Below are positions 1-39,369 of a DNA stretch of 39,369 bases, piece after piece (within the stretch, counting starts at the first letter, position 1; each line of letters starts with the position of its first letter). A program made the translations under genes and the position numbers. The stretch covers positions 984 to 40,352 of the forward strand of contig PBMO01000016.1 in NCBI GenBank assembly GCA_002722595.1, in the 5' to 3' direction. Under the pieces are notes generated by a model. The model was not told the DNA's origin, ran no database searches, and saw nothing but the letters and a program-made list of their open reading frames with translations. This DNA comes from Methanobacteriota archaeon (GTDB lineage Archaea; Thermoplasmatota; Poseidoniia; Poseidoniales; Thalassarchaeaceae).

Positions 1-2
1 AT

Positions 3-386
3 TCTTTAATGAATCACAAATCTCCTCGAATATTCGGGACCGGAGAAGCGACAAGAGATTATGTCAGGGTCCAAGATGTTGCTGAAATCAATCTCCTTGC
101 ACTAACAGCAGAAAACAATGATGCAGTTTCTCAAGTCTATAACGTGGCTTCCGGTTCAACAGTTTCTGTGCTCGAACTATTCGAAACAATCAGGGATTTA
201 CTCTCTGAGAAGGATGAATCAATATCTGCAATTGCTGCAGATTTTTCCCCCCCAAGAGATGGCGATATTCTTCATTCATCGGCTTCAATCGATAAGGCTC
301 GAGAACTGCTTAAGTTCAATCCTGAGACTGATCATCGGCTTGCCCTGCAAGCGACGGTGGAGGCGTATTGGGATCAGCGCGTGTAG
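3..386 (+). CDS. NAD-dependent epimerase/dehydratase, C-terminal part (5' truncated by window edge)
   Basis: Motifs IFGTGEATRDYVRVQDVA, VYNVASG and RDGDILHSSASIDKA are typical of the C-terminus of extended-SDR sugar epimerases; frame is open to the window start. Confidence 0.9.
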   Translation, partial: SLMNHKSPRIFGTGEATRDYVRVQDVAEINLLALTAENNDAVSQVYNVASGSTVSVLELFETIRDLLSEKDESISAIAADFSPPRDGDILHSSASIDKARELLKFNPETDHRLALQATVEAYWDQRV

Positions 387-1167
387 GCGCAACCGGGAAA
401 TCCTCATCCTGTCCATTTTCTGTGAAGTGTCCTTTACTGACAAGGTCGCCCAATTTACTCACTCCAGCCTCAATCAAATCGGGATCGGAACTCTCTGCCC
501 TTTCCCATGCTTCTTGTGCTTTGACATCCTTTGCAATATTTGCTTCTTCCACCAATTGTTCAGCGGCTGTTAAATCATCTTCTAAGCCTTCGAATTCTGG
601 ACGCGCAGTCATTGCATCTACGCGAGGCATACTGGAATCAATTGTATCTGCCCCAGAACCTTCTGCAGGTCCTTTTGGATCCCTCCCTCTTGTTTTGTAT
701 ACAACACGTCCCCATTTGTCCTTCTCCTTGGCCATTGCCCCGCCTTTCTCGGGGCGCATGACGACATCGAGGATGTCAGTGCCCCCTGGTATGCCCAATA
801 CTCGGGCTGCAACACCCTTCCCCTCTTGTTCTAGAAGAGGCGCAATATCTAGGCCATCCATCATTGCATTCTGGATTTGGCTGTAGCGTTGATTTCCTGA
901 GACGCGACCAAACACTACTCCAATAATTAGTGTGAAAGCCAGAGTAAGTATTGCTTCAGGTTCTGACAAATCTCGCTCAAAGAAATAGAGCAAAGAAAGT
1001 GCAATAAGAAAACCAAGTGGGACCCAAATTACAGTCCGTTGAGTGATGAGGTCTTGGCGCAACCTTTCCATCTCTTTTGCACCGAGTGGAGCCGCTCCGA
1101 CCCAGTCCAAGTCTTCGTCTGACACGGGAGTCCCTATGCGGCAACAGGATTGAAGGCTTCTATCCAA
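316..1167 (-). CDS. Hypothetical membrane protein (2 TM helices, acidic C-terminal tail)
   Basis: Long ORF with two hydrophobic segments in a co-oriented gene run; start uncertain; 3' end overlaps the convergent epimerase. Confidence 0.7.
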   Translation of the reverse strand: MDRSLQSCCRIGTPVSDEDLDWVGAAPLGAKEMERLRQDLITQRTVIWVPLGFLIALSLLYFFERDLSEPEAILTLAFTLIIGVVFGRVSGNQRYSQIQNAMMDGLDIAPLLEQEGKGVAARVLGIPGGTDILDVVMRPEKGGAMAKEKDKWGRVVYKTRGRDPKGPAEGSGADTIDSSMPRVDAMTARPEFEGLEDDLTAAEQLVEEANIAKDVKAQEAWERAESSDPDLIEAGVSKLGDLVSKGHFTENGQDEDFPVAPTRADPNTPPPSLAGQADDQSQD

Positions 1168-1955
1168 TTATCATCTTCGATATTGTTTATTGCCCTAGCC
1201 TTTAGATGCAAATCAGGTATTGCAGGCGTTGTTCTTTCAGTCCTTTCAGAGATAGTTGGTAGGTTGATACTATGTTCTAAATTATCAGATCCACTAACCA
1301 AAACGGAATCTTGAACGGATACGTTTGAAGTGCGAGGTTCTAAGGCCAATCGATGCAACAAATCAGACATGGTTCTCTGCATTTCACGACTCTGTTCAGC
1401 AAAGGCTTCTGTAAGCCTTCCGCTTTCGTCCGCAAGTTTACGTTGTGCTAGATGGGCTTGAGTTGATTGTGAACCAATTACATGTTGCATTGTTTGCATC
1501 ATTTCCTCCCACCTGTGGTTGACATCTCCAATTCGATTTTCAAATTGCGACAACACTCTTTCCTGTGATTCAATCAATCTCTGCGCCTCCTTCATTGCAC
1601 GTGCTTGTGCCTGGAGAGTTTCGCGTTGGCTCTCGATTAGTTTACGCGCTTCAGGTGCACCAACAGAGTCGCGCCTTTGCAACTCGGCAAGAACACTGCT
1701 CAATTCCTGACTTTGTATGTTGACTTCATACTCAAGCCGGCCAATTTGTCCACTTGCTTCTTTCAGCTTGACATATTGACTACTGATAACACGCCTTAAT
1801 TTGCGTTTATCTGCACTATGCCTTGGCAATTCAAAAAACAACATTACGTACGTACCAATAATGGCACCTATCGTCACTTCCCCCAAAATTATTGTTAGCC
1901 AAATACCCGTTGCGAGCCCGGCTAAGATAGATACTAGTCTCGACATCCCAATCAA
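1134..1955 (-). CDS. Membrane-anchored coiled-coil protein
   Basis: N-terminal hydrophobic hairpin followed by a long Q/E/R-rich heptad region. Confidence 0.75.
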   Translation of the reverse strand: MIGMSRLVSILAGLATGIWLTIILGEVTIGAIIGTYVMLFFELPRHSADKRKLRRVISSQYVKLKEASGQIGRLEYEVNIQSQELSSVLAELQRRDSVGAPEARKLIESQRETLQAQARAMKEAQRLIESQERVLSQFENRIGDVNHRWEEMMQTMQHVIGSQSTQAHLAQRKLADESGRLTEAFAEQSREMQRTMSDLLHRLALEPRTSNVSVQDSVLVSGSDNLEHSINLPTISERTERTTPAIPDLHLKARAINNIEDDNWIEAFNPVAA

Positions 1956-2016
1956 TTAATTGTGAGTCGAGTACCATATAGAAAGAAGCGTGGGGGGTCC
2001 CGGGGGCCCAATACAC

Positions 2017-2709
2017 TTAACCGAGTGCGAACTCATTCTCTTCAACTTCAATTATGATGCCTTGTTCTAGTAACCACTCGATTGCTTCTACTAAGTCTTC
2101 AGAGTCGATTCCCCTAGGGGTCAATGCAATCCCCAAATTTTCTAGAGACACAAATGCATCTCCTGTTGCAAGTTCGTTCTCCAAGTGGAGTAGTACCGCT
2201 TGGGCACAAATTGCTAGGAGTGGGTCATCGCCAGAATCATCTTGCAGATAGGTTAGATGAGCGTATGCTGGGTGCGGCTCCCAAGAGTCATAATCGTCCT
2301 GGATTTCAGTTGGAACACCTCCAGTTTCGAACATGTCGAATAAATTACTCTGCCGAGTTCCCTTTCGATCCAACTCAATATCATTACCGATTCGATTAGA
2401 TAGCGCTTCCAATCGAGATATTCTCTGTTCTAGGCGCATTTTCTCACGTCCCAAGTTAGCTTCAATTAGTCGCATTTCTTCAGTTGCCCTTTCGATAAGC
2501 CAGTCATTCATACTCCAATCCGGGTCTAGTCTGAGCATTGTATCCCAGAGGCGCTGTATTTCCTCGGGTAGATTCGCCGCGTCTAGGCGAGGCGGCTCAT
2601 CACCATCCGAGGATTTTCCCGACATCCCAATGAACTCTCTCGTGACGGTTCTTGAAGAGTTCGCTCTAGCGCTGACTTTTCTCTGAAGGCTCAGAATGCG
2701 CTCATTCAT
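2017..2709 (-). CDS. Hypothetical protein, coiled coil plus C-terminal winged-helix-like segment
   Basis: ATG start, protein-like composition; C-terminus DLVEAIEWLLEQGIIIEVEENEFAL resembles a wHTH recognition helix and wing. Confidence 0.7.
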   Translation of the reverse strand: MNERILSLQRKVSARANSSRTVTREFIGMSGKSSDGDEPPRLDAANLPEEIQRLWDTMLRLDPDWSMNDWLIERATEEMRLIEANLGREKMRLEQRISRLEALSNRIGNDIELDRKGTRQSNLFDMFETGGVPTEIQDDYDSWEPHPAYAHLTYLQDDSGDDPLLAICAQAVLLHLENELATGDAFVSLENLGIALTPRGIDSEDLVEAIEWLLEQGIIIEVEENEFALG

Positions 2710-2734
2710 GTAGGGGTAGCGATTGGCGGGTGCA

Positions 2735-3925
2735 ATGACGTCCTACACACTGGCTCTACTTCCCGGCGATGGTATTGGCCGCGACGTCATGTTAGAGGCC
2801 GAAAAAATCATTTCCGTAGTTGAAAACAATACTCCTCTTTCATTCCAAATCAACAAAATTCCATGTGGAGGCAAGCATTACCTCGAAACAGGTGAAGAAT
2901 GGCCTGAAGGAAGTTTCGAGTTTTGCAGAGATGAGGCGGATGCAATTTTGTTGGGTGCTATTGGTTGGCCAGGTGCTAAAACTGAAAGTGGAGATTTGGC
3001 TGGAGGCTCAGTGATTCTCGGTTTGCGAAGCGGTTTGGATCTATATGCAAATGTTCGCCCTATTCGATTATACGACGGTGTAAACCACAAAATTCATGGA
3101 AATTTCCAGCAAGTATGGAAGCCAGGGATGGTTGATATGGTCATTATTAGAGAAAACACAGAAGGGTTGTACCATTCTCTATTGCGTCGTTGCGCTGACG
3201 CCGCACAAGGGCGTGAAACATGGGAACCCGGGGAAATGGATTTCCCAGGACTGGACGGAGAAGTCGCATGGGACCCTCGCCCTATATCTCGTCATGGCAG
3301 CGAGCGAGTAATCAGATATGCGTTTGAGATTGCAAGAAGGCGAAATGGAGCTCCAGTAGATGGCAAGACGCGTGTGACTTGTGTTGACAAGTCAAATGTA
3401 ACTAGAGGTTGTCAACTATTCAACAAAATCTACCACGAAATTGCAGAAGAATATCCCGATACAGAAACCGATCATGCATACATCGATGCATTCTCAATGT
3501 GGCTGGTCCGTCAACCAGAGTGGTTTGATGTGGTCGTCACCCCCAACATGTTTGGAGATATTAGTACCGATTTAGCCAGTGTTTTGCAAGGTGGAATGGG
3601 AATTGCTGCTAGCGCAAATCTAGGCGATTCTCATGGGATGTTTGAGCCAGTACACGGTTCTGCACCAAAATATGCAGGCAAGAATACAACCAACCCAATA
3701 GCGATGATTAGTAGCGTATCCTTGATGTTTGATTGGCTTGGGACAAAAAATAATGATCCAACATGCACTGCAATTTCGGATTCAATTGAGCAGGCAGTAA
3801 ATCAGGTTCTTAGTGGCGATAAATTGACTTATGATTTAGGTGGCTCTGCAGGAACAAGTGAGGTGGGCGACTTGGTTTGCCAAATACTTGAGGAAAATCT
3901 TCGAAAGCACATCCCCATCGCTTGA
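2735..3925 (+). CDS. Isocitrate/isopropylmalate (beta-decarboxylating) dehydrogenase family protein
   Basis: LLPGDGIGRDV, RENTEGLY, VDKSNV, NMFGDISTDL and MFEPVHGSAPKYAG motifs; substrate not assignable; ATG 2735 preferred. Confidence 0.93.
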   Translation: MTSYTLALLPGDGIGRDVMLEAEKIISVVENNTPLSFQINKIPCGGKHYLETGEEWPEGSFEFCRDEADAILLGAIGWPGAKTESGDLAGGSVILGLRSGLDLYANVRPIRLYDGVNHKIHGNFQQVWKPGMVDMVIIRENTEGLYHSLLRRCADAAQGRETWEPGEMDFPGLDGEVAWDPRPISRHGSERVIRYAFEIARRRNGAPVDGKTRVTCVDKSNVTRGCQLFNKIYHEIAEEYPDTETDHAYIDAFSMWLVRQPEWFDVVVTPNMFGDISTDLASVLQGGMGIAASANLGDSHGMFEPVHGSAPKYAGKNTTNPIAMISSVSLMFDWLGTKNNDPTCTAISDSIEQAVNQVLSGDKLTYDLGGSAGTSEVGDLVCQILEENLRKHIPIA

Positions 3926-3933
3926 TTTGAAAA

Positions 3934-4572
3934 TCATTGATTTTTCGCCCGCTCTTTCCGCAAGGCGTCCTCGAACTCATCCCAGAGTTCTTTCTCTACT
4001 TCTGCTCGAATCTGTGGCACCATTTCTGCAATAACCTGCTGGCGGATTTGGTCACGAATGGCTACAGCAACCTCTCCTACAATTTCTTGTTCTATTTCAG
4101 CTCGCAAACCTTCCCGAATTTCTTCTATGTCGGTCAAAGGTCCTATTCCTTCATCTAACCCCTCAGCTTGACGTTTCAACAAACGAGCCCTTTCATTGGC
4201 CATATTCTCAATATGTTGTTCTAGTCGTTGAACAATTTCATTGCTCCATTCTGAGTGTGGATCAGGTAATCGACCCTGGCTGATTAATTGCTGTGATATT
4301 TGCACACTACGAATTCGTACAGCATCCCCTGATAGATAATCATTCGTTCCAGTAACAAAGGATAACATTGCTTCTACAAATTCACCCTCTGGAATATCGT
4401 TTCCACAACCTGGGCAACCAGTTACAGGCCCTTCTTCGTTGGGACTTTCACTCTCGGATACTTTCCTTTGCTTCCGGCGAACAGGTTTACGCGGCTCATC
4501 AATATCAAAGGAGACTTGCGATGTGAGAAACCCATCCCCCTCACTAAGCAGCCTATCCTGTTCCTCTGACAC
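3934..4572 (-). CDS. Hypothetical protein with CPGC motif and helical C-terminus
   Basis: 212-aa ORF, GTG start, charged helical composition. Confidence 0.7.
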   Translation of the reverse strand: MSEEQDRLLSEGDGFLTSQVSFDIDEPRKPVRRKQRKVSESESPNEEGPVTGCPGCGNDIPEGEFVEAMLSFVTGTNDYLSGDAVRIRSVQISQQLISQGRLPDPHSEWSNEIVQRLEQHIENMANERARLLKRQAEGLDEGIGPLTDIEEIREGLRAEIEQEIVGEVAVAIRDQIRQQVIAEMVPQIRAEVEKELWDEFEDALRKERAKNQ

Positions 4573-4647
4573 TCTAATCAGAAGTATCTAGAATCCCTTA
4601 ATGGAAAAGAGTTCTGCTTAATTTGACACCACCAAAAGGAAATTGCG

Positions 4648-5415
4648 TTACTTCTGGAGATCCCGCAGCATTTCAGCCAACCCATCACTCAAATTTCCTC
4701 GGTTGTCCCATGATTCGTTGATTTGAGAACCCCCATCCTTCAGATATTTTAGGAGTATAGGGACGCATCTTGTTAACTGATCAACGATAGCAATCGTCGA
4801 TGTCATAGCGGTCCTTGATAGAGGGTTCAAATCGATGACGCATACAGTTTTACCCATTTCCACAAGGGCTTCACACCGGTCCCCATCCTCCAAAGGAACT
4901 AGGATTACATCTGATGAAAAAATCCCATTAGTATGACAATTAGCCCGAGGCCCCTCAAGCCCGGGAATCTTCGTATCAGGTTCCCTGCCTAGAAATTCGA
5001 CACATTGAATATTTTCAGCCAACTCTGGATATTTCTCACACGCAGCAATTTTTTGTTCCTCTAAAGCACCCAGCAAAGCAGACATTCTCTCAGGGGTACG
5101 ATAGTAGATATTGACTTCAATAGGACATTCGATTACTGCTGCACACGCGATTAAATCAATTCCTGCTAACGCCACGGTGTTTCCATTTACCGAAATCACT
5201 GGTTGGTTTGCAGCAAGAAGTTGTGAAGCGGTTTCCATGATTGCAGACTTTGCACTCTCAGTGGTTTTTTCACCCAATAGATAATCGAAAGCTTCCCCTC
5301 TCCCATGTGCAATTAACGCGGAGTCTGCTAACAATCCAGCAGCAGCAGCATCAGTCATTTTTTTGCGAGCCATAAGGGATTCATATCTAGGATGAGATTC
5401 AGGGATCTCGCCCAT
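4648..5415 (-). CDS. Archaeal 4-phosphopantoate-beta-alanine ligase (phosphopantothenate synthetase, DUF137)
   Basis: IPESHPRYESL, LIAHGRGEAFDYLLGEKT, VISVNGN, VPLEDGDRCEAL and IDLNPLSRTA match the family. Confidence 0.93.
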   Translation of the reverse strand: MGEIPESHPRYESLMARKKMTDAAAAGLLADSALIAHGRGEAFDYLLGEKTTESAKSAIMETASQLLAANQPVISVNGNTVALAGIDLIACAAVIECPIEVNIYYRTPERMSALLGALEEQKIAACEKYPELAENIQCVEFLGREPDTKIPGLEGPRANCHTNGIFSSDVILVPLEDGDRCEALVEMGKTVCVIDLNPLSRTAMTSTIAIVDQLTRCVPILLKYLKDGGSQINESWDNRGNLSDGLAEMLRDLQK

Positions 5416-5417
5416 GA

Positions 5418-6470
5418 TTATGCCCCTTCAAAGATGCAAGTCAAATCGAGGGGTGGAGCTGCTCTGTGAAGCGAAGAAGTTGAGATAACATCGACCTTTG
5501 CCCCCTGCCAAGAATCTAATTCTTCGAAGATGATGTTTCCACTCGCTTCCAGAGTAACATATTCTCGTAAGCCACGAGTTTCTACATCCAAGGCAGCATC
5601 GCGCGACAATTCTGGACCCATATTATCCAACATCACGTTTAATCGCCTTCCATCATCGTGTTCTAGCATCCTTTCAGCCCAAACTTCTGCTGCAGCGAGT
5701 GCTTCATCCAGCGTACGCACTTCGATTGTGACAAATGCCCCAACAGATTCAACGGGAATATCCCACAATGCATCCTTAATTCTGTGGATTTCATCCGAAT
5801 TTTCCTCAACTAATGTTGCAAGGTCATTTTCTTTGAGCATTAATGCATCTGTTCGATTCAATCGATGGGTCAAGCCCCCTCCAACGGCTACAGCCGCCTT
5901 ATCTAGGACTCCCCAAGCAGTTTTTCGCGTAGCTGCGATTGGAATTTGTGATTCCTTCACCCAACGGGAAGTATTCGTAGCAATCCCACTTAATCGGCCA
6001 AGTATGTTTAGTATTATTCGCTCACAGACTAGGATTTGGTGCCGACATGCTTCGATTGTCAATAGGCACATACCATTCTCAACCTTCGCACCATCTCCAA
6101 TGGTCCAAGTATATCTCGCCTCAGGCATCCATTCGCGAATCAACACATCTGCAGCATATACGCCTGCTAAAACCCCCTCTTGTTTACTCCTTATTTCTGC
6201 GCGTATTCTCTTATTACTGGGTTGAATAGGCTCAAAAACACCTTCATCAGCAAGCAGAGTTGCAACCCACCTACGAGCACTATTGAGCAGGAAATCGGAG
6301 GCCCCATCGTCTCCAAACAAGGCCCTCTTTCGATCATGTGGTAGGACTTTCCTCTCCACCCTCTCAACGGTCTCGGCTAGCACATCGCTTACATCACTCG
6401 CCGCATCTTGCGGCGGCATATCTTCGGTGGACACCAGTTCGCCGAGAAGGGAGGGGGTTTTCACCCTCAC
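5418..6470 (-). CDS. nadC: Nicotinate-nucleotide pyrophosphorylase (quinolinate phosphoribosyltransferase)
   Basis: ERIILNILGRLSGIATNT, ATRKT, GGGLTHR, LKEND, MLDN and EASGNI motifs; true start may be further downstream. Confidence 0.92.
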   Translation of the reverse strand: MRVKTPSLLGELVSTEDMPPQDAASDVSDVLAETVERVERKVLPHDRKRALFGDDGASDFLLNSARRWVATLLADEGVFEPIQPSNKRIRAEIRSKQEGVLAGVYAADVLIREWMPEARYTWTIGDGAKVENGMCLLTIEACRHQILVCERIILNILGRLSGIATNTSRWVKESQIPIAATRKTAWGVLDKAAVAVGGGLTHRLNRTDALMLKENDLATLVEENSDEIHRIKDALWDIPVESVGAFVTIEVRTLDEALAAAEVWAERMLEHDDGRRLNVMLDNMGPELSRDAALDVETRGLREYVTLEASGNIIFEELDSWQGAKVDVISTSSLHRAAPPLDLTCIFEGA

Positions 6471-6536
6471 GGATACACAATACTGACAAATTCACCATCA
6501 AGCGGCCTTTTGACTGACGACCTATTCGGTTATTCC

Positions 6537-7616
6537 ATGCGACGGGTGGGCATTGTAGGCGATGGCCTTGCAGGACTCATTGCAGCCCGTTCAGCAGCAC
6601 AAAGTGGTGCCGAAGTGTTGATTTTTGCTCGCTCAGAACCTATAGGAGGTTTAGCAGCTCCAGTACATGCAGATGCTGAGTGGTTATTCGATAGGATTCC
6701 ATTGAACTGGAACAGAACCAGTTATCTTGCAACGCTATTGAAAAGCATGGGTGTTGGAATCCATTCACGTAGAATGATACATACCCGTATGGCCTTCATT
6801 CTCGATGAAAAACGGCACACATTGCCAGGAAACAAAGGACTGTTTTGGAAGAGCAATAGAAATGACGCACTTGAAGCCGATTGGTTGTCAGTAGTCAAGG
6901 CGACCAAGGCAAAGGATCTGAGTAATCTAGAGGGTGCTGCAAAACACATGGCTACCTTATTATCTGTACTTTGGTCATTCAACACAACGCCAAACCTCGA
7001 AGCTTTGGAGCATCATACTGTACGGAATTTTGGTCGTATACCAACAGATGGTTGGGCTGGTGTAAGTGGAAGATTGATTGCTGCATGTTCCCAATGGGAT
7101 GTGACCTTCCATACTGAAGGACCAGTTCTCGGGTTTCGCCGAGATAAGAATGGAAACGTGGACGGAATCAAACGTAAAGGACGAATCATGCCTGTTGATG
7201 CCGTGATTCAAGCTCACAACCGCTCAGATTCCACAATTTATGGCAGATATATTGGGACCTATGGAAATTTCATGTTACCTCATGTCGCCCTTTGGGATGT
7301 AGATAGAGAAGTACTGCTGGTAGATCTCGGGAGATTCGTAACAGATAGAATACCGAAAGAACACCGTAACAAGGTCACAATGTTCCATTGTTTTGCTTTC
7401 GGAGATCAGAATGATGCAGCGGAGAGAGTAGAGACCGTCCTAGACTCACAATGTTCGGGTTGGAGAAAGGGCATAATCCAAGATTTTCAGATAGAAGATT
7501 TACGCTTGCCAATAATTCCAGAACATGAATATGAGGACGGGATATACTATGCACACGTCGAAAATGCGGAATTAATTGGCAAAATGGCAGCTAATTCTCT
7601 ATTGCCTGAAGGCTAA
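6537..7616 (+). CDS. FAD/NAD(P)-binding oxidoreductase
   Basis: N-terminal Rossmann motif VGIVGDGLAGLIAA...IGG directly after ATG 6537. Confidence 0.8.
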   Translation: MRRVGIVGDGLAGLIAARSAAQSGAEVLIFARSEPIGGLAAPVHADAEWLFDRIPLNWNRTSYLATLLKSMGVGIHSRRMIHTRMAFILDEKRHTLPGNKGLFWKSNRNDALEADWLSVVKATKAKDLSNLEGAAKHMATLLSVLWSFNTTPNLEALEHHTVRNFGRIPTDGWAGVSGRLIAACSQWDVTFHTEGPVLGFRRDKNGNVDGIKRKGRIMPVDAVIQAHNRSDSTIYGRYIGTYGNFMLPHVALWDVDREVLLVDLGRFVTDRIPKEHRNKVTMFHCFAFGDQNDAAERVETVLDSQCSGWRKGIIQDFQIEDLRLPIIPEHEYEDGIYYAHVENAELIGKMAANSLLPEG

Positions 7617-7830
7617 CTTCAGCCGCAGAGATACAGGCGAGAATATCGTCCATAATCGATTGCATTGATGCGATATCATCACACTCGACTCTGATGACAA
7701 TTTCTCCCACACCGTTTCCATGATCGATAATACTGCAATCGAATAAATCAGGATCGTCTGCATCAATCGCTGCAAGTAACATTTGGGCTTTTGACAAGTC
7801 CCCTTTCCACCTTGCCTCACTCGTCGCCAC
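7591..7830 (-). CDS. KEOPS complex Pcc1-like subunit
   Basis: 79 aa; AIDADD...IVIRVECDDIASMQSIMDDILACISAAE fits the Pcc1 pattern. Confidence 0.7.
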   Translation of the reverse strand: MATSEARWKGDLSKAQMLLAAIDADDPDLFDCSIIDHGNGVGEIVIRVECDDIASMQSIMDDILACISAAEVSLQAIEN

Positions 7831-7904
7831 GACAATGCGAACCCCTCCTCCCTCAAGTTTTCATCGGTCGGAATTGCCATCACCCTCTTCTCTCTCGGAT
7901 AATC

Positions 7905-8849
7905 ATGGGAGGGCTTCTGAATTGGTATGATGAAAACGCCCGCCCCTTACCTTGGCGCATTCAAGAAGTGTCTCCATGGGAGACATTACTGGCTGAAATC
8001 ATAATGCAGCAGACAAGGATGGAAACCGGTTTACCATATTGGGAACGTATTAGAAAAGCATATCCAAACCCCCAATCACTTGCAAATGATAGTGAAGAAA
8101 ATCTGATGCTACTTTGGCAGGGCTGTGGATATTATGCCCGTGCTCGAAATTTATACAAGTTGGCAGTTACACTAGGCGAGGAAGATTTACCAACGGAATA
8201 TGATGAGTTATTGAAACTACCAGGAATTGGTCCTTATACAGCAGCAGCAATTTCTTCAATATGTCATAATCAACCAGTGGCTTGTGTAGATGGTAACATA
8301 AGGAGGGTTTTATCTCGTATTCACGCCATGGATTTGACGCCATCACAACTCAATTCAAAGGCGACTGAAAGACTCGATATCAGCCGACCAGGTGATTGGA
8401 ATCAAGCTATGATGGAACTAGGGTCACAAGTATGCACCCCGAGAAACCCAAGTTGTTCTGAATGTCCAGTAAATTCTACTTGTGGTGGCATGGCTTCAGG
8501 AAATCCAGAAAGTTGGCCTATCAAGAAAAAGAAAAAGCAGGTATCAATGTCCTTAGTGGCTCTAGTCATTCACAATCTGGAGGGAGTCCATTTAATTGAG
8601 CGGACCGGCAAAACACTTGGGGGCCTTTGGGGAATACCACTTGCTGAAGTGGGGACAGAATCCGATGATTTACTTCAGAATCGAGATGTGAAACACATTG
8701 GTACAATAAAGCACGACTTCACTCACCGGAAATTGTTTGTTGATGTATACACAACAAATCCTAGAACAGGGGAAATGGTCACCAATCCTGATAACGCACC
8801 TCTCTCTTCCCTAGATCGAAAGATACTGTCATTGGTTGATGCTGTATAG
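7905..8849 (+). CDS. mutY: A/G-specific adenine DNA glycosylase
   Basis: RPLPWR, EIIMQQT, WQGCGYYARARNL, HhH LPGIGPYTA, VDGNIRRV, Fe-S loop C-x6-C-x2-C-x5-C, NUDIX-like tail HDFTH. Confidence 0.95.
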   Translation: MGGLLNWYDENARPLPWRIQEVSPWETLLAEIIMQQTRMETGLPYWERIRKAYPNPQSLANDSEENLMLLWQGCGYYARARNLYKLAVTLGEEDLPTEYDELLKLPGIGPYTAAAISSICHNQPVACVDGNIRRVLSRIHAMDLTPSQLNSKATERLDISRPGDWNQAMMELGSQVCTPRNPSCSECPVNSTCGGMASGNPESWPIKKKKKQVSMSLVALVIHNLEGVHLIERTGKTLGGLWGIPLAEVGTESDDLLQNRDVKHIGTIKHDFTHRKLFVDVYTTNPRTGEMVTNPDNAPLSSLDRKILSLVDAV

Positions 8850-8869
8850 GCAACAATCTTGAGTGGTGG

Positions 8870-9712
8870 ATGAAACGGAGGCCTGTGAGCGATGAGGAAG
8901 TTCTTCAGAGTTTACCGCCAGAAGAGGGTGTAATCTTTCGCAACTCCACCACCACTCTCCAAGTCCCTTCTGATTTACCACTACCTCGGCGTGCAATGCT
9001 CGCTGCACTTTTAGCCATCCTTGCAGCATTTGCTGGCCTCAATGTTGGCCTAGACTACCTTGATGGAGATACAGGGATGTACACCCATCGGCAATTGATA
9101 TTCGCTCAAACAGAAGGGGCTCCTGACGAATCTTCTATTCTCACCGGCGTTCTAGTAGATGCTTCTGGAAACCCACTAGTGAATTATTCATTGGAAGGGC
9201 ACCTAGCAAATCGAGCAAATGTCAAGGCAGTAACTGACGGCAGTGGTAATTTCCAGATGGATTTACTCGATCCTGGGCAAATGACACTTGATGCACAATC
9301 TCCAGACGGCGATATTTTCACCAATTTGGTTTTACTAAATTCTCCTGCTGGATTTGAGCCAATAGGCTTCACACACATCGTGATTCAATGGCCAACCGAA
9401 TCTGAATATGCCAATGGAACCGTTCTCTCAAATGGTGGGATGTGGATAGATCTCAGTCAATCTCAGAGAGAAAATAGTACACAATTATACGACCAAAACG
9501 CTGCTGCGATGTATGATATGTTTGGGACAGGTTTCTTGGGCCTATCAATCATCACTGCGTTCCTAATTATCACAGGAATCCGAACTAAGAACAGTGGATT
9601 GATTCGTATTGGATCGGTAACGGCATTCTTTTCTATGGGCCATTTCTACATATCATGTGGCTTTGGTCTCATCGCATTTTTGTTGACAGTATCATTAATA
9701 CGCCAAGATTAA
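8870..9712 (+). CDS. Membrane protein with carboxypeptidase-regulatory-like beta-sandwich domain
   Basis: N-terminal TM, LTGVLVDASGNPL...TDGSGNF motif, C-terminal TM segments. Confidence 0.7.
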   Translation: MKRRPVSDEEVLQSLPPEEGVIFRNSTTTLQVPSDLPLPRRAMLAALLAILAAFAGLNVGLDYLDGDTGMYTHRQLIFAQTEGAPDESSILTGVLVDASGNPLVNYSLEGHLANRANVKAVTDGSGNFQMDLLDPGQMTLDAQSPDGDIFTNLVLLNSPAGFEPIGFTHIVIQWPTESEYANGTVLSNGGMWIDLSQSQRENSTQLYDQNAAAMYDMFGTGFLGLSIITAFLIITGIRTKNSGLIRIGSVTAFFSMGHFYISCGFGLIAFLLTVSLIRQD

Positions 9713-9715
9713 ATT

Positions 9716-11047
9716 TCATTCAGCAGCATCAGCATACCCATAATACCACTCGGAATTGTATTCCCAATCCCCCTCCATACTACCAATAGTAACCTTCACG
9801 GCTATTTCACACCCTCCATTATCGCCGGAGCATATGTTAGTGACACTATCTTCGTAAATTATCAAACTTTCACCAGCCTCCCAGTATCCATTCATGTTCG
9901 TGTCCAATTCATCAAATTCACAACCGGTATTTCGGTCCAATTGCCACCAATAGCAAGTATAGGATTCTCCAGTCTCGGCTACGATATTTAGTGATATGAA
10001 TTCCCAATGTTTCTCATAATCTCTAGTCGACTCAATCATATCAACAACTACCAATGCATCACTCGCATTTTCACTCATTACATGCCCGTCTGAAGAATCC
10101 CAAGCATCTCTAACATCAAAGACAAAATTGACACTATCGCCTGATGAATCTGCCATTACAGGATTCTTCAAAGCATTGAATACCATGAATGTGACCCCAC
10201 TACCCAAGAGTAACAAAATCACACTAATTACAACTATCGCTTTGATTGACTTATCTCCACTTGAAGCCGTCTGAGAGACAAATTCACCATCTTCAGAAGG
10301 TTCAAACTTCACACCAGATTTTGCGCGCATAACCAACGACATTAAACCAATGATGACAAATCCAATAATGCTGCAATATCCTGCAAACATCGAATCTTGC
10401 GAGAACATAGATTCATCTGATATTGCATCGCAATCTGAATAGATTTCAGGATCACAAGTCGCACTGTATGCATTGTAGGAGCTAGCCATGTAAAATGCAG
10501 TCCCTGCGAATATAACTGTTAGGAAGATTGTTGCCGCAGGCAGCCACCACCAACTGGTTTTGTTCATTATATTCATAACAGAAACAACAATGATTCCCAC
10601 GACAATGGCGACCGATAAATAAGTCAAAATCTGAATTGTTTTGAGGGCATTTACGAAATCATCAGCATCGTCTTCATCAGAAAACATTTCGATATTATCT
10701 GCATTTGCTTGAGTAACAAAACCAAACAAGAACATCAATAGAACAACCGACATGAGTATTCCGATGGACCCTGAAAGGATGCGCATTACCTTAGGCAAAC
10801 TACTTTCATTTCCAGTACCAGATGCAGAGTCAGAAGCCATTGGTAAAGGTGGAGGGAATGAAAGATCACCGGATTCATTGGACAGTTCTAGAGAATGGTG
10901 ATTGTTATTTTCCACCACAATCTCTTCACTAGTTACTGGCAACTCATCATTTTGGGCCCTAGGCATAACTTGATTGGGAGATTCTACAGGGTCCCAGGAA
11001 GTTCCATTCCAAACCCAATTTCCATCTTCTGATATTTCGCCGACCAT
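9716..11047 (-). CDS. Multi-pass membrane protein with acidic Cys-containing extracellular C-terminal domain
   Basis: N-terminal SEDGNWVWNGTSW motif, ~5 TM segments, C-terminal WEAGESLIIYE...IC...C domain. Confidence 0.75.
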   Translation of the reverse strand: MVGEISEDGNWVWNGTSWDPVESPNQVMPRAQNDELPVTSEEIVVENNNHHSLELSNESGDLSFPPPLPMASDSASGTGNESSLPKVMRILSGSIGILMSVVLLMFLFGFVTQANADNIEMFSDEDDADDFVNALKTIQILTYLSVAIVVGIIVVSVMNIMNKTSWWWLPAATIFLTVIFAGTAFYMASSYNAYSATCDPEIYSDCDAISDESMFSQDSMFAGYCSIIGFVIIGLMSLVMRAKSGVKFEPSEDGEFVSQTASSGDKSIKAIVVISVILLLLGSGVTFMVFNALKNPVMADSSGDSVNFVFDVRDAWDSSDGHVMSENASDALVVVDMIESTRDYEKHWEFISLNIVAETGESYTCYWWQLDRNTGCEFDELDTNMNGYWEAGESLIIYEDSVTNICSGDNGGCEIAVKVTIGSMEGDWEYNSEWYYGYADAAE

Positions 11048-11083
11048 TGAGCCTTCGTAGAAAACCCGTCCATTTCAAATTAC

Positions 11084-11791
11084 TCATCGCTGTATGAATG
11101 CCTCGACGCGTTGATACCATTCAATTCCGTCAACGTGGTCTTCAAGTTTTTTGAATTGTGGAAACGGTGAAATCGATCTCATGTAACCAAATGCGGCGAG
11201 ATCTACCATGTTAGGTTCAGTACCTCCAAAGTACGGCTCTCCATTGAAAGAATCAGTAAACTCAGTTAGCAAGTCATGCCACAATTGCTTTGGTTTTCTC
11301 CCATCTTTTTTCACCCGACTTCTTGCAATAATCCCCCACATGATTGGGAATCCAGCCCATGCATACAATCGTTTTGAGATAAAACCAAATTTCTCGAGTT
11401 TTGAAACACGGGTAGTAGTCTGCAAGGCCGAGAATAACCCACCGTAAAGAATTGGCACAGTTGCTTTTGACATCTTGGTATCGACCCATTCCATCCATTT
11501 ATCTCTGCGGGCGATATCATCCACTTTCCACAATTTACCATCATTGTACGTAGAATCAATATGTTTCATGATTGGAGTTGAGTCAACGACAACCTGTCCA
11601 TCACTTTCCGTCCAAACAGGAACCTTGTTCCAGCCATCTGTAAATTTCAATTCTTTCTTTGTTTTCATTGCATTGATTTGAACATTTTCGTAATCAATAT
11701 TGAGAAGTTCGGCAATGCCTCTTACTTTCCAGCAAAAGGGGCAAGTATGTAGCATATGCATCTTAGGTTTAGAGGCCACTAAATCTCCCAT
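11084..11791 (-). CDS. Glutathione S-transferase / glutaredoxin-fold protein (prostaglandin E synthase 2-like)
   Basis: CPFCWKV, KVPV, DSTPIM and YFGGTEPNMVDLAAFG motifs; purine-rich GGAGAGG before ATG 11791. Confidence 0.88.
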   Translation of the reverse strand: MGDLVASKPKMHMLHTCPFCWKVRGIAELLNIDYENVQINAMKTKKELKFTDGWNKVPVWTESDGQVVVDSTPIMKHIDSTYNDGKLWKVDDIARRDKWMEWVDTKMSKATVPILYGGLFSALQTTTRVSKLEKFGFISKRLYAWAGFPIMWGIIARSRVKKDGRKPKQLWHDLLTEFTDSFNGEPYFGGTEPNMVDLAAFGYMRSISPFPQFKKLEDHVDGIEWYQRVEAFIQR

Positions 11792-11898
11792 GCCCTCTCC
11801 CCGCAGCATTCTTTTCTGAAGGTAACGATTCATCAACATCGTTTTTTGCCTATGGATGTAAACAGCCTATTTAGTATAGAACCATATTCACAACGTCC

Positions 11899-12021
11899 AT
11901 GCAATTTGGATTATTCGCCCCAATTCTTGCGATTTCAGTATTATTTGGCACTGCAGTATTTCTTCGCATTGAATCGTTGCGGGTGTACCCTATCCTTCCT
12001 AGAATACCAAGAAAAATTTGA
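11899..12021 (+). CDS. Putative 40-aa single-pass membrane peptide
   Basis: MQFGLFAPILAISVLFGTAVFLRIESLRVYPILPRIPRKI*; TATA-like TTTAGTATA ~21-29 nt upstream; below ORF-track cutoff. Confidence 0.45.
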   Translation: MQFGLFAPILAISVLFGTAVFLRIESLRVYPILPRIPRKI

Positions 12022-12074
12022 TTGATTCAACGGACCCTCGTCTTCACAGACCTCCTTCTCTGGCGGGGGTCCTA

Positions 12075-13946
12075 TCAATCATCAATACACTGCGGATATT
12101 CTTCTTGCATTGGGGGCAAGAACAAGTCATCACATGTTCGAGTCACAGTAGACAGTGAAAGTGTGCTTCGATCATCGAGGAAGACAGTTACAGGGAATGT
12201 ACTCACAGTACTTGGAACATAGTCCTCACCTGTTTGAGTTATTACAAGGACTAAACTATCTCCAGCTTCAATCACAACATCCATTGCAAAGAACTCCATC
12301 TTCGCCAAAACGGTTTCTCCTGGAATCAATACTTTCCCATCTTTGCCACCATCAGAATATCGCAAATCCATCACTGCATGTCCAAGATGTGCTCCATCAC
12401 TCCCTCGCTGCATCTCGACGAAGAGATGCCCGCTGGTTGCGAGTGGAGATATTCTTGCACCCATGTGTATTGTAGGCATTCCAATGATTCGGAAATCCTC
12501 CTCCATTGTCCCACAATTTAGAATAGTTTGACTGGTTGAAGTTACGGTTTCACCACCTTCTAAAATTTCACATTGGTCTAGAGTAGTAACGTTCCATTCG
12601 GTGTCTAATGGTGGATAAGTATCCTCGACCCTCCATCCTCCGAGGTCATCTTGGATTTCTGCGATTAAGCGAGGTTGGGGCCCAGTATCTCGCAGATAGA
12701 AATCAAACCATTCAAGCAAGTCATCAGCCCAATCCCAACGCAGTGACCATGGGAAACCAATTCCACCATCGTGACCATCGGGCCTGTCAGGGTAATCATG
12801 TGTCCATTGGCCATACAATCCTTTGACTTCGAACCCATTGTCTATTGCAATTTGATGTGTGGGGAAAGCCATGTGTGGATCAACGTTCCAATCCTGCATT
12901 CCATGGATGATATAGATCGAGCCGTTGTATAATTCCATAGCTCGGTCAAGGAAATATCTCTCAGTCCAATAATCGCTCTTCATCCACGATAGATCATCTC
13001 CGGTGGCATAAGCGAGAGGGCCAGCATAGTAACCTTCCATGTAACCCTCACAACCATTTTGCGCATCTTCAAGATCCCCATCTAATCCAAATGAACCATA
13101 CACACCATTGTGCATGATTGCTCCACGCGCTTCCATACTTCCATTCCGCCACATCAATTCGTGAACACCAATCAACCCTGACATCGGCACAATCGTCGCG
13201 AGATGCTCAGAGCCCGAGGCTGCAGCATTCCAAGGAGTGGAACCATCGTAGGACTTTCCAATTGCCCCCACATTTCCATTTGACCAAGGTTGTTGTCCCA
13301 ACCAATCCACAGCCGCTTTGATTCCTGCCTGTTCATCTAAGCCCATGAGGTCCATGCAATGATTTGATTCACCGGTCCCGAATACCGAGACTTGAGCAAC
13401 ACCAAATCCGTGTGGGACGAAATTCTCAATCAAGAAACGGCCCAAACGGTTTGCTGGTGTTAATGCATCAACATCCCCGTCGTCATAGTAAGGACCGATT
13501 TCAGCAATTACGGGGACTTTACACTCGTCGCTAATATTTCCTGAATAATCACATCCTTCGATTACCGGTAGCCAGAGTCCAAGGTGAACTTCGGCATCGC
13601 CAGTTGTACCAGCGCCTCCATCTTTCAGAGTAATTGCTGGAACTTCCACAAAGATAGATTGAACTTCACCAATTCCGTGGCTACCATTCCACGATACTCG
13701 GCTGAATACATCGGAATCATCGTAATTCTTACCGGATCTTTCTTCCACTGGTGGAAGCCAATGCGAATTTCTTCCATCCTGTGAACCAATTAGATCACTT
13801 GGAATACCTACGGTAGCAGCCAAGATGAGGAATAAGACCACAATCGCCAACGTTGCACCCAATGCACCATTGAGTTGGTTTTTCTCACGGCGCTCATCAA
13901 CACCTTCGTCTTTGAGGATTTCAGCCTCAAACACCTCTTCTGCCAC
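12075..13946 (-). CDS. CocE/NonD family (peptidase S15-like) serine hydrolase, membrane anchored
   Basis: FGTGESNHC, WSNGNVGAIGKSYDG nucleophile elbow, HGMQDWNV, GQWTH. Confidence 0.9.
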   Translation of the reverse strand: MAEEVFEAEILKDEGVDERREKNQLNGALGATLAIVVLFLILAATVGIPSDLIGSQDGRNSHWLPPVEERSGKNYDDSDVFSRVSWNGSHGIGEVQSIFVEVPAITLKDGGAGTTGDAEVHLGLWLPVIEGCDYSGNISDECKVPVIAEIGPYYDDGDVDALTPANRLGRFLIENFVPHGFGVAQVSVFGTGESNHCMDLMGLDEQAGIKAAVDWLGQQPWSNGNVGAIGKSYDGSTPWNAAASGSEHLATIVPMSGLIGVHELMWRNGSMEARGAIMHNGVYGSFGLDGDLEDAQNGCEGYMEGYYAGPLAYATGDDLSWMKSDYWTERYFLDRAMELYNGSIYIIHGMQDWNVDPHMAFPTHQIAIDNGFEVKGLYGQWTHDYPDRPDGHDGGIGFPWSLRWDWADDLLEWFDFYLRDTGPQPRLIAEIQDDLGGWRVEDTYPPLDTEWNVTTLDQCEILEGGETVTSTSQTILNCGTMEEDFRIIGMPTIHMGARISPLATSGHLFVEMQRGSDGAHLGHAVMDLRYSDGGKDGKVLIPGETVLAKMEFFAMDVVIEAGDSLVLVITQTGEDYVPSTVSTFPVTVFLDDRSTLSLSTVTRTCDDLFLPPMQEEYPQCIDD

Positions 13947-13976
13947 GTTACTGGCCGCGTGACCTCTAACTTCAAA

Positions 13977-15866
13977 TTATTCACTGGCTGAACATCTTTC
14001 ATGCATGCACATTGGAGGTGAAAAGTAGAGTCTTTCCTCGGGGTTGAATGTGTCCAATTGCAAAGTCGATCCGGCCCCTTCGTGAATGGTCACAATTGTA
14101 GAGGTGGATGCTGGAAGGTAGTCTTCACCTGTTGAATATAGGGAAACACGAATCGTATTTCCCGCACTCACTTCTACATCCATTGGCATGAATTCCATTT
14201 TTGCCACAATCGTCTCAAACACAGGAGTCCAAGATTGAATTTGATCCCCTCCTTCATGATATCTTAGATCCATGATTGCATGTCCAAGATGGATACAGTT
14301 ACCAGAAGTGTCACATTCTTCCATAAGGGCATATAATTGCCCTCCAACCGTGGTGGTTGAAACCTCTACATGGATTCGTGGGATGCCTGCAATGAACAAG
14401 TCATTCTCAAGTGGACTACTTTCCCACGTGGGTCCAGTCGATGCATCGGGGAGGACCGTCAAACCCCCATCAATCAGCTCCATCTCTTCACCAAGTGCCC
14501 AGGAGACGACCTCAATATCTGAAGGAGGATACCGTTCTTCAATTCTCCAAGAGCCTTGATTAGATTGAATCTCAATCCATTGTCCTGGTTGCTCACCATT
14601 ATCGCGCAGGTAATAATCAAACCATTCCAACATATCTTGCATCCAATCATATCGAACCATTTCTGGGAACGCCTCCCCTCCTCGACCCCCCAATTCCGAA
14701 CGATCATCAAGATAGGTGGGCCTGTCTGGGTAGTCATGATCCCATTGGCCAAACAAACCTCTTGCCTCAATTCCATGATCAATCAGTAAATTGATGGTTG
14801 GAACAGCCATGTGTGGATCAACGTTCCAATCATGCATTCCTTGGATCAAATACACACTCCCTTGATAATTTTCAAGAACACGATCTAGGAAGAATCGCTC
14901 TTCCCAATAGGTTCCTGCAACTTCAGAGCCAAAGATGTAAGCAGACATTCCAGTACCGGGCCCTATGAGATAATCGGGACAGATATTTTGGTAGTCTTCT
15001 TCATTTCCATCAATGCCATAACTGCCGTATACACCATTGTGCATAATTGGAGCACGCGCTTCCGAAGACCCATTCCTCCACATTAATTCCTTGACACCAA
15101 TGAGTCCTGAAATTGGAACTATGGTTTTGAGGTAATCATGTTCGGAGCCAAACATTGCTGCTTGCCATGGCGTGCTACCGTCATACGATTTGCCAATAAG
15201 GCCAACGGCTCCATTACTCCATTCTTGCTCACCGAGCCAACGAACTGCAGCATCATTTCCTAATTGTTCGGCATTCCCCATGAGATCCATGCAGTGATTT
15301 GAACGCCCAGTTCCTGATACAGAAATTTGTGCGAATGCAAAACCATGGGGCAATATCTGGTCAATAATCATCTGGCCTAGCCATGACCCTGGGACCTCGA
15401 TAGTTGGTGTATTAACACTGGGTTCTTGGAAATAGGGCCCACTTTCTGCAATGACTGGAACTTTGACACCTTCGGGGACATTTGGTAACCAAATAGCTAG
15501 ACTGATTAAGCCATTAGGGGCGGCCCCACCTTCTTCAATGGGCAAATCATATTCGACGAAATGATGCGTTGAACTCCACTCATTTTCTGTTGGCAATAAT
15601 TCATAAGATCCAAATTCCATGACAGTTCCATTTTCGCCGATTGTCTGGTAATCATACAGATTTCTTTCCCAAACGGGTACACGTTGATATCCGGATGATT
15701 CTTCTTCTGAACCCGCAATAATACCAAAAAAGACTCCTGACCAACTAGCAAAAATCAAAATCAAAATCAGACAAACAACACCGATACCAGCATAGATGGT
15801 AACGCGACTTCTTAATCGCGAGAGACCAAAATCAAGTAATTCAGCCTCGAAAACTTCGTCTGCCAC
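13977..15866 (-). CDS. CocE/NonD family (peptidase S15-like) serine hydrolase, paralogue of the adjacent gene
   Basis: GTGRSNHC, WSNGAVGLIGKSYDG, QGMHDWNV, GQWDH. Confidence 0.9.
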   Translation of the reverse strand: MADEVFEAELLDFGLSRLRSRVTIYAGIGVVCLILILIFASWSGVFFGIIAGSEEESSGYQRVPVWERNLYDYQTIGENGTVMEFGSYELLPTENEWSSTHHFVEYDLPIEEGGAAPNGLISLAIWLPNVPEGVKVPVIAESGPYFQEPSVNTPTIEVPGSWLGQMIIDQILPHGFAFAQISVSGTGRSNHCMDLMGNAEQLGNDAAVRWLGEQEWSNGAVGLIGKSYDGSTPWQAAMFGSEHDYLKTIVPISGLIGVKELMWRNGSSEARAPIMHNGVYGSYGIDGNEEDYQNICPDYLIGPGTGMSAYIFGSEVAGTYWEERFFLDRVLENYQGSVYLIQGMHDWNVDPHMAVPTINLLIDHGIEARGLFGQWDHDYPDRPTYLDDRSELGGRGGEAFPEMVRYDWMQDMLEWFDYYLRDNGEQPGQWIEIQSNQGSWRIEERYPPSDIEVVSWALGEEMELIDGGLTVLPDASTGPTWESSPLENDLFIAGIPRIHVEVSTTTVGGQLYALMEECDTSGNCIHLGHAIMDLRYHEGGDQIQSWTPVFETIVAKMEFMPMDVEVSAGNTIRVSLYSTGEDYLPASTSTIVTIHEGAGSTLQLDTFNPEERLYFSPPMCMHERCSASE

Positions 15867-15944
15867 GGCCTATGGCCGTGCGCAACTTATCTTCAAGGTT
15901 CGGTGGTTCTGCACATTGCCAAAAAACAGAGTCATGCCAGAATT

Positions 15945-16880
15945 TTAGTTGTCTGTTGGGTTTGCTGCTTTCTTGACAATGTTTTGGAAAATAACCATCA
16001 CTCCGAAAATCACCGCAGAAACAACCGCAATCATTGAACCACTACCCGTGTCCAACTCTGCAGAGAAGTAAAGCCCACCCAATACCGCCATCACACCAAA
16101 TATTTGGGTCCATATCATGCACGATCTAAAACTACGACCAACCAGTTGTGCAGTCGCCGCAGGGGTAACCAGCAAAGCGGTCACCAGTAGTGCGCCGATG
16201 ACTTTCACCATGCTGACAACAACGCAAGCAGAAATAATGCTGAACAAAAGACCTATTCCTCTGACAGGAAGCCCCTGGACTCTCGCAGAAATCGGGTCGA
16301 TTGTAATCGCTAGTAATCCAGAACGGAGTAAACCGAGAAAGATCATTGAGATGAACGAGAGTGTGACAATGAAGTCCATTTCATCGTCGGTGATGAGCAG
16401 TAAATTTCCAAAGAGATAACTTTCAACTTCTGCAGTCAATCCAATCTTCCAGATTCGTAAAACTACGAGGCCAAATCCAAGCATACCAGTCAAGAAAATT
16501 GCAATCGAAGCATCCCCGGTGAGAATCCCCCTCGATTGTAATTCATAAATTGAAATCGCGGCAACTATGCTGAATATCAATGCATACCACAATGGTGAAG
16601 CGGCTCCAAGAACAATACCAATTGCAACCCCACCAAACGAAACGTGAGCGAGACCATCTCCAATCAATGCTAAATTTTGGACCAAAAGGAACGTACCTAG
16701 GAATCCAGCAACTACGGCGATGACAAGTGACGTAATCAGTGCACGCTGTAATGACTCCACCGGGTAACCATTGAGTTCTGCTCCGAAGAAATACGGAAAA
16801 ACATCTCCAGGGATTAAAGGCAAAAACAATTTAAAAACTGGAATTGTAATATCCATTAGAATTACACCAAGCCCCATCAC
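15945..16880 (-). CDS. znuB: Zn/Mn ABC transporter permease (ZnuB-like)
   Basis: ALIGDGLAHVSFGGVA, YLFGNLL, KVIGALLVTALLVTPAATA. Confidence 0.9.
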   Translation of the reverse strand: MMGLGVILMDITIPVFKLFLPLIPGDVFPYFFGAELNGYPVESLQRALITSLVIAVVAGFLGTFLLVQNLALIGDGLAHVSFGGVAIGIVLGAASPLWYALIFSIVAAISIYELQSRGILTGDASIAIFLTGMLGFGLVVLRIWKIGLTAEVESYLFGNLLLITDDEMDFIVTLSFISMIFLGLLRSGLLAITIDPISARVQGLPVRGIGLLFSIISACVVVSMVKVIGALLVTALLVTPAATAQLVGRSFRSCMIWTQIFGVMAVLGGLYFSAELDTGSGSMIAVVSAVIFGVMVIFQNIVKKAANPTDN

Positions 16881-17659
16881 TCTTCCTCCTCTGAATCATC
16901 TTCAATGCAACAACTCTGTTCATGAACAGGCTCAATTCCCCGCAAATCGGCAAGTTTGTCCAAATCGGGGAAATTCTCAGTTGGCCCATCGAATCGGATG
17001 GTCTCTTCCAAGAAGATCATCCTGTGCGCGGTTTGCCGCATTGCAGTCAAATCATGAGAAACCATCAGAATTGTTTTGTTTTCATCATGACAGAGTTGAT
17101 CTAACAATTTCAGCAATGACTTCCGCGCCTCACGATCAATACCCACCAATGGTTCATCAAGCAGGATAAATTCCGACTCTGAAGCCAACGCTCGAGCTAT
17201 TACAGCACGCTGTCGCTGTCCCCCGGAGAGTCGAGAAACATCGACATCTATCGCTTCTTGTAGACCTACCATTTCGATAGCCTTCTTCACACTTGCCCGA
17301 CGTTTTTGATTCTCAAAAGAGAAGATATTTTTAGCATTCAATGTGCCCAACTCAACTAATTCACGAACCGTAATTCGAACATGCTTTGGCAGATTTGAGG
17401 CAGCCTGAGAAACCCAACCAATTCGTCCGAATAGTTCCCTAGATTGGGGTGGTGCGCCATAGATTGCAACCTTCCCAGTTGCTGGTTTCAGCAAACCGAG
17501 AATGGTGAGGAGAAGTGTGGACTTCCCACTTCCATTCGGCCCCACTATACCAACGAAATCACCGCGATTAATGGTAAAATCAATGTCTTTGATGACAATC
17601 TTCCCTGAGCGTTTGACAGATAAATTCTCAATCTTCAACGGGATATCAACCGCGTCCAT
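16877..17659 (-). CDS. znuC: Zn/Mn ABC transporter ATP-binding protein (ZnuC-like)
   Basis: Walker A GPNGSGKST, LSGGQRQR signature, LLDEP, VSHDL; ATGA overlap with permease. Confidence 0.92.
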   Translation of the reverse strand: MDAVDIPLKIENLSVKRSGKIVIKDIDFTINRGDFVGIVGPNGSGKSTLLLTILGLLKPATGKVAIYGAPPQSRELFGRIGWVSQAASNLPKHVRITVRELVELGTLNAKNIFSFENQKRRASVKKAIEMVGLQEAIDVDVSRLSGGQRQRAVIARALASESEFILLDEPLVGIDREARKSLLKLLDQLCHDENKTILMVSHDLTAMRQTAHRMIFLEETIRFDGPTENFPDLDKLADLRGIEPVHEQSCCIEDDSEEEE

Positions 17660-17693
17660 ATTGAAACCCCCTGGTCAATTGTAGAGTATCCAA

Positions 17694-20432
17694 TCAGCAT
17701 CCAAGACCTGATTCAAGGTTGGCGAGATTCTTGCTCATCAACGACATGTAGTCATCGTTGCTGTCAATTGGTGCCATTTCCATAGTGTACAGATATTCGA
17801 TAGTCACACCTGTATCTTGCACGATGCTACCTACCGATGCCGCATCAGTGTATTCTTCAACGAACAATACTGTCACCCCTTCTTCGTTGATATGTTCAAC
17901 GACATTGGCAATATCTTCTGGTGAAGGTTCGCCTTCAGGATCCAAACCGTGAACAGTTACGAATTGGATATCGTAACGGACTGCAATGTAAGAGTAAGCG
18001 TTGTGGTTTGCAACCACAGTCTTTTCCTGGCCAGCAACAGCACAGGTTCCATTTTCTCCAAATGCAGCCTCAAAGGAATCATCCAGCGCATCTAGCTCAG
18101 CACCAAATGATTCGGCATTGGCTCTGAAATCATCTTCAGCACTTGGGAATGCAGCGATTAAACCATCCATGACGATATTCATTTGCACCTTGAATGCAAC
18201 AGGGTCAAGCCAACTGTGCGGGTCATAATTCAACGTCTCCTCATCAGCGTGGTCGTCATGGCCATCCTCATCGTCATGATCACCATCTCCACCAGGTCCG
18301 CTGTTTGCAGCAGTCCACATGTATCCTGCAGCTTCACAGTCGTCCTCAGTAGTGATTGTACTGTCAACAGTGTGCGTACTCATGTCATAGCAGACCATGT
18401 CCTCCTCATCACCATGGTCATCGTGATCATCATGGTCGTCGTGATCATCATGGTCGTCGTGACCACCCTCTCCCATGAGAACATAGAATTCAACATCATG
18501 AGGCAGAGCAAATCCGTATTCGCCTTCAGCTTCAATATGGATTTTCACATGTCCAGCGTGCTCTTCTCCCATATCCATCAGCATGTCAAGTTCTGAAGCG
18601 TCAATGAATCCATTCATGTTCACATCCAATATATCGAACATAGGATTACAATTTGCATCCACACAGTCTTCACATTGATTACTGTCGGAATCCAAGCAAA
18701 CAAAGGCACAAGAAGCCATAACACATTCACAGTAACCGGTAAAATTGTCTAAATCACTAATGTCACATTCCATGTGATGTTCATCATCACCGTGGTCGTC
18801 ATGGTCATCGTCCATGGCTGCAATCATACTGACAAATTCACTCATGGACAACTTCCCATCCCCATCCTCATCAAAGGCCGAGATCAGGATTTCAGTTGTA
18901 AGTGACCCCAACTCATCATCCATATCTTCGATGGACTCAATGAAGTTCTCAAGTTCAGCTAGACTCAATAGAGTATCAGAATCTGCATCAGATTCATTGA
19001 ACATAGTCATCAACATGTCCATCAGATATTCCTCCATTGCTTCTTCGATGGGGTTGTGATCATCGTGGTCATCATGGTGCCCAGGTTCTTCTAGAAGAGA
19101 CATGTTCGCAGTGGATGCAGCCCATGCAAGGTGGTCGTTATCATCATGTGTCATCATGACAGAATCGATTCCAACACCGCTCTCTTCCCATGCTTCACTG
19201 GCCCCATTCCAAATCTGCAGGGACCACCACCATGAGTAATCACTTGGTGCATCAACACCATTAATGCCGTGAACTTGGTTGCCGTATACCTCATGCACAG
19301 ATGAGTTCAGGGAGATGTTGTTCTCCTGCATTGTGATGCTGGTTAAGTCCCATCCTGTTGCATTATCTGGCAACATATCATGGTCCAATTCAAACATTGC
19401 AGTTGTGTTATCTGGATACAGTACGGACACTGAATGAGAGTGTTCATCATGGTCATCATCACCGTGACCGTCGTGATCATCCTCATCCTCATTCATCCAC
19501 ACTGTCCAGAATTCATTCCAGGAAATTTTCCCATCATTGTCTTGATCAGCCTCAGCTAGGGCTTGTTCAGGAGTCATTTCCTCATCATGGTCGTCACCGT
19601 GGTCATCACCATGTCCATGGTGGTCGTGGTGAGCGTGGCCGCCACCCATCTTCAGAACAGCCATGTTGAACTCGTGCAAGTCTTCGGCCTCTTCGAAATC
19701 AAGGATGTATTCACCCTCTTCCATGTGGAAGATTGAGATGACAGTTTCAGATGGACAATCAGCAGGGTCTTCGATGATTTCTTCCGGACTCGCGTGACCG
19801 TGATCTGCGTGATCATGCTCATCGTGACCATCTTCCCCGTGTTCATCGTGGTCTTCTTCCCCATGTTCATCGTGGTCTTCTTCCCCATGTTCATCGTGGT
19901 CTTCTTCCATTTCAGGGAAAGAGAGCGTGTGCGCGACGTACTCTGCATGGATTTCAGATGCATCATCTTCATCCATCGAGAGGGTTGTGGATTCATAGGG
20001 CCCAGCCGTGAGGAGTTCACAGAGTTCCGTAACCAACATCCCCTCGTAATCGAGAGTTACTTCTTCGCCTGGCATGGCGTGCGTCTCGATTGCAGTGGGT
20101 GCCGCTGCGCCCATGGATTCAATAGTTGAATCAACCCATGGTTCTAGACCCAAACCGTGGTAAAAGAATACATCAGCACCTTGGAGACGAACAATGTCTT
20201 GGGCCGATGGTTCGTAGTCATGAACAGGAATATTATCCTGACTCATATATTCCAATGTAACACGATCGCCCGCTACAGCTTTCACAAGCTCACCAACGTG
20301 GTATGTGGACACCATTACGGTACCTACAGAACCTTCGTCTACGACCTCTTCATCACCTTCTAAACACCCAGCGAGGCTGGAGAAAATCATCAGCAGGCTT
20401 ACCAAAATCACTCGATATGAATTACTCTTCAT
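17694..20432 (-). CDS. znuA: ZnuA/TroA-family metal-binding lipoprotein with very large His/Asp-rich, EF-hand-containing insertion
   Basis: LAGC lipobox, VHDYEPSAQD, YHGLGLEPW, then ~600-aa insert, then DPHSWLDP, NHNAYSY, EPSPED. Confidence 0.88.
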   Translation of the reverse strand: MKSNSYRVILVSLLMIFSSLAGCLEGDEEVVDEGSVGTVMVSTYHVGELVKAVAGDRVTLEYMSQDNIPVHDYEPSAQDIVRLQGADVFFYHGLGLEPWVDSTIESMGAAAPTAIETHAMPGEEVTLDYEGMLVTELCELLTAGPYESTTLSMDEDDASEIHAEYVAHTLSFPEMEEDHDEHGEEDHDEHGEEDHDEHGEDGHDEHDHADHGHASPEEIIEDPADCPSETVISIFHMEEGEYILDFEEAEDLHEFNMAVLKMGGGHAHHDHHGHGDDHGDDHDEEMTPEQALAEADQDNDGKISWNEFWTVWMNEDEDDHDGHGDDDHDEHSHSVSVLYPDNTTAMFELDHDMLPDNATGWDLTSITMQENNISLNSSVHEVYGNQVHGINGVDAPSDYSWWWSLQIWNGASEAWEESGVGIDSVMMTHDDNDHLAWAASTANMSLLEEPGHHDDHDDHNPIEEAMEEYLMDMLMTMFNESDADSDTLLSLAELENFIESIEDMDDELGSLTTEILISAFDEDGDGKLSMSEFVSMIAAMDDDHDDHGDDEHHMECDISDLDNFTGYCECVMASCAFVCLDSDSNQCEDCVDANCNPMFDILDVNMNGFIDASELDMLMDMGEEHAGHVKIHIEAEGEYGFALPHDVEFYVLMGEGGHDDHDDHDDHDDHDDHGDEEDMVCYDMSTHTVDSTITTEDDCEAAGYMWTAANSGPGGDGDHDDEDGHDDHADEETLNYDPHSWLDPVAFKVQMNIVMDGLIAAFPSAEDDFRANAESFGAELDALDDSFEAAFGENGTCAVAGQEKTVVANHNAYSYIAVRYDIQFVTVHGLDPEGEPSPEDIANVVEHINEEGVTVLFVEEYTDAASVGSIVQDTGVTIEYLYTMEMAPIDSNDDYMSLMSKNLANLESGLGC
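19837..19908. repeat. 3 x 24-bp coding tandem repeat (EEDHDEHG)
   Basis: CCRTGTTCATCGTGGTCTTCTTCC at 19837, 19861 and 19885. Confidence 0.9.
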
Positions 20433-20520
20433 GAACTTGCGGCTAACTATTAACTATTTAATCAGAACTAATAAATAGGGATTTGATAATTATTATTAGC
20501 ATAGCCTACCTCAGCGTATT

Positions 20521-20946
20521 ATGAGCCAAATAATTACATTCAGCGTCGATAAGGAGTTTGCCAGTAGGCTGGATGATTTTATCCAGAAAACTGGATACAA
20601 GAATAGAAGCATGTTTCTTCGCGATGCGAGTCTTCACTTTGCGGACGCCTCATTGAGAGGAGATATTGATTCCATGGATGCAAAACAGGAAATTGAAGGA
20701 ACAGCAGTGGTATATTTTCAACATCATGTTGAAAACAAATTGGCTGATTTACGGCATTCAAGTTTGTTCAAAATCACATCATATCATCACAACTGCCTCG
20801 CAACCAGCCATACGTGTGTAGATACAATGCAAGTAAGTGGTAAGGCTGGGGCAATAAGAGAAATGATCAACGGTCTAAGAAATACAAAGGACGTCGATCG
20901 AGTGGAATTTATTTCAGCTCCATTCCGAGAAGATGGATGTTGCTAG
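20521..20946 (+). CDS. NikR-like metal-responsive regulator (RHH + ACT-type domain)
   Basis: IITFSVDKEFASRLDDFIQKTGYKNRSMFLRDA RHH; GTAVVYFQHH and YHHNC...HTCVD metal-site region; divergent from znuACB. Confidence 0.85.
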   Translation: MSQIITFSVDKEFASRLDDFIQKTGYKNRSMFLRDASLHFADASLRGDIDSMDAKQEIEGTAVVYFQHHVENKLADLRHSSLFKITSYHHNCLATSHTCVDTMQVSGKAGAIREMINGLRNTKDVDRVEFISAPFREDGCC

Positions 20947-20949
20947 GTA

Positions 20950-21711
20950 TTAGCCGATTTCATCATCATATTCAATGAGTACAGATTGGTTCACATTGAT
21001 GTAATCTTGGCCAGAATCATAGTTGATTCTTAGTTCATGAACTAGGAATGTGTTGAAATGAATGGTTTCCCACACGACAGACTCTCCGTCATGGACAAGC
21101 CCACTTCGAGTTTGACATGCATCTTCTGCACTATCGACCAAACTCCAAGTAATTTCAACTTCACGACCACTAGAAACATCCTCAATTAATTCGGGATTTT
21201 CAACTCTGGAATCGATAATTATCGAGCTGGGGGAAGTTCCTCCATTTGTCGGAATCGGATTGATTGTCATAGGCTGGGGTTCATATGTGCTGTATTCCAT
21301 CCAATCAATCCGCATTTCAATTATAATGTAGATTGGCATATTCTGGGTCTGATTGCGTTCATCAGTTGCAAAGGCAATTATTTCGTACATCCCATGATTT
21401 GAAAAGTCGATTGAAATAGTCGAATCAGTTTTTGCATCGACTACCGTTGGAGCCGCTCCATCCAAGAGGTCTATGCCAAACGACATCAATTCTCTATCTG
21501 AGTATGTTTCCGAAAAATCAAAAATCATGGTCACATTATTTGTAGAAACAAGTTCTCCATCGGTGAAAGATTGCACGACAGTACCATTTGTTTGTCCAGT
21601 GTTGACAATCAATACTATTTCCTCATCACCATTTTCAAAATCAGATAAGCAGCCTGCTAATGTTATTGACAATAACATAAATGCGAGCAAAACAGGCTCC
21701 ATTAGCCGCAT
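20950..21711 (-). CDS. Hypothetical lipoprotein with PKD-like domain
   Basis: LAGCL lipobox, FDFSETYS...FSNHGMYEI pattern; start reassigned to ATG 21711. Confidence 0.7.
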   Translation of the reverse strand: MRLMEPVLLAFMLLSITLAGCLSDFENGDEEIVLIVNTGQTNGTVVQSFTDGELVSTNNVTMIFDFSETYSDRELMSFGIDLLDGAAPTVVDAKTDSTISIDFSNHGMYEIIAFATDERNQTQNMPIYIIIEMRIDWMEYSTYEPQPMTINPIPTNGGTSPSSIIIDSRVENPELIEDVSSGREVEITWSLVDSAEDACQTRSGLVHDGESVVWETIHFNTFLVHELRINYDSGQDYINVNQSVLIEYDDEIG

Positions 21712-21828
21712 ATATTTCTCAAAGAGAAATTGAATATAAGCAAACTGGTCTGATGTGAGTAGTGACAATTTATGAAAAGACAATTTATCATCGGTGACTT
21801 TGAGGCTTAGACCTGTTCACGAGCAAAT

Positions 21829-23340
21829 ATGGGCGAAGCATATGGGCAACTGATGTCAAAGATGAAAGAGATAGAAACTGTAGGCCAAATACAGGGACTT
21901 CTAGGTTGGGACCAAGAGGTTATGATGCCTCCAAAAGCCGGACCACTACGTGCAGAACAATTGGCCTGGCTTTCACGCACTAGTCACTCGATGATGGTTG
22001 AAACAGAGATGGGTGAGGTATTGTCAGCAGCGGAAGAAGAAGGAGCGGATGATGAAATCACCGCAGCGAATCTTCGCTTAATCAGAGATGCATATGACAA
22101 GGCCACAAAGAAACCAGCAGATTTCGTAGAACGCTTCGCTCGCCATAAATCAAAATCAATTAGGTCTTGGGCAGAGGCACGAGAAAAGGATGATTTCTCA
22201 ATTTTTAGAGATGACCTTGCAGAGATGATAGACCTTAATCGAGAGCTTGCAGAATATCTTGGATACGATGACAATCCATATGATGCGCTGTTGGATATTT
22301 ATGAATCAGGGCTATGTGTTGCTCAAGTAGATCCTCTATTCCAGGGCCTTCGAGAATCCCTAGTGCCGTTGATTGCCGCAGTGGGAGAATGTGAATCCCC
22401 TGACATGTCATGGGTTGAAGCGAGTAATTGGGGTGAAGATGCTCAAGCCCAACTATCACATGGGATTTCGGCAGCAGTGGGTTTTGATTTCGATGCGGGG
22501 CGACGTGACAAATCCACCCACCCATTTTGCGGCGGAGCAAATCCTGATGATGTTCGGTGGACTACTCGGTATGATGAAAACGAACCCTTCGGTTCCCTTT
22601 ATGGTTCACTTCATGAAACGGGTCATGGTTTGTATGAACAAGGCCGGCCTCGCCAACTAGATTTCCAACCATCAGGTCATGCCAATGGATTGGGTGTGCA
22701 TGAATCTCAAAGTAGACTTTGGGAAAATCAAGTTGGGCGTTCCCTTGCATTCAGTGAGTGGGCAATTCCACATTGGTCCAAACACTTCCCTGAAAATATG
22801 GAAGGAGTTACTGGAGAAATGTTGTGGCGTAGTGTTAACCTCATCGAGCCGAGTTTGATACGTGTTGAGGCCGACGAGGCGACCTACAACATACACATCA
22901 TGATTCGCTACGAGATTGAGAAACAACTCATCAATGGGGAGTTAGAGATTGATGATTTACCTGATGCTTGGGATGACATGTATGAACAATACCTCGGCGT
23001 ACGTTCGCCTGATCGGAAGCAAGGAGTATTGCAAGATATCCATTGGTCAATGGGTGCTTTTGGATACTTCCCCACATACACACTTGGAAATTTGTATAGT
23101 GCCCAATTGCTCGCAGCAGCAAGATCGGATTTAGAGAGCGAACAAACTCTAGAAGAGATGTGGGCCGTTGGGAATTTTGCACCTCTTTTAGATTGGATGC
23201 GAAGCAATGTCCACGAACGCGGTAGTATTTCGACACCAGCTGATTTGATCAAAGAAGCAACGGGCCAACCACCATCACCTCAACCTTTTATCGATTATTT
23301 ACGAAATAAGGTTGAACGCCTTTACAACGTCACTGTTTGA
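21829..23340 (+). CDS. Carboxypeptidase M32 (Taq-type)
   Basis: HPFC, HETGHGLYEQG (HEXXH), HESQSR, IRVEADE, QDIHW, GYFPTYTLG. Confidence 0.96.
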   Translation: MGEAYGQLMSKMKEIETVGQIQGLLGWDQEVMMPPKAGPLRAEQLAWLSRTSHSMMVETEMGEVLSAAEEEGADDEITAANLRLIRDAYDKATKKPADFVERFARHKSKSIRSWAEAREKDDFSIFRDDLAEMIDLNRELAEYLGYDDNPYDALLDIYESGLCVAQVDPLFQGLRESLVPLIAAVGECESPDMSWVEASNWGEDAQAQLSHGISAAVGFDFDAGRRDKSTHPFCGGANPDDVRWTTRYDENEPFGSLYGSLHETGHGLYEQGRPRQLDFQPSGHANGLGVHESQSRLWENQVGRSLAFSEWAIPHWSKHFPENMEGVTGEMLWRSVNLIEPSLIRVEADEATYNIHIMIRYEIEKQLINGELEIDDLPDAWDDMYEQYLGVRSPDRKQGVLQDIHWSMGAFGYFPTYTLGNLYSAQLLAAARSDLESEQTLEEMWAVGNFAPLLDWMRSNVHERGSISTPADLIKEATGQPPSPQPFIDYLRNKVERLYNVTV

Positions 23341-23379
23341 ACCGAAGTCCAATATGTGACCTTGTGACCAGCACTAGGT

Positions 23380-24537
23380 ATGGAGGGCCAACCATTTCGA
23401 GATTTACGCGAAATGGCTTGGTTTGAAAGACAAATAGATGCTAATATCAGTTGCATACACTTAGATGGAGAACGTTTGATTGTGGGCGATTGGGATGGTG
23501 GCATTCATTGTTGGGATCTCAATGGGGAAAACCTTTGGTCCACAAAAACGAGTAATAGAGTCGGTAATCTTAGTCTTTCCAAGAACATGGTTTACGCTGT
23601 TTGTGGACGTGATTTGACTGCTATTGAATTGTCTACAGGGGCAATACAATGGAATAGTGAGTTAGAGGGCAGTAGTGATTTAGTAGCCAGCACACAAGAT
23701 GGAAGCACAATTATTGCAACATCATCAATATTCGATTTAGAAATGAACGATTTTTTAGAGTCTACGATTTGGAGATTTAATCAGGATGGAGATTTGTTAT
23801 TCAAAGAATCCATCGACGAGCGCCCATGGTCTATTGAGATGCGTGGAGATGGAACAGCCTTCCTTGCATTGGGACGGCCTCGATGTGGCATGATTAGAAT
23901 AAATGAAGAAGGCGCACGTCATATGACATTACCAACAAATTCGCCAGCAACGTGTGGACGTGTTGGTCCAAAATATTCGATTATTGGCCATGCAGATGGC
24001 ACACTTACAGGACTAGACACAGGCCTAGTTTTGGATGATGATGATTTCACAAATCAGCCTGGGCCAATCGAAGCCATATCAAGTGCAGAGATTGGTTATA
24101 TGGTCGCATCATCCATTGAAGATAATTCAGGGATATCTGATTCTAATACAGTTCGAGGTATTGCGCGTTCTTATGATGCCAAAGGGAAATTAGTTTGGCA
24201 GATTGAAACCATAGGCGGTTGCATTATTGAACATGTAGAGCATGGGCCCGAGTTTGACAGCAGTGCAACAGCTTGGGTTGTTTCTTGGGACAAGATAGAC
24301 TCTACAATAATCGTCAATTCTGCAACACAAGATAGGCAATATGCTATTTTCAGCGAACCTTCACGTGTTAATGCAATACAGGCATACGAAGATTTCATTG
24401 CAATAGGGTTTGATAATGGTAGATTGATTCTGCTCCAGGGAGAACTTCTTCACAGGAGACTATCCCAAAAAAGCGAGGATCATTCTGACGAAAGGCGCAA
24501 CAAATTGGCTGAAAAATTGCGACGTCTCAGGTCCTAA
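23380..24537 (+). CDS. PQQ/WD40-like beta-propeller protein
   Basis: Repeated blades such as VGDWDGGIHCWDLNGENLW, IELSTGAIQW and YDAKGKLVW. Confidence 0.8.
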   Translation: MEGQPFRDLREMAWFERQIDANISCIHLDGERLIVGDWDGGIHCWDLNGENLWSTKTSNRVGNLSLSKNMVYAVCGRDLTAIELSTGAIQWNSELEGSSDLVASTQDGSTIIATSSIFDLEMNDFLESTIWRFNQDGDLLFKESIDERPWSIEMRGDGTAFLALGRPRCGMIRINEEGARHMTLPTNSPATCGRVGPKYSIIGHADGTLTGLDTGLVLDDDDFTNQPGPIEAISSAEIGYMVASSIEDNSGISDSNTVRGIARSYDAKGKLVWQIETIGGCIIEHVEHGPEFDSSATAWVVSWDKIDSTIIVNSATQDRQYAIFSEPSRVNAIQAYEDFIAIGFDNGRLILLQGELLHRRLSQKSEDHSDERRNKLAEKLRRLRS

Positions 24538-24620
24538 AAAATATCAATTCTGGAATCGCCCTTCCATCGGAAACAGGGGTCGGGTTGCCTGATTTCTGGT
24601 GGAAAGATGCATATTTCTCA

Positions 24621-24633
24621 CAAAGGTTTATGG
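24621..24633 (+). promoter_or_regulatory. Putative archaeal BRE/TATA promoter for the large ncRNA
   Basis: CAAAGGTTTATGG ~25-30 nt before the first helix; resembles GAAGGTTCATGG upstream of pyrE on the minus strand. Confidence 0.5.
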
Positions 24634-25314
24634 CCCTCCGCTTCACACGTGACTTTCGCCGCTCCCGAGGAGTGGTGTCGGAGTGCCCAGTACTACCGGC
24701 AGGCCCCAAGCCCACAAGGGACCCAATTCGGGAACGGCGGTGGGCCACTATTCCGAGTTAAATCGGAGTTGGTGGGGTGTACGGCCAGCAGTAATGTTGG
24801 ATTCGTAGACCTACAGGAGAGAAAGCGTACATTTCGGTGTACAATGGATACTTCTGTGAACAGTGCATTAGAGTTGGGCTCTAGTGCATACAGACACATT
24901 GTGTCTGAAATCACAGGAGATGTCTGCTCGTAAGAGCAGGGATCATTCGGAAGGAACTAGCAACATATACACCTTGCGAAAATCTCAATCAAAGGGAAAC
25001 AATGGAAGCCGAAAGGTGACCTCAGGGACCTAAAGAAAGAGGTAATTGCATAACAGTTGAGTTGTGAAAAGTCGGCTGGAAAAATCCCTCAACGCACAAT
25101 CCTGTGCTGGCATCTGAAGGCTCTGCCTGAAGACCGCCGGGGACGAGAAGGCTGCAGCTAGATCGTTCCAGGAAGGGTTGCAGCAATGCATACCTGACCA
25201 AAGGGGGGAACAGGGTGATAGCAATATCAAATCCTGCTCCTTGGTTGATTGAAATCGTAAGATGGATATTGCCAAGGAGAGACGTTTTCCGCAAGGAATC
25301 GTCTCTCTCAGGGA

Positions 25315-25561
25315 CGCCGGATTAGAGAAATCTGATTCGGGAACTGGTGGAGAGAAAGCAGTTTTCGGACTGTGGACAACACATCGGGAAGTGAGGTAGG
25401 TAACTACCTCAGGCGTCTGAGGATAGCTCGATGCGCTTGCGCATCGGGCTACCCGACCGAGATTTGGAAAACGTCTTCGGACGAAGGAAGGATTTCGGAT
25501 GCGGAGGCTGGCTGGCGGGGAAAGATCTACTCGATTCGAACCTGCCAGTCAGTACTCCCAA
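25315..25561 (+). repeat. Structured repeat domain, copy 1 (~247 nt)
   Basis: CGCCGGATTAGAGAAATCTG...CTCCCAA, near-identical to 25642-25886. Confidence 0.95.
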
Positions 25562-25641
25562 TTCCCACTCCAGGCTGATTTCTTCGCAAGAAGAGAGCAG
25601 TTAGGAGGTGCATGCAGACTGCAAGGAATGCGTGTGCCGGG

Positions 25642-25886
25642 CGCCGGATTAGAGAAATCTGATTCGGGAACTGGTGGAGAGAAAGCAGTTTTCGGACTGT
25701 GGACAACACATCGGGAAGTGAGGTAGGAAACTACCACAGGCGTCTGAGGTAAGGAAGATGTGCAAGCATTTTCTGCACCGGCCGAGATTTGGAAAACGTC
25801 TCCGGACGAAGGAAGGATTTCGGATGTGGAGGCTGGCTGGCGGGGAAAGATCTACTCGATTCGAACCCGCCAGCCAGCACTCCCAA
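25642..25886 (+). repeat. Structured repeat domain, copy 2 (~245 nt)
   Basis: As copy 1 except for a few substitutions and one swapped hairpin. Confidence 0.95.
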
Positions 25887-25995
25887 CTTCCTCTTGGAGG
25901 AATAGGGGCCATCCTAATCATTCACCTTTTCATGTTTGCGAAAGCAATCCACCCACAGAGGTCGTTTTCCTCGTGATTACACATATCGGAATATC

Positions 25996-27594
25996 TCATA
26001 GCCTGGGGCCAATCATATTCTCCGGTCTGACCCACTCATCGAATTGATCATTTGTCAGTAGGTTGAGTTGTAGCGCAGATTCTCTGAGCGTAATCGATTT
26101 CTCATGAGCATTTTTAGCTATTTTTGCAGCATTATCGTACCCAATATGGTTATTTAATGCAGTAACTAGCATGAGAGAATTTTCCAAATGTGATTGTATT
26201 GCATCGTGGTTTGCTTCAAGGCCAGTGATACATTTGTCTGTGAATGCATGGCATGTATCTGCAAGTAACCTTGTGCTGTGTAATAGGTTATGGATCATCA
26301 TCGGTTTGTAGACATTCAATTCGAAATTGCCTTGGCTGCCGCCGATTGAAATTGCAGTATTGTTGCCCATTACTTGACAGCAAACCATTGTCATCGCTTC
26401 AGCTTGGGTGGGGTTTACTTTCCCAGGCATTATACTCGAGCCCGGCTCGTTTGCAGGTAGTGAAAGTTCCCCAAAACCACACCTTGGTCCAGAACCCAGC
26501 CACCGGATGTCATTTGCAATTTTCATCAGGCTAGCTGCAAGTGTGTTTAGTGCACCACTTGCTGATACAATTGCGTCATGTGCAGCAAGTTGTGCAAATT
26601 TGTTTTCAGCACTGATGAACGGTAAACCCGTTTTTTCAGCAATATGGCCTGCTACCGTTTCAGCAAAATCAGGATGCGTATTCAATCCAGTGCCTACAGC
26701 GGTTCCTCCGAGTGCAAGTTCAAACAGGTCCTCGAGTGCAAACTCAATTCTTCGTATATCTGAATCAAGCATTGACACGTAGCCACTGAATTCTTGTCCT
26801 AGTGTCAGTGGAACTGCATCCATGAGATGGGTCCGACCAATCTTGACAACGCTGTCAAACTCTTTTCCCTTATTTGCAAGAGCATCCCTCATTTTACGAA
26901 TGGCGGGAATCAATTGGTGGTGAAATGATTCAGCACTTGAAATGTGCATTGCAGTAGGAAAAGTGTCGTTTGATGATTGTGCTTTATTTACATGGTCATT
27001 TGGGTGCACAGGTTCCTTCGAACCAAGGACACCACCTGCCAATTCAATTGCTCTATTTGCAATCACCTCATTTGCATTCATGTTGGTCTGTGTACCTGAT
27101 CCAGTTTGCCAAACTCTTAGGGGAAAGTGACCATCCAATGAGCCATCAATAACCTCTTCACACGCTGATATAATCAATTCACCAACAACAGGGTCGAGCA
27201 TGCTCAACTCACAATTCGTCATTGCAGCTGCCTGTTTTAAGATCCCAAATGCACGAATAACTCCTCGAGGCATTGTATCGTCACCTATGTCGAAATTAAT
27301 CAGCGAACGCGCAGTTTGGCAGCCATAGTATTTGTCAGCAGGGACTTCTAATTCACCCATGGTGTCAATTTCAATCCTTACATCACCTGGTTTTGATGAG
27401 GCCTTTCGCTCTTCAACTGCTGCTTGAAGTGGTGCAGCGTTTTGTCCATCGAGGGCTTCTTCAATCATCCTCGAAATAGTAGCACTTCTTCCTTCATTTC
27501 TTCCTCTTCCGACTCTCCGATCCAGTCTTTTTGCAATGTTCTCTGGTATGCTTATACTCATGATTCTGCGGTCGCCGGCTCTATGCTTCGCCAT
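25996..27594 (-). CDS. fumC: Class II fumarate hydratase with N-terminal ribbon-helix-helix extension
   Basis: [37 protein letters not shown] and [13 protein letters not shown]; ~70 extra N-terminal residues. Confidence 0.95.
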
Positions 27595-27610
27595 GCTTGG
27601 CCGAATATTA

Positions 27611-27633
27611 TTTAGTTATTAATTATAACTAAA
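27611..27633. promoter_or_regulatory. Palindromic operator candidate over the fumC promoter
   Basis: TTTAGTTAT-TAATT-ATAACTAAA, perfect 9-bp arms, 17-39 nt upstream of the ATG. Confidence 0.55.
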
Positions 27634-27642
27634 ATAGAAACA

Positions 27643-28152
27643 TCAAACCCGACTGATACTGATTATTTTCACGGGCTCGCGGGGTCGGTCTTGGAATCCT
27701 GTGGGCGTTGTCTCAATTGCTGTTACAACATCCATTCCAGACACCACTTTTCCGAACACTGGGTGCGCACTCGGAGTTCGGGTATCCCACCAATCGAGGA
27801 ATTGATTGTGTACAGTATTGATGAAAAACTGTGATCCACCACTATTAGGTCCCGCGTTAGCCATACTTAGTGTACCAACTTCATTGGAAAACTTTGCACT
27901 AAGAAGGTGCTCATCTGCAATTTTGTACCCAGGGTCGCCGGTACCACATCTGGGGCTATTTGGGTCGCGACTGTGTGGACATCCTCCTTGGAGCATGAAC
28001 CCTTTTATGACTCGATGAAAATGCAAGCCATTGTAATATCCATCATCGACTAATTTCAGAAAATTCCCAGCAGTTATCGGCATCGTGTCTGTAAATAGTT
28101 CAATGGCGACATCTCCTTTGCTTGTACTCATCATTACCTGTGTTCCAGTCAT
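27643..28152 (-). CDS. Cyclophilin-type peptidyl-prolyl cis-trans isomerase
   Basis: YYNGLHFHRVIKGFMLQGG, LSMANAGPNSGGSQFFI, HPVFGKV. Confidence 0.96.
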   Translation of the reverse strand: MTGTQVMMSTSKGDVAIELFTDTMPITAGNFLKLVDDGYYNGLHFHRVIKGFMLQGGCPHSRDPNSPRCGTGDPGYKIADEHLLSAKFSNEVGTLSMANAGPNSGGSQFFINTVHNQFLDWWDTRTPSAHPVFGKVVSGMDVVTAIETTPTGFQDRPREPVKIISISRV

Positions 28153-28231
28153 AACCGGTCGCGAGTGTATGAGGTTCTTGACTATGTGTGGTAGTGATTC
28201 ACAAAATCAATTTAGAAAAATACCTGTGTTA

Positions 28232-28819
28232 CTATGCGTAATCAGCAAGTGTAGTTAGGGGTATAAGTGGGATTCCAGCTGCAGAAAATGCATCTTGTCC
28301 ACCTTCTTCTCGATCCACGATAGTAATGCATGCGACTACTTGGCAACCCATATCTTGTAGTCTCGCGCACGCTTTCAGAGCAGAACCACCAGTGGTTGTC
28401 ACATCTTCTAGAATTACTACTCGGTCGCCCGCTTGAATTGTACTTCCTTCAATACCGGGTGGATTTCCTGTTTTTCTCCCACCTCTTCCCTTAGGCTCTT
28501 TTCTCATTATGAATCCACGTAATGAACTACCCACGCCAGCTTTGGCAATAGCAATCCCAGTGAGGGGGACTGCACCTAATTCTAGTCCACCAACAACATC
28601 GACGCCTCCTTCAATATTGTCGATTCTATCATGAATCAAAACCCCGAGCAAATGAGCGGATTCTGGATCACACATAACTGGCTTGGTATCAAAGAAATGT
28701 TTGCTTGTACGACCAGAAGCCAACGTAAACTCTTCAGTATCTGCACAAAGGTATGCGAGATTTCGAACCTTTTCGATTAATCGCGTACGAGCATCGTCTA
28801 TTGTAGTACTCTCAGCCAT
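28232..28819 (-). CDS. pyrE: Orotate phosphoribosyltransferase
   Basis: FTLASGRTSKHFFD, GGLELGAVP, RKEPK and PRPP motif VILEDVTTTGGS; GGGGAG before ATG 28819. Confidence 0.93.
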   Translation of the reverse strand: MAESTTIDDARTRLIEKVRNLAYLCADTEEFTLASGRTSKHFFDTKPVMCDPESAHLLGVLIHDRIDNIEGGVDVVGGLELGAVPLTGIAIAKAGVGSSLRGFIMRKEPKGRGGRKTGNPPGIEGSTIQAGDRVVILEDVTTTGGSALKACARLQDMGCQVVACITIVDREEGGQDAFSAAGIPLIPLTTLADYA

Positions 28820-28940
28820 ATTCTCCCCGTTATTCGTCGTTGTCGGCCTCCCATGAACCTTCGCCGAGATAGTCCACACTTGGTTGTGAAGTGTTTCGTA
28901 CAACACCCAATGCTTTTGGAGGACCGTCATTCCTAGGGGA

Positions 28941-31900
28941 ATGTTCGCACGGTGTGATGGTATGACAGAGGAGGTTGGAGTTCGGCTATTCGCCCCACTC
29001 GACGTCCAAAGATTAGAGGATGAGATGGATAACTATCACAATCTTTTGGATCAACAGTGTGAAGAAATTTATCAACTTGCAGCTGAAGCACGTTCGAAGG
29101 GTTATGACCTTAGTGCCGAGGTCGAGATACCTAGAGCCATTGATCTAGCAGACCGTGCTGAAAAGTTGCTGCAAGAATATCTGAAACCATCTGCAGACGA
29201 AGACCCAATTCCAATTCAGGAAGAAATCCGAAAAAAACTGGGAGAGACAGATAGAGAATCCGCTTCGATTGAAATGGGAGTTTTTGTTGCAAAGAAGATG
29301 TATGATGCTACTGCTGACTATCAAAAGAGTGTAGACGCAGGCTTGCGTGTTGGGTTGGCAGTTCTCACTGAAGCCATTCTTGTGGCACCACTAGAAGGAA
29401 TTGGAGATGTTAGGATTCTCAATAATGTAGACGGTACACGATTCGTCTCAATTGATTTCTGTGGTCCGATTCGAGCAGCAGGTGGCACTGCCCAAGCACT
29501 AGCAGTTCTAATCGCAGACATGATTCGTATTGAGTTGGGACTTGCAAAATATGAACCAACCACTCCAGAGGTGGAGCGTGTTAAGGAAGAGTTCGGTTTG
29601 TATAGAGGTGGTTTGCAATACAAACCCCCTCCTGAAGAAATTGAAATGATTGTACGCGCCTGTCCTATTATGGTTAATGGGGAAGAGACTGAGAGTATCG
29701 AATGCGCAGGATACTCAGAGGTTCGTAATATCACAGGAAAAAGAATCCGTGGAGGTGTTCTGTTGGTTATTGGAGAGGGCCTTTGTCTTAAGGCTAATAA
29801 AATCCAGAAACACACTGAGCGATTGGAGGTCCAAGGATGGGATTTCATCTCAAAATTTGCTGCAAAAAGCTCCAAGGAAACTAATGGAAATCTGGTTAAA
29901 CGAAGGACGATAAAAACTGATTCGCGTTTTATGAGGGATATAATCGCAGGGCGGCCAATTTTTGGAGAGCCGAATACTGCTGGTGGTTTTCGATTAAGAT
30001 ATGGCCGTCCTAGAACGTCTGGTCTTGCAGCAGCAGGAGTGAACCCCACATCTATGCATGCGATGGGCGATTTTCTTTCCGTAGGCACGCAGATGAAAAT
30101 TGAGCGACCTGGAAAAGCATGTGCTGTTGTGCCATGCGAAGAAATAGAGGGTCCAACCGTTCTTCTGAAAAGTGGCCGTTATGGCAGAATACAATCAACC
30201 GCCAGTTGGATGAAGGTTTCTGACGAGGTTTTGTCAATATGGGACAACGGCGAAATCATGATTGGTTATGGTGAATTTTCTGAAAATAACAAGCCATTGG
30301 TACCTTCAGGATACGTTTCTGATTGGTTTGCTAGCGATTTGATTGAAGCATTAGATAGTGAAGAAAAAGTCCAGCAGTTCGCAGACATTTTGGGTGCACC
30401 ACGCCGTCGTTTACCAGACGGGATCCCCTCATCAGGGTCACTTGAATCAGGGACCTCTGCTCTTGACAATCTTCAGCGGAAAAGGGCATGGCATCGCCGT
30501 TTGAGGAAAATGACATTGGACTGGGAATCAGTAACAAAAATATCGAAGACTTTCCTTACTGCGATCCCTCCACCTTGGAATCTATGGTGGAATGATTTAC
30601 CTCTAGAATTTGCTGAATATCTCATAAATGCAATAATCTCATCAACAATTGAATCGGCTCAAAACTTGAAAGATGGAGTAGTCACTGAACCATTACCAGA
30701 CAGGCATTGGATGAGGTTGCCAGGTGCTGCAGAGGGCTGGATACCAATCGACCACACTCCAACTGAGTTTACAGGTGATTCAACAAATCACCAGTCAAAA
30801 AAATCTGAAAAATCCATAGCGCCAGAAAAAATGCCTGGTTCAATTGATTCGATAACCCCCTCATCTCTTGGAGATTGGCCAAGGAATATTCAGCATGAAG
30901 AACATGGCGTGGTTAAGTCCTCTCTGATGATTCTTGGCCTTCCCCACATCCATGACGGCAATGACATCCTGATTATTCATGGTTGGCAATCACTTGTGGA
31001 AGGTCTTGGCATTCATCTTGAAGCAAAAGTTTCTGCTAAACCTTCAGTCATTGTCGATGCGAAATCACATATCGAATCGAGAATATCTGATTTGATAGTT
31101 GCAAAGCAGATAGTTGGTGATGAGGAAAAAAGAGTCAAAGATTTGGAACACCAAAGATCAATTCTGAGAATAGAAGCAGAAACAGCAGCAAGACAGAGAG
31201 GGGAAACTATCGAAGCCACCGAAAAAGAAGGAAGGAAAGCCGCAGATAAGATTCCTGACCCCGGTCCAGAGAATGCTTCAGAGTTGGAACGTTCTCTCAA
31301 ACTTCTTGATGACCATGAAGTGGACGGCTCTCTTTGGTTGGTTAGAAAGTGCAGTGATTTACGCTGGGTTGCAGCAGCACCTTGCAGAATTGGGTGCAGA
31401 ATGGGCCGGCCAGAAAAGGCGGCACCTAGAGAAATGAAAGGGAAGCCCCACAGTATTTTCCCAATTGGAAATGATGGTGGACCACAACGCTTGATTACAC
31501 AGGCAGCAAATAAGGGCAGCATTCTTGCAACTATGGGTGTTAGGGAGTGCATATCATGTGGCCGACGAACTCCATACACAATTTGCCATCACCGAAACAT
31601 TCCAGAAGAACCGATTGAATGTGGCGGTAAGACAAAACCTGTAGAGGATATGAAAAACAACAATTCTCGTCGTAAAGGAATTAATCAGTCCGTGAATATA
31701 CCCTCTATTCTTGAAGTGAAGAGAATTAAAATGGGTTTAGACAGAATTCCAAAGAAGTTCAAAGGAGTCAAGGGATTGACATCAAAAGAACGCTACCCTG
31801 AACCTTTGGAAAAAGGAATACTTAGGGCTAAACATCAACTTCCATCTTTCAAAGCTGGAACGATAAGATATGACATGATTGATGTACCGGTGACTCATTT

Positions 31901-33095
31901 CAGACCCAAGGATATTGGGACTCCATTTGAGAGATTAGTTGAGTTGGGATATTCGACTGACATTGACGGTAAACCATTGTCTTCTGAGAATCAGATTTTG
32001 GAGTTGTATCCACAGGATTTCATACCAAGTACCAAAGCCGAAGATTATCTGTTGAGGACATGTGCTTACGTAGATGAATTGCTTATGAGATTCTATGGTA
32101 TGGACCCATTCTACAATGTAAACAAAGGGGAAGATCTAGTAGGCCATCTATTTGTTGGACTTGCCCCTCACACATCAGGAGGAGTATTGACTCGGATTAT
32201 TGGTTGGTCTACTGCGAGTGCGGGCTATGGGCACACATTGTATCATGCTGCAAAGAGACGGAATTGCGATGGTGACGAAGATGCGATTATTCTGCTCTTA
32301 GATTGCTTATTGAATTTCAGCCGTGATTTACTTCCTAGTAATCGAGGTGGCCGCATGGATGCACCGCTAACACTCACTACGCGATTGAATCCCACAGAAT
32401 TGGATAAAGAGGCATTGAATGTAGACACATCTTGGTGGTACAATCGCGATTTTTACGAATCTACTCAGGAGCAACCAACTCCTTACGAGATAAGCGATAA
32501 GATGGATACCGTTGAGAAACGAATTGGTACCATTGGAGCAGTTCGTGGTTATGGATTCACACATGATACAACATCGATTGACAGTGGCCCAGAAAACTCA
32601 TCATACAAAACTCTTGAAACAATGATTGACAAGATGAATGCACAATTATTGTTGGGTCAAAAACTCAGGGGCGTTGATGTTCGAAAAGTCGCGAGTCAAG
32701 TGGTTGAATCACATTTTCTTCCAGACTTACGCGGTAACCTTGTCGCATTTACCCGACAAAAGTTTAGGTGCGTTCGTTGTGGTGAATCGTACCGTAGAAT
32801 GCCTCTTGCTGGACAATGTATCAAGTCTTCCGATAAATCCCAGAATTCCGGAGGCCTTCGCAGAGGAATGGATTTCACTCAAGGTGAGCAACACCTATGT
32901 GGTGGAAATTTAGCATTAACTGTGAGTGAGGGAGCCGTTAGAAAATACATCAAAGTCATTCAGCATGTTATTGATCATTATGACGTAAATTTGTATACTC
33001 GACAACGAGTTCAAGGCCTTGTTGACAGTACCGATTCCTTGTTCAAAAATGACCGTGTCAAGGTATTCACTCTTGATGATTTTATCAGTGGATAA
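28941..33095 (+). CDS. polC: DNA polymerase D large subunit DP2
   Basis: GPIRAAGGTAQAL, GGFRLRYGR, IGCRMGRPEKA, HAAKRRNCDGDED catalytic motif, C-terminal Zn finger RCVRC; start may be ATG 28962. Confidence 0.97.
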   Translation: MFARCDGMTEEVGVRLFAPLDVQRLEDEMDNYHNLLDQQCEEIYQLAAEARSKGYDLSAEVEIPRAIDLADRAEKLLQEYLKPSADEDPIPIQEEIRKKLGETDRESASIEMGVFVAKKMYDATADYQKSVDAGLRVGLAVLTEAILVAPLEGIGDVRILNNVDGTRFVSIDFCGPIRAAGGTAQALAVLIADMIRIELGLAKYEPTTPEVERVKEEFGLYRGGLQYKPPPEEIEMIVRACPIMVNGEETESIECAGYSEVRNITGKRIRGGVLLVIGEGLCLKANKIQKHTERLEVQGWDFISKFAAKSSKETNGNLVKRRTIKTDSRFMRDIIAGRPIFGEPNTAGGFRLRYGRPRTSGLAAAGVNPTSMHAMGDFLSVGTQMKIERPGKACAVVPCEEIEGPTVLLKSGRYGRIQSTASWMKVSDEVLSIWDNGEIMIGYGEFSENNKPLVPSGYVSDWFASDLIEALDSEEKVQQFADILGAPRRRLPDGIPSSGSLESGTSALDNLQRKRAWHRRLRKMTLDWESVTKISKTFLTAIPPPWNLWWNDLPLEFAEYLINAIISSTIESAQNLKDGVVTEPLPDRHWMRLPGAAEGWIPIDHTPTEFTGDSTNHQSKKSEKSIAPEKMPGSIDSITPSSLGDWPRNIQHEEHGVVKSSLMILGLPHIHDGNDILIIHGWQSLVEGLGIHLEAKVSAKPSVIVDAKSHIESRISDLIVAKQIVGDEEKRVKDLEHQRSILRIEAETAARQRGETIEATEKEGRKAADKIPDPGPENASELERSLKLLDDHEVDGSLWLVRKCSDLRWVAAAPCRIGCRMGRPEKAAPREMKGKPHSIFPIGNDGGPQRLITQAANKGSILATMGVRECISCGRRTPYTICHHRNIPEEPIECGGKTKPVEDMKNNNSRRKGINQSVNIPSILEVKRIKMGLDRIPKKFKGVKGLTSKERYPEPLEKGILRAKHQLPSFKAGTIRYDMIDVPVTHFRPKDIGTPFERLVELGYSTDIDGKPLSSENQILELYPQDFIPSTKAEDYLLRTCAYVDELLMRFYGMDPFYNVNKGEDLVGHLFVGLAPHTSGGVLTRIIGWSTASAGYGHTLYHAAKRRNCDGDEDAIILLLDCLLNFSRDLLPSNRGGRMDAPLTLTTRLNPTELDKEALNVDTSWWYNRDFYESTQEQPTPYEISDKMDTVEKRIGTIGAVRGYGFTHDTTSIDSGPENSSYKTLETMIDKMNAQLLLGQKLRGVDVRKVASQVVESHFLPDLRGNLVAFTRQKFRCVRCGESYRRMPLAGQCIKSSDKSQNSGGLRRGMDFTQGEQHLCGGNLALTVSEGAVRKYIKVIQHVIDHYDVNLYTRQRVQGLVDSTDSLFKNDRVKVFTLDDFISG

Positions 33096-34103
33096 TCACT
33101 TCTCATTTCCGCTCAAACGTCGCCACAAGTCGCCAACAGTTCGTATATTCCGGTCTTCTTCGACCTTTCCAGTCAAGCCCTCTGTTGTACCCTTACCAAG
33201 TTCTTCCTCAAGTTCATCCAGTGTTTCATCGACAAACTCCTCTGTATCTCCATCCGCCTCAGCGGCCTGTGCAGCAAATCTCTCCCTCATATTCTTCCGT
33301 TGCAATTCCATACTCAGATCAGTCTCACTAGTTTGAAACCCTATCAAATCGTTGACCTCAGCTGCATTTCCTCCAGACATCGAAGTCATGACTTGTTCCC
33401 ATTCCTCTTTTTGTCTACGTTTATGCAATGGCATATTGCGGACGATGGCCGCATTCCTTCTCTTCATAATTTGTCTAATTGTCCTATCTGCAATTCCTAA
33501 GAACAACCCAAGAAGATTAGCTGCGATAAACCCCTCTACTCGGAAAGGCTCCCATATGTGGATACCCAAATCCATTTCAGCACTTAAATTTCTAGAGGGA
33601 TAGACATCAGCAGAACCATCCTCAAGAATCACAGTTGTATAGAAATTATATTTTCCAGGATATAATTGAAGTTGCATATCAGGACATACTTGGTCAGATT
33701 CTCCTTCCCAAAGCAGTTCTTTTGCCGCATCACCTGAACCAGATTCATGATACTGCAATCGAACAGTAACGACTGAAGCGGTTTCATTGATGGGTTTGAA
33801 ATCACAGTTCAAGTCAACATTTGTTTCTCGATCCATTTTCAACATATCAGGTATGGTTAACACATAGTTCCCATTCAGTACCCTTCCATGTTCATTGACC
33901 TCATTCACAGCAACTGCATGAGATGCTTGCAGCCATATCAAGTTGAGCAGGATCCAAGTAATCAAAGTCGCGAAAAAACGTACGCGGCCATTTTTCGGAT
34001 TCTTCCCAGATTTCTTGTCATCTACGTTGGTTTCACGAGCCATCGCCTCTTGGACTAGATTCAGAACTTCACCCCCAACAAATCGAGGATTCGTTTCATC
34101 CAC
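33096..34103 (-). CDS. Hypothetical membrane protein (2 TM, extracellular domain, acidic tail)
   Basis: Long ORF with two hydrophobic segments; start uncertain (ATG 34043 possible). Confidence 0.7.
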   Translation of the reverse strand: MDETNPRFVGGEVLNLVQEAMARETNVDDKKSGKNPKNGRVRFFATLITWILLNLIWLQASHAVAVNEVNEHGRVLNGNYVLTIPDMLKMDRETNVDLNCDFKPINETASVVTVRLQYHESGSGDAAKELLWEGESDQVCPDMQLQLYPGKYNFYTTVILEDGSADVYPSRNLSAEMDLGIHIWEPFRVEGFIAANLLGLFLGIADRTIRQIMKRRNAAIVRNMPLHKRRQKEEWEQVMTSMSGGNAAEVNDLIGFQTSETDLSMELQRKNMRERFAAQAAEADGDTEEFVDETLDELEEELGKGTTEGLTGKVEEDRNIRTVGDLWRRLSGNEK

Positions 34104-34798
34104 TCAAGTTTACGCATCTTTCGTTCAGGATTTGTTGACCCTGTCCATCTACCAATGACGTCAGTGCTAAAGCCACGAAGAATCAAATTTTCAGGTCCAG
34201 CCCCAATTGAAATTGCGAAACACACCGCCCTATCACCATCGGTAAAACCACCTGGATTGTGCATTCCAGATATAGGTAAAGGAGTTTGGTGTGTAAGAAC
34301 AATTGGATTCTTGTATAGTGCCAGAGCTTCTAACAAATATCTCCACTGTTCATGGTTATCACCATGGGCGTGTATGACAAAGGGCACACCCTTTTCTGCC
34401 GCCAGTAGTAGATGCGACATATCCCCGTCCCCATCTGTAACCACACAAATCAACGAATCCCATGCATCTTCAGGTCGAGTTGATTCAGTAAGCACTCCTA
34501 CAGCACCATCCGCTGCAATAATTGCTTCATTATTGCGGACAGCCGAATCCACATCAATAGCTTCAGCCGCGGCTCCAAGCACTGTTATACTACCCCGCAC
34601 GATTTTTTTTTGCAAGGCTCTCCGAGTTTTTTCACGATTTTCTTCATTCCATATTTCGTCTGTAATTGATATGCGACTGCACTCAGAAAGTAGGCGATTT
34701 GCGGAATCAATATCTCTTTCGAGACTCCATTCAAAATAGGCTCGAATGTCGTCTTGAATTCGAATCAAATCAGTGCCCATAGGGGGTTCCACACCCAC
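34061..34798 (-). CDS. mptE: 6-hydroxymethyl-7,8-dihydropterin pyrophosphokinase MptE-like (DUF115)
   Basis: IAADGA, VVTDGDG, HAHGDN, GGFTDGDRA, KMRKLEW. Confidence 0.85.
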   Translation of the reverse strand: MGVEPPMGTDLIRIQDDIRAYFEWSLERDIDSANRLLSECSRISITDEIWNEENREKTRRALQKKIVRGSITVLGAAAEAIDVDSAVRNNEAIIAADGAVGVLTESTRPEDAWDSLICVVTDGDGDMSHLLLAAEKGVPFVIHAHGDNHEQWRYLLEALALYKNPIVLTHQTPLPISGMHNPGGFTDGDRAVCFAISIGAGPENLILRGFSTDVIGRWTGSTNPERKMRKLEWMKRILDLLGVKF

Positions 34799-34848
34799 CG
34801 TGAGGAATAGAGAGCCTCAAGAACCCTCGTTAACACGGTGGAGAGTCC

Positions 34849-36003
34849 ATGCCGATGCCATTGGAACCTCCCGCCTTCGATGACCAGGTCATCACAGCGC
34901 GTTATCCATTCCTCCCACAGGCAAAATCAGCCATCCGTTCACACATGGAAATGAACAACATAGAATTTGATGCATTGGTTGAAATGGATTGGCTCGAGGC
35001 CGTTCGTGTAAGGGCCCGAGTGCGATTGGTAGAGTCTATTGTGAATAAGGAAATTGACTCAACCCAGTCAATCGATATACACACACCATATGGGCAGATG
35101 ATTGAATGTCTTTCATTTCTCTATGCGATGGTTACAGTCTGTGCATCATTTGATGAGAGATTACTCGCAAGGTGGGCAGAAGGAGAATCCAGTCGTGCAG
35201 ATCAACTATGGGGCACCATAGAAACAAGCACATCTTTTGAGAACCTTGCCAGAACGTATATCGCAGATATTCGTCTCAATAATAGTGGTCACTGGGAAAT
35301 ACCAATGATTGACTTCATTGAAATTTGTCCAAAGATTAGCGGTTCCTACTGGCGTCTTCCAAACCGTCCAGTTAGTAATGGCTGGGTCACCCTGTCGCCA
35401 AGTAAGAGTGAGAATAGTCAGGAACGATTATCTCGACTGATTAAGGAGAGGATTCGCGAACAACTCATCACTGATTGTCGACAAAGGATGGAAATTATGG
35501 ACGAGGAGTTTGCTGGTAAAATGGCAGAAGAAGTCGGCAGAATCCTTGGTCTATTACAACATCAAGCAAGTAGTGAAGTGTCATTCACATCTGCAGATGA
35601 AGAAGATTGGCCACCTTGTATGCGCGAGATCACAACTCAATTAGCTCAATCGGTTAACGTCAATCATGTAGGGCGCGTATTCCTTGCAAGCATATCCAGA
35701 GTCATCGGTTTATCAGTAGAGGAAGCTCAATCTTTCTTCGCTAGTGCACCAGATTATTCTGCTGAAACAACATTGTATCAACTGAACCATGTCTATGAAC
35801 ACGAATACACTCCTGCTGGTTGTCCTAAATTACAGATAAATGCTTGCTGTCCAGTATCAAGAGGAGATGTTCATTCTTCACTTTGTAATCAAGAGTGGAT
35901 GGATCATCCACTGAAGTATCTGAGGGCAAGACAGAGGTCGAAACATCGCGAGGAGCAAGAGAAGAAATCAACTGCTGTTGACAGTAATCAGACACCCCAA
36001 TAA
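34849..36003 (+). CDS. priL: DNA primase large subunit
   Basis: ARYPFL, VSNGWV, WPPCM, HVGRVFLA, APDYSAETTLYQLNHV, YTPAGC...C...HPLKY. Confidence 0.92.
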   Translation: MPMPLEPPAFDDQVITARYPFLPQAKSAIRSHMEMNNIEFDALVEMDWLEAVRVRARVRLVESIVNKEIDSTQSIDIHTPYGQMIECLSFLYAMVTVCASFDERLLARWAEGESSRADQLWGTIETSTSFENLARTYIADIRLNNSGHWEIPMIDFIEICPKISGSYWRLPNRPVSNGWVTLSPSKSENSQERLSRLIKERIREQLITDCRQRMEIMDEEFAGKMAEEVGRILGLLQHQASSEVSFTSADEEDWPPCMREITTQLAQSVNVNHVGRVFLASISRVIGLSVEEAQSFFASAPDYSAETTLYQLNHVYEHEYTPAGCPKLQINACCPVSRGDVHSSLCNQEWMDHPLKYLRARQRSKHREEQEKKSTAVDSNQTPQ

Positions 36004-37130
36004 CGGCCAGTGTCCTGCTTCGATTCCCACGAATGAACCACTGTTCTGACTGCCCAAAAGAGGAATATCGCCAATAGTGTTTGACCCCAATCATCCATTA
36101 TTGTTGGGACATCATACTCATATCCGACACCTTCTGTAATTCTTATGGCCACTTCAAGTGCGGATTTCGAGATAGTCCACAAAACAGCCCCGAATGTAAC
36201 TACAATGATCGACCGGCCAGTAAATTTGCCCTTCTTCAACCGCAATACAATCAGTGACAATGCAAATGAAAGCGCAGCTAACACAATCCAATTCAATGAC
36301 ATTTGTAATACTGTCAGTGCGATGGTGATATCGCTCCCAACCCGCTCAGGAACAGTTCCCTGAAATTCGCCATATGTCGAAAAACCTTCGACGATTGCTA
36401 ACAACACAGCGACACCGGTAACCGCCCACAACAGTGAGGAAAGAATTGCAGCATCTGCGGATTCTCGCATATCTCGCATTAGTCTCTCTAATCTATCCTC
36501 GGCACCAAGTCCCTTGAATAGAAGATAAATCCCGAGTAGAAGTGGCATTGCCCCAATTAGCACACCACCATTCGGTAATATCATTCCCAGACCAAGAATC
36601 ATCATTGTAATGGCTAGAGGAACTAGTAATCGTGCCCTCCATCGAGGATCTTCAATTGCTTTGACAATGTAGTAGTATGTACCTTCGATACCTTTGGATT
36701 GTCTAACGATTATTTTCTCGACATGATCGATTGATAGACGACTAGTCAAAATTGGTAAAACCGATTCATCTTCCATACCATCAGTTACAAGGATACCCCT
36801 ATCTGGTTGAAATTCGGAGATAACATCCTCGAATTGTTGAGCAATATTCCTATCTGATTTTACCCCAACTCGTTCATCACCAGTTAGAATAACAATTTCA
36901 ACCTCATCTTTTGGCTCTAAATTTTCTGCCAATAAATCATGTTGATGTAAGGCACCAAGGATTGCATTGGTGTCACTTTCCTCTGGATCAGCAATGCCTA
37001 AACGCAGTGCTGCGGTCAATACGTTGCGTCTCCCAACAACACTGCCTCTGATTCCAGCCTTGACTCCCAAGTCATTGTCACGATCGACCGTAATAACCAG
37101 AGTTCGGACCACTTTCAACACCTCCCGCAA
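35988..37130 (-). CDS. DUF373 family archaeal membrane protein
   Basis: LVITVDRDNDLGVKAG, DPEESDTN, VTDGMEDE, IVRQSKGIEGTYY, multiple TMs. Confidence 0.88.
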   Translation of the reverse strand: MREVLKVVRTLVITVDRDNDLGVKAGIRGSVVGRRNVLTAALRLGIADPEESDTNAILGALHQHDLLAENLEPKDEVEIVILTGDERVGVKSDRNIAQQFEDVISEFQPDRGILVTDGMEDESVLPILTSRLSIDHVEKIIVRQSKGIEGTYYYIVKAIEDPRWRARLLVPLAITMMILGLGMILPNGGVLIGAMPLLLGIYLLFKGLGAEDRLERLMRDMRESADAAILSSLLWAVTGVAVLLAIVEGFSTYGEFQGTVPERVGSDITIALTVLQMSLNWIVLAALSFALSLIVLRLKKGKFTGRSIIVVTFGAVLWTISKSALEVAIRITEGVGYEYDVPTIMDDWGQTLLAIFLFWAVRTVVHSWESKQDTGRYWGV

Positions 37131-37180
37131 CAGTAAGCGGGGTGCAACATTGATTTCAATGATTGGACAAATTGCCCTAA

Positions 37181-37579
37181 TTACGCCTCAAAAGTAGTTT
37201 CAGCCATACAACTTGGACATGTAACCTTGATTGGGCGCACTGACGGTATCCCAAGTGCGGAATGACACATTGGACACATTACAGCCTGTTCAATCTGTGA
37301 TTGGCGCGCCCTCCCTTCTCTACTGGGGTCGTAAGACGGACGGTATCTTGATGCATCTTGGATATAATCAGCCTTCGCAGTACTCGCAATAGATTGACTT
37401 GTTTGAGTTTGAACGGATTGGCCTGCTGGCGCACCAGCTTTCCAAGCATTGAATTGAGATTCGACTTCTGCTGCTGTCATACGGTAATCACTACCAATCC
37501 GGCCAAAAGCCAACATACGGTCGTAATCATCCATTGAATCGAGTTTCTCAAGCACATCAATCGGCAGCATCTCACTCAA
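37181..37579 (-). CDS. Small protein with C-terminal zinc ribbon
   Basis: CPMC-x15-CPSC. Confidence 0.75.
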   Translation of the reverse strand: MSEMLPIDVLEKLDSMDDYDRMLAFGRIGSDYRMTAAEVESQFNAWKAGAPAGQSVQTQTSQSIASTAKADYIQDASRYRPSYDPSREGRARQSQIEQAVMCPMCHSALGIPSVRPIKVTCPSCMAETTFEA

Positions 37580-37611
37580 CCCGTTGGTATCAACCCTTCA
37601 CTTAGAAATTT

Positions 37612-39270
37612 TCACTGCTTGTTTGTAGACAATTGTTCTGAAAGAACTTGAGAAATTGCATTAATCAATTGGTCACCATTTCTGTTGATGCCCTCTGAAA
37701 AACGAACAGTAATCGATGTTTTAGCTTCTGTTCCAGAATTACGAACGGCAATAGTAATTGGTAAATTTTCCAAACACCCTTCGAGGAAAAGTAGTGATGT
37801 TTCACCCGCTATTTCGACTCTATTTAGTTCACATCCACACCAATCTTGAGCAATATTTTGCACCATTTGTGATAATTGATTCTTACCATCCCAAAGACTC
37901 CGATTACTCGGTTTAATTGAGGTTCTATTTTTCCATCCCGATGAAAAATTTGAATCAGAATCAACATTATCCAACAATTGTTTAGCAAGTAGATAGGCAA
38001 TCATTGTAGCCGCACCATCTCCAACCAGCCCCCAAGTATTTTCATCACCAGGAACTCTCATTGGAAGTATAATGTGGCCGGAATCTTCAGTTCCGATTAA
38101 CGCTGGAAAAGAACTGGACTTTGTCAATTCCATGCCACCATTGTTGCATAATGCCGCAGACAACCATCGATCTCCAACAGCCGTTGTCATGCCAACATGG
38201 GGGCCATTAGGCAGGTGCTCTAGATTGTTGAATAAGCCTAGGTCACTCTCAATACTCGCAGCAATTTTCCAATGCTTTTGTGTAGAAATGATACCAGCAC
38301 GTAAGATGACATCTGAGATATGGTCACCATCGACAACATGTACACCTTCTTTATCTGCCATCAGGAAGAGGCATCTGTCTCCATCTCCATCAAGTGCTGC
38401 AGCGATAATTTCTCCATCGGACCAAGGTATATCGCCTCCAAAATCTCTGAGATAATTGCATATTGCATCAATGACCCTATGTTCGGATTCTAACATGGTC
38501 AACTCATCCCATGTCCATTTGTCAAGTGGCGATAATTCACCCGCACCACAATTGTGGTTTATTGGTTCAAAAGAACTGCTAACTTCTATTGTTGATAGCC
38601 CCCATTCATCCATATCTCTAGCCAACCATTGACTTGCCGAACCACCTGAAGAATCGAGAATTAAATTCATACCTAAATCACTCAATTTTGTGTTGAATAA
38701 CATTTCAAAATTTTCCATTCGATCTCGCAAATTTGTTCTGTATAATTCCAACCCATTGATTGTCTCTAAACGCTCTCCAGACATTTCAGGTGTGGCGATA
38801 CTACCATCTGCTAAATCCCAGGCCAATTGAGAAATTTTGTCTTCATCATTTGGCATCGATTTGAATCCATCCCCGTCGAATAGTTTGACCCCCGAATCAT
38901 GTGCAGGGTTGTGACTGGCAGTGATCATCATCCCTGCGTCAGCAGCACTGGCCAATATCGTATAGTGCAATCCAGGTGTGGGCAACTCTCCAACACGTAT
39001 AGTGCGACATCCAGATGCATTCAAACCAGATTCTAATGAGTCAACTAGAGTTGCATTCCCATCCCTTCGGTCCCATCCAATTGTGACTAAGGGTTGTTCT
39101 CCAACCTTGTCATTTAGATATATTCCAGTTGCTTCTCCAATTATCCGCATCGACCTTGGACTCAAAATTCGGTCAGTTACTAGGGCGATTAATGCCGCTT
39201 CGTCATCCCCTTCAAAATTCGAGATTCGTCCACGGATTCCATCCGTACCATGTAATCTCGAACGATTCAT
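37612..39270 (-). CDS. glmM: Phosphohexomutase, probably phosphoglucosamine mutase
   Basis: HGTDGIRG, ITASHNP, LDGDGDR, VGDRW, GTEDSGH, VRNSGTE; follows a GlmU-like gene. Confidence 0.8.
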   Translation of the reverse strand: MNRSRLHGTDGIRGRISNFEGDDEAALIALVTDRILSPRSMRIIGEATGIYLNDKVGEQPLVTIGWDRRDGNATLVDSLESGLNASGCRTIRVGELPTPGLHYTILASAADAGMMITASHNPAHDSGVKLFDGDGFKSMPNDEDKISQLAWDLADGSIATPEMSGERLETINGLELYRTNLRDRMENFEMLFNTKLSDLGMNLILDSSGGSASQWLARDMDEWGLSTIEVSSSFEPINHNCGAGELSPLDKWTWDELTMLESEHRVIDAICNYLRDFGGDIPWSDGEIIAAALDGDGDRCLFLMADKEGVHVVDGDHISDVILRAGIISTQKHWKIAASIESDLGLFNNLEHLPNGPHVGMTTAVGDRWLSAALCNNGGMELTKSSSFPALIGTEDSGHIILPMRVPGDENTWGLVGDGAATMIAYLLAKQLLDNVDSDSNFSSGWKNRTSIKPSNRSLWDGKNQLSQMVQNIAQDWCGCELNRVEIAGETSLLFLEGCLENLPITIAVRNSGTEAKTSITVRFSEGINRNGDQLINAISQVLSEQLSTNKQ

Positions 39271-39273
39271 GGC

Positions 39274-39369
39274 TTAACCCCTAAGTGTACTTTCGTTTTC
39301 ATGCCCGCCACTGACAGTTACATTTGGCCATACATGACAATTTTTCCCAAGGATAGTACCTGGGTTACA
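39274..39369 (-). CDS. C-terminal fragment of GlmU-like sugar-phosphate nucleotidyl/acetyltransferase (truncated by window edge)
   Basis: Reverse strand reads CNPGTILGKNCHVWPNVTVSGGHENESTLRG*, a hexapeptide left-handed beta-helix tail; stop 3 nt before glmM. Confidence 0.65.
   Translation of the reverse strand, partial: CNPGTILGKNCHVWPNVTVSGGHENESTLRG

Follow-up and report, generated by a model that had tools for sequence, protein, structure and literature searches.

What occupies the only long stretch without an open reading frame (ORF) in a window, meaning the whole 39,369-nt stretch of DNA analysed here, of which ORFs of at least 120 amino acids (AA) cover 93%? The stretch in question, 24538-25995 (1,458 nt), is the sole one of at least 250 nt that lacks an ORF. 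An earlier reading made without database searches (the sequence-only reading) had singled it out as the only large gap, had called it G-richer than its flanks and had proposed that it encodes a stand-alone structured non-coding RNA of unrecognised class, about 1.27 kb long, in a marine archaeon. The gap and its composition are as described: G+C is 0.51-0.52 compared with approximately 0.44, the GC skew is positive, and all 20 homologous gaps compared contain more G than C, a bias that also favours the + strand. The locus and its neighbours are arranged as follows.

23380-24537, + strand: beta-propeller gene (PQQ/WD40-like, cytoplasmic, 385 AA; Pfam PQQ_2, E 3.4e-10)
~24658-25930, + strand: structured non-coding RNA of ~1,270 nt (fold, covariation and contigs from RNA runs)
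25996-27594, - strand: class II fumarase gene, convergent with the RNA (Pfam Lyase_1, E 1.1e-111; FumaraseC_C, E 1.5e-24)

We are highly confident that the locus specifies a real, expressed, structured non-coding RNA of an uncatalogued family. The proposal of a stand-alone structured RNA is supported, and none of the tests run that might have refuted it came out against it.

The non-coding nature of the locus stands, as no conserved reading frame was found among 18 homologous sequences. Their longest ORFs agree neither in strand nor in frame or position, the length of an indel run is divisible by three in only 51 of 376 cases, and variability is flat across the codon phases (0.539, 0.559 and 0.535). 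ARAGORN did not find a tRNA in the window.

Evidence for a conserved fold comes from both energy and covariation. The minimum free energy of 24657-25930 is -563.2 kcal/mol on the + strand versus -432.6 on the - strand, and the z-score of 24657-25311 is -8.39 versus -4.39 (20 shuffles per strand). Across 18 homologues, 93.0% of the 5,974 cells of the consensus pair, and 145 of its 372 pairs are compensatory, compared with 80.2±5.2 in shuffled alignments, none of 500 of which reaches the observed count. Because the aligned genomes are related, shuffling overstates significance; sliding the structure along the alignment is the fairer control here and gives 46-62 compensatory pairs for the same 372-pair consensus. 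A fold computed from the window sequence alone, blind to the alignment, behaves in the same way, with 138 of 422 pairs compensatory versus 89.3±5.6 when shuffled and 51-61 when slid. For the 3' hairpin, which could be followed through 22 sequences (nine genera and two unassigned contigs), 92.3% of cells are paired and 11 of 21 pairs are compensatory (shuffled 6.8±1.4, 0 of 500 reaching it; slid 1-8). Covariation among homologues, the lack of which would have spoken against a functional RNA, is strong.

Mismatches and loops bear out two further points of the sequence-only reading, namely that stem mismatches are mostly G-U on the + strand and that tetraloops are common: G-U occupies 656 of the 5,974 cells versus 119 for A-C, and 16 of the 28 hairpin loops of the consensus, in the window sequence, are GNRA (11) or UNCG (5). 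All the hairpins that it listed exist at or near their given places, and folding recovers all but one, TTCTTC-GCAA-GAAGAG (~25574-25590), which falls in a linker absent from 7 of the 18 homologues. From the promoter described below, the G-U versus A-C counts and the asymmetry of folding, we infer that the RNA is on the + strand. Its parts can be listed in order.

24655-24830, + strand: 5' domain, in which two terminal hairpins lead into a junction of three helices (covariance models R1 and R2)
24813-25105, + strand: domain II, whose internal, GNRA-capped hairpin block 25000-25030 is invariant (helices 11-27)
25109-25200, + strand: domain III, three short hairpins with mostly GCAA caps in the homologues (helices 28-35, loop census)
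25312-25569, + strand: 3'-domain repeat unit A, ~250 nt (direct repeat; helices 45-58 covary)
25639-25894, + strand: 3'-domain repeat unit B (direct repeat)
25826-25885, + strand: long 3'-terminal hairpin of unit B, its base GYGGAG ... CUCCCA conserved (order-wide covariation)
25905-25930, + strand: 3' tail of GGGGCC, a conserved pyrimidine-rich stretch and the T-run 25927-25930 (alignment, end of collection contig L079)

Conserved blocks are located in helices and junctions, and the most conserved of all, 24696-24724, lies in the 5' domain and serves as the anchor for homology searches. A second signature by which the family can be recognised throughout the order is the hairpin at 25826-25885; it is practically constant among the 11 genomes with two copies, and 18 of the 19 pairs of its helix 71 never vary. 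Domain II is closed by helix 11 (24813-24818 with 25100-25105), whose cells are 100% paired with one-sided variation in two of six pairs, and compensatory pairs are numerous in its helices 12-27. Unit A consists of a multi-branch element, two hairpins and a long terminal hairpin (25501-25560), and is 92-93% identical to unit B; this ~250-nt 3' domain is tandemly duplicated in the source genus and is a self-contained module that occurs in one or two copies. The size of ~1.27 kb given by the sequence-only reading holds for the source locus, but it is in part the product of a genus-level duplication, and the RNA-containing intergenic gaps of other genera measure only about 720-1,220 nt. The GGGGCC of the tail (25905-25910) can pair with 24702-24707 as helix 4, closing the whole molecule; 93.1% of its cells are paired, and as its changes are one-sided only, it remains unproven that the entire 1.27 kb folds as a single unit.

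The ends of the RNA were placed from sequence features, the upstream one being a promoter-like box.

24622-24631, + strand: BRE/TATA-like promoter box AAAGGTTTAT (conservation and fixed spacing)

The box is present in 18 of 18 aligned homologues and invariant save one base. A GAAAGRTTTAT-like box is found in the window and in 20 of 20 distant homologues (21/21 in total across the order), and in all 21 sequences exactly 23 nt separate TTTAT from the first conserved base of the RNA. From the known BRE/TATA consensus and this spacing we infer that 24622-24631 is a putative archaeal promoter belonging to the RNA itself. The call rests on conservation and spacing, as AAAGGTTTAT occurs once in the window, which is not above chance, and a matching box was not seen by eye upstream of the RNase P RNA of this genome. 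A scan for bacterial-type signals returned no promoter and two minus-strand terminator-like sites, about the chance number, and the method is inapplicable to archaea. Counting from the promoter, the 5' end is predicted at ~24658 (±3), a single nucleotide from the start at 24657 that had been proposed beforehand; the proposed end, 25930, coincides with the final T of the T-run 25927-25930, where we place the 3' end and to which we ascribe, by inference, a terminator role. Helix 1 of the alifold consensus, in which the promoter box pairs with the 3' tail, was rejected because a promoter is not expected within the transcript.

Expression is indicated by public metatranscriptomes. The RNA stretch is present in 20 runs from 14 studies, and 18 of these 20 contain at least half of the sampled words, some runs comprising only 10-13 million letters. 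Contigs from four RNA runs (four studies) cover 24669-25844 at ≥95% identity, in agreement with the transcript that had been expected here, although such contigs show neither strand nor transcript ends. Their starts in the four studies, 24669, 24673, 24676 and 24691, are a weak hint of the 5' end, without a comparison to DNA runs. Within 23380-27594, no contig of ≥95% identity from the four runs was found over either of the two flanking genes or over 25845-25995. We do not conclude from these uncovered flanks that transcription is confined to the RNA, since the runs had been selected for containing the RNA stretch and rare sequence is lost from contigs. In a metagenome collection, 7 of 60 contigs start at 24665/24666, whether RNA- or DNA-derived not being established; one of the seven (L095) continues into fumarase, and one collection contig (L079, 1,278 nt) extends from near the predicted 5' end to just before the T-run. 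These starts are a lead for the 5' end rather than a measurement.

No catalogued family accounts for the locus. With Rfam 15 (4,227 models), the whole window gave no match at gathering thresholds; within 24300-26200 matches remained at chance level (best E 0.19, to a 22-nt viral pseudoknot model), and eight homologous loci yielded a single match, again at chance level (E 0.36). As far as Rfam is concerned, the novelty asserted in the sequence-only reading has survived in the window and in the eight homologous loci. GOLLD, ROOL, OLE, HEARO, raiA, the IMES RNAs, group I/II introns and ribozymes are Rfam families, and the negative result extends to them if they are among the 4,227 models. Archaeal RNase P and SRP RNAs resemble the present RNA in being abundant, structured and stand-alone, but their genes lie elsewhere in the genome and neither model matches the RNA locus: the RNase P RNA (RF00373) is at G000:C4:26971-27267 (222 bits), and the only SRP RNA match (RF01857) is a contig-end fragment at G000:C44:17407-17510 (46.4 bits). 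RNAs that combine great length and elaborate structure with an unknown function are uncommon, and we know of no archaeal RNA of this size class apart from rRNA. The RNA meets the criteria for an ornate orphan non-coding RNA, i.e. more than 500 nt, stand-alone, with many covarying helices, conserved in a lineage and non-coding, where ornate denotes a kind and not a homologous family. It could be the first large RNA of that kind known from archaea.

Marine Group II (MGII) archaea are uncultured and make up a major part of ocean surface plankton. In keeping with the supposed marine archaeal origin, 23 of 24 motif-carrying genome records are titled Thalassarchaeaceae, Poseidoniales, MGII, Euryarchaeota or Methanobacteriota. 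The genome itself has a single locus for the RNA. Model R1 matches 99 of 151 family genomes in 11 of 13 genera, once each in 97 of the 99. Model R2 detects the RNA in 38 of the 40 Thalassarchaeaceae genomes and 11 of the 65 Poseidoniaceae genomes, the latter from two of seven genera sampled (genera without a match include g15, 0/21, g16, 0/17, and g18, 0/10), and none of the 45 genomes from a further two families of this class gave a match (0/43 and 0/2). The family is specific to MGII (Poseidoniales), occurs in almost all Thalassarchaeaceae and has a patchy distribution in Poseidoniaceae, and because it was not found in most Poseidoniaceae genera, it is dispensable in close relatives. At the loci checked, distant ones included, the RNA always lies between the beta-propeller gene and fumarase, and homologues are ~74% identical. 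The one locus, the shared synteny and the absence of matches in the viral contigs searched support vertical inheritance as a single copy.

The constant neighbour raises the question of a protein partner. A beta-propeller gene is immediately 5' of the RNA at every RNA locus found, and the protein carries a basic C-terminal tail; inspection of its translation by eye showed no signal sequence at the N-terminus. The gene is, however, distributed order-wide (Thalassarchaeaceae 64/66, Poseidoniaceae 83/89) and occurs without adjacent RNA in g15, g16 and g18, where the gap is about 340, 23 and 90 nt, respectively; this persistence weakens the idea of an obligate partnership. Its matches are generic only, to designed Cake/Tako proteins, RACK1 and BamB in the PDB, and together with its occurrence without the RNA they leave the evidence insufficient for a claim of RNA binding.

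We hold with moderate confidence, and no more, the fuller explanation of a single-copy, abundantly transcribed stand-alone RNA with its own promoter, specific to MGII and perhaps acting as a scaffold in trans. The conserved 5' domain and 3'-terminal hairpin frame a core that varies and is built of modular hairpins with GNRA and UUCG caps. The RNA may act in trans as a compactly folded scaffold, the core of a ribonucleoprotein (RNP) or an RNA-RNA assembly stabilised by tetraloop contacts, in the manner described for bacterial OLE, GOLLD and ROOL. We favour a scaffold because of the 16 of 28 GNRA/UNCG loops, the conserved blocks in helices and junctions and the absence of a same-strand gene downstream of the RNA, and regard a role as cis-regulator or base-pairing antisense RNA as less likely. 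The scaffold or RNP mechanism is itself inferred by analogy, with no data on function, three-dimensional fold or protein binding, and we put it forward tentatively, as something rather short of probable.

The analogy has limits. OLE RNA of Bacillota is chromosomal, lineage-restricted and highly expressed, with an intricate fold and a conserved neighbour gene (PMC9723947 and PMC12054373), and shares with the present RNA the character of a lineage-restricted expressed orphan with conserved helices and a conserved adjoining gene. The two nevertheless have no homology in sequence or structure, as judged from the negative Rfam scan; OLE measures ~600 nt as opposed to 0.7-1.3 kb, and its neighbour is a membrane protein and not a soluble beta-propeller that also occurs without the RNA. 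GOLLD and ROOL, which assemble into RNA-only cages and are a precedent for RNA-only quaternary structure, are likewise very large, multi-domain and tetraloop-rich and of unknown function, but they are bacterial, and the preprint on them mentions their 'parent phages' (bioRxiv 10.1101/2024.12.08.627333), whereas the archaeal RNA is single-copy, vertically inherited at one syntenic site, absent from viral contigs and without an Rfam match. More ambitiously, this 0.7-1.3-kb RNA might fold via tetraloop contacts into a defined three-dimensional particle, the first ornate RNA machine of the Archaea, which could be a cage of identical subunits or a ribozyme of a new kind, present at near-housekeeping levels in an archaeal group that ranks among the most abundant of the surface ocean and without catalogued counterpart; as it stands we consider this rather unlikely. 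To our knowledge, the large structured RNAs of this sort that have been solved are all ribozymes, cores of RNPs or, in recent work, cages built of RNA alone.

Foremost among the alternatives is that the RNA has already been published in part. Tan1 (Thalassoarchaea ncRNA 1; Hou et al. 2016, PMC5069720) is a 229-nt RNA of MGIIb, very abundant in a marine metatranscriptome, and it could be the same RNA, under-measured by mapping reads to diverged reference fosmids of 'Candidatus Thalassoarchaea'. According to the parts of that paper available to us, Tan1 was an unknown, fifth in RNA-Seq abundance, without an Rfam family, predicted to have a complex secondary structure and with homologues of 75-79% identity. 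Lineage, abundance, lack of a family, complexity of fold and level of identity all recall the present RNA (~74%), and in the parts examined no other abundant unknown RNA of the lineage is named. The lengths differ more than five-fold (229 versus ~1,270 nt, or gaps of ~720-1,220 nt in relatives), and Rfam 15 contains nothing that matches the RNA locus. No sequence comparison was made, and Tan1 may be a fragment of the RNA; we take their identity as a serious possibility, if one that we would not assume. Even then the full size, architecture, promoter and distribution are absent from the text of PMC5069720 as far as it was available. Apart from Tan1, a large non-coding RNA of Poseidoniales, MGII or Thalassarchaeaceae was not found in the literature, subscription journals lying outside the search.

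The short length of Tan1 bears on a second alternative, in which the 1.27-kb transcript is a precursor cut to stable RNAs of ~200-300 nt by release of the repeat units or of the 5' domain. An abundant 229-nt RNA from the same lineage (PMC5069720) would suit this, as would a 3' domain that is a self-contained module in one or two copies and the weak support for the closing helix 4. Contigs from RNA runs, however, cross the domain boundaries unbroken (24691-25400 in X2 and 24669-25344 in X4), the 1,278-nt collection contig begins close to the predicted 5' end and reaches as far as the T-run, and domains II and IV are enclosed by long-range helices, and we therefore judge processing of this kind to be distinctly unlikely.

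Considerably less plausible still is a cis-acting role, whether as an extended, folded 3' UTR belonging to the beta-propeller gene or as a regulator of fumarase through antisense or terminator overlap. Such a role would explain why the RNA is fixed between these genes at all RNA-bearing loci and why the T-run is only 65 nt from the fumarase stop codon, but the conserved promoter box intervenes between the beta-propeller stop codon and the RNA, the RNA overlaps neither coding region, and 0.7-1.3 kb with 145 compensatory pairs far exceeds known UTR elements. Moreover, g16 has both genes, convergent and ~23 nt apart, without the RNA, so neither neighbour needs it. The size, the many GNRA loops and the multi-domain layout also bring large ribozymes to mind, but the idea that the RNA is catalytic or mobile, for instance a group II-like intron without an ORF or an element that splices or cleaves itself, is hardly tenable given that the intron and ribozyme families of Rfam give no match up to an E-value of 10, that two complete genes and no exons flank the RNA, that neither a reverse-transcriptase or maturase ORF nor any conserved ORF is present, and that the RNA is single-copy, syntenic across the order and without a match in viral contigs.

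We believe that the RNA, understood as a stand-alone structured molecule, offers natural material for structural work, with dozens of diverged, covarying homologues, size variants of ~0.7-1.3 kb and a domain duplication. Its transcripts are likely counted as 'unassigned' in marine metatranscriptomes, and a covariance model would allow their recognition and their use as a marker of MGIIb activity.

Two inverted repeats precede the promoter.

24562-24572, strand not assigned: inverted repeat TTCC-N3-GGAA (19-sequence alignment)
24593-24605, strand not assigned: inverted repeat TTTC-N4-GGAAA (order-wide conservation)

Their role is unknown, and a regulator site or the terminator of the upstream gene can only be suggested. 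Both sit between the stop codon of the beta-propeller gene and the RNA promoter, and all 20 homologues compared across the order retain the second in the 60 nt that precede the RNA.

The gap between the beta-propeller and fumarase genes of the window holds a locus that is conserved, single-copy, structured and non-coding, that carries a conserved promoter-like box and that occurs in RNA libraries. Open reading frames of 120 aa or longer take up 93% of the window, and the sole stretch of at least 250 nt free of them is 24538-25995, flanked as follows.

23380-24537, + strand: PQQ/WD40-like beta-propeller gene, 385 aa, upstream flank of the gap
25996-27594, - strand: class II fumarase gene, convergent, downstream flank of the gap

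The G+C content of the gap is 0.51-0.52, against ~0.44 in the surroundings, with a positive GC skew, and a tandem duplication lies within it (25312-25569 and 25639-25894, 92-93% identity). No tRNA was found in the window. The sequence-only reading had listed a series of hairpins across the gap, and we located every one of them.

When the gap was compared by BLAST with 200 other genomes of the family (201 with the window's own), near full-length matches at 67-76% identity appeared in 22 of the 23 other genomes of the genus, and partial matches in three further genera. The flanking genes were identical in kind at all loci compared. Within the genus the non-coding gap retains ~74% identity, compared with 48-59% for the beta-propeller protein and ~80-87% for fumarase. 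The RNAalifold structure of an 18-sequence alignment comprises 372 pairs, with standard pairing in 93.0% of 5,974 cells; compensatory double changes occur in 145 of the 372 pairs, as against 80.2±5.2 after shuffling (0 of 500 shuffles reached the observed value). Since this structure itself draws on the alignment, we repeated the count with the single-sequence fold of the window, and 138 of 422 pairs were compensatory (89.3±5.6 shuffled, 0 of 500; 51-61 slid). It should be noted that the shuffle control overstates significance because the aligned sequences are related. Controls in which the partner was slid by 1-3 columns preserve relatedness, and the observed counts still exceed them two- to three-fold: for the RNAalifold structure they gave 46-62 compensatory pairs against 145, and 62-102 double-change cells against 428. 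No conserved reading frame was found in the 18 sequences, whose longest ORFs vary in location, frame and strand. Of 376 indel runs, just 51 have a length divisible by three, and variable sites are spread almost evenly over the three codon phases (fractions 0.539, 0.559, 0.535).

The RNA of the gap folds beyond chance, and more stably in the + orientation: the minimum free energy of 24657-25930 is -563.2 kcal/mol on the + strand and -432.6 on the - strand, and the z-score of 24657-25311 is -8.39 as against -4.39 (20 dinucleotide shuffles). GNRA (11) and UNCG (5) loops make up 16 of the 28 consensus hairpin loops in the window sequence; 656 cells (11%) hold G-U wobbles and 119 (2%) the A-C or C-A combination, and G exceeds C on the + strand in 20 of 20 homologous gaps. 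The direction of the promoter-like box agrees with the + strand. The elements of the locus, all on that strand, are these.

24622-24631, + strand: promoter-like box AAAGGTTTAT, one base varying and the rest invariant in 18 aligned sequences
24658-24700, + strand: two 5' hairpins
24702-24707 with 25905-25910, + strand: possible molecule-closing helix, one-sided changes only
up to 24812, + strand: three-helix 5' junction
24813-24818 with 25100-25105, + strand: closing helix of domain II, which contains an invariant GNRA-capped block (25000-25030)
25109-25200, + strand: three short GCAA-type hairpins
25201-25207 with 25562-25568, + strand: helix enclosing the 3' domain
following, + strand: linker and second ~250-nt 3' unit, in the window's genus
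3' end, + strand: tail, then a T-run

The window shares the placement of a GAAAGRTTTAT-like box with 20 of 20 distant homologues, which come from other genera and from the sister family, Poseidoniaceae. The TTTAT of the box is 23 nt ahead of the first conserved bases of the RNA, and the intervening sequence is unconserved. The geometry of archaeal BRE/TATA elements is known and, taken with the position of the box, predicts an RNA start near 24658. Among contigs from metagenome collections, 7 of 60 begin at 24665/24666 and two others within 3 nt of it; one of the seven, L079 (1,278 nt), stops directly before the T-run equivalent to 25927-25930. A loss of ~9 nt at the 5' end would fit ordinary RNA-seq libraries; the RNA origin of these records is undetermined, and as a mark of the 5' end they are no more than a lead. 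We also observed two inverted repeats, TTCC-N3-GGAA (24562-24572) and TTTC-N4-GGAAA (24593-24605), downstream of the beta-propeller stop codon and ahead of the promoter. In 20 of 20 order-wide homologues the promoter-proximal one stands at a constant distance from the TATA-like box; it may serve as a binding site for a regulator or may terminate transcription of the upstream gene.

The 3' unit is present twice in 11 of the 18 aligned sequences and once in seven, so that its number differs inside a single genus. In a tree of the units, upstream and downstream copies fall into separate groups for 10 of the 11 genomes with two copies; the exception is the window, whose own copies group together (support 0.997) and are the most similar pair (0.891 identity, compared with 0.676-0.854 in the others). 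These groupings and identities suggest an old duplication followed by gene conversion in the window's lineage. Of the two single-unit genomes of the genus, one groups with the upstream type and the other with the downstream type, as would fit loss via recombination between units. In the downstream copy 18 of the 19 pairs of the long hairpin never vary, while the hairpin of the upstream copy covaries.

The distribution was followed with two covariance models of the 5' domain, R1 and a wider model, R2, made from the distant matches.

Occurrence of the 5' domain (genomes with a match/genomes searched)
R1, family: 99/151 genomes and 11/13 genera, the window's own genome counted; single match in 97/99
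R1, order: Thalassarchaeaceae 52/74; family f2 0/2; Poseidoniaceae 4/74, all four in genus g17
R2, class: Thalassarchaeaceae 38/40; Poseidoniaceae 11/65; two other families of the class, f4 0/43 and f5 0/2

Within Poseidoniaceae, R2 matched 9 of 10 genomes of g17 and both of g20, and none in g15 (0/21), g16 (0/17), g18 (0/10), g19 (0/4) or g21 (0/1); many of the genomes searched are incomplete, so these zeros amount to no more than a failure to find the RNA in this sample. The distant matches inspected all sit between fumarase and the beta-propeller gene, or beside the latter alone if the locus ended before fumarase (16/16; 4/4), and RNA-bearing gaps in other genera measure ~720-1,220 nt. A second signature, which covaries, extends from the window as far as the sister family: a long 3' hairpin whose base is GYGGAG...CUCCCA (22 sequences; pairing in 92.3% of cells; compensatory changes in 11 of 21 pairs, compared with 6.8±1.4 after shuffling and 1-8 after sliding). 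Scanning one genome per species for the exact motif returned 24 records, 23 of them titled Thalassarchaeaceae, Poseidoniales, MGII, Euryarchaeota or Methanobacteriota. The last, L045 (PBPU01000093.1, 6.4 kb), bears the title 'Acidimicrobiaceae bacterium'; on it the RNA follows the archaeal beta-propeller gene, and given this shared upstream gene the contig has probably been mis-binned and belongs to Thalassarchaeaceae. Viral contigs gave 0 matches. One genome with 3% contamination, G058, had two R1 matches (C34:72763-72829 and C42:2939-3053), each with its own adjoining beta-propeller gene; the locus could truly be present twice, or the bin could mix two strains.

The stretch was found in 20 runs recorded as RNA, from 14 studies, with at least half of the sampled 31-mers in 18 of the 20; four of these runs comprise just 10-13 million letters. 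Contigs of four RNA runs from four studies cover 24669-25844 (at least 95% identity), some of them unbroken over e.g. 24691-25400 (run X2) or 24669-25344 (run X4). Such contigs are uninformative on strand, ends and level.

Rfam 15 (4,227 models) gave no match in the window at gathering thresholds, only chance-level matches at the locus in permissive mode (best E 0.19) and a single match over eight homologous loci (E 0.36); other contigs of the genome carry its RNase P RNA (222 bits) and a fragment of SRP RNA. We consider this a categorically new family, one unrelated to any catalogued RNA family; bacterial large ornate orphan RNAs are precedents for its general kind. In the full-text literature we found no such RNA described for Poseidoniales, MGII or Thalassarchaeaceae, except Tan1, an abundant 'unknown' RNA from Candidatus Thalassoarchaea that is 229 nt long and has five homologues, 75-79% identical (PMC5069720). 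Tan1 may be a fragment of the RNA or equally a different one; if a fragment, it is perhaps a well-conserved part still mappable by reads on diverged reference fosmids. In the parts of that paper available to us, no full length, domain layout, promoter, duplication or order-wide distribution is given (PMC5069720).

We infer that the + strand of the locus would give rise to a single ~1.27-kb transcript and that this RNA would serve as a folded scaffold in trans, either the core of an RNP or an RNA-RNA assembly. This reading rests on conservation that lies in helices and junctions and not in long single strands, and on the dominance of tetraloops among the loops; in known large RNAs, such tetraloops take part in tertiary contacts. 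The transcript might alternatively be a precursor of smaller RNAs. It could also be a cis element, although no same-strand gene lies downstream for it to regulate, which is a further reason for preferring the scaffold; a ribozyme or intron is the remaining alternative.

Synteny alone is not enough to make the beta-propeller protein a partner, because the gene is also present in genera without the RNA behind it. There, the gap downstream of it is ~340 nt in g15 and ~90 nt in g18, and in g16 (locus L162, G208:C4:41000-46000) the beta-propeller and fumarase genes are convergent and ~23 nt apart, which resembles a clean loss of the RNA gene or a site that it never entered. The beta-propeller gene occurs throughout the order and is a core gene of Poseidoniales (64 of 66 genomes of Thalassarchaeaceae and 83 of 89 of Poseidoniaceae; the matches in f4 are merely weak). 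The protein has only generic propellers as relatives in the PDB, no signal peptide obvious by eye and a basic C-terminal tail, and 21 of its residues, including R166, P167 and G170, are invariant in an alignment of 21 sequences.

Follow-up and report, generated by a model that had tools for sequence, protein, structure and literature searches.

To our knowledge, few large structured RNAs without an assigned function have been described. Marine Group II archaea, which are uncultured, count among the commonest archaea in surface seawater. The described large structured RNAs that were found (OLE, ROOL, GOLLD and raiA; PMC12286853 among the sources) are bacterial. OLE, ROOL and GOLLD are large, stand-alone and intricately folded; their covarying helices are numerous and their loops strongly conserved. 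They have no evident coding or cis-regulatory role and were first seen by comparative sequence analysis. The present RNA, apparently stand-alone as well, is alike in these respects. It differs in being archaeal, marine planktonic, chromosomal and syntenic, and in carrying a whole ~327-nt module in tandem. OLE, ROOL and GOLLD are homo-oligomeric according to PMC12286853. No sequence or structure homology to them was found with Rfam 15.

Archaeal RNase P RNA (RF00373) is likewise structured: its core is conserved, and its peripheral helices vary. This model has no match in the present RNA, and canonical RNase P RNA lies elsewhere in the same genome (G000:C4:26971-27267, 222 bits), so that identity is rejected for this locus. 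Canonical RNase P RNA is present in 20 of the 25 relatives searched. Tandem-aptamer riboswitches, e.g. the glycine riboswitch, have domains of ~100 nt and occur in the 5′ leaders of the genes they control. Like the present RNA, they hold two homologous structured domains head to tail in one transcript. Here, in contrast, the module is ~327 nt long and lies 3′-terminal in an apparently stand-alone RNA, towards which the downstream gene is transcribed. No riboswitch model of Rfam 15 matches.

The window is the whole stretch of DNA analysed, 39,369 nt of a Thalassarchaeaceae genome (G000). With a probability of about 0.85, the repeat that it contains is the duplicated ~327-nt 3′ module of an undescribed large structured non-coding RNA of Marine Group IIb (Thalassarchaeaceae and one genus of the sister family). 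The tandem duplication reported in the earlier note is genuine: the two copies (25312–25569 and 25639–25894) are direct, in the same orientation and 92–93% identical. The repeat blocks are offset by 325–327 nt and enclose a divergent hairpin. The unit is longer than the ~246 nt first proposed. The 69-nt "linker" is homologous to the sequence preceding copy 1, and the full period is ~327 nt. The repeat belongs to a larger object: an RNA gene of ~1.27 kb, conserved family-wide, whose 3′ part it makes up. Coordinates are listed in Table 1.

Table 1. Features of the RNA locus (positions in the window).
Feature	Position	Strand	Description
Conserved upstream elements	24562–24605	+	Palindrome TTCCAnnGGAA, 24562–24572; ATTTC..GGAAA, 24592–24605
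Spurious 108-aa ORF	24607–24933	+	Inside the RNA; frame-switching tblastn matches, no Pfam match
Archaeal promoter, BRE and TATA box	24621–24631	+	CAAAGGTTTAT in the window genome
Whole RNA gene, ~1.27 kb	about 24658–25930	+	Putative start ~24658; end near T-run 25927–25930
5′ core, most conserved part	24658–24811	+	Hairpin H1 (24658–24676), hairpin H2, further helices
5′ domain	24658–25242	+	Long-range helices, e.g. 24735–24741 with 25133–25139 (RNAalifold, 16 sequences)
Module copy 1	25243–25569	+	Alignment A2 and consensus structure
Linker hairpins, copy 1	25254–25263, 25282–25302		
Three-way-junction sub-domain, copy 1	25312–25418		
Variable hairpin, copy 1	25421–25454		Divergent between copies
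Hairpin B2, copy 1	25461–25494		
Long stem-loop, copy 1	25500–25560		
Module copy 2, terminal copy	25570–25894	+	Alignment A2 and consensus structure
Linker hairpins, copy 2	25583–25592, 25612–25633		
Three-way junction, copy 2	25639–25745		
Variable hairpin, copy 2	25748–25779		Divergent between copies
Hairpin B2, copy 2	25786–25819		
Long stem-loop, copy 2	25825–25885		
Direct-repeat block pair 1	25312–25436 / 25639–25763		125 nt, 93% identity (repeat search)
Direct-repeat block pair 2	25453–25569 / 25778–25894		117 nt, 92% identity (repeat search)
3′ tail	25895–25930	+	Ends in T-run 25927–25930; tail and T-run conserved in A1

The RNA gene has a beta-propeller gene on one side and, on the other, a fumarase gene transcribed towards it. 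Its position in each genome is single and fixed, and it has a conserved promoter, which we read as an archaeal BRE/TATA element. The promoter reads CGAAAGGTTTAT in most other genera and is near-invariant in 16/16 same-genus loci and in 12 distant loci; in every genus examined it precedes the conserved start of the RNA by ~26 nt. The predicted fold energy is −443.6 kcal/mol for the + strand and −344.9 for the − strand. The G + C content is 0.519, against 0.448 for the window. The elements upstream of the promoter are conserved across genera (distant-locus alignment) and in alignment A1. RNAalifold places its helices 1–3 over them; compensatory change is absent there, and so is cover by RNA-run contigs. 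These elements are candidate regulator sites and probably lie outside the RNA. The T-run is a likely archaeal terminator, and contig L070 ends just before it. Contigs starting at 24665/24666 make up 7 of 41 metagenome contigs and could mark a processed 5′ end, which would delete a covarying helix. The seven starts fall inside the loop of hairpin H1, 8–9 nt downstream of the putative start.

The RNA gene is represented in RNA libraries: the stretch was contained in 20 runs, six of them RNA libraries. Contigs of three RNA runs (three studies) are confined to 24669–25881, and those of a DNA run span both flanks too. The zero cover of RNA-run contigs over 24400–24627 and past 25881 is a weak hint, being from contigs and not raw reads. 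We infer transcription from near 24658 to near the T-run; since assembled contigs, not raw reads, were analysed, the same holds for the exact 5′ and 3′ ends, strand and abundance of the transcript. The conserved BRE/TATA element, the coincident contig starts and the body-confined RNA-library contigs point, at the level of contigs, to a discrete unit with its own promoter. By its location between the two genes the element could also be read as a long structured UTR or cis element, either the 3′ UTR of the beta-propeller gene or an antisense or 3′ overlap of fumarase. This is very improbable, given its own conserved promoter, past which conservation and contig starts set in abruptly, RNA-run contigs that stay out of both genes where the DNA run enters them, and one sister-family genome (G028) in which a beta-propeller homologue adjoins fumarase and the RNA was not found.

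The fold begins with a 5′ domain, which includes long-range helices; one or two 3′ modules follow, and each has a long stem-loop at its end. Folding was done separately for the 5′ part and for the modules. Alignment A1 holds 16 of 20 genome loci (L010, L015, L016 and L018, cut by contig ends, were left out), A5 holds 15 of 16 rows (L012 dropped for Ns), and the module alignment A2 holds 27 copies from 16 genomes, omitting copy 2 of G008 (run of N) and truncated loci. In the module, 96.1% of cells are paired (A2), and compensatory change occurs in 48 of 87 pairs, against 23.9 ± 2.7 in shuffles and 10–18 with slid partners. In the 5′ domain, 97.1% of cells are paired, and compensatory change occurs in 53 of 151 pairs (24.9 ± 2.9 in shuffles, 12–17 with slid partners). 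In both parts 0 of 500 shuffles reach the observed count; the compensatory helices lie above the controls, as in a structured non-coding RNA. Selection on the RNA fold, proposed before from the two copies, is thus borne out across species for the module and the 5′ domain, and substitutions are not random with respect to pairing. The predicted module-closing helix (helix 3) shows one-sided changes only. A separate pair scan recovered the long-range helix of the 5′ domain again. Its input was 35 full-length matches, reduced to 19 by removal of identical and N rows and to 16 by dropping three rows >99% identical. For pseudoknots and tertiary pairs, the scan was uninformative at this depth: from these 16 full-length sequences came mostly cross-copy echoes and short chance runs, and no trustworthy new helix.

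Hairpins H1 and H2 of the 5′ core covary between genera. The core holds long invariant, partly unpaired runs, and long-range helices close a compact domain. Such features occur in RNase P and in self-splicing introns. A new large ribozyme, with the near-invariant core as its active site, is nevertheless improbable. Neither a substrate nor a splice junction nor an ORF associated with it can be seen, Rfam ribozyme models give no match, and the gene, being single-copy and syntenic, is not a mobile intron.

The RNA matches no described family and is new in this sense; its general kind, the large ornate non-coding RNA, has bacterial precedents. The 108-aa ORF has tblastn matches in relatives (35–62% identical, DNA ~73% identical) with frame changes within loci, and has no match in Pfam; a protein-coding reading is ruled out on both grounds. 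Rfam 15 (4227 models, including OLE, ROOL, GOLLD, group I/II introns, RNase P, SRP, tmRNA and riboswitches) gives 0 matches at gathering score anywhere in the window. On 23000–27500, 24640–25250 and 25560–25960, searched at E up to 10, only chance-level matches appear, scoring 11.8–22.1 bits against cut-offs of 33–168; most of them are hairpins of a generic kind matched by unrelated families. ARAGORN finds no tRNA or tmRNA genes in the window. Fragments of this RNA could be among the unnamed abundant RNAs reported from marine metatranscriptomes (Weinberg et al. 2009; Shi et al. 2009). No description of the ~1.27-kb RNA was found in literature listings, the beginnings of abstracts, or passages of PMC8049014 and PMC12286853.

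The region is matched in 21 of the 23 other same-genus genomes at 71–77% DNA identity, with the flanking beta-propeller and fumarase genes retained. RNA length is ~1.27 kb here and roughly 0.6–1.2 kb in other genera. Model R1 (154 positions, 52 pairs), built on the 5′ core, scores 151.6 bits in the window. It matches at least 48 of 74 sampled genomes and 10 of 13 genera of the Thalassarchaeaceae (f1), 0 of 2 in family f2 and 1 of 74 in the sister family (f3), all lower bounds because the strict filters missed a true locus (G030). Outside the order, R1 matches 0 of 126 genomes drawn phylum-wide. For most of the distant genera its E-values are modest (1e-3 to 1e-7) and the calibration is rough. 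Twelve distant loci all lie beside fumarase (10/12) and/or the beta-propeller gene (9/12). With filters off, R1 has no match at the syntenic site in four sister-family genomes (G026, G028, G034, G025). A beta-propeller homologue was not found at the G026 or G034 loci. In G028 it adjoins fumarase without the RNA, and the adjacency of RNA and beta-propeller gene is therefore probably synteny alone. Judged by eye, the gap at the syntenic site of G028 resembles membrane-protein coding sequence.

A mobile element or repeat family is ruled out by the single matching locus in the window's own genome, by R1, which matches only once in 49 of the 50 genomes where it matches at all, and by the conserved neighbours. 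Pattern matches in nine bacterial records and one viral contig are chance, with no R1 match at E up to 0.01. Among viral contigs the loop pattern scan gave 0 matches, and the core pattern scan gave the one chance match, which R1 does not match.

A modular domain of varying copy number had been suggested, and the module is indeed single in some genomes and contigs and double in others. Of the 16 full-length genome loci from the same genus, 12 have two copies in this order, and so do many metagenome contigs. One module occurs in four genomes (G006, G016, G004, G019), in the sister genus g8 and in three metagenome contigs. The proposed metagenome search for one, two or n copies thus yielded the first two classes; the third is ambiguous. 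Two of 41 metagenome contigs (L051, L057) appear to carry three copies, and their middle copy is a mosaic of its neighbours, which fits either real unequal crossover or an assembly loop.

The two copies might themselves be artefacts of assembly, if a region present once had been assembled in tandem from its strain variants. Assemblies do break at the repeat, many contigs end inside it, one genome has a run of N, and the mosaic middle copies are as a graph loop would give. The artefact is scarcely credible all the same. Two contigs, one from an independent DNA run (X2, 25513–25671, 0 differences) and one from an RNA run (X18, 25485–25671), extend across the junction from copy 1 through the linker to copy 2, for which spanning sequence had been asked. 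Two copies in the same order recur in most full genome loci, as counted above, and the copy-specific middle segments are conserved across 11 species.

The two module copies are non-equivalent. Among the 11 species the middle segment is copy-specific, with identities of 0.75 (copy 1 with copy 1), 0.78 (copy 2 with copy 2) and 0.59 (copy 1 with copy 2); identity is 0.584 within genomes and 0.75–0.78 between genomes. The long stem-loop is far more constrained in the terminal copy (0.987 between copies 2, 0.870 between copies 1). That the middle hairpins are conserved and yet remain particular to each copy suggests that the copies are more than redundant. The three-way junction behaves in the opposite way (0.887 within genomes, 0.76 between genomes), which suggests that gene conversion may keep this sub-domain of both copies alike. 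The single modules of G006 and G016 are chimeras of copies 1 and 2 with different crossover points, and both genomes are nested among two-copy species (support 0.99). These relationships point to at least two independent module losses by unequal homologous recombination between copies, and to a module duplication that arose within the genus. Duplicated or tandem RNA genes, such as rRNA operons, evolve in concert. Similar here are the partial homogenisation within genomes and the copy loss by unequal recombination. Unlike in rRNA operons, homogenisation is limited to one sub-domain inside a single transcript, and the neighbouring sub-domain is copy-specific. Gene conversion together with copy-specific conservation within one transcript would offer an unusual, tractable example of how RNA domains evolve. 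Species with one and with two modules form a natural experiment on the contribution of a whole RNA domain.

Individual differences between the copies in the window were as first described when compared column by column on the consensus structure. In the long stem three G-U pairs of copy 1 (25507/25553, 25511/25549, 25517/25543) are G-C in copy 2 (25832/25878, 25836/25874, 25842/25868). The tetraloop GUAA (25401) becomes GAAA (25728), UUCG becomes UCCG, an A-U pair (25314/25416) becomes G-U (25641/25743), and a single pair is broken (25409 T, 25736 A). The "built-in covariation" read into these changes is not supported by them: in the two well-aligned sub-domains, changes at paired positions are all one-sided wobble transitions and none is compensatory. 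There are nine differences there, five one-sided and pair-keeping, one pair-breaking and three unpaired. Since the paired changes are all one-sided, the evidence from within this genome is weak by itself; the strong evidence is that of the 27 module copies from 16 genomes.

As to function, our guess, held tentatively, is an architectural or ribonucleoprotein scaffold and not a regulator of neighbouring genes. The module, predicted to be a closed ~327-nt unit, changes in number between species. Its terminal stem-loop, with an invariant purine-rich internal loop and a pyrimidine-rich apical loop, may be a sequence-specific recognition element. In copy 2 it is 98.7% identical among species; other genera conserve it too, between GCGGAG and CUCCCA, and its stem covaries there. 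An RNA-only self-assembling particle (dimer, ring or cage) like OLE, ROOL and GOLLD overlaps with the scaffold, without excluding it, and is unlikely. Conserved module loops would then link one molecule to the next, and the valency would depend on how many modules there are. The RNA is large and rich in GNRA- and UUCG-capped hairpins, the near-invariant loops of the terminal stem-loop hold the self-complementary words AGAUCU and UUCGAA, and OLE, ROOL and GOLLD are homo-oligomers held by kissing loops and A-minor contacts (PMC12286853). Against the particle, Rfam 15 scans found no homology to these three RNAs, and a small internal helix, GAUC/GAUU (helix 18), whose pairs are kept despite changes in G019, also accounts for the palindromic words. 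Yet more doubtful is the full proposal of a first archaeal "ornate" large RNA, abundant and lineage-defining in Marine Group IIb, that would build an RNA-only or RNA-dominated particle with terminal stem-loops as intermolecular contacts. If the particle reading were true, module gain and loss would re-tune assembly valency or geometry.

A transcribed RNA of ~0.6–1.3 kb that is family-wide, with an invariant core and a regulated-looking promoter, is likely important to the biology of Marine Group II. It is usable as a lineage marker in metatranscriptomes. By eye only, the UUCGAA word of the stem-loop resembles a T-loop.

The repeat noted earlier is real, and it belongs to a large, hitherto undescribed archaeal RNA family: a conserved, structured RNA gene at a single locus, present in RNA libraries, with a variable number of 3′ modules. 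The direct repeat blocks are spaced 325–327 nt from start to start. In the full-locus alignment the linker that separates the two copies proves homologous to the sequence preceding copy 1, so that the real period is about 327 nt (25243–25569 and 25570–25894).

Features of the RNA locus and its surroundings (window coordinates)
Feature	Position	Strand	Remarks
Beta-propeller ORF	23380–24537	+	PQQ/WD40-like
Palindrome TTCCAnnGGAA	24562–24572		Conserved across genera; upstream of BRE/TATA
Element ATTTC..GGAAA	24592–24605		Conserved across genera; upstream of BRE/TATA
108-aa ORF	24607–24933		Only long ORF within the 1458-nt stretch
Direct repeat block	25312–25436 / 25639–25763		93% identity
Direct repeat block	25453–25569 / 25778–25894		92% identity
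Unit (module)			Two small linker hairpins, three-way-junction sub-domain, variable hairpin, further hairpin, long stem-loop
Long stem-loop of unit			13-bp stem, purine-rich internal loop, 4-bp helix, 5-nt apical loop
Class II fumarase	25996–27594	−	Convergent
DNA polymerase D large subunit	28941–33095		

Its DNA polymerase D large subunit identifies the window as archaeal. The beta-propeller ORF and the convergent fumarase gene enclose a stretch of 1458 nt, which holds the repeat. The RNA stretch has a G + C content of 0.519; the window as a whole has 0.448. The 108-aa ORF was rejected as a gene: no Pfam match, frames shift in relatives, and its matches there are 35–62% identical, against about 73% for the DNA. 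The motif CGAAAGGTTTAT, in the window's genome CAAAGGTTTAT (24621–24631), is kept across all genera examined and is followed by about 26 variable bases and a conserved start, GCCGCUCC (24658). We take the motif to be an archaeal BRE/TATA promoter, placed at the right distance from the RNA start. The two elements 20–70 nt upstream of it (24562–24605) look like places where a transcription regulator acting on the RNA gene would bind.

RNA libraries make up 6 of the 20 public runs holding the stretch. RNA contigs are confined to 24669–25881 (three RNA runs, three studies), whereas the one DNA run compared additionally covers 24400–24699 and 25838–26100. Among 41 RNA-carrying metagenome contigs of unstated library type, 7 start at the equivalents of 24665/24666; two more of them lie on the opposite strand, with ends at 24663 and 24669. 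One contig stops directly before a conserved T-run (25927–25930). Ends, strand and level are not provable from contigs, and the RNA boundaries are therefore treated as inferred: the RNA probably spans about 24658 to about 25930, roughly 1.27 kb, with its own putative promoter and terminator.

Both copies of the window's genome were placed on the consensus structure of 27 homologous units. The differences listed in the earlier note were reproduced: three G-U pairs become G-C in the long stem, loops GUAA and UUCG become GAAA and UCCG, one A-U pair becomes G-U and one pair is broken. The two well-aligned sub-domains hold nine differences (five pairs kept through wobble, one broken, three unpaired positions), and all changes at paired positions are one-sided; this within-genome contrast is thus consistent with the fold and is no proof of it. 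The claim of selection on the fold and of a copy-variable module is essentially correct, although its support comes from evidence other than that cited.

For the fold it comes from alignment of the homologous units. RNAalifold on the 27 units predicts 87 pairs, 48 of which carry one compensatory double change or more; shuffled alignments give 23.9 ± 2.7 such pairs (0 of 500 reach 48), and partners slid by 1–3 columns give 10–18. Module cells are paired at 96.1%, against 90.1% in shuffles and 31–41% when slid. The short helix predicted to close the whole unit is weakly supported, as it shows one-sided changes only. Full-length loci could be aligned for 16 of 20; the other four are cut by contig ends. 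In the 5′ 720 nt (16 sequences) 151 pairs are predicted, 97.1% of cells are paired, and 53 pairs carry a double change (24.9 ± 2.9 in shuffles, 12–17 slid), including long-range helices with compensatory change, e.g., 24735–24741 with 25133–25139. Folding energy is −443.6 kcal/mol on the plus strand and −344.9 on the minus strand; the 5′ 463 nt alone give z-scores of −6.0 and −2.9, respectively. Three RNAalifold helices upstream of the promoter have no compensatory backing beyond a lone double change in one sequence and were discarded.

A collapsed-strain assembly artefact is excluded. The junction from copy 1 through the linker to copy 2 is bridged in a DNA run (contig X2, 25513–25671) and in an RNA run (contig X18, 25485–25671), and two-copy loci occur in a dozen species. 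Short-read assemblies break systematically at the repeat, so copy numbers from MAGs need long-read confirmation. The repeat interior is the end point of many contigs and run unitigs; in one relative (G008; loci L014 and L022) most of copy 2 is replaced by a run of N. Two metagenome contigs (L051:575–1544, L057:326–1264) seem to hold three modules. Their middle module mixes sequence of the two beside it, as would result either from a genuine allele made by unequal crossover or from a loop in the assembly. An RNA-run contig (X13; window 25338–25561) carries a copy-1-type variable hairpin and the copy-2 base at 25549, then passes directly into the 3′ tail, a possible sign that a strain closely related to the window's has a one-module recombinant or a converted copy 2.

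Two units are present in 12 of the 16 full-length loci, one unit in 4 (G006, G016, G004, G019). The three-way-junction sub-domain is homogenised within genomes: mean identity is 0.887 between copies of one genome and about 0.76 between genomes, for any copy pairing. The middle segment is more alike by copy type (0.75 between internal and 0.78 between terminal copies of different genomes) than within genomes (0.584), so the duplication would predate most species, with both versions selectively kept. In the window's genome the second hairpin of copy 1 is converted to the copy-2 type; gene conversion is probably part of the repeat's history. Identity of the long stem-loop is 0.987 for terminal copies compared with each other and 0.870 for internal ones, which preserve the helix through compensatory changes. 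That the terminal stem-loop is the more constrained in sequence suggests that a protein or another nucleic acid recognises it sequence-specifically.

The lone unit of G006 resembles copy 1 in the linker and copy 2 from the middle segment on; in G016 the resemblance to copy 1 extends through the middle segment, and the stem-loop alone is of the copy-2 kind. Both genomes fall among two-copy species (support 0.99) in the 5′-domain tree, which is rooted on the sister genus g8; there G019 is basal, and G004 groups with the two-copy G007. The simplest reading would be a single gain in this genus, followed by two or more independent losses through unequal recombination with different crossover points. 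In other genera, one locus has its own 52-nt tandem hairpin (L113:1017–1118; two copies, 90% identity) and another a motif of about 28 nt in four copies (L107:1217–1475). This RNA thus seems prone to grow by duplicating parts of itself.

The stretch occurs once in the window's genome and is matched in 21 of 23 other genomes of the genus at 71–77% identity, the genes on both flanks being conserved among relatives; BLAST against 17 genomes of other genera gave no match. A 5′-core covariance model with 154 positions and 52 pairs gave matches in 48 of the 74 Thalassarchaeaceae genomes sampled (10 of 13 genera), in 0 of 2 in a second family and in 1 of 74 in a third. A phylum-wide draw gave 7 of 9 Thalassarchaeaceae genomes and none of the 126 genomes from outside the order. 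These are all minimum counts, since the strict filters of that draw missed G030, second genome of the third family's one positive genus, in which the unfiltered model finds the RNA at the syntenic site; at that site of G026, G028, G034 and G025 it finds none. A 5′-core pattern matched 29 records in a species-representative genome collection. Nineteen contain the RNA: 18 are labelled Candidatus Thalassarchaeaceae/Poseidoniales (Marine Group IIb) or as unclassified euryarchaeal MAGs; the nineteenth, a MAG labelled Acidimicrobiaceae bacterium (L037), is probably mis-binned and has a full archaeal locus of two modules, 70.5% identical over 24563–25946. The other ten are bacterial and are regarded as chance matches, because the covariance model finds none in the nine tested.

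All 12 distant loci fetched adjoin fumarase (10) and/or the beta-propeller gene (9). Their intergenic lengths are 722–1217 nt; RNA size therefore varies roughly two-fold. Family-wide features are the promoter, core hairpins H1 and H2, both covarying between genera, and the terminal long stem-loop with flanks GCGGAG and CUCCCA, whose stem covaries between genera and which retains an R-R-A / Y-G-A-A internal loop and a pyrimidine-rich apical loop. In the sister genus g8 the full module is present once.

Rfam 15 gave no family at gathering score, with chance-level matches only at E up to 10; no tRNA or tmRNA was found in the window. RNase P RNA is rejected, its canonical gene being located elsewhere in the genome. 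So is a mobile element: each genome has a single locus, and none of the viral contigs searched holds a homologue. No description of the RNA turned up in the full-text articles searched. Our best guess (about 35–40%) is that it would have an architectural or RNP role. OLE, ROOL and GOLLD are self-assembling RNAs according to PMC12286853; by analogy this RNA could self-assemble likewise, which we think unlikely. That it would act as a ribozyme is less likely still.

No signal peptide is evident in the beta-propeller protein, whose C-terminal tail is basic. The protein diverges rapidly (26–47% identity, against 65–90% for fumarase), and a homologue also adjoins fumarase in G028, where the RNA was not found. 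Elsewhere in the window (17694–20432), a 912-aa protein is an unusual fusion of several EF-hand calcium-binding domains with a ZnuA-type periplasmic metal-binding domain.
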